A stretch of 19,015 nucleotides of DNA from Oligoflexales bacterium. Lineage in GTDB: Bacteria > Bdellovibrionota_B > Oligoflexia > Oligoflexales > Bog-1112. The translations under genes and the position numbers were made by a program. The stretch covers positions 1 to 19,015 of the forward strand of contig JBGCEP010000084.1 in assembly GCA_045106415.1 (NCBI GenBank), read 5' to 3'. Below the pieces are notes generated by a model. That model did no database searches, had not been told where the DNA came from, and was given only the letters and a program-made list of their open reading frames with translations. Positions within the stretch are counted from its first letter, which is position 1. The number at the start of each line of letters is the position of its first letter. Of the stretch, positions 1 through 19,015 are shown piece after piece.

Positions 1-212
1 ATAATGCTTCATTTCATAAGTCCTCAGATATAGTTCAAATAGCTCAAGATTATGGGGCAGAAGTTCTATATCTTCCCCCATATAGTCCAGATCTCAATCC
101 TATCGAACACAAGTGGCATCAAGTTAAAACAAAAATACGAAAAATTCTCAGAGATGGATGTGATTCTATTTATGATGCTGTTTGCGCGGCTATGAAGATG
201 TTAAGTAAATAA
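1..212 (+). CDS. IS630-family transposase, C-terminal fragment (truncated by window start)
   Basis: The frame starting at nt 3 reads (D)NASFHKSSDIVQIAQDYGAEVLYLPPYSPDLNPIEHKWHQVKTKIR...MLSK* (TAA 210-212). DNAxFH and LPPYSPDLNPIE are the DDE signature motifs of IS630/Tc1 transposases. Confidence 0.95.
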   Translation, partial: NASFHKSSDIVQIAQDYGAEVLYLPPYSPDLNPIEHKWHQVKTKIRKILRDGCDSIYDAVCAAMKMLSK

Positions 213-229
213 ATGCGGCCAATGCTATA
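1..229 (+). mobile_element. Right end of IS630-family insertion sequence
   Basis: The transposase stop is followed by ATGCGGCCAATGCTA|TA (213-229). IS630 elements duplicate a TA target, so the end is placed at about 227 with the TA at 228-229. The left end is outside the window. Confidence 0.75.
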
Positions 230-499
230 ATGATATTTTAATGGCCTGAGGTTATAGACAGCATTAGATCCTTCAACAATCTGAAGTATGCTTGATTTTT
301 TATGCTAATTTCATGCAACACCCTTATCGCCCAGCCTTTAATCTTGTTGAACATCAACGGGACAGATTAAAAACAAAGGTGAAAAAAATTTAAGTGGTGG
401 TTACATCTTGATTCTCGAAGCAATTCGTAAAATTTTTAATTATGTAAATAATACTATCTGATACTACATCTAAAAAATTAAAGACCAGACTTTATCTTT

Positions 500-2167
500 T
501 CATTGAGATGTTTTCGAAGAAATAAAAGCTTCATTTGTAAAGCTTGAATTACAATTTTTTTCAGAAAAGACAATAGAGTCTATAGCTAAAGCACTGTCGA
601 CCCATTGATCTCCCATATCAGAAATCAAGAATCGCAATGTTAAAGACTTATCTCTCATTTCTTCTGTGATCGTTGAACAAATTACTCGCGGTGGATATTG
701 AAGTAAATCCGAAGAGCCTTTGTCTGTTGAGGAAGCTAAAACAAGGCTATTTGAAACAGTCCAATCTCCACAATTATTTTCAAGACAATCTGTGTCAACT
801 AAATCTTCCATGTGACCCGATGCAATCACTTCTTGAGATTCGTCCCAACGAATCAAAAATCGATCTTTACCAAGAAAACTCCACGGTTTCTCATATGTAA
901 ACCACGATGCCCTTATCTGTAGACTCTGAGCATTTGTTGGTATTTTAAGTGTTTGCCAAAATGTTGAAACCTGTTCTCCTATAGGGTTTAATGGCCCTTT
1001 TGGATTTTGCATAAAAGCACTATTTCCTGTGCTCAATAAACAATAAGACGTTGTCATATCAATATTTGGAACCGTAAGAGGAAATGTCACTGCATCGTCT
1101 TTAATCACTTGGAAATCCCCATGAACATGCCACCCACCCCCTCCTAAATAACTATGATAAGAACCCTCTCCAGATAAAGTCGAACCATCGCAATCTAGAT
1201 CGATCCCTTTTGCGACTCCTCTACTAAAGCCCTGTGCTATGGCTTCAGCAGTTAAATCATTGTCTTGAGTTATTCCTTGAGAAGATAGCAATGCCTGAGA
1301 GACATCTGTTTGATAATGCACTAAAAATAGAGACTCGACTTCCCAGTCACCATTTACAGTACTTTTTTCACCTATCCATTTTTTCTTTTGCTCATCAAAC
1401 CACTCTGCTGTTTTCCCAAATCCTGTAGAACGGCTTTTCAATGCGTCTGTTTGATTGAATTTTAAAGAGGACGATGATTGAATTGATACTTCGGAAACAC
1501 CATTTAAATGAAGGTATTCAGATATATAAGGAAAATATGACACTAACTCTGCAGTTTGTGTTGTTGGAACAGCAAAAACAAAACCACCAAGATCATAGCT
1601 CCATGTCTTAAAAGGTGACCCAACAGCAGAAATATAGGATCCGGGGACACCGTCTATGGTTTCGTCTGTTTTTTGAACTAAAACTTGGCCTCTTATACCT
1701 GTCCATTCGGACAGGTGATCAATTAAAACATATGTACCAGTTGCATTTACTCTTTTTTGAGAAACAAGATCTTCAAACCCTGAAAGGAGTATTGAAGATT
1801 CAACAACTAGTTTTTGCCCAACGACTTTTGCTGATGCAACAGGGAGTAAAAATGTTTCTTTAAACCCTTCAAGGCCCCATTCTACTTTTTTAGTAAGTAA
1901 CATTCTTCGTTCTATATCTTGCAGATCAGTAGATAGAGGTAGATCGAAACCTTCACCAATGGCGTACTGCTGTTCATTTTTAAGAACATCAAAAGCAGCA
2001 ACCCACGTATATTCAGCATATAAATTCTCATCCCAATCCATAGATTGAGAGAGACTAATGATTTCATCTGAAGTCTTCCAAAATAATGCTGTTTCTGATG
2101 ATTCAGAGACTTGTTTTCCACACGACATTAAAGTCGCAAAGAATAGTATCCAAAATATTTTACACAT
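500..2167 (-). CDS. Large hypothetical lipoprotein (555 aa), probably a beta-rich surface protein
   Basis: Lipoprotein signal MCKIFWILFFATLMS-C. The C-terminal FLISDMGDQWVDSALAID resembles D-x-GD-x(3)-DS-A motifs of extracellular beta-sandwich domains. It has several Cys that could pair and no recognisable catalytic motif. Confidence 0.75.
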   Translation of the reverse strand: MCKIFWILFFATLMSCGKQVSESSETALFWKTSDEIISLSQSMDWDENLYAEYTWVAAFDVLKNEQQYAIGEGFDLPLSTDLQDIERRMLLTKKVEWGLEGFKETFLLPVASAKVVGQKLVVESSILLSGFEDLVSQKRVNATGTYVLIDHLSEWTGIRGQVLVQKTDETIDGVPGSYISAVGSPFKTWSYDLGGFVFAVPTTQTAELVSYFPYISEYLHLNGVSEVSIQSSSSLKFNQTDALKSRSTGFGKTAEWFDEQKKKWIGEKSTVNGDWEVESLFLVHYQTDVSQALLSSQGITQDNDLTAEAIAQGFSRGVAKGIDLDCDGSTLSGEGSYHSYLGGGGWHVHGDFQVIKDDAVTFPLTVPNIDMTTSYCLLSTGNSAFMQNPKGPLNPIGEQVSTFWQTLKIPTNAQSLQIRASWFTYEKPWSFLGKDRFLIRWDESQEVIASGHMEDLVDTDCLENNCGDWTVSNSLVLASSTDKGSSDLLQYPPRVICSTITEEMRDKSLTLRFLISDMGDQWVDSALAIDSIVFSEKNCNSSFTNEAFISSKTSQ

Positions 2168-2193
2168 TCAAAACCTCAATATCACTATCAATA

Positions 2194-2973
2194 TTAATCA
2201 GATGAATTCAGCCTTTTAAGCATATAAGGTAAAGCTTCAACGACATCTTCACATTCAGATAAAGCTTTTCTCAAGTCTTGTACAAGATCTTGATTTATTT
2301 CAGGAAGGATTTCACTACTAAGATCTTCACAAGAGTCCAACTGAAAGTCACGGGATAAAATCCTATGAGCAAGATCCTGACCACTGAGAACATCAACAAT
2401 ACCATGCTGCTTAAGCTCTAAAGTTGACCTGCATATATCAATGCAAGTCTCTCTATAAACTTGTTTCATAAAAGGATCCATACCCTCATGATTTTCAATG
2501 ACTTCTTTCATCATAATAGCTAAAGAAACATGTAAAGAAGGAAAACAATTTGTAGGACCATCAATCTGATGAAGCAATTTAACCAATGGGTGCTGGAAAC
2601 TTTGCCTCATTGCCATACGAGTGGGTATTCTTGTAAAAATATAACATGACTCTTGAATTAAATTTTCAGTCATTCTCAAAAGGTTCTTAAACTCTTTTTG
2701 AGGCAAATCCTTCATAATAATTGCACTGCCCGATAACACATAAATACTTGCAAATAAATACGGATAAATCTTCTCATCTTGCGGTTTTATTTTTCTATCT
2801 TGCAAAGTTTCAATAATCTTTGCTTGCTCGTCATCGACGTTTTCCTGAGCTGTTTTGTACGCCTGCCACCAATCCCATGTTAATTTTAAGACACAAAGGC
2901 TTCGTGGAAAAAGCATTGCGTATTTTGTTGCTCCAAAAACTGTCGAGCTGACTTTATCAAGCTGTGGTATCAT
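2194..2973 (-). CDS. PAP2/phosphatidic acid phosphatase-superfamily protein (divergent)
   Basis: Motifs DGPTNCFPSLHV (C2, catalytic His) and RSTLELKQHGIVDVLSG (C3, H-x3-D). Confidence 0.7.
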   Translation of the reverse strand: MIPQLDKVSSTVFGATKYAMLFPRSLCVLKLTWDWWQAYKTAQENVDDEQAKIIETLQDRKIKPQDEKIYPYLFASIYVLSGSAIIMKDLPQKEFKNLLRMTENLIQESCYIFTRIPTRMAMRQSFQHPLVKLLHQIDGPTNCFPSLHVSLAIMMKEVIENHEGMDPFMKQVYRETCIDICRSTLELKQHGIVDVLSGQDLAHRILSRDFQLDSCEDLSSEILPEINQDLVQDLRKALSECEDVVEALPYMLKRLNSSD

Positions 2974-3024
2974 GACATTTCCCTACAAAAGAGACTTTGT
3001 TTATAAAAATGAAAAGAATATTGT

Positions 3025-3513
3025 ATGCTCTTTAAATATTTTATCACTGCGTTGGCTATTCGTTCTTTTTTATCTTTTGAATGCAATGCTCAAACCACAC
3101 AAAAAACCATTCAAGAAAAATTTAATCAATGCTGTAAAGATCTTACAGAACATACCGTCTCAGCTGAATATGCAAAATCCCATATAGGCAAAGCTATTTT
3201 TATTGACGCTCGCTCCAAAGAAGAAAGATCTATCTCTATAATACCTGGAGCTATCACTATTGATAAACTTAATAAAAATCACAAATCATCTGAAATTATA
3301 GTTTATTGTACGATTGGGTATCGTAGCGGAAAAACCACAGAAACGTTAAGGTCTCAAGGATATGCAGCTCACAATTTAGAAGGAGGAATCCTTGCCTGGA
3401 CATGGGCACAAGGCCCATTATTAACACCCACTGGGAAAAAAACTCACGCACTGCACACATGGTCAGATAAGTGGAACCTCACGCCTCCAAACTACTCAGC
3501 TAAAAATCATTAA
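3025..3513 (+). CDS. Exported rhodanese-like domain protein (sulfurtransferase)
   Basis: FIDARSKEER, SIIPGA, active-site loop VYCTIGYRS and NLEGGILAW. The N-terminus looks like a signal peptide. Confidence 0.9.
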   Translation: MLFKYFITALAIRSFLSFECNAQTTQKTIQEKFNQCCKDLTEHTVSAEYAKSHIGKAIFIDARSKEERSISIIPGAITIDKLNKNHKSSEIIVYCTIGYRSGKTTETLRSQGYAAHNLEGGILAWTWAQGPLLTPTGKKTHALHTWSDKWNLTPPNYSAKNH

Positions 3514-3830
3514 GAGCGGCACCGATAACAAATTTTTCGGAACGTCATGCCAACATGCTCTAGACCAGAGGCAACTTCGCTCTCTAGTCGCAATTTCTTT
3601 GCCAGCCAACCCAACCCTTGCAAAGAAGAGTGAGAGCGTAGAAGCCATTCCCATGCTAGTGGCCCCTCGTGTGTCTTATCGCCATCGACTACCACAAGAC
3701 GATCACACGACAAGGAAGGGTTTTCAGAACACGGTAAAAATTTAATATCTAGAGACTTTTGCCCTGCATATGCAGCTAACTGCCGACAAAAAAAACAGTT
3801 TTGATCATAATAAACAAGACCACGACTCAT
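3510..3830 (-). CDS. DCC1-like thiol-disulfide oxidoreductase (DUF393 family)
   Basis: N-terminal VYYDQNCFFC (DxxCxxC) motif, about 106 aa, and an extra C-terminal CYRC. Confidence 0.75.
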   Translation of the reverse strand: MSRGLVYYDQNCFFCRQLAAYAGQKSLDIKFLPCSENPSLSCDRLVVVDGDKTHEGPLAWEWLLRSHSSLQGLGWLAKKLRLESEVASGLEHVGMTFRKICYRCRS

Positions 3831-3834
3831 TTCA

Positions 3835-4200
3835 CTAGTTTCCTATGTTTTCTAGGATATTAATATGCTTAAAACCTAAAAAACAGATAAACAAACAAAA
3901 AAATCCTGTCCCTAAAAAATGACACAAACCTTCTGTATATCTTTCCTGTTCCCATAACAGAACTGTTTCAAGGCACACTGAGGATAAAGTTGTTAGAGCT
4001 CCACAAAAACCAATTAATATCGCTTGCTTTAATACGCTTGAAGGGAGTGACGCCATAACAGATCCTGCTATCAAACAACCTAATAAATTTGCCACCCAGG
4101 TCCCAAGTGGTAATGACCCATTACACGCAAGCTGCAAAGCTCCACGCAGTGAAACTCCCAACATTCCTCCTGCGAGTATAAGACCTCCAAGCAATATCAA
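3835..4200 (-). CDS. crcB: Fluc/CrcB fluoride channel family protein (Phe-box residues substituted)
   Basis: Four hydrophobic segments with GGMLGVSLR, PLGTWVANLLGC and GFCGALTTLSS motifs. The TTG start directly abuts the upstream stop. Confidence 0.85.
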   Translation of the reverse strand: MILLGGLILAGGMLGVSLRGALQLACNGSLPLGTWVANLLGCLIAGSVMASLPSSVLKQAILIGFCGALTTLSSVCLETVLLWEQERYTEGLCHFLGTGFFCLFICFLGFKHINILENIGN

Positions 4201-4527
4201 TTATGATCTCCCGTAACGCTTCAAATCTTTAGGGAAGCTTGAATTAAAGCTGTAGTGCTTTACCTGGCCGTTTTGATCCCAAAAAAACTTCAATTCTTTA
4301 TACTTAGCTGGTTTTGCAATACGATATTCATAATAACCGTATGTCCAAGTCCTGGTTCCTCCAGAATCACCTACAGCAGAAGGTTTACCAAGCATCATAC
4401 GAACTTGATCTTGAGTTGTTTTTTCTTTTCTGATCCAAGACGTTTCTGATGGGAAATTTCCACCTTGCGTCACACACCCTGACAATATGGTCATAAAAAC
4501 TATCATTTGAAAATAACGTAGAATCAT
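4201..4527 (-). CDS. SmpA/BamE-domain small lipoprotein
   Basis: Lipobox LSG-C, TTQDQVRMMLGKP and TWTYGY, typical of the SmpA/OmlA fold. RBS GGGAG upstream. Confidence 0.75.
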   Translation of the reverse strand: MILRYFQMIVFMTILSGCVTQGGNFPSETSWIRKEKTTQDQVRMMLGKPSAVGDSGGTRTWTYGYYEYRIAKPAKYKELKFFWDQNGQVKHYSFNSSFPKDLKRYGRS

Positions 4528-4572
4528 AAGAACTCCCTTTCATATATACAGCCTCCATCATGATAGATCTTA

Positions 4573-4602
4573 TTGACATATGCAATCTCTGATCGTTACG
4601 AT
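4573..4602 (+). promoter_or_regulatory. Putative sigma70 promoter for the DUF1499 gene
   Basis: TTGACA (4573-4578), an 18-bp spacer and TACGAT (4597-4602), upstream of RBS GAGG and ATG 4640. Confidence 0.5.
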
Positions 4603-4639
4603 GCAAAGTCCTACGACTTTATACTCATAGAGGTAGCAC

Positions 4640-5074
4640 ATGTGGAGATGGATCATGTTATGTGGAGTTTTCTCTTGCGCAAAAGACCATACAGGACTCA
4701 ACGAAAACAATCTACTCAAGCCCTGCCCTCCAAGCCCTAACTGTGTTTGCTCTACCGAAACAGAAGAAAAAACACACCTGATACAATCCCTAAAAATTCA
4801 GGGTGATTCGAAAAAATCATTCAAAGTCGCGGTAAATACTATCAAAAAAATGGGTGGGGATATCGTCACTGAAACCTCAGTCTACTGCCACGCAACATTT
4901 ACGTCGAATTTGCTCCGTTTTACAGATGATTTTGAAATTTTACTCAGAAAAGAACAAGGCATTATTGATATCAAAAGCTCTTCTCGAGTCGGCTATTCAG
5001 ACTTTGGTGTCAACAGAAAACGCACCGAGAGCATGCGCCAAATGTGGCTAAAGAGCATACAAAACTCGCTTTAG
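4640..5074 (+). CDS. DUF1499 family lipoprotein
   Basis: LKPCPPSPNCVCS, FTDDFE and SSSRVGYSDFGVNRKR are the characteristic DUF1499 motifs. Lipobox-like VFS-C. Confidence 0.9.
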   Translation: MWRWIMLCGVFSCAKDHTGLNENNLLKPCPPSPNCVCSTETEEKTHLIQSLKIQGDSKKSFKVAVNTIKKMGGDIVTETSVYCHATFTSNLLRFTDDFEILLRKEQGIIDIKSSSRVGYSDFGVNRKRTESMRQMWLKSIQNSL

Positions 5075-5129
5075 AGTCTTGGAAAAAATCTTTTAAAACA
5101 ATGAGTTAAAAAAAACTTTGTTCTTACCT

Positions 5130-5156
5130 TAAACTTTTACCTCGAAGTTCCGAAAA
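5130..5156 (+). promoter_or_regulatory. sigma28 (FliA)-like promoter of the monoheme cytochrome gene
   Basis: TAAA (5130-5133)-N15-TCCGAAAA (5149-5156), compared with consensus TAAA-N15-GCCGATAA. Confidence 0.55.
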
Positions 5157-5197
5157 CTTGTCCAGTCAGGGGCTAAACAAGTTTACAGGAGCGTCTT

Positions 5198-5710
5198 GTG
5201 TTGCGTTTATACTATCTACTACTTATTCTCATCGCCGTTTCTTGCGGCAAAGATAACAAATCCAGAGATGGCAGCGGTGAAGCTGATGCAAATCCAAAAA
5301 AGAAATCTGGATCTCATATTGTTGTAACAGAGCGAGGTGTTGAAGTCTTTGACGACGAAAAAGAACAAAGCAGCAGCAACAGCAAGAAAGATGAAGACGA
5401 TGATCAAGAAAAAGATGAAGACGATGATAAAGAAAAAGACGGCAATACTGAAGCTAGTGCATGCCAAACGTTCTTTTTAGACAACTTAGCTGAAGACCCT
5501 ATTGGTGGTGCTTGTGCAGCTTGTCATGCAAGTGGGATGGGTGGTTTCACTCTTGAAAGCGGTGAAGATGACGCCAACTTCGCAGCACTTGAAGATCTTG
5601 GATTTAAATTCTTTACAACATGGATTTCTGAAGACGGTGATGCAACACACAAAGGGTTTGCTGACGATTACAACCAATCTTTTGCTGATCTCGAAGAAGC
5701 TTGCCAATAA
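5198..5710 (+). CDS. Acidic monoheme c-type cytochrome lipoprotein
   Basis: RBS AGGAG before GTG, lipobox AVS-C, a D/E/K low-complexity linker and a single CAACH. A candidate distal His lies in ATHKG. Two extra Cys (ASACQ, terminal EEACQ) could form a disulfide. Confidence 0.75.
   Translation: MLRLYYLLLILIAVSCGKDNKSRDGSGEADANPKKKSGSHIVVTERGVEVFDDEKEQSSSNSKKDEDDDQEKDEDDDKEKDGNTEASACQTFFLDNLAEDPIGGACAACHASGMGGFTLESGEDDANFAALEDLGFKFFTTWISEDGDATHKGFADDYNQSFADLEEACQ
5387..5439 (+). repeat. In-frame 24-bp tandem duplication encoding KDEDDD(Q/K)E
   Basis: AAAGATGAAGACGATGATCAAGAA (5387-5410) and AAAGATGAAGACGATGATAAAGAA (5411-5434) differ by one mismatch, followed by a partial third copy AAAGA. 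Confidence 0.9.
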
Positions 5711-5735
5711 GAGAGAGTGTCTATCAAAAAAAATG

Positions 5736-5771
5736 AGGAGCGGATGTCTAAAGGCATTCGCTCTTTTATTT
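5736..5771 (+). terminator. Rho-independent terminator between the convergent cytochrome genes
   Basis: Stem GAGCGGATGTC-TAAA-GGCATTCGCTC (two G:U pairs favour the + strand) followed by TTTTATTT. An A-tract at 5726-5733 may allow weaker use on the - strand. Confidence 0.75.
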
Positions 5772-8234
5772 AAAAGAAAAAGTATTGTGGCACTGGACAC
5801 AGTTTTGAAAAGCAGGGCTTGAGTGATTAGGGCTTGTCACAGCCTGTCCTTCTTGGAAATGGCACGTTGAACACTTCATAGGCAGTGACTTATAAATCCC
5901 AGCATTATGACAACTCGAACATGGTAGAAGCCTATGCTTTCCTACAAGAGAAAAACGGGTATGCACATCATGCTGAAATTTCGTAGAAGACCACATTGTT
6001 TGCATATGGCAATCAGCACACTGAGGTAAACTTCCTTGGTGATGGTCATCTTCAAAGTGACAGGTCTGGCACTGCTCTCCAGTGCCTGCAAGCACTCTTC
6101 CACCAGCATGGCAACTCTCACATGAAACTTGTAAATGTACTCCTTTTAATTGAAAGTTTTTATGGAACCCATCCACTCCTTTCCATGATCTTTCATTATG
6201 ACAACTTTGACATTTTTTACCTCGAGTTCCTTTGTGAGGATCTTTATGGCAACTCACACATTTGCTAAAAAACTTTTCGCCTAGAATGTATTGTCTTTTA
6301 TGGCGATAAGGTTTCGTTCTAAACTTTTTCTTTGTTGGTTTATGACACTGTATACAGTCAACATCTTTATGCTTTCCTTTTAGAGGAAAACGTGTTGATT
6401 GATGCTTGAAAGGTTTTCTTTTTGAAAAATTAGATGTTGTGTGACACTCAACACAAGGCTGGGTCGAAAACTTTTTACTAAACATATCTTTATGCTGGTT
6501 TCTATGACAATTTTCACAATATTCTTTTTTATGCCATTTAAATTTGAATTTCCTTGCTCTTCTGGGTGGCTTTGAATCTAAAATCCATTTCGTCACAGAA
6601 TGACATTCATGACACCGATGTCCTATCCTGCGATGTTTTCCTGTAATTTTAAAATCTGTTTTAGAATGATTAAACCTTTTTAAATTTTTAAAACTTTGAG
6701 TCGTATGGCAAGTACTGCAGGCCTCATTTTTTAATTTATGAAATTGTTGTTTATGAATATTTTTATGGCAGCTAATACAGAAATCTTTTTTGGCAGAAGG
6801 AAATTTATAAATTCTTTGTTTACCGCGGATATGACAAGATTGACAATTCATTGATTTATGTTTTCCTGTTAATGGAAAACGCGTATTATTATGGAAATTT
6901 TTCCCTTTAAATGATGATCTGTCAGCAGCTATATTTTTCCAACTTTTTGTATTATGACAACTTTCACACTTAGCTCCTTTGAATTTTTTATGGAAACTTT
7001 TCGAATGTGATGATTTGTGACATGTTTCACAACTTTTATGTCGCATCTCTGGAAATTTATATCGCCTTAAAGAAGATTTTTTAGCGAATTTTTTCCCTCC
7101 ATGCACTGTGACATGGCAAGATATACACTTTTTATTTTTATGCATCCCTGTCAGAGGGTAAGAAGTTTGCACATTATGATTAAAACGCAATCTATTTTTC
7201 CAGCCAATCTCATTATGGCAACTTTGACACTTTGTTAAAGATCCCATTTTTGGATGGGATTTTTTTCCAAACCCATGATAATCAGCATGACAAGAAACAC
7301 ATTGATTCGATTGTCCCGACCAATGCTTTTTAAGATCTTTGCTTTTGACATGACAAGACTTACAAGAAGATATTTTATGCTTACCTTTTAAAACAAAGTC
7401 TGTCACCTTATGGTCAAACCTTAGTATTTTCCATTTTATTTCATTATGGCAAGTATGACATTTTCCATTTCTAAATTTTATACTAAGTCCTTTTCCATGA
7501 AAATCATCATGACAACTACGGCATTGTTTCATTGCCAATTGTGGCCATTTATAAGTTGTGTTTCCACTTTTATTTTCATGACATTTTTTACACTCAAGTT
7601 TAGAATGAGAACCATTCAAACTAAATCCGCTCACTATTTTATGGTCAAATTTTGTATGCTTCCATGACGAAATTTGATGACAACTTTTACAATCTTCTTT
7701 TGCATACTTCCCTTTAAACTTATGAACATCATCGTTTTTATGACAATCAATGCAACGATCACTCTGCCCGAAGTATCTTGGGTCTGATTTTCTGGTCAAT
7801 TTTGTTGTTCTTTTTTGTTTATGACATTCTAGGCAAGCGACACGACTATGTCCTCCACCAAGAATATATCCTGTCAAATTATGATCAAAAGATCTCTGGT
7901 TCACCAGAGCGCTATTAAATTGCCGCCCTTTATGATCACTATGACAAGTTGCGCATTTTTTTTGAGCTCTTCCGTGGAAATGTTGCCTCGAATTCACATG
8001 CTTTCCAATATCATCATGACACGATAAACACTTACTATCAGGCAACCCGCCACCTGCCTCATGACAACTCAAACAATCTTTATGCTCTAAATCATGATGA
8101 CCTAGCATAAGAGGTCCTGGTGCTAAGAGCTGGTTTAAAAGCCCTTCAAATCTGCTTTTTTTCTGATCGACCACCGACTGAGAAAAAAGACTCTGAGCAC
8201 AAATCATAAGTGTCATAAAAACAACAAAGCGCAT
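5766..8234 (-). CDS. Exported 30-heme c-type cytochrome (ten tri-heme repeats)
   Basis: Sec-type signal MRFVVFMTLMICAQSLFS and 30 CxxCH motifs counted by hand. The repeating unit is FxH..FxLxGxH..CxxCH..CxxCH-x2-4-H..CxxCH..W/F. The protein is Lys/Arg rich. Its start overlaps the upstream stop (TAATG), with RBS GGAGG. Confidence 0.95.
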   Translation of the reverse strand: MRFVVFMTLMICAQSLFSQSVVDQKKSRFEGLLNQLLAPGPLMLGHHDLEHKDCLSCHEAGGGLPDSKCLSCHDDIGKHVNSRQHFHGRAQKKCATCHSDHKGRQFNSALVNQRSFDHNLTGYILGGGHSRVACLECHKQKRTTKLTRKSDPRYFGQSDRCIDCHKNDDVHKFKGKYAKEDCKSCHQISSWKHTKFDHKIVSGFSLNGSHSKLECKKCHENKSGNTTYKWPQLAMKQCRSCHDDFHGKGLSIKFRNGKCHTCHNEIKWKILRFDHKVTDFVLKGKHKISSCKSCHVKSKDLKKHWSGQSNQCVSCHADYHGFGKKSHPKMGSLTKCQSCHNEIGWKNRLRFNHNVQTSYPLTGMHKNKKCISCHVTVHGGKKFAKKSSLRRYKFPEMRHKSCETCHKSSHSKSFHKKFKGAKCESCHNTKSWKNIAADRSSFKGKNFHNNTRFPLTGKHKSMNCQSCHIRGKQRIYKFPSAKKDFCISCHKNIHKQQFHKLKNEACSTCHTTQSFKNLKRFNHSKTDFKITGKHRRIGHRCHECHSVTKWILDSKPPRRARKFKFKWHKKEYCENCHRNQHKDMFSKKFSTQPCVECHTTSNFSKRKPFKHQSTRFPLKGKHKDVDCIQCHKPTKKKFRTKPYRHKRQYILGEKFFSKCVSCHKDPHKGTRGKKCQSCHNERSWKGVDGFHKNFQLKGVHLQVSCESCHAGGRVLAGTGEQCQTCHFEDDHHQGSLPQCADCHMQTMWSSTKFQHDVHTRFSLVGKHRLLPCSSCHNAGIYKSLPMKCSTCHFQEGQAVTSPNHSSPAFQNCVQCHNTFSFK

Positions 8235-9646
8235 TATGAAGCACCTCCTTCAAAAAGAGGTGGATTCCGAGGGATGGGTGCTGTCCGCGCTGGACCAAAA
8301 ACTCGACTCAACGTGAATAAAAACCCATTTCTATGCCGCCCTGGAGTTTGACTACGAACATGATCAGCTCGTACGAGATATTCTTTATAGAATGTCACTT
8401 CTGAGCCAATTCGCGTTTCTCGCCGAGGCATTGTTGTTATCGAAGATCCAGGATAAAAACGATAGTCAGCATATAGATTTGCATACCTGCTATAATAACG
8501 GATACTACTTCTATATAAAAGAGAACTCCCCTCTGAGTCTTTTTTCTGACCAATTGCAAATCGAGTTGATAAGCCATGAACCCCAAGGTCTCGCACCCAT
8601 GGCCCAAGTGTAATTTCTTGGCTACCAGCTACAGACTCACTCGACGTTGTTTGCTCAAGCGATAACTGAACACTTAGTTTTTTTGAATACTTATATTGAG
8701 TATCAAAGTAAGCCATCGATCGAGCCTTAACATTTGCTCCATAAATTTCATCCCGTTCTAGTATAGATTGCTCAATATCACTGACTAATTGATAGCTTGT
8801 TGTGTTCGAATATGACCATAAAAAAAAGTTTGACCATTTTCCTAAGGTCCTAGAATATCCAAAACGCCCCTGTCTGATTCGCGCAGAGGGTGAAAGTTCA
8901 ACTTTAATATGCGAAGTTAAACGATGCCCTGTCCACGGAACCCAAATCCCAGTCTGAACACCAAGCATTTGAGAAGACTCAACAATAGGGTCAGGGTGAG
9001 ACGTAATCAAAATGCCACCTGTACCGTAGGCATAATAACCAGATGGTGATTTATCTTCATATTCTATATACCCACCACCTTGAAGGTCAGAACGAGATTC
9101 TCGGCGCAGCTGGCTTTTCGAATTTGTAAAATCAGAAACAATACCGATAAAGCTCTCAATTTTTATCTTCTTGCTCCATCTCATTCCTGTCATAAAACCA
9201 TCATGTCCTTGAACACCCATGGCTTTAATTGGAAAGCGTCCAATAACAGCCCCATATTTATATCGCCCTGTAGGCCTATGCCACGCAAGGTGGTGAGCTT
9301 GTATTTTAGACGAGGGGCTCAAAGTAGCACCATCTGCAACTTCACCATATGCATCATATAAATAACGGACATGAGACTTAAAATAACTCTTACCCACAAG
9401 GGTTTTCATTTCTAAAAGTCCAGAAGCATATTTCTGACTATTCGGCACACCTTGAAGACTCGAACCATCTTCAAAACCTGAGCTCCCCTGAACAATAGAC
9501 TCCCCATAATGAGTCTGTACACGTCCTGAAGTGGATACAGCAAAACCATCTGATCCAAGCAGCAGTAGTAAGACAGATGCCCATAAAGACCATCTACACA
9601 AAAATAGAGCGTTGTACGCCAAAACAACCCATTCCAATGAAAACAC
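8234..9646 (-). CDS. Probable outer-membrane beta-barrel (porin of a porin-cytochrome complex)
   Basis: A signal-like segment ends ...LLLLLGSDGFA. The remainder lacks TM helices and has many alternating polar/aromatic strands (e.g. AYFDTQYKYSKKLSVQLSLEQ, YANLYADYRFY, GFLFTLSRVFG). It sits between two multiheme genes. The true start is uncertain. Confidence 0.65.
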   Translation of the reverse strand: MFSLEWVVLAYNALFLCRWSLWASVLLLLLGSDGFAVSTSGRVQTHYGESIVQGSSGFEDGSSLQGVPNSQKYASGLLEMKTLVGKSYFKSHVRYLYDAYGEVADGATLSPSSKIQAHHLAWHRPTGRYKYGAVIGRFPIKAMGVQGHDGFMTGMRWSKKIKIESFIGIVSDFTNSKSQLRRESRSDLQGGGYIEYEDKSPSGYYAYGTGGILITSHPDPIVESSQMLGVQTGIWVPWTGHRLTSHIKVELSPSARIRQGRFGYSRTLGKWSNFFLWSYSNTTSYQLVSDIEQSILERDEIYGANVKARSMAYFDTQYKYSKKLSVQLSLEQTTSSESVAGSQEITLGPWVRDLGVHGLSTRFAIGQKKDSEGSSLLYRSSIRYYSRYANLYADYRFYPGSSITTMPRRETRIGSEVTFYKEYLVRADHVRSQTPGRHRNGFLFTLSRVFGPARTAPIPRNPPLFEGGAS

Positions 9647-9707
9647 ACTTTTATGTTACCACTGGATGACGGTCTTCCATTTTAAAGAAGACTTAAACAT
9701 TTGTTTT

Positions 9708-10109
9708 TTAAAGAAAATTAGGAGGAGACCAGGCAGGATATGCATGACAGCTCAGACAATCTCCATCAGCCGTATGACTTTCACGATCAGGCCTATCTAA
9801 TCCATGACAACCTAAACACGGTTCTCTTTCATCGTCTACGATATGTTTATGACTTAGAGGATCCCATTTATTGTCTACTTCATATTTATGGCACTCTGAA
9901 CACTCTCGCCCAAAACCATGCTTCACATCGTTAGCACTCGCAAGTCTTTCGTGCTCATGACACTCCGAACAATCCAAAGTAAATTTTTCATGATCGATAG
10001 AAGGGCTTTGAAAATTTTGATCCGTTACTTGTGGGCCTGCATCATTACGACAGTTCCAAAGGTTTAAGCACATAAACACAATAAATAACCTAGAAAAATT
10101 AAGATGCAT
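9708..10109 (-). CDS. Tetraheme c-type cytochrome lipoprotein
   Basis: The likely start is ATG 10109 (MHLNFSR...) with RBS GGAGAGG, overlapping the upstream stop; the ORF track starts at 10124. Lipobox-like LWN-C. CSECH, CSECH, CLGCH and CLSCH are arranged as two di-heme repeats, each ending in Trp. Confidence 0.9.
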   Translation of the reverse strand: MHLNFSRLFIVFMCLNLWNCRNDAGPQVTDQNFQSPSIDHEKFTLDCSECHEHERLASANDVKHGFGRECSECHKYEVDNKWDPLSHKHIVDDEREPCLGCHGLDRPDRESHTADGDCLSCHAYPAWSPPNFL

Positions 10110-11439
10110 CAGGCGCCTCTCCATGTTTCACATCAATTTTAATTCCAAGGTCTTTCAAAAATTTAAACGGAAGTTCAGCACCTGCAAAAACAAATAAATA
10201 ATGATTCTCTATCGTTCTTTTTTCATCTTGACTCACAATGGTAATTGTTTCTTTCTCAATAGAGTCAACAGATGTATTGTAGTGAACTTTCACTCTTCTT
10301 TTTTCAACATATGTCATTAAAATTGCTTTATTTTCTTCATTGCACCGATCTAAAAGATCTCCACGAACCAGAAGACGAACTTTATTCTTAAGGTGAACGT
10401 CCCCTAGTCTTTGAGCAGCTTCAACAGCAGCATTACCACCACCAACAATAGAAATATGACAGTTCTGGTACTGTTCTGGTTCTAATAAGTTATAAGTCAC
10501 TTTCGGCAGATCTTCATTGGGGAGACCAAGCTTTCTAGGGGTTCCTCTGACCCCCATAGCAAGAATAACTTTCCGTGCTCGTATCATTTTTTGAGATGTT
10601 TCAACCTCAAAAATATCTCCATCAGATGCCAAGTTAACAAACCTATGATTTTCATCAACATTCAACCGCAGCTTCCCCCGAAGACCGGTCCACAATTCCA
10701 TAAGTTCTTCTTTTGTTACTTTATTTTGACGAAATTTATAAGACCCTACAATCGGAAGTTCCAGAGGATACGACATCACAAGCTTCTGCCTCGGAAAATT
10801 TGCAATCGATCCCCCAAACTGGCCCTGTTCTAAACATAAATGAGAAACTTTTTTCTCCTTGCATGCCAAAGCAGCTGTGAGACCAGCAGGGCCCGAGCCA
10901 ACAATCAAAACATCAACATCTGCTATAAGAGATGAGTCCAAATTTTCAATGGCATGATAGGCAGCAAGCCGGCCTTGTTTTGTCGCATTACGAATCAACC
11001 CCATGCCACCTAACTCGCCAGCAATATAAAGCCCTTGAACATTGGTTTCATAGTTTTTATTAACCCTAGGAAGCTCCATACCTCGAGTCTTAGTTCCAAA
11101 CACCAATGTGATCGCACCAAAAGGACAAGCAGCTTCACACTCACCATGCCCTACACAAGCGGTTGGTGAGACCAATCGAGCCCGATCACCGACGAGCTTT
11201 AAAATTTGCCCTTCAGGGCACGCCCGAAGACAAGCCCCACACCCTGCACATAAAGCTGGATCAATCACAGGGTGTAAGGATTGAGGCTCAGATCTCTTCT
11301 CTTCAACAGCCTTTTTCCAAGCTGCCAAACCTTCTTTATTTTGTCTTTCTCTTCTTGAAGACATAAACCATGCCACAAAGACAAAAAATAAAAAGCCAAT
11401 AATTTGCAAATTTTCCAATAAGAAATAATAAAGCTGCAT
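10099..11439 (-). CDS. Membrane-anchored ferredoxin / FAD-NAD(P)H oxidoreductase (TrxR fold, circularly permuted, no CxxC)
   Basis: N-terminal TM helix; CAGCGACLRACP and CVGHGECEAACP; ETNVQGLYIAGE; DVLIVGSGPAG; ILAMG; IVGGGNAA. RBS GGAGGAG. Confidence 0.9.
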   Translation of the reverse strand: MQLYYFLLENLQIIGFLFFVFVAWFMSSRRERQNKEGLAAWKKAVEEKRSEPQSLHPVIDPALCAGCGACLRACPEGQILKLVGDRARLVSPTACVGHGECEAACPFGAITLVFGTKTRGMELPRVNKNYETNVQGLYIAGELGGMGLIRNATKQGRLAAYHAIENLDSSLIADVDVLIVGSGPAGLTAALACKEKKVSHLCLEQGQFGGSIANFPRQKLVMSYPLELPIVGSYKFRQNKVTKEELMELWTGLRGKLRLNVDENHRFVNLASDGDIFEVETSQKMIRARKVILAMGVRGTPRKLGLPNEDLPKVTYNLLEPEQYQNCHISIVGGGNAAVEAAQRLGDVHLKNKVRLLVRGDLLDRCNEENKAILMTYVEKRRVKVHYNTSVDSIEKETITIVSQDEKRTIENHYLFVFAGAELPFKFLKDLGIKIDVKHGEAPDAS

Positions 11440-11463
11440 AGAAACAACTCCTCCACAATACTT

Positions 11464-11490
11464 TTATCGGAAGGAAAAAAAACTTCTAGA
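11464..11490 (-). promoter_or_regulatory. sigma28-like internal promoter upstream of the flavoprotein gene
   Basis: On the minus strand, TCTA-N15-TCCGATAA, a 7/8 match to the GCCGATAA -10 box, in the 69-bp intergenic gap. Confidence 0.45.
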
Positions 11491-11508
11491 ATTTTAAAGG
11501 CATGATTC

Positions 11509-12384
11509 TTAGTTCGCCTGAAAAATAAAAGACGATGCAATATGAACCGCGACCGTTGTATACATAATCACAGCAAAAGGAGCATGAAAACTATGCCAAT
11601 GTGAAAAAATTTTTCGATAACTTGGTAAACATCGAAGCCTTATGTGAAGAAGACCCCACCTACAAAAAAATTTTCGTAATAATGGGTGGTCATATTTCAA
11701 TGACGGTGACCAAAATAAAAGCTTCCACTCTCCTAAGACTCCCCAAGACAAGATACTCACCTGTCCGACTCCTTTTAACTGCTGAGGATCACGACCTAAG
11801 GCTGTTCGAAATACTTTTCTATAAACATATTTCAAATGCTCAGGAAGAAGCGCTCCTTCGCTTTCATCTGCAAGGCGAGCAATTCTTGTTTCAATTTGCT
11901 TAATTTCTCCTCGTAATGAAGACTCGGCCTGGAGCATGCGGATATACAAAAATCGCCCTATAATTCCACTGATAAAACTACACATCATGGACCAAAAACC
12001 AACAGCAGCAAGTCCTTCGATACTCCCCCCTGTATGGAAGAAAATAAATGTTGAGCCTGTTAAACCAAAGAAGATGTGCCAATTCAGCCAAGCTTTTAAA
12101 TCAACCCCCTGATTACCCGATTGCAAACGCTTTTTTGCTATATAAAAATTTGTACAAACAATAAGAAAAAAACCAATCCAACCAAGGATATAACTAACAG
12201 GCTCACCAGCCTCTAGACTCAAAGCTTTGCCACACTTCTCACCATAAAAAAGGCATACCAGTATGGGCAGTGCCTGCGGCCAAGTAAAATCAAATCCGAT
12301 TGCGACATACTCATAAACAAGCCACAGTGTAATAAGAACCCAACATAGTATTAACGGCCTTAGGTTATTCAAAAAAAACCTCAC
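11509..12384 (-). CDS. Ferric-reductase/NOX-like transmembrane di-heme cytochrome b
   Basis: Multiple TM helices carry two H-x13-H pairs (WHIFFGLTGSTFIFFH and FHAPFAVIMYTTVAVH). A large soluble loop lies between them. The GTG start has a weak RBS. Confidence 0.75.
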   Translation of the reverse strand: MRFFLNNLRPLILCWVLITLWLVYEYVAIGFDFTWPQALPILVCLFYGEKCGKALSLEAGEPVSYILGWIGFFLIVCTNFYIAKKRLQSGNQGVDLKAWLNWHIFFGLTGSTFIFFHTGGSIEGLAAVGFWSMMCSFISGIIGRFLYIRMLQAESSLRGEIKQIETRIARLADESEGALLPEHLKYVYRKVFRTALGRDPQQLKGVGQVSILSWGVLGEWKLLFWSPSLKYDHPLLRKFFCRWGLLHIRLRCLPSYRKIFSHWHSFHAPFAVIMYTTVAVHIASSFIFQAN

Positions 12385-12785
12385 ATCATCGCAATTATAA
12401 ATATCGTAGCATAGACTCCGCCGAGGTGACCGTTCTCCACTTCAGCTACCAGATCACATCACATATCCGTAACCAAGCAAAAACTTTCAAAGCCTCAATT
12501 GGCATTCAATGAAGTATTTCTTTAACCTACCGAAGGCTATTGCTATAGCAAGGCGAAGTATTATTGATACACCTATAAGAGACCAAATACTGCTTTCACA
12601 AAAGTGATTTATCAACTTCTTTAAATGCTTAACACGCAAATAAAATCATCTAATGCTATATGATTACGACCAACAACCTTTCTGTGCGGAAAACTTTAAA
12701 ATTATTCAAATCTATGTCTTTTTCTACCATCTTCCAAGTTAACAAAAAACACTTCCTCTTCTGCCTATTTTTCGACTTCTGATCC

Positions 12786-12814
12786 TTGACACAACAATCA
12801 TCTTAAGGCATCCT
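12786..12814 (+). promoter_or_regulatory. Putative sigma70 promoter for the formyltransferase gene
   Basis: TTGACA (12786-12791)-N17-CATCCT (weak -10), then RBS AGGGG before ATG 12835/12841. Confidence 0.35.
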
Positions 12815-12834
12815 CACTAATAACATAGGGGATA

Positions 12835-13734
12835 ATGATAATGAGAAACATTGCTATTTTTAATATCGACAGTCACGCAAGTGCGTTAGCCATACAAGAT
12901 ATTTTAATCAAACACTGTGATGAAATAAAACTTCTAGTTCTTAGTAAGCCCATTGCAGCACAGAAAAAAAGTTTTTTAAAAGAAGTCTTAAATCACTTAA
13001 AAATTTCAGGTTTATCTTATGTGAATTACCTTACAGCAAATTTCTTAATCCACCCACACATGTGCCGTGCAGCAGAAATACATGGGAAAATTTTCAATAA
13101 AAAACCCCGCATGCGCCACTTAGAGACTCTTTGTACAGAGCTTGGGATTCAGTGCATTCGCACTGATAATGTGAATAGTTTAAAAATACAAACACTTCTC
13201 AAAGAGAAAAATATCGATCTGGTCACTGTTTATTACTTCGATCAAATTTTGAAAAAACGGCTTTTATCTGCCCCTAAAAAAGGCACAATAAACTTTCATG
13301 CAGCTGTCCTCCCTCACTGTAGAGGCCTTCATCCTATTATATGGAGTATCATACAAAATCAACCTTTCGGCCTTTCTGCACACACTATTCCTGATGCTCG
13401 CATTGACGCTGGCCCCATTCTTGCTCAAACTCAAGTCTTAAGTCAGAATGAACGTCATATTCTTTCACTTGAACAACACGTAAACCAAGCTGGTGTCTCT
13501 TTATATAGTGACGTCATTCAAAATTTAGACGTTTTTATGAAAGAAGCTCAAGAGCAAGCTAAAGGATCTTATTTTTCTCACCCAAAGAAGAGTGATCTTC
13601 TTCGACTTAAACGCCAAGGTTTTCAACTTATTCGATGGAGAAGTTGGTTCAAAGGGTATTTCACTCCCTCAATGCCACTCTCCACATACAAAAAAAGAAC
13701 TTCAGGCTTTATGAATTTTGTAAAAAACACATGA
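12835..13734 (+). CDS. Formyltransferase family protein (Formyl_trans_N domain)
   Basis: DLVTVYYFDQIL, GTINFHAAVLPHCRGLHP and IDAGPIL retain the catalytic N, H and D of N10-formyl-THF transferases. The N-terminus is unlike canonical Fmt or PurN. Confidence 0.85.
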   Translation: MIMRNIAIFNIDSHASALAIQDILIKHCDEIKLLVLSKPIAAQKKSFLKEVLNHLKISGLSYVNYLTANFLIHPHMCRAAEIHGKIFNKKPRMRHLETLCTELGIQCIRTDNVNSLKIQTLLKEKNIDLVTVYYFDQILKKRLLSAPKKGTINFHAAVLPHCRGLHPIIWSIIQNQPFGLSAHTIPDARIDAGPILAQTQVLSQNERHILSLEQHVNQAGVSLYSDVIQNLDVFMKEAQEQAKGSYFSHPKKSDLLRLKRQGFQLIRWRSWFKGYFTPSMPLSTYKKRTSGFMNFVKNT

Positions 13735-15934
13735 TTTCACTTCCGTCACCTGCAATAACATGTACAGACATATAAACTCTGCGAATCGGTATAAAAGAAC
13801 CAGATAATCGCAAATTACAGTTTGTAGAAAGTTCCCCACTCACTTTCATCGACGCATCACGTGTTGTGATAATATCACGACTTCTTTTTTTCATTCTTTC
13901 TTCTATTTTCAAGATAATTCGTTTGATTTTATCAAGGAAAGATATCAATTCTTCTTTTCTTTTTTTCTGTTTTAAACCCATTTGTTCTGGTCTTCTCGCT
14001 CTTAAGTCTTTTAAATTTCTTTCAAAAGGTTTTATATACTTATTAAGATATTCAACCCTCTCAGCATCACATATTTGTAGCGAGGTTAAAAAAGGACTCC
14101 CACCCCCATTCAACGTGGTTACTTGTCCAGTCTCTGTACCAATATTTGCACATTTTAATAGATTTCCCCAATGAAGCTCTCCACCTAGAATAGATGATTC
14201 TTTTTTTTCAAAATGAATATTTTTTTCTGCTAAAACATAACTAGATATTAAGCTTTCTCTTACAAAAAGGCTTTCTTGTGTCATTACACGAGAGTTGTCG
14301 GCAAAACCAATTTTCATACGCCCATCAGATCTTACGTAACTATCAGCAAGCACTCCCCCATCAACAGTAAGGTGACCATGGCATAAAATCATGGCTCCTT
14401 CTACTAATCCTGTAATATGAAGATCTCCTGAAACGTGTACCATCATTCCTTTTTCTACGTTCCCTCTGATTTCCACAGGAGACGTACAAAAGAAATGGCC
14501 GGATAAGCTATTAAGATTTCCTTCAAAAATAGTCACTTTCGTGACGGATAAATGAGCCGGTTCTAACTCAATCATTCCATCGTATTGGGCATAGTAGACG
14601 CCATTTCTATATTCAACGCCTTCTCCTAAGTGCATCAGATCTTGATGCTCAGGATATGAGAGATCAATCGGTTGTCCTCTTACATCTTTTCCATTCTCAG
14701 GAGGTGATTGATAAGAAATTCTTCCAATTTCTTCACCTTGGTTTATTTTTAATTTTTTATTCTTATCCTGATGTGACAAATGAAAATATGGAACTTTTCC
14801 TGGTACGGGATCTTTCGCCGTTGCGATAATATGATCTTGAACATAGCTTTCTTCTATCACTATATTTTGAAGAAAAGAAAAACTTCCTTGAGCTGTTGAT
14901 GGATCAATATAACAAACTCGTAAAAAAGCTGACCATTGTTCAATTTTTAGATCTTTTAATTGCTTCCAATCAATATTTTTTTTTGTAGATAAATAAGCCT
15001 CTTGGCTATTTTCACCAATGTATATTTGAAATGAATTTTCTAAAATTTTCTGTGTTGATGTATTAGGTATCTTTTTAGAGTAGCGTGGTAATAATTTTTC
15101 AGGGTCACCAATCATGAGCCCTGACTTTTGATTAAGTGCTGCTAATAATACAACAGGCAAATCCAGGCCAAACCTTTCAGGACCTCGCGTAGCAGATCTG
15201 AGGTTGCGAACTAAATTTGTTGTTAAAAAATTAAAAGAACCACCTATTTTAGAAGATGCTTTTGCCGCAAAATCTCTGGCGTCTTTAATAATATCTTCAA
15301 AATTCTCATCTCCAAGTATAAAGTCCATACGAAAAAGACGAAAAACAACATCTCCTCGACGAGTCAGTTCAAGAGTGTAAATTTTATCTTTAATATTCTT
15401 TTCACTGCCATGAGTTGAATATAAGAGTTCATCATGTATAGCAACACCAGATGATGCTCTATACCACAATCCATAAAGCTGACTCGCACTTGCAACATCC
15501 ATAATATGACGCTGCCTCAGCATGTAACCTACCTTTAGTTTAAAAGTTTTAAAACGCCAACTTGATATTTCTTTTGCTGACGCTGTTAAAGAAATTTTTG
15601 ATATCACACCAAGTTTCAACAACTTTTTATCTAACACTGGTTCAACTTGGATTCCAGGTAATGAAGGGGATCCAGTCGCAACTGTTAAACCCACCTTCTC
15701 ATGCTCTGGAATTTTGCTTTCTCTTAAAATTTTCCATAAACGACAAAGACGAGTTTCAAAAAACCTATAAAACTCTAGATTTCCAAGGTCAACTTCTTTC
15801 TCCAACTTAATAACTGCACGATCCATAAGATCTGAGGGAGGCTGATCTGACTGTGAGCAAATAAACCTGGAAAGTTCAACACGTACTCGATGTTGAGCTG
15901 GAATATAAATCATTTTAATGGATAAATCACTCAT
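13709..15934 (-). CDS. FapA / DUF342 family protein with long N-terminal extension
   Basis: PPENGKDVRGQPI, then beta-helix-like repeats (VEIRGNVEKG, GDLHITGLVEGAMI, GHLTVDGGV, ILGGEL, NIGTETGQVTTL) and a C-terminal coiled coil. The probable start is ATG 15934 with RBS GGAGGGG; the ORF track starts at 15946. Confidence 0.8.
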   Translation of the reverse strand: MSDLSIKMIYIPAQHRVRVELSRFICSQSDQPPSDLMDRAVIKLEKEVDLGNLEFYRFFETRLCRLWKILRESKIPEHEKVGLTVATGSPSLPGIQVEPVLDKKLLKLGVISKISLTASAKEISSWRFKTFKLKVGYMLRQRHIMDVASASQLYGLWYRASSGVAIHDELLYSTHGSEKNIKDKIYTLELTRRGDVVFRLFRMDFILGDENFEDIIKDARDFAAKASSKIGGSFNFLTTNLVRNLRSATRGPERFGLDLPVVLLAALNQKSGLMIGDPEKLLPRYSKKIPNTSTQKILENSFQIYIGENSQEAYLSTKKNIDWKQLKDLKIEQWSAFLRVCYIDPSTAQGSFSFLQNIVIEESYVQDHIIATAKDPVPGKVPYFHLSHQDKNKKLKINQGEEIGRISYQSPPENGKDVRGQPIDLSYPEHQDLMHLGEGVEYRNGVYYAQYDGMIELEPAHLSVTKVTIFEGNLNSLSGHFFCTSPVEIRGNVEKGMMVHVSGDLHITGLVEGAMILCHGHLTVDGGVLADSYVRSDGRMKIGFADNSRVMTQESLFVRESLISSYVLAEKNIHFEKKESSILGGELHWGNLLKCANIGTETGQVTTLNGGGSPFLTSLQICDAERVEYLNKYIKPFERNLKDLRARRPEQMGLKQKKRKEELISFLDKIKRIILKIEERMKKRSRDIITTRDASMKVSGELSTNCNLRLSGSFIPIRRVYMSVHVIAGDGSEIMCFLQNS

Positions 15935-15952
15935 TCTCCCCTCCATGAGGGC

Positions 15953-15979
15953 TTATCGTTAAATACAAAATTTTATTAA
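15953..15979 (-). promoter_or_regulatory. sigma28-like promoter upstream of the fapA-like gene
   Basis: On the minus strand, TTAA-N15-AACGATAA immediately upstream of the RBS. Confidence 0.4.
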
Positions 15980-16109
15980 AAAATTTGTTTTATTTTTTAT
16001 ACATGCAAAAAATTTTTTATCTATAAATCTAAAAAAAAACAAATATTCCAAGACCATACAAAAAAGAAAAAATATGCCAAAATATTTCTATCATCACAAG
16101 GAGAAACAT

Positions 16110-16922
16110 ATGGAGTCTTTATATTCACTCTACAACATTTTCATTTTCATGATTATCATGTGGGTGATAAGCCTCATTAAAAAGGATGCCAGCTTAATTG
16201 ATCGTGTCTGGGGAATAAACTTTATCATTTTATACTTTAGCCAGTTTATAAATCAAGAGATACAAATGAGACAAGGTCTTGTTGGGGCTTTAGTCTTTAT
16301 TTGGGCCATGCGCCTTTCTATTCATCTTCATTTACGCAATCAATATTTAGGTGAAGATAAAAGATATGTGGCTATGCGTGAAGAACATGGTGAGAAAAAA
16401 TTTTGGTGGTATAGCTTTTTAAGTGTTTTTTCTTTTCAAGGTCTTCTATCTTTTTTCATTTCAGCCCCTCTTCTATATTTATCTCATAACCCGGGAAATC
16501 CTCACTTTTTATGGACAGATTTTCTAGGTCTTTGCTTCTGGATTATCGGTCTAACTTTTGAAGTTGTTGGCGATTGGCAATTGACTCACTTTATTAAATA
16601 TCATAAAAAACCAGGAGAAACGCTCACCACCGGATTATGGTCTTTTACTCGTCACCCTAACTACTTCGGTGATGCTTTTATCTGGATTGGATACTTCTTG
16701 TTTGCGTGTTCTTCCCCTTATGGATGGGGTACATTTTTCGGCCCTCTTATCATGTTGTATTTTTTACGATATATCAGTGGAGTCTCTTTGTTAGAAAAAG
16801 GGCTTCATAAATCTCGTAAAAAATACACCGCTGAAACATCCCATATACCTGCATGGATTCCAAATCCTATACAGATAGCACAAGCAATTCAAAAACTTTA
16901 TGAACCAAATAAGAAACCTTAA
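16110..16922 (+). CDS. DUF1295 family membrane protein (steroid 5-alpha-reductase-like)
   Basis: DASLIDRVWG, WAMRL, GEDKRY, GDWQL and GLWSFTRHPNYFGD motifs. The probable start is ATG 16110 after AAGGAG; the ORF track starts at 16074. Confidence 0.92.
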   Translation: MESLYSLYNIFIFMIIMWVISLIKKDASLIDRVWGINFIILYFSQFINQEIQMRQGLVGALVFIWAMRLSIHLHLRNQYLGEDKRYVAMREEHGEKKFWWYSFLSVFSFQGLLSFFISAPLLYLSHNPGNPHFLWTDFLGLCFWIIGLTFEVVGDWQLTHFIKYHKKPGETLTTGLWSFTRHPNYFGDAFIWIGYFLFACSSPYGWGTFFGPLIMLYFLRYISGVSLLEKGLHKSRKKYTAETSHIPAWIPNPIQIAQAIQKLYEPNKKP

Positions 16923-16935
16923 TTCTTTCAAGCTT

Positions 16936-16970
16936 TCTTGCTCTCCGCTCTAGTTAGGATGAGAGCAAGA
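16936..16970 (+). terminator. Inverted repeat downstream of DUF1295 (possible terminator or stability hairpin)
   Basis: Perfect 10-bp IR TCTTGCTCTC / GAGAGCAAGA with a 15-nt loop, followed by a pyrimidine-rich but weak U-tract. Confidence 0.5.
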
Positions 16971-17032
16971 CCTTCTCCTTCATCACCAACCCCTTAAAAA
17001 CAAAAACAAAAAAAAATACATAATCAAAATCT

Positions 17033-17060
17033 TCAAGACCATTTTTATAGATTCCGATGA
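17033..17060 (+). promoter_or_regulatory. sigma28-like promoter upstream of the TPR-PEGA gene
   Basis: TCAA (17033-17036)-N16-TCCGATGA (17053-17060), then RBS GAGG and ATG 17094. Confidence 0.45.
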
Positions 17061-17093
17061 GTTAGATGTTATCCATCTATTCGGATTAGAGGT

Positions 17094-18326
17094 ATGATCA
17101 TCCAACTATCAAATGCTATTCTAGTAATTTTGATGACATGGTCACTCTGCGCTCATGCAAGTGACTATTCCTCTGGGTATTCAAAATACATCCGTGGTGA
17201 CTTTGCAGGCGCAGAAGCAGACTTCAGAAAAGCGGCTGCGACTTCTTCATCAACGCGAAAGGCTCGTGCTCTTAAAATGCTTGGTATTTCGCATTACATG
17301 CAAGGTGAAAGAACAGCAGCAGAACAAAGTTTTAAACAAGCAAAATCTTTAGATCCAAATATTAGAATAGCTCCTTCAGAAGTCTTAGATGAATCTGTAC
17401 TTTCATTTTTTAATGGGGTTAGGTCTCCTCAAACACCACAAACAAAACCATCTCAACCAAGTTTACGGCCAACAACTATTGTACAAACACCAGAACGTAT
17501 ACCAACTTATATACGAATTATTTCTAATGTAAGAACAGCTCGATTTTTAATTAACGGACAACCTATGGGGCTTGTGAATAAGCCAACAAGAATTCGTCCA
17601 GGAGTCGTACAAGTAGAGGTTACAGCTCCTGGGTATCAAAGGTATGTTGGACCTCATAGAATCAAACCTGGCTCAGATAATGCCGTCAGAGTCACTTTGC
17701 TAAAAATTTCTACAGCTACTCCTCTTAACACTCCTAAACAAGTAGTTAAAGCAGTCAAACAAAGACAAAAAATTAAACCAAAAATTAAACCACAGCAGAA
17801 AAATATAAAAGATTTAAAAAGAAGAAAACCTAAAAGAAGAATCATACAAAAAAACATAAGAACAACTGTTTCTAAAAAAACCCCTTCCGTACATCCTCTT
17901 ATACATTTTCTACCTTTAGGAATGAATCATTTTATACAAAATCAAAATACCTTCGGTGCTGTTTTTGGGATCTCACAAGCTAGTTTTTTAGTCTATTCAT
18001 TCATTAAAAACACTGAGGGAAATCAAGTTACAGAAGAAACAGACAATACAATTTCTGAAAGAAATAATGAATTTTCTAGGATGACAGATCAAAATGCTCG
18101 CGCAGAACACCAACAAGAAACCAATGATTTTTATAACCAAAGATTAAACTATATTAATGCTATCTATCAAGAATCCAACATATCTGCTGGCATCTTCATA
18201 CTCACCTGGGGAGCAAGCTCTGCTTATAGTTATTTAAAACATGAAGAAAAAAATAAACACACAGCTATATGGATTCAACCCACAACATCACATGTCATTG
18301 CACTTCATACACAATGGGAATTTTAA
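17094..18326 (+). CDS. Secreted TPR + PEGA-domain protein with basic linker and C-terminal hydrophobic hairpin
   Basis: Signal peptide (..CAHA), TPR helices (ALKMLGISHYMQG..AEQSFKQAKSLDP), a P/Q/T linker and PEGA-like IISNVRTARFLING..VEVTAPGYQ. A K/R-rich linker precedes the FLPLGMNHF..TM region. Confidence 0.8.
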   Translation: MIIQLSNAILVILMTWSLCAHASDYSSGYSKYIRGDFAGAEADFRKAAATSSSTRKARALKMLGISHYMQGERTAAEQSFKQAKSLDPNIRIAPSEVLDESVLSFFNGVRSPQTPQTKPSQPSLRPTTIVQTPERIPTYIRIISNVRTARFLINGQPMGLVNKPTRIRPGVVQVEVTAPGYQRYVGPHRIKPGSDNAVRVTLLKISTATPLNTPKQVVKAVKQRQKIKPKIKPQQKNIKDLKRRKPKRRIIQKNIRTTVSKKTPSVHPLIHFLPLGMNHFIQNQNTFGAVFGISQASFLVYSFIKNTEGNQVTEETDNTISERNNEFSRMTDQNARAEHQQETNDFYNQRLNYINAIYQESNISAGIFILTWGASSAYSYLKHEEKNKHTAIWIQPTTSHVIALHTQWEF

Positions 18327-18385
18327 AAAAATTAGACAGAGCATAAAATTTAATTTAAAAAATCTATAAAAATAGATATTACAAG

Positions 18386-19015
18386 GAGTTACGCCAGAAA
18401 GTTGTGGATTGAAAAAGTATGACGACCTATTCTCGTTGTTAACAAACAACAACAAAGGGCTCGCCAAAGCCCAACAAGAACGAGGTCGTCATGTTAAAGC
18501 TTTTATCAGAATCATCCAGCCAAGAACAAGGTCTTCTTTTCTTATCACTTGATGAGATAGCGCGATCAGGTGCCAGACAGCTTCTGTCAAAGGCTCTCGA
18601 GCTAGAGGTTGAGGAGTATATCACTCGCCACAACGACTCAAAAGACAGCGATGGCAACAGGTTCGTTGTGAGAAATGGAAAAGGCAAAGCTCGCAAAATC
18701 ACAACAGGAGCCGGCACAATCGATGTTCAAGCTCCTCGCATCAATGATAAGAGAGAAGGTTCAAAGTTTACGTCACATATTCTTCCTCCATATCTTAGAA
18801 AATCAAGAAATGTTGAATCGATTCTTCCCTTGTTATACCTCAAGGGCCTTTCTGGAAATGCTTTCCAAGAGTCGCTATGTGGCTTGCTTGGCAGTGATGT
18901 CGGAGGCCTCTCCTCAAGCTCCATATCAGCTCTGAAAAAGAGCTGGAGAGCTGATATGGAGCAATGGAGATCACGTGCTATTGAAGACGATTTTGTTTAT
19001 GTCTGGGCCGATGGG
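18386..19015 (+). mobile_element. Left part of an IS256-family insertion sequence
   Basis: Candidate left IR GAGTTACGCCAGAAAGTTGTGGAT (18386-18409) lies about 100 bp upstream of the transposase. GC content rises abruptly from the AT-rich flank. The exact boundary is inferred. Confidence 0.8.
18491..19015 (+). CDS. IS256-family (Mutator-like) transposase, N-terminal part (truncated by window end)
   Basis: RBS GAGG and ATG 18491: MLKLLSES...LELEVEEY...VVRNG...TTGAGTIDVQAPRIND...FTSHILPPYLRKS...LYLKGLS...FVYVWADG. The frame is open to the window end, and WADG contains the first catalytic Asp. Confidence 0.95.
   Translation, partial: MLKLLSESSSQEQGLLFLSLDEIARSGARQLLSKALELEVEEYITRHNDSKDSDGNRFVVRNGKGKARKITTGAGTIDVQAPRINDKREGSKFTSHILPPYLRKSRNVESILPLLYLKGLSGNAFQESLCGLLGSDVGGLSSSSISALKKSWRADMEQWRSRAIEDDFVYVWADG

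What the first reader, a model, noticed from the sequence alone, without database searches (positions are those of the whole stretch)
5766..12384. Candidate quinone-independent NAD(P)H-to-cell-exterior electron conduit encoded in topological order
Seen: five co-oriented genes, two junctions overlapping and two with gaps of 70 bp or less. They encode a di-heme cytochrome b TM protein, a TM-anchored Fe-S/FAD/NAD(P)H oxidoreductase, a 4-heme lipoprotein, a beta-barrel-like protein and a 30-heme exported cytochrome. Established: characterised porin-cytochrome conduits (Shewanella MtrCAB/CymA, Geobacter Pcc with ImcH/CbcL, MtoAB) exchange electrons with the quinone pool. No NapC/NrfD-type quinol module is encoded here. 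Inference: the path is NAD(P)H - FAD - Fe-S - heme b/heme b - tetraheme - 30-heme - porin, or the reverse (external electrons to NAD(P)+). Possible roles are a redox valve, reductive metal acquisition, or cell-cell electron transfer in a lineage not known for EET. I believe similar gene sets occur unannotated in other genomes, but I know of no biochemical characterisation.
Basis: partly seen in the sequence, partly recalled or inferred. Interest (0 to 1): 0.9.

Follow-up and report, generated by a model that had tools for sequence, protein, structure and literature searches.

The report
Flavoprotein-fed multihaem cytochrome envelope conduit
Five neighbouring genes in an uncultured Oligoflexia-type bacterium look like an electrical wire from cytoplasmic NAD(P)H through a two-haem membrane protein and 34 c-type haems to an outer-membrane barrel; it is a variant of a gene cluster already named from genomes (PCC3) but never tested in the laboratory.

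Summary
Five minus-strand genes lie at 5766-12384, with junctions of +69, -26, +61 and -1 bp. They encode:
- a 291-aa membrane protein with four invariant His (two WX3HX13H motifs plus SGXXG);
- a membrane-anchored Fe-S/FAD/NAD(P)H flavoprotein;
- a 4-haem lipoprotein;
- a predicted 22-strand outer-membrane barrel;
- a 30-haem cytochrome.

The cluster is not wholly unknown. The membrane protein carries the exact signature of the "inner membrane protein" of the PCC3/PCC4 porin-cytochrome clusters (He et al. 2017, PMC5566968). Those clusters are predicted and untested, and are modelled as quinone-linked.

What the passages I read do not mention is the flavoprotein partner. It occurs in exactly the same 15 of 61 related genomes as the membrane protein. 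It lies in 37 of 37 related loci with full flanks, across several phyla. A natural polyferredoxin-membrane-protein fusion also exists.

Best reading (about 0.5): electrons flow outward from NAD(P)H via FAD, Fe-S, haem b/haem b and c-haems to the cell surface, bypassing quinones. The reverse direction is thermodynamically unlikely. Quinone independence is inferred, not shown.

Verdict: a new variant of a known, uncharacterised kind.

The parts
11509..12384 (-). Inner-membrane di-haem cytochrome b candidate (PCC3/PCC4-type 'IMP'), 291 aa. It has five TM helices, N-terminus in and C-terminus out, with a cytoplasmic helical domain of about 110 residues (150-262). The predicted haem ligands are H103/H267 on the cytoplasmic side and H117/H281 on the periplasmic side.
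   Evidence: - H103, H117, H267, H281, S139, G140, G143 and W263 are invariant, and W99 is at least 90% conserved, in 71 homologues. This gives WX3HX13H twice plus SGXXG.
- AlphaFold2 mean pLDDT is 92.1.
- Loop charges follow the positive-inside rule.
- phmmer finds 1213 cluster representatives at E <= 0.001.
- Weak hits occur to DUF4405 (39 of 71 members), Ferric_reduct (10 of 71) and Ni_hydr_CYTB (6 of 71).
- The window protein itself matches no Pfam family. Haem binding is not shown.
10099..11439 (-). Membrane-anchored Fe-S flavoprotein, 446 aa. From the N-terminus it has a TM helix (about 3-29) and a two-cluster ferredoxin domain (C64xxCxxCxxxCP; C95xxHxxCxxxCP). A circularly permuted YpdA/thioredoxin-reductase-like FAD/NAD(P)H domain follows (GSGPAG at 181, GGGNAA at 333).
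   Evidence: - Pfam: Pyr_redox_3 at 1.4e-39 and Fer4 families.
- C64, C70, C74, C95, C101 and C105 are invariant; C67 and H98 are nearly invariant in 51 homologues.
- The closest solved relative is YpdA/Bdr 7a7b (E 2.5e-25). Query residues 124-144 align to Bdr 273-294, ahead of the main domain, which shows the permutation. The Cys of Bdr's GGGPCG is Ala here.
- A basic stretch follows the TM helix, so the cofactor domains should be cytoplasmic (sequence). The nucleotide substrate was not tested.
9708..10124 (-). Tetrahaem c-type cytochrome, 138 aa, probably a lipoprotein (signal sequence, then invariant Cys25). Proposed periplasmic adaptor between the membrane cytochrome b and the 30-haem cytochrome.
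   Evidence: - 4 CXXCH.
- All four motifs, H45, H69, H94, L22 and C25 are invariant in 7 of 7 homologues.
- Pfam c3/c7 hits fall just under their cut-offs.
- Its start overlaps the flavoprotein gene by 26 bp.
8234..9646 (-). Predicted 22-strand outer-membrane beta-barrel, 470 aa, with an N-terminal signal sequence. It belongs to a family with no Pfam or NCBIfam model.
   Evidence: - AlphaFold2 on 45 sequences gives mean pLDDT 79.7 and 22 long strands.
- Foldseek top hits are FimD/PapC usher pores and Occ porins.
- VIA-align gives Z 18.1 to OccK7, and 339-366 aligned residues to TonB-dependent/SusC transporter barrels.
- The family HMM hits 49 of 80 related loci.
- In 39 of those 49 the barrel ORF is followed directly by an ORF with 19 or more haem motifs.
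5766..8234 (-). 30-haem c-type cytochrome, 822 aa, with a type-I signal peptide. It has 27.4 residues per haem, is very basic (pI 9.8, 14% Lys) and has 78 His. Its start overlaps the barrel's stop by 1 bp. Proposed haem wire through the barrel.
   Evidence: - 30 CXXCH, against a shuffle mean of 0.41.
- Pfam: Cytochrome_C7 at 2.9e-28, Cytochrom_c3_2, and MtrC/MtrF domain II/IV at 6.1e-12.
- Homologues with 24-33 haems share a conserved N-terminus after the signal peptide.
- It is the only ORF in the genome with more than 5 CXXCH motifs.
- Its location, periplasmic or surface, was not tested.
12385..12834 (.). 450-bp intergenic region upstream of the first gene, shared with a divergent formyltransferase-like gene. 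Presumed promoter region.
   Evidence: Position only. The consensus scan found one weak sigma-70-like site on the minus strand at 12863-12835. Site counts did not exceed shuffles: 26 found against 21.5 +/- 4.5 expected. Not shown to be a promoter.

Best explanation
The five genes form one operon for an envelope-spanning electron conduit that is fed from the cytoplasm rather than from the quinone pool.

Proposed path:
1. NAD(P)H reduces FAD in the membrane-anchored flavoprotein.
2. Electrons pass through its two Fe-S clusters to the cytoplasmic-side haem b (H103/H267) of the five-helix membrane protein.
3. They cross the membrane to the periplasmic-side haem b (H117/H281).
4. They are taken up by the tetrahaem lipoprotein and run along the 30-haem cytochrome.
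5. That cytochrome sits in, or threads through, the 22-strand outer-membrane barrel and reaches an extracellular or cell-surface oxidant such as Fe(III), Mn(IV), humics or O2.

In logic this is a split NOX/STEAP-type transmembrane NAD(P)H oxidoreductase joined to a PCC3-type porin-cytochrome wire.

The membrane step exports negative charge, so it consumes membrane potential rather than building it. The likely role is therefore an electron sink or reductive iron/metal acquisition in an otherwise aerobic organism, not a main energy-conserving respiration.

Shown here: the parts, their motifs, the predicted folds and their co-inheritance. Inferred: cofactor loading, protein contacts, direction, the acceptor and independence from quinone.
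For: Parts and motifs.

The membrane protein is a di-haem b candidate:
- Four His are invariant in 71 homologues, as two HX13H pairs on TM3 and TM5.
- The model is confident, pLDDT 92.1.
- Family members give sub-threshold hits to the di-haem families DUF4405, Ferric_reduct and Ni_hydr_CYTB.
- A DUF4405 protein was purified and shown to bind haem b (PMC11334425, passages read).

Cytoplasmic feeding:
- The flavoprotein co-occurs genome by genome with the membrane protein. The same 15 of 61 related genomes hold both, and 46 hold neither.
- It lies in 67 of 80 related loci, and in 37 of 37 loci with at least 9 kb on both sides. These span Bdellovibrionota-type lineages, Bacteroidota, Ignavibacteria, Calditrichota, Zixibacteria and Acidobacteriota, with varied gene order.
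- A flavoprotein-like domain (HMM E 1.4e-57) sits next to the membrane protein on a Sphingobium megaplasmid. The same pair sits on an Emticicia plasmid.
- P0125 is a natural fusion of a polyferredoxin to this membrane protein and keeps all the motifs.
- The 110-residue loop, rich in Lys and Arg, is predicted to be cytoplasmic. That would give a docking surface.

The flavoprotein is not a disulfide reductase: the Bdr active-site Cys is Ala, and only Fe-S cysteines are invariant.

Conduit:
- The barrel fold is supported.
- Barrel and giant cytochrome are coupled (-1 bp here; 39 of 49 loci).
- At 27 aa per haem the cytochrome falls within the 22-39 range that He et al. give for PCC3 wires.

Genome context:
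- Three matches to the cytochrome c assembly family PF01578.
- No NapC/NirT family match.
- One haem-copper oxidase.
Against: - Nothing biochemical: no haem, FAD or Fe-S loading and no nucleotide specificity has been shown.
- The only published model of this membrane-protein type makes it quinone-active (He et al. 2017). No test here excludes a quinone site.
- Fold searches did not tie the membrane protein to a solved di-haem cytochrome. Foldseek gave nothing at E <= 0.001. In the wide search STEAP4 was only rank 30 (Z 7.9, 156 residues aligned), among unrelated helical hairpins.
- The window protein reaches no Pfam threshold.
- One related genome (G017) has the membrane protein and a truncated flavoprotein match on different contigs.
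- A 4-haem protein is too short to bridge the periplasm, so the geometry of the hand-over is unclear.
- The location of the 30-haem protein (periplasm or surface) is unknown.
- Related genomes are not independent samples, so the co-occurrence counts overstate the support.
Confidence: 0.5

Rival explanations
1. This is the quinone-linked PCC3 conduit as published. The five-helix di-haem protein exchanges electrons with the quinone pool, as He et al. 2017 propose. The flavoprotein is then an accessory: a second input, a regulator, or a device that keeps the haems reduced.
For: - He et al. 2017 model the IMP as a quinone-active cytochrome b by analogy with bc1 and hydrogenase cytochrome b.
- 6 of 71 family members give weak hits to Ni_hydr_CYTB, a quinone-reactive family.
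- The organism probably has quinones. An ACIII-like NrfD plus pentahaem pair and a haem-copper oxidase are present.
Against: - The Fe-S flavoprotein is co-inherited without exception in the 61-genome sample, and is present in 37 of 37 full-flank loci.
- Fe-S proteins are found fused to this membrane protein.
- The large conserved loop faces the cytoplasm.
- All of this is expected for a cytoplasmic redox partner and unnecessary for a quinol oxidase. No quinone-site motif is known or was found.
Confidence: 0.22
2. The conduit works inward. It takes electrons from an external donor (Fe(II), Mn(II), a cathode or a partner cell) and delivers them to NAD(P)+ to supply reducing power. This is the role PCC3 is suspected of in iron oxidisers.
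For: - PCC3 clusters were discovered in Fe(II) oxidisers and are expressed there (passages read).
- The cofactor chain itself is reversible in principle.
Against: - My inference: typical donors (Fe(II) at about 0 V or above) lie far above NAD(P)+ (-0.32 V).
- Moving an electron inward is also opposed by the inside-negative membrane potential.
- The cluster encodes no proton- or ion-coupled device to pay for this.
- The genome is that of an aerobic heterotroph-type organism, with only one large cytochrome.
Confidence: 0.06
3. The system stops in the periplasm. The membrane protein and flavoprotein supply electrons MsrQ-style to periplasmic cytochromes. These would act as an electron store or as a reductase for periplasmic oxidants such as peroxide, O2 or nitrogen oxides. 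The barrel would then be an ordinary porin or an uptake channel for the substrate.
For: - MsrQ/DUF4405-type cytochromes feed periplasmic enzymes (PMC11334425).
- Surface exposure of the 30-haem protein is untested.
- The best structural matches of the barrel are ordinary porins, transporters and ushers.
Against: - The barrel gene is translationally coupled to the giant cytochrome gene here, and in 39 of 49 loci. This resembles MtrA/MtrB-type pairs.
- Thirty haems at 27 aa per haem look like a long wire rather than an enzyme. No catalytic-type haem motif was seen: no CX3CH or CX4CH.
Confidence: 0.15

Closest known systems
PCC3 porin-cytochrome c gene clusters (He, Barco, Emerson, Roden 2017, PMC5566968; also the Gallionellaceae pangenome PMC9900912 and the Sideroxydans CL21 preprint 10.1101/2025.02.27.639646). 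Predicted from genomes, functionally unverified.
   Same: - Inner-membrane protein of about 300 aa with five TM helices, SGXXG on TM4 and WX3HX13H on TM3 and TM5.
- An outer-membrane barrel gene.
- Very haem-dense giant cytochromes: 27 aa per haem here, 22-39 in PCC3.
- The idea of one wire across the whole envelope.
   Different: - Published PCC3 has four genes, with two large cytochromes (median 21 and 34 haems). It was reported from Alpha-, Beta- and Gammaproteobacteria and is drawn as ending at the quinone pool.
- This cluster has one 30-haem and one 4-haem cytochrome and a 22-strand barrel; He et al. describe large numbers of porin transmembrane regions, up to 42.
- The host is Oligoflexia-type.
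- A conserved Fe-S flavoprotein partner is present. It is not mentioned in the passages I read.
- Direct sequence homology to the type clusters was not tested.
NADPH oxidases / ferric reductases / STEAP and MsrQ (ferric-reductase-domain superfamily), and DUF4405 cytochromes (PMC11334425)
   Same: - Two b haems stacked across the membrane, on two helices each carrying HX13H.
- Electrons come from a cytoplasmic flavin/NAD(P)H module and go to an acceptor on the other side without quinone.
   Different: - Five rather than six TM helices.
- No Pfam-threshold match for the window protein.
- The flavin module is a separate TrxR/YpdA-type protein with two Fe-S clusters, not a fused FNR-type domain.
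- The acceptor is a multihaem cytochrome chain.
MtrCAB/CymA (Shewanella) and Pcc/Ext with ImcH/CbcL (Geobacter) conduits
   Same: - An outer-membrane barrel paired with a multihaem cytochrome gene.
- A weak MtrC/MtrF domain II/IV match in the 30-haem protein.
- A trans-envelope electron path.
   Different: - No MtrB/PioB-family barrel match.
- The DmsE/MtrA decahaem model scores 62 bits against a cut-off of 192.
- No NapC/CymA family gene in the genome.
- The entry module is a cytochrome b plus a flavoprotein, not a quinol dehydrogenase.
YpdA/Bdr bacillithiol disulfide reductase and thioredoxin-reductase-like ferredoxin:NADP+ reductases
   Same: The two-Rossmann FAD/NAD(P)H fold, closest by sequence to PDB 7a7b at E 2.5e-25.
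   Different: - Circularly permuted.
- Carries an N-terminal TM helix and a two-cluster ferredoxin domain.
- Ala replaces the Cys of Bdr's GGGPCG.
- Scores 160.8 bits against a cut-off of 339.9 for TIGR04018.
PCC4 / cNMP-binding polyferredoxin-IMP clusters (He et al. 2017, subgroup II)
   Same: - A related five-helix di-haem membrane protein encoded next to a cytoplasmic Fe-S protein.
- He et al. note one case annotated as a single Fe-S-IMP gene. P0125 here is such a fusion.
   Different: PCC4 has three small periplasmic cytochromes (4, 5 and 10 haems) and no giant cytochrome. Its cytoplasmic partners differ.

Membership tests
PCC3 porin-cytochrome cluster (He et al. 2017) | Inner-membrane protein of about 300 aa with five transmembrane helices | tested here: met
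   The protein is 291 aa. The AlphaFold2 helices, hydropathy and positive-inside loop charges give five TM helices, N-terminus in and C-terminus out.
PCC3 porin-cytochrome cluster (He et al. 2017) | SGXXG on TM4 and WX3HX13H on both TM3 and TM5 | tested here: met
   The motifs are W99-x3-H103-x13-H117, S139-G140-x-x-G143 and W263-x3-H267-x13-H281. All of these residues are invariant in 71 homologues except W99, which is at least 90% conserved.
PCC3 porin-cytochrome cluster (He et al. 2017) | Outer-membrane beta-barrel porin gene in the cluster | tested here: met
   A 22-strand barrel model at pLDDT 79.7 matches outer-membrane barrels. The strand number is lower than the large porins He et al. 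describe.
PCC3 porin-cytochrome cluster (He et al. 2017) | One periplasmic and one extracellular multihaem cytochrome, both large (medians 21 and 34 haems), with 22-39 aa per haem | tested here: inconclusive
   Two cytochrome genes are present, but with 4 and 30 haems. The 30-haem protein has 27.4 aa per haem. Their locations were not tested.
PCC3 porin-cytochrome cluster (He et al. 2017) | Sequence homology to the type clusters (Sideroxydans lithotrophicus ES-1, Leptothrix cholodnii SP-6) | not tested
The family profile does hit the membrane protein of an alphaproteobacterial (Sphingobium) cytochrome cluster at E 4.7e-24. Whether that cluster is PCC3 or PCC4 is unknown.
Ferric reductase domain / DUF4405 di-haem cytochrome b superfamily | Match to the Pfam model above its gathering score | tested here: not met
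   The window protein matches 0 families. Among 71 homologues the hits are weak only: DUF4405 in 39 (best E 8.1e-6), Ferric_reduct in 10 and Ni_hydr_CYTB in 6.
Ferric reductase domain / DUF4405 di-haem cytochrome b superfamily | Four conserved His as two pairs on two TM helices, placed to hold two haems across the membrane | tested here: met
   H103/H117 and H267/H281 are invariant. Distances in the model could not be measured. Haem binding cannot be tested with these tools.
Ferric reductase domain / DUF4405 di-haem cytochrome b superfamily | Fold similarity to a solved member (STEAP, NOX, MsrQ) | tested here: inconclusive
   Foldseek gave nothing at E <= 0.001. In VIA-align wide, STEAP4 6hcy_C scored Z 7.9, rmsd 4.6 over 156 residues at rank 30, among helical-hairpin noise. 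The Atlas structure rows 'Ferric reductase like' reach TM 0.51.
YpdA/Bdr bacillithiol disulfide reductase (TIGR04018) | Score above the curated cut-off | tested here: not met
   160.8 bits against a cut-off of 339.9.
YpdA/Bdr bacillithiol disulfide reductase (TIGR04018) | Active-site Cys in the GGGPCG FAD motif (its catalytic role is recalled, not from a call) | tested here: not met
   Aligned to 7a7b, GGGPCG corresponds to GSGPAG in the query. The consensus of 51 homologues is GAGPAG.
MtrCAB-type conduit | MtrA/DmsE decahaem and MtrB/PioB barrel family membership; a CymA/NapC quinol dehydrogenase in the genome | tested here: not met
   TIGR03508 scores 62.4 bits against a cut-off of 192.2. 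The barrel has no Pfam match. PF03264 gives 0 matches in the genome, which is 93.8% complete.

The most novel reading that the evidence does not exclude
A third kind of inner-membrane entry into extracellular electron transfer, alongside the quinol dehydrogenases (CymA, ImcH, CbcL) and the Gram-positive Ndh2/demethylmenaquinone/EetAB route. It would be a split, NOX-like NAD(P)H:cytochrome oxidoreductase, made of an Fe-S flavoprotein and a five-helix di-haem b protein. It would wire cytoplasmic pyridine nucleotides directly to a haem wire reaching the cell surface, with no quinone step. The module would be widespread in largely aerobic, non-model lineages (Oligoflexia and other Bdellovibrionota-type bacteria, Bacteroidota, Acidobacteriota and others). 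It may also be the missing cytoplasmic partner of PCC3.
Probability: 0.4. Interest if true: 0.8.

Novelty: new variant of a known kind. Interest (0 to 1): 0.6.

Why it matters
All characterised Gram-negative conduits for extracellular electron transfer start at the quinone pool. A conduit that starts at NAD(P)H would change how electron export is budgeted: it gives no proton-motive gain and couples directly to the cytoplasmic redox state. It would also explain why giant multihaem cytochromes sit in aerobes not known for metal respiration, and it would correct the published PCC3 model at its inner-membrane end.

The question is directly testable, because cultured carriers exist: Oligoflexus tunisiensis Shr3 (locus L029) and Emticicia oligotrophica DSM 17448 (plasmid pEMTOL02, locus L111).

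The evidence so far is only genomic, and earlier reports of this same scan reached the same reading on other genomes.

Tried and rejected
- Complex prediction on the membrane protein, the flavoprotein, 2 haems and 2 [4Fe-4S] gave no verdict (scores 0.19 and 0.17, mark 0.32). It says nothing either way.
- The look-up of sequencing runs for RNA: no RNA holder was listed.
- Word-index searches found little. The membrane protein gave 2 hits and the barrel gave none. A search for longer, fused forms with A1 gave none, which is weak evidence. The full HMMER search then found the family and one fusion.
- The search for related loci with the 71-row alignment was rejected as too diverse. A 12-row alignment worked.
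- PDB sequence search with the membrane-protein profile gave nothing meaningful; the best hit was a designed protein at E 0.0057.
- Foldseek on the membrane-protein model gave nothing at E <= 0.001. The wide VIA search was dominated by helical hairpins.
- MtrB did not appear among the rows shown for the barrel (50, ranks 1-50). That does not exclude similarity.
- The promoter/terminator scan was not informative: 26 promoter-like sites against 21.5 +/- 4.5 in shuffles.
- The supplements of He et al. that are held as text (7 files, 29,006 characters) contain none of Oligoflexus, Bdellovibrio, Bacteriovorax, flavoprotein, 4Fe-4S or pyridine nucleotide-disulphide. The held text may be incomplete.
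- YpdA/Bdr-type thiol reductase function was rejected: the Cys is missing and the score is below the cut-off.
- The 170-aa monohaem ORF at 5198-5710 was considered as a sixth component. It is not conserved by BLAST in related loci.

Full report
**What is in the window.** The window is a whole 19,015-bp contig of a 2.95-Mb metagenome-assembled genome, 93.8% complete. Their junctions are +69, -26, +61 and -1 bp. The 822-aa product has 30 CXXCH motifs and the 138-aa product has 4. Shuffles of the same proteins give means of 0.41 and 0.05.

Pfam finds cytochrome c7/c3 families and a weak MtrC/MtrF domain in the large cytochrome. In the 446-aa protein it finds Fer4 families plus Pyr_redox_3 (E 1.4e-39). 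It finds nothing for the 291-aa and 470-aa proteins, and NCBIfam agrees. The flanking genes are unrelated housekeeping: rhodanese, CrcB, BamE, DUF1499, a formyltransferase-like gene, FapA, DUF1295 and TPR. A Mutator-family transposase fragment sits at the contig end.

**The 291-aa membrane protein.** A full HMMER scan of 1.84 billion cluster representatives found 1213 relatives at E <= 0.001, and 292 at E <= 1e-10. In an alignment of 71 of them, H103, H117, H267, H281, S139, G140, G143 and W263 are invariant, and W99 is at least 90% conserved. This gives WX3HX13H twice plus SGXXG.

AlphaFold2 gives a confident all-helical model, pLDDT 92.1. Hydropathy and loop charges give five TM helices with the N-terminus in and the C-terminus out. 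A 110-residue loop rich in Lys and Arg (150-262) lies on the cytoplasmic side. H103/H267 therefore lie near the cytoplasm and H117/H281 near the periplasm.

No solved structure matches by sequence or by Foldseek. In the wide structural search STEAP4 appears only at rank 30 (Z 7.9, 156 residues), among unrelated helical hairpins, so the result is inconclusive. Scanned one by one, 39 of the 71 family members hit DUF4405 weakly, 10 hit Ferric_reduct and 6 hit Ni_hydr_CYTB. A DUF4405 protein has been purified and shown to bind haem b (PMC11334425, passages read). The di-haem b reading is therefore well founded but not proven.

**It is a published, untested type.** He et al. 2017 (PMC5566968; abstract, sections 15-17 and passages read) describe the 'PCC3' clusters. 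[quoted passage not shown] That protein is about 300 aa long, with five TM helices, SGXXG on TM4 and WX3HX13H on TM3 and TM5. The signature is exactly the one seen here.

They reported PCC3 in Alpha-, Beta- and Gammaproteobacteria. They drew the membrane protein as quinone-active and noted its likeness to ferric-reductase domains. Later papers call PCC3 'functionally unverified' and list four genes (PMC9900912; 10.1101/2025.02.27.639646). None of the passages I read mentions a flavoprotein partner.

Six literature searches found no characterisation and nothing on Oligoflexia. Earlier AI reports of this scan on other genomes had reached the same PCC3-plus-flavoprotein reading. I treated them as leads and checked the paper and the motifs myself.

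**The flavoprotein.** In 51 homologues the cysteines C64, C70, C74, C95, C101 and C105 are invariant, and C67 and H98 are nearly so. The second cluster motif therefore reads CxxHxxCxxxCP. The FAD motif (G181xG183xxG186) and the second dinucleotide motif (GGGNAA at 333) are conserved.

The closest solved protein is the NADPH-dependent YpdA/Bdr (7a7b, E 2.5e-25). The alignment shows a circular permutation: query residues 124-144 match Bdr 273-294, ahead of the main domain. The Cys of Bdr's GGGPCG is Ala here, so this is not a thiol-disulfide reductase.

The N-terminal hydrophobic helix is followed by a basic stretch and is not preceded by a twin-arginine motif. The cofactor domains should therefore be cytoplasmic (sequence). 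The simplest reading is a thioredoxin-reductase-like NAD(P)H:ferredoxin reductase fused to its ferredoxin and tethered to the membrane.

**Co-conservation.** In 61 genomes of the same family and order, the membrane protein is found in 15. The flavoprotein (E <= 1e-60) is found in exactly the same 15. In the 131 genomes held for the phylum as defined there, 31 have the membrane protein and none of the 15 other genomes of the window's own family does. The cluster is thus patchy and could have been acquired horizontally.

A scan of one genome per species found 507 loci encoding relatives, of which the best 80 were kept. They come from Oligoflexus (including the isolate O. tunisiensis Shr3), Pseudobacteriovorax, Bdellovibrionales- and Bacteriovoracaceae-labelled MAGs, and more distantly Bacteroidales, Ignavibacteria, Calditrichota, Zixibacteria and Acidobacteriota. 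Counts across these loci:

| Feature | All 80 loci | 37 loci with >= 9 kb on both sides |
|---|---|---|
| Flavoprotein present | 67 | 37 |
| ORF with 19 or more haem motifs | 62 | 37 |
| Barrel family present | 49 | 28 |

Most of the 13 loci without the flavoprotein end close to the gene at a contig edge. Gene order varies: the flavoprotein lies before or after the membrane protein, or divergent from it. That argues for functional rather than merely inherited linkage, although relatives are not independent samples. One genome (G017) has the two genes on different contigs.

On plasmids, Emticicia oligotrophica pEMTOL02 carries CcsA, the membrane protein, the flavoprotein and cytochromes of 23 and 40 haems. 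A Sphingobium megaplasmid has an 841-aa cNMP-binding protein with a flavoprotein-like domain (HMM E 1.4e-57) directly upstream of a membrane-protein homologue (E 4.7e-24). P0125 is a natural fusion of a polyferredoxin with the membrane protein and keeps all the motifs.

**Periplasmic and outer parts.** The tetrahaem protein keeps its four CXXCH motifs, three further His, and a Leu(-3)/Cys(+1) pair after the signal sequence in 7 of 7 homologues. This supports a lipoprotein. In other lineages its place is taken by cytochromes of 7 to 20 haems.

The 470-aa protein folds as a 22-strand barrel. It resembles usher pores, Occ porins and the barrels of TonB-dependent and SusC transporters: Foldseek down to E 8e-9, and VIA Z up to 18.1 with 339-366 residues aligned. 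Its gene is followed directly by the giant cytochrome gene here (-1 bp) and in 39 of 49 loci. Most of the other 10 are explained by split cytochrome genes, over-long ORF calls or contig ends.

The 30-haem protein has 27.4 aa per haem, 78 His, pI 9.8 and a conserved N-terminus after a type-I signal peptide. It is the only large multihaem ORF in the genome.

The genome gives three matches to the cytochrome c assembly family PF01578 and none to the NapC/NirT family. One NrfD match lies beside a pentahaem gene on another contig and looks ACIII-like. There is one haem-copper oxidase.

**Mechanism and direction.** The parts fit this path: NAD(P)H, FAD, two Fe-S clusters, inner haem b, outer haem b, tetrahaem lipoprotein, then the 30-haem wire in or through the barrel.

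The direction is my inference. Outward flow is downhill in potential and is helped by the inside-negative membrane potential, so it consumes rather than builds proton-motive force, as in NADPH oxidases. Inward flow to NAD(P)+ from ordinary donors would be uphill in potential and opposed by the membrane potential, and the cluster holds no coupling device. I therefore favour an electron sink, or reductive acquisition of iron or other metals, in an aerobe.

Quinone independence rests on the obligate Fe-S flavoprotein partner, the fusion protein and the cytoplasmic loop. It is not shown, and the published quinone model remains a live rival. A complex prediction gave no verdict and no RNA data were listed.

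**Verdict.** The new point is the conserved flavoprotein input, which argues for feeding from the cytoplasm. It is interesting and testable in cultured carriers, but the evidence is genomic only.

Noticed in passing
window 5198-5710 (+): A 170-aa ORF convergent with the end of the cluster. It has a lipoprotein-like signal (…AVSCG), a long acidic low-complexity stretch and one CXXCH (CAACH). No BLAST homologue exists in the related loci or elsewhere in the genome. Several related loci carry a different small monohaem lipoprotein next to the membrane-protein gene.
   Followed up: partly
window 18491-19015 (+), with the whole cluster: A Mutator-family transposase fragment lies at the contig end. 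The cluster was not found in any of the 15 other genomes of the window's own family, though it is common in four other families of the order. The nearest membrane-protein relative after one 66%-identical metagenome protein is only 38% identical. This may reflect horizontal acquisition.
   Followed up: partly
window 10099-11439 (-): The flavoprotein is circularly permuted relative to YpdA/thioredoxin reductases. The segment that is C-terminal in Bdr (273-294) lies before the FAD Rossmann domain here. Its second Fe-S motif has a nearly invariant His in place of the second Cys (CxxHxxCxxxCP).
   Followed up: partly
G000:C48:10036-11702 (own genome, outside the window): A second 141-aa tetrahaem ORF lies divergent from a 409-aa ORF. 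The 409-aa ORF has two N-terminal CXXCH motifs and a long C-terminal part that might be a barrel. This could be another small cytochrome-porin pair.
   Followed up: no
G000:C52:6876-11926 (own genome, outside the window): A 200-aa pentahaem ORF lies near the genome's only NrfD-family gene. This looks like an alternative complex III, which implies a quinone-based aerobic chain together with the single haem-copper oxidase on C10.
   Followed up: no
L111 (Emticicia oligotrophica plasmid pEMTOL02, locus positions 8728-20526): A cultured Bacteroidota isolate carries the module on a 100-kb plasmid: CcsA, the membrane protein, the flavoprotein (annotated 'NAD(P)-binding domain-containing protein'), cytochromes of 23 and 40 haems, and a 538-aa hypothetical protein.
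   Followed up: partly
L110 (Sphingobium herbicidovorans plasmid pMSHV, locus positions 9284-24693): An 841-aa protein annotated as cNMP-binding has a domain like this flavoprotein and sits directly upstream of a membrane-protein homologue. Further cytochrome genes lie nearby, including a 1330-aa one. This suggests cyclic-nucleotide control of the same entry module in Alphaproteobacteria.
   Followed up: partly
L018 (G024:C2, 1-7480) and L027/L029/L031: Two variants of the cluster were seen. In one family a 16-haem cytochrome replaces the tetrahaem and the genes are rearranged. In Oligoflexus the giant cytochrome is split into 9-haem and 24-haem ORFs.
   Followed up: no

What the first reader, a model, noticed from the sequence alone, without database searches (positions are those of the whole stretch)
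5766..8234. 30-heme cytochrome made of ten tri-heme modules with matching distal His: a single-chain modular wire
Seen: 30 CxxCH in 822 aa (about 27 aa per heme) in strict groups of three. Each internal module supplies three extra His (FxH, GxH, and a His 3-5 residues after the middle motif), consistent with bis-His ligation and no catalytic heme. Established: polymers of tri-heme c7-type domains such as Geobacter GSU1996 form elongated wires. Inference: ten modules could span a periplasm or project through the barrel, and module number may vary between species like a molecular ruler. It could also act as an electron capacitor.
Basis: partly seen in the sequence, partly recalled or inferred. 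Interest (0 to 1): 0.7.

Follow-up and report, generated by a model that had tools for sequence, protein, structure and literature searches.

The report
Thirty-heme wire cytochrome, PCC3-type conduit
This gene encodes a real 30-heme cytochrome built from ten three-heme repeats, and it appears to be the long middle wire of a little-studied, never-tested gene set that may carry electrons from the cell interior to an outer-membrane pore.

Summary
The ORF lies on the minus strand (5766-8234) and encodes 822 aa with 30 CxxCH. It has nine canonical tri-heme repeats plus a divergent N-terminal head. Exactly 30 further His are conserved, three per module, and no Met is conserved.

The protein is not a Geobacter GSU1996-type c7 polymer: the curated nanowire_3heme model fails, and there is no His-Met heme. 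It is a long relative of the "periplasmic multiheme cytochrome" of PCC3 porin-cytochrome clusters (He 2017; Hoover 2023), which have been described by computation only.

Four of the five operon genes are homologous to PCC3 parts or PCC3 neighbours:
- a 5-TM protein with two WX3HX13H motifs;
- a membrane-tethered Fe-S/FAD NAD(P)H-type flavoprotein;
- a ~450-aa barrel, remotely homologous to the PCC3 porin;
- the cytochrome itself.

These four co-occur in 30-31 of 33 cytochrome-positive genomes, against 0-1 of 98 others. Natural flavoprotein::membrane-protein fusions exist.

Heme number among relatives runs in steps of three (24-39). The steps come from tandem copies of one middle module, while both ends stay constant.

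Best reading: a periplasm-spanning wire between an NAD(P)H-linked entry module and the barrel. The Bdellovibrionota version lacks PCC3's extracellular cytochrome. No structure prediction was available. Shape, direction of electron flow and expression are untested.

The parts
5766..8234 (-). 30-heme cytochrome c, 822 aa, with a Sec-type signal peptide (residues 1 to about 20)
   Evidence: ORF and translation. 30 CxxCH. Pfam Cytochrome_C7 at 97.9 bits, plus Cytochrom_c3_2 and Cytochrom_CIII. 30 conserved distal His.
7941..8147 (-). Module 1, residues 30-98: a divergent N-terminal head carrying the LL..L.APGPL motif; roughly neutral
   Evidence: Only a partial match to the module HMM. The head is shared collinearly with a proteobacterial PCC3-type 21-heme cytochrome. 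Family mean net charge +0.9.
6198..7940 (-). Modules 2-8, residues 99-679: seven canonical, strongly basic tri-heme modules. Module 7 (6441-6704) is the unit that is duplicated in 33-, 36- and 39-heme relatives.
   Evidence: Module HMM hits. Heme-spacing comparison. Net charge +8 to +20 per module in the query and +5 to +8 as the family mean.
5769..6197 (-). Modules 9-10, residues 680-822: a compact, near-neutral C-terminal tail ending in CH-N-x-F-S-F. It is constant in all barrel-linked relatives.
   Evidence: Spacing 30,17,17 | 32-33,16,24-25 is kept in variants of 21 to 39 hemes. N817 and F819 are at least 90% conserved. Mean net charge -2.0 and -0.1.
8234..9646 (-). 470-aa putative outer-membrane beta-barrel. 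Its TAA stop overlaps the cytochrome's ATG (TAATG), and an AGGAGG lies upstream.
   Evidence: No Pfam or PDB match. Profile homologs lie directly upstream of the cytochrome in 33 of 35 close loci. hhalign to the barrel part of 17 PCC3 porins gives probability 94.9%, E 4.5e-8 over 385 columns. ESM Atlas neighbours include 'Beta-barrel porin 2' and an 845-aa TPR/SPOR cluster at TM 0.68. Overlap sequence.
9708..10124 (-). 138-aa tetraheme cytochrome c, probably a lipoprotein
   Evidence: 4 CxxCH. Sub-threshold c7/c3 Pfam hits. Relatives of 77-291 aa have a Cys directly after the signal h-region, consistent with a lipoprotein signal, in most of the 11 listed (my reading of the printed N-termini).
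10099..11439 (-). 446-aa Fe-S flavoprotein: N-terminal TM helix, two 4Fe-4S-type motifs (the second is CxxHxxCxxxCP), and a TrxR/YpdA-like FAD and NAD(P)H-binding domain
   Evidence: Pfam Fer4 families and Pyr_redox_3 at 1.4e-39. His98 is invariant in 43 of 43 and there is no conserved CxxC. Best PDB relatives are YpdA/Bdr at 2e-47 and TrxR-type ferredoxin-NADP reductases.
11509..12384 (-). 291-aa five-TM membrane protein, a candidate di-heme b cytochrome (the PCC3 'IMP')
   Evidence: Invariant H103, H117, S139, G140, G143, W263, H267 and H281 in 44 sequences (W99 is conserved in 91% of 53). Five family-averaged hydrophobic segments with the motifs on TM3, TM4 and TM5. This is the same signature He et al. 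2017 give for the PCC3/PCC4 IMP.

Best explanation
The gene encodes an all-bis-His, 30-heme c-type cytochrome. It is built from a docking head (module 1), seven basic tri-heme modules and a compact neutral tail (modules 9-10). It is a long member of the family known, from computation only, as the 'periplasmic multiheme cytochrome' of PCC3 porin-cytochrome clusters.

In this Bdellovibrionota-type operon I propose that it is the wire crossing the periplasm. The proposed path is: cytoplasmic NAD(P)H, then FAD, then two Fe-S clusters (446-aa flavoprotein), then two b hemes across the inner membrane (291-aa protein), then the cytochrome's N-terminal head, then about 30 hemes in series, then the C-terminal tail seated in or at the 470-aa outer-membrane barrel.

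No separate extracellular cytochrome is encoded. The tail itself, or the small lipoprotein tetraheme, would therefore be the surface contact. The number of middle modules sets the length between two fixed ends.

Shown: motif content, repeat structure, ligand conservation, homology of four components, their co-occurrence, and the fusions.

Inferred: heme occupancy, extended shape, contacts, location of the ends, and direction of flow. I favour outward flow, at roughly 45%.
For: (1) All 30 hemes have a conserved sixth-ligand candidate and no Met is conserved. At 27 aa per heme the protein is below the roughly 33 of MtrA that He 2017 cite as wire-like.

(2) Homology to PCC3 parts:
- The query is 30% identical (E 8e-66) and collinear from the N-terminal head with the 21-heme cytochrome that follows the IMP gene in Hyphococcus luteus.
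- The IMP is 23% identical, E 2e-11, with the published WX3HX13H x2 + SGXXG signature.
- The barrel matches the PCC3 porin barrel by hhalign at 94.9%.

(3) Gene linkage:
- The barrel gene lies directly upstream, with overlapping stop and start, in 33 of 35 close loci.
- By phmmer, the IMP gene lies within 9 kb in 52 of 71 loci and the flavoprotein gene in 46 of 71.

(4) Phyletic pattern in 131 genomes:
- Cytochrome in 33.
- Barrel in 31, all of them cytochrome-positive.
- IMP in 31, of which 30 are cytochrome-positive.
- Flavoprotein in 30, all cytochrome-positive.
- Genomes with two barrel copies also have two flavoprotein copies and extra cytochrome matches on a second contig.

(5) Seven of the 10 long proteins that match the IMP profile are flavoprotein::IMP fusions. 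They keep the CxxHxxCxxxCP motif and both WX3HX13H motifs.

(6) Both ends are constant and the middle varies in variants of 21 to 39 hemes. Each module is positionally orthologous across 112 proteins.

(7) The genome has CcmE for heme attachment and no other cytochrome with more than 5 hemes, so there is no candidate extracellular partner.
Against: - No 3-D model could be made. The ESM Atlas model of this protein has pTM 0.26, so the extended shape is not shown.
- No RNA or protein evidence exists for this gene.
- The barrel is called from remote homology, ESM Atlas neighbours and a weak strand-alternation signal (28 windows against 20.2 +/- 3.2 in shuffles). Neither its pore size nor whether a heme chain fits inside is known.
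- He et al. proposed that the IMP is quinone-linked and that electrons flow inward from Fe(II). Nothing here excludes quinone reactivity.
- The hosts carry a heme-copper oxidase, so the need for electron export is unclear.
- The 15 other genomes of the window's own family lack the system.
- The role and location of the tetraheme lipoprotein are open.
- The middle modules carry a very high positive charge, which no step of the model explains.
Confidence: 0.55

Rival explanations
1. Inward conduit, which is the published PCC3 hypothesis. The barrel-cytochrome pair takes electrons from an extracellular donor such as Fe(II), Mn(II), a mineral or reduced humics. It passes them through the periplasm to the inner membrane, where the di-heme protein reduces quinone or feeds the oxidase.
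For: This is the model of He et al. 2017 and later Gallionellaceae, Sideroxydans and Leptothrix papers (passages). The components are homologous. The genome has a heme-copper oxidase that could be the sink.
Against: - The strictly co-occurring partner is an NAD(P)H-type Fe-S flavoprotein, and in some organisms it is fused to the membrane protein. Reducing NAD(P)+ from Fe(II)-level donors, with electron entry against the membrane potential, is uphill. This is established bioenergetics and was not tested here.
- No quinone-site signature was found.
- PCC3 function is still called unverified in 2025-2026 papers.
Confidence: 0.2
2. Periplasmic electron store (capacitor), as proposed for Geobacter GSU1996 and GSU2210. 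The 30 hemes buffer electrons in the periplasm and the neighbouring barrel is not a physical partner.
For: High heme number. The capacitor role is the current view for Geobacter single-chain 'nanowires' (PMC10138318 passages) and is mentioned for PCC3. This protein holds 30 of the 47 hemes in the five ORFs with four or more motifs.
Against: - The translationally coupled barrel gene and the perfect barrel-cytochrome co-occurrence are not needed for a free store.
- Constant ends with a variable middle fit a spacer between two docking sites better than a store.
- The protein is not a member of the GSU1996 domain family.
Confidence: 0.12
3. Surface-displayed cytochrome. The barrel exports or anchors the whole, very basic protein on the cell surface, where it coats the anionic outer leaflet as a conductive or reductive layer.
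For: Family-wide net positive charge of +19 to +123. No separate extracellular cytochrome in the genome. Conserved C-terminal N-x-F-S-F.
Against: The N-terminal head is shared with PCC3 periplasmic cytochromes that sit next to the inner-membrane protein gene. No secretion-system gene lies in the operon. No precedent was found in the papers read.
Confidence: 0.08
4. A GSU1996/GSU2210-type polymer of c7 domains.
For: Tri-heme periodicity. Pfam Cytochrome_C7 at 2.9e-28 in 4 stretches. Geobacter GSU2210 has 27 hemes.
Against: TIGR04257 scores at most 14.7 bits against a 40-bit cut-off. There is no His-Met heme. The module profile hits GSU1996 (3ov0) only at 2.4e-4, behind MtrA, MtrF, MtrC and HMC. 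The operon context is different.
Confidence: 0.05

Closest known systems
PCC3 porin-cytochrome cluster and its 'periplasmic MHC'. Sources: He et al. 2017, PMC5566968; Hoover et al. 2023 preprint, PMC9900912. Example: Slit_1446-1449 of Sideroxydans lithotrophicus ES-1, listed in PMC11429942.
   Same: - The cytochrome is homologous, with the same N-terminal head and tri-heme periodicity. Published counts are 21, 24 and 27 hemes; I found 18-27 in proteobacterial loci.
- The inner-membrane protein is homologous and carries two WX3HX13H motifs plus SGXXG.
- The barrel is homologous.
- The same Fe-S flavoprotein gene lies nearby.
- Function is untested in both.
   Different: - No second, extracellular giant cytochrome.
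- The barrel is about 450 aa and lacks the SPOR/TPR N-terminal part of the 680-910-aa PCC3 porins.
- Gene order is IMP, flavoprotein, tetraheme, barrel, cytochrome instead of IMP, periplasmic cytochrome, extracellular cytochrome, porin.
- The cytochrome is longer (27-39 hemes), has loop-expanded basic modules and a distinct C-terminal tail.
- The host is Bdellovibrionota. That phylum is not in He's main text (no occurrence) or its supplements held as text, and no paper pairs PCC3 with Bdellovibrionota.
Geobacter sulfurreducens single-chain 'nanowire' cytochromes GSU1996 (12 hemes) and GSU2210 (27 hemes)
   Same: One polypeptide made of tri-heme repeats with a high heme density. A wire or capacitor role has been proposed.
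   Different: The curated nanowire_3heme model is not met. All hemes here have His-His candidates, whereas each GSU1996 domain has one His-Met heme. The third distal His follows the second motif; from recall, it precedes it in c7. The operon here has a barrel, a di-heme membrane protein and a flavoprotein.
MtrAB/MtoAB/PioAB porin-cytochrome complexes
   Same: Works like: a heme chain sheathed by an outer-membrane barrel. The MtoAB/PioAB type also has no extracellular cytochrome (He 2017 passages). MtrA is the best PDB match of the module profile, at 2.4e-10.
   Different: The DmsE/MtrA family model scores 62 bits against a 192-bit cut-off. There are 30 hemes rather than 10. The barrel has no detectable similarity to any Pfam family. 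The inner-membrane entry is not a CymA/NapC-type quinol dehydrogenase.
NOX / ferric-reductase-domain flavocytochromes
   Same: Works like: NAD(P)H, then flavin, then two b hemes held by two HX13H helices, then the outside. He 2017 already noted the similarity to the ferric-reductase domain. Natural fusions of the flavoprotein and the membrane protein exist.
   Different: Pfam Ferric_reduct scores only E 3.3. The dehydrogenase is TrxR/YpdA-like with an added two-cluster ferredoxin domain, not FNR-like. The acceptor is a 30-heme c-type chain rather than O2 or Fe(III) directly.

Membership tests
PCC3 porin-cytochrome cluster (He et al. 2017) | Conserved inner-membrane protein of about 300 aa with five TM helices, SGXXG on TM4 and WX3HX13H on TM3 and TM5 | tested here: met
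   H103, H117, S139, G140, G143, W263, H267 and H281 are invariant in 44 sequences, and W99 is conserved in 91% of 53. Five hydrophobic segments place the motifs on the third, fourth and fifth. Definition from PMC5566968 passages.
PCC3 porin-cytochrome cluster (He et al. 2017) | Periplasmic multiheme cytochrome with many repeats and a low residue-to-heme ratio, encoded in the cluster | tested here: met
   27 aa per heme. 30% identity, E 8e-66, collinear with the cytochrome that follows the IMP gene in a proteobacterial cluster. Published counts of 21, 24 and 27 hemes are also multiples of three.
PCC3 porin-cytochrome cluster (He et al. 2017) | Outer-membrane beta-barrel porin gene in the cluster | tested here: met
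   hhalign of the barrel family against 17 PCC3 porins gives 94.9% probability, E 4.5e-8 over 385 columns. The barrel fold itself rests on ESM Atlas neighbours and a weak alternation signal.
PCC3 porin-cytochrome cluster (He et al. 2017) | Second, extracellular multiheme cytochrome (median 34 hemes) | tested here: not met
   None in the operon. No other ORF in the 93.8%-complete genome has more than 5 CxxCH.
GSU1996-type c7 polymer (nanowire_3heme, TIGR04257) | Match to the curated tri-heme domain model (cut-off 40 bits) | tested here: not met
   The best matches inside the gene score 14.7, 12.4 and 9.8 bits. The model was also not listed in the NCBIfam scan.
GSU1996-type c7 polymer (nanowire_3heme, TIGR04257) | One His-Met-ligated heme in each tri-heme domain | tested here: not met
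   No Met is conserved beyond the start codon. There are 30 conserved non-motif His for 30 hemes. Feature taken from PMC10138318 passages.
Pfam Cytochrome_C7 (PF14522, 'c7 and related') | Score over the gathering threshold (24.8 bits) | tested here: met
   97.9 bits, E 2.9e-28, in 4 stretches. This is a broad family that also covers many unrelated multiheme proteins.
DmsE/MtrA decaheme family (TIGR03508) | Score over the curated cut-off (192.2 bits) | tested here: not met
   62.4 bits.
Ferric-reductase-domain / NOX superfamily (for the 291-aa partner) | Pfam Ferric_reduct match, with two HX13H pairs on two helices | tested here: inconclusive
   The His pattern is met. Pfam Ferric_reduct gives E 3.3 and Ni_hydr_CYTB E 0.11, both far below threshold. 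The family profile has no PDB hit.
c-type cytochrome (covalent heme at each CxxCH) | Heme actually attached at all 30 sites, with low-spin bis-His spectra | not testable with these tools
   Only the prerequisites were seen: a signal peptide, and CcmE in the genome.

The most novel reading that the evidence does not exclude
A quinone-independent route out of an aerobic cell. NAD(P)H is oxidised by a membrane-tethered Fe-S flavoprotein, and electrons cross the inner membrane on two b hemes. They then run along one 30-heme polypeptide whose constant head and tail dock to the inner-membrane module and to an outer-membrane barrel. The number of middle tri-heme modules (27 to 39 hemes) is tuned to the envelope width of each lineage. 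In Bdellovibrionota, which includes predators, this split-NOX-plus-wire would deliver reducing power to the cell surface, for example for iron reduction, redox balancing or attack chemistry, without an extracellular cytochrome.
Probability: 0.3. Interest if true: 0.75.

Novelty: new variant of a known kind. Interest (0 to 1): 0.5.

Why it matters
PCC3-type clusters are widespread and hold some of the largest cytochromes known. No component has been tested. The published model (quinone-linked, inward, for Fe(II) oxidation) leaves out the flavoprotein.

This locus is a stripped-down version in a different phylum: one wire cytochrome, one small barrel and no extracellular cytochrome. Its ends are constant and its length varies in steps. 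That makes three questions directly testable in a simpler system:
- Does a single polypeptide bridge both membranes?
- Does module number track envelope width?
- Is the conduit fed from NAD(P)H rather than from quinol?

Cultured carriers of related clusters named in the search outputs would allow genetics. They include Pseudobacteriovorax antillogorgiicola, Hyphococcus luteus, Stakelama marina and Rubrivivax sp. A210.

Tried and rejected
Structure and complex prediction
Complex prediction of barrel plus tail was unavailable. No fold search could therefore be run. Shape, length and contacts are untested.
- The ESM Atlas model of the cytochrome has pTM 0.26 and pLDDT 0.65, too poor to argue shape.

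Searches that found nothing useful
- Single-sequence PDB search with the cytochrome: 0 hits.
- Barrel profile against PDB: 0 hits at E up to 10.
- Pfam on 35 barrel members: nothing meaningful.
- Exhaustive representative search with the barrel: only 12 hits at E up to 1e-3.
- IMP word-index search: 2 proteins only. IMP profile against PDB: only chance hits to GPCR chimeras.
- Rfam on the window: 0 matches.
- Notes of this scan near the window or by sequence: nothing.

Expression
- No RNA holder was listed. The two DNA runs that hold the stretch belong to one study, and one of them may be the source of this DNA.

Weak or negative signals
- Promoter and terminator scans gave numbers close to the shuffles and were not used.
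- DNA repeats inside the gene are at most 45 nt at 60-88% identity, so there is no recent duplication.
- GC3 of the operon (0.26-0.33) resembles the flanking genes (0.20-0.43), so there is no compositional sign of recent transfer. The genome-wide part of that script crashed.
- The beta-strand alternation count is only about 2.5 sd above the shuffles, and I do not give a strand number.

Readings rejected
- A catalytic multiheme enzyme: every heme has a conserved His partner and there is no CxxCK.
- A member of the GSU1996 family.
Full report
**Observation.** The ORF at 5766-8234 lies on the minus strand and encodes 822 aa.
- It has 30 CxxCH and no variant motifs. It has 61 Cys, 60 in motifs and one in the signal peptide. 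It has 78 His, 30 in motifs and 48 others.
- Shuffling its own residues 5000 times gives a mean of 0.41 motifs and a maximum of 4.
- Among 9783 ORFs of at least 50 aa in the 2.95-Mb genome, the next-highest count is 5.
- Cutting after every third motif gives ten segments that align at 27-39% identity to the third.
- An HMM trained only on modules 3 and 4 of 40 other proteins finds nine full-length copies, each ending exactly at a third motif. It finds only a partial match in the N-terminal head.
- In an alignment of 51 thirty-heme homologs, exactly 30 of the 48 non-motif His are at least 94% conserved, three per module. The other 18 are below 50%, and no Met beyond the start is conserved.
The strand is minus. 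Spacing alone is not strictly triplet, because within-module gaps of 32 equal the between-module gaps. Module 1 is divergent.

**Relatives and module number.** The word-index search gave 3716 proteins at E up to 1e-3 among 6231 candidates. The best 120 are 34-49% identical to the query, and the few that carry a source name are called Oligoflexus, Pseudobacteriovorax, Bdellovibrio-type, Oligoflexales or generic.
- Their motif counts are 24 (1 protein), 27 (2), 29 (4), 30 (52), 33 (44), 35 (1), 36 (15) and 39 (1). That is 115 of 120 divisible by three.
- The spacing patterns show that the 33-, 36- and 39-heme proteins carry one, two or three extra tandem copies of the unit with gaps 35, 32, 21. 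This unit is module 7 of the query. Modules 1-6 and 8-10 keep their spacing.
- Shorter barrel-linked variants of 21-27 hemes also keep both ends.
- Among the 112 proteins with at least ten modules, each module's best hit in another protein is the module at the same position. The extra modules match positionally as well: x2 to x2 in 53 of 60 and x3 to x3 in 16 of 16.
- A FastTree tree of the constant modules needs 15 changes of module number, at least 10 of them forced by well-supported branches, against 47 expected for shuffled labels.
- Within the gene, DNA repeats are at most 45 nt at 60-88% identity.
- Module number is therefore an old, lineage-linked trait that has changed several times.

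**Not a GSU1996-type c7 polymer.**
- Pfam's broad Cytochrome_C7 family is met at 97.9 bits.
- The curated GSU1996 domain model TIGR04257 reaches only 14.7 bits inside this gene, against a cut-off of 40.
- All NCBIfam cytochrome models are far below their cut-offs.
- A profile of the ten modules finds MtrA (2.4e-10), MtrF, an octaheme protein, MtrC and HMC ahead of GSU1996 (2.4e-4).
- GSU1996 domains each have one His-Met heme, and Geobacter's GSU2210 has 27 hemes (PMC10138318, passages). Single-chain tri-heme polymers of this size are thus not new in themselves, but this protein is a different lineage with all-His ligation.

**Operon.** Five genes run on the minus strand:
- a 291-aa membrane protein (12384-11509);
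- a 446-aa protein with an N-terminal hydrophobic helix, two ferredoxin-type motifs and a Pyr_redox_3 domain (11439-10099);
- a 138-aa tetraheme cytochrome (10124-9708);
- a 470-aa protein with no family (9646-8234);
- the cytochrome itself.

The 470-aa gene's TAA stop overlaps the cytochrome's ATG (TAATG), and an AGGAGG lies upstream.

**The membrane protein.** Among 53 relatives taken from fetched loci, W99, H103, H117, S139, G140, G143, W263, H267 and H281 are invariant or nearly so.
- Family-averaged hydropathy gives five segments, with these motifs on the third, fourth and fifth. A basic loop of about 113 residues precedes the fifth.
- This is exactly the signature that He et al. 2017 describe for the 'conserved inner membrane protein' of their PCC3 and PCC4 clusters. 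They compared it to the ferric-reductase domain and proposed two b hemes (PMC5566968, passages and section 16).
- Pfam itself gives only sub-threshold hints: cytochrome b561 at E 0.11 and Ferric_reduct at E 3.3.

**Link to PCC3.** A scan of one genome per species matched 616 stretches, of which 570 encode relatives. Of these, 71 loci were kept.
- In the proteobacterial loci (Rubrivivax, Aquabacterium, Piscinibacter, Hyphomicrobium, Stakelama, Hyphococcus and others) the order is flavoprotein (divergent), membrane protein, an 18-27-heme cytochrome, an 11-91-heme cytochrome, and a 680-910-aa protein with SPOR and TPR domains.
- That is the published PCC3 order: Slit_1446 IMP, Slit_1447 periplasmic cytochrome, Slit_1448 extracellular cytochrome, Slit_1449 porin (PMC11429942, table passage).
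- The query aligns collinearly from its N-terminal LL..L.APGP head with the 21-heme cytochrome of Hyphococcus luteus (30% identity, E 8e-66).
- The membrane proteins align at 23% identity, E 2e-11.
- Hoover et al. report 21, 24 or 27 hemes for PCC3 periplasmic cytochromes and long, linear AlphaFold2 models (PMC9900912, passages).
- The function of PCC3 is still called unverified (10.1101/2025.02.27.639646; PMC13386937).

**The 470-aa protein.** A single-sequence search finds few relatives.
- A profile built from the first hits finds a homolog in 37 of 71 loci.
- Among the 35 loci whose cytochrome scores at least 400 bits, 33 have it directly upstream with overlapping stop and start. The exceptions are a locus with no upstream sequence and a Nitrospira locus.
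- ESM Atlas neighbours by features (0.98) include a 'Beta-barrel porin 2' cluster. By structure (TM 0.68-0.71) they include an 845-aa TPR/SPOR cluster.
- Profile-profile comparison with 17 PCC3 porins gives 94.9% probability, E 4.5e-8, over 385 columns that cover the C-terminal barrel part of the porins.
- My strand-alternation count is only weakly above the shuffles.
- I read this protein as the barrel domain of the PCC3 porin without its periplasmic SPOR/TPR part.

**Co-occurrence.** In the 131 genomes that the tool treats as the window's phylum:
- The cytochrome is in 33. The 15 other genomes of the window's own family have none.
- The barrel is in 31, all of them cytochrome-positive. The two misses are 83% and 72% complete.
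- The membrane protein is in 31. Of these, 30 are cytochrome-positive and one is a weak partial hit elsewhere.
- The flavoprotein, at E up to 1e-80, is in 30, all cytochrome-positive.
- Genomes with two barrel copies also have two flavoprotein copies and extra cytochrome matches on a second contig.
- These genomes are related to each other, so the counts are not independent.

**The flavoprotein.**
- Its second cluster motif is CxxHxxCxxxCP, with the His invariant in 43 of 43.
- No CxxC disulfide is conserved.
- Its flavin part is nearest to YpdA/Bdr (2e-47) and to TrxR-type ferredoxin-NADP reductases.
- Searching long proteins with the membrane-protein profile gave 10 hits. Seven of them (739-757 aa) are flavoprotein::membrane-protein fusions that keep all these motifs.
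- He et al.'s main text and the eight supplements held as text do not mention a flavoprotein, FAD, Bdellovibrio or Oligoflexia.
- No paper holds both 'PCC3' and 'Bdellovibrionota'. Searches for Oligoflexia or Bdellovibrio together with multiheme terms gave 15 and 4 papers. I opened one of the 15 and two of the 4, and none describes this system.
- Other agents of this scan have noted the same flavoprotein-PCC3 link in other genomes. I reached it independently, and their note on fusions prompted.

**Mechanism.** Shown: the sequence features, homologies, linkage and fusions described above.

Inferred, with the reasoning:
1. The flavoprotein is cytoplasmic. It has no export signal, it binds NAD(P)H, and it has a positive stretch after its helix.
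2. The b hemes carry electrons across the inner membrane.
3. The cytochrome's head docks at that module. The head is the part shared with PCC3 cytochromes, and those cytochromes share only the inner-membrane partner.
4. The compact, near-neutral tail docks in the barrel. The tail is specific to the barrel-linked lineage.
5. Length. GSU1996 spans 12 nm with 12 hemes (title cited). He 2017 quote about 10 nm for MtrA's 10 hemes. Thirty hemes would then span about 24-30 nm. Edwards et al. quote about 20 nm between the membranes.
6. The 9-12 hemes beyond the 18-27 of PCC3 cytochromes could cover the outer membrane in a system that has no extracellular cytochrome. The genome has none.

The direction of flow is open. 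The NAD(P)H-type partner and the membrane potential favour outward flow.

The tetraheme protein looks like a lipoprotein. It could be a periplasmic relay or a surface cap.

The genome has a heme-copper oxidase and CcmE.

**Limits.** I have no structure, no complex model, and no expression or habitat evidence beyond DNA. The barrel assignment rests on remote homology.

**Verdict.** This is a real, well-conserved 30-heme modular cytochrome. I file it as a new variant (Bdellovibrionota-type, without an extracellular cytochrome) of the computationally known, untested PCC3 system. It is not a c7 polymer.

Noticed in passing
window 10099-11439 (-), residues 95-106: The second Fe-S motif of the flavoprotein is CxxHxxCxxxCP, and the His is invariant in 43 of 43 relatives. 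In the first motif the second Cys is Ser in 7 of 43. A His-ligated cluster may be the exit point toward the membrane hemes.
   Followed up: partly
window 5198-5710 (+): A 170-aa ORF convergent on the cytochrome gene. It has a lipoprotein-like N-terminus (…IAVSCG), a long acidic D/E/K linker and a single CAACH heme motif. No homolog was found in any of the 71 related loci.
   Followed up: partly
L008:4155-7612, L017:4048-7607, L045:4027-7631, L010:3384-6774: In Bdellovibrionales-type relatives a ResB-like and CcsA-like (System II cytochrome c biogenesis) gene pair sits between the membrane-protein gene and the barrel gene. Pfam was run only on the L008 pair; the pairs in L010, L017 and L045 are inferred from matching ORF sizes and positions. 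The window's genome has CcmE and no ResB match.
   Followed up: partly
window 8234-9646 (-), C-terminus; alignment A3: The barrel family ends with a conserved strand (GYRFG) followed by a Pro-rich tail of about 15-20 residues (AP.RDGAPP.G.L; in the query, GPARTAPIPRNPPLFEGGAS). This is unusual for outer-membrane proteins, whose last strand is normally C-terminal.
   Followed up: no
window 5766-5790 (-), cytochrome C-terminus: The conserved C-terminal CH-N-x-F-S-F (N817 and F819 at least 90% conserved) is reminiscent of an outer-membrane-protein C-terminal signal, yet it sits on a cytochrome.
   Followed up: no
window 18491-19015 (+): A truncated IS256/Mutator-family transposase gene lies at the contig end. 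In addition, the 15 other genomes of the window's family lack the whole system. This hints at gain by transfer, but the operon's GC3 is like that of its neighbours.
   Followed up: partly
L036:5489-7606, L020:11502-14399, L064:6842-8729: Some relatives carry an additional large lipoprotein-type cytochrome (8-37 hemes) next to the barrel gene. It could be a surface partner. The query has only the 138-aa tetraheme protein.
   Followed up: partly
P0144 (826 aa): A different fusion: Fer4/PF13247 Fe-S domains plus a cyclic-nucleotide-binding domain joined to the same 5-TM HX13H protein. It recalls the Fe-S::IMP arrangement He et al. mention for PCC4.
   Followed up: no
window 13709-15946 (-): A 745-aa FapA-domain protein (flagellar assembly protein A family) lies next to a formyltransferase-like gene. 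It is unrelated to the operon and not conserved beside it.
   Followed up: no
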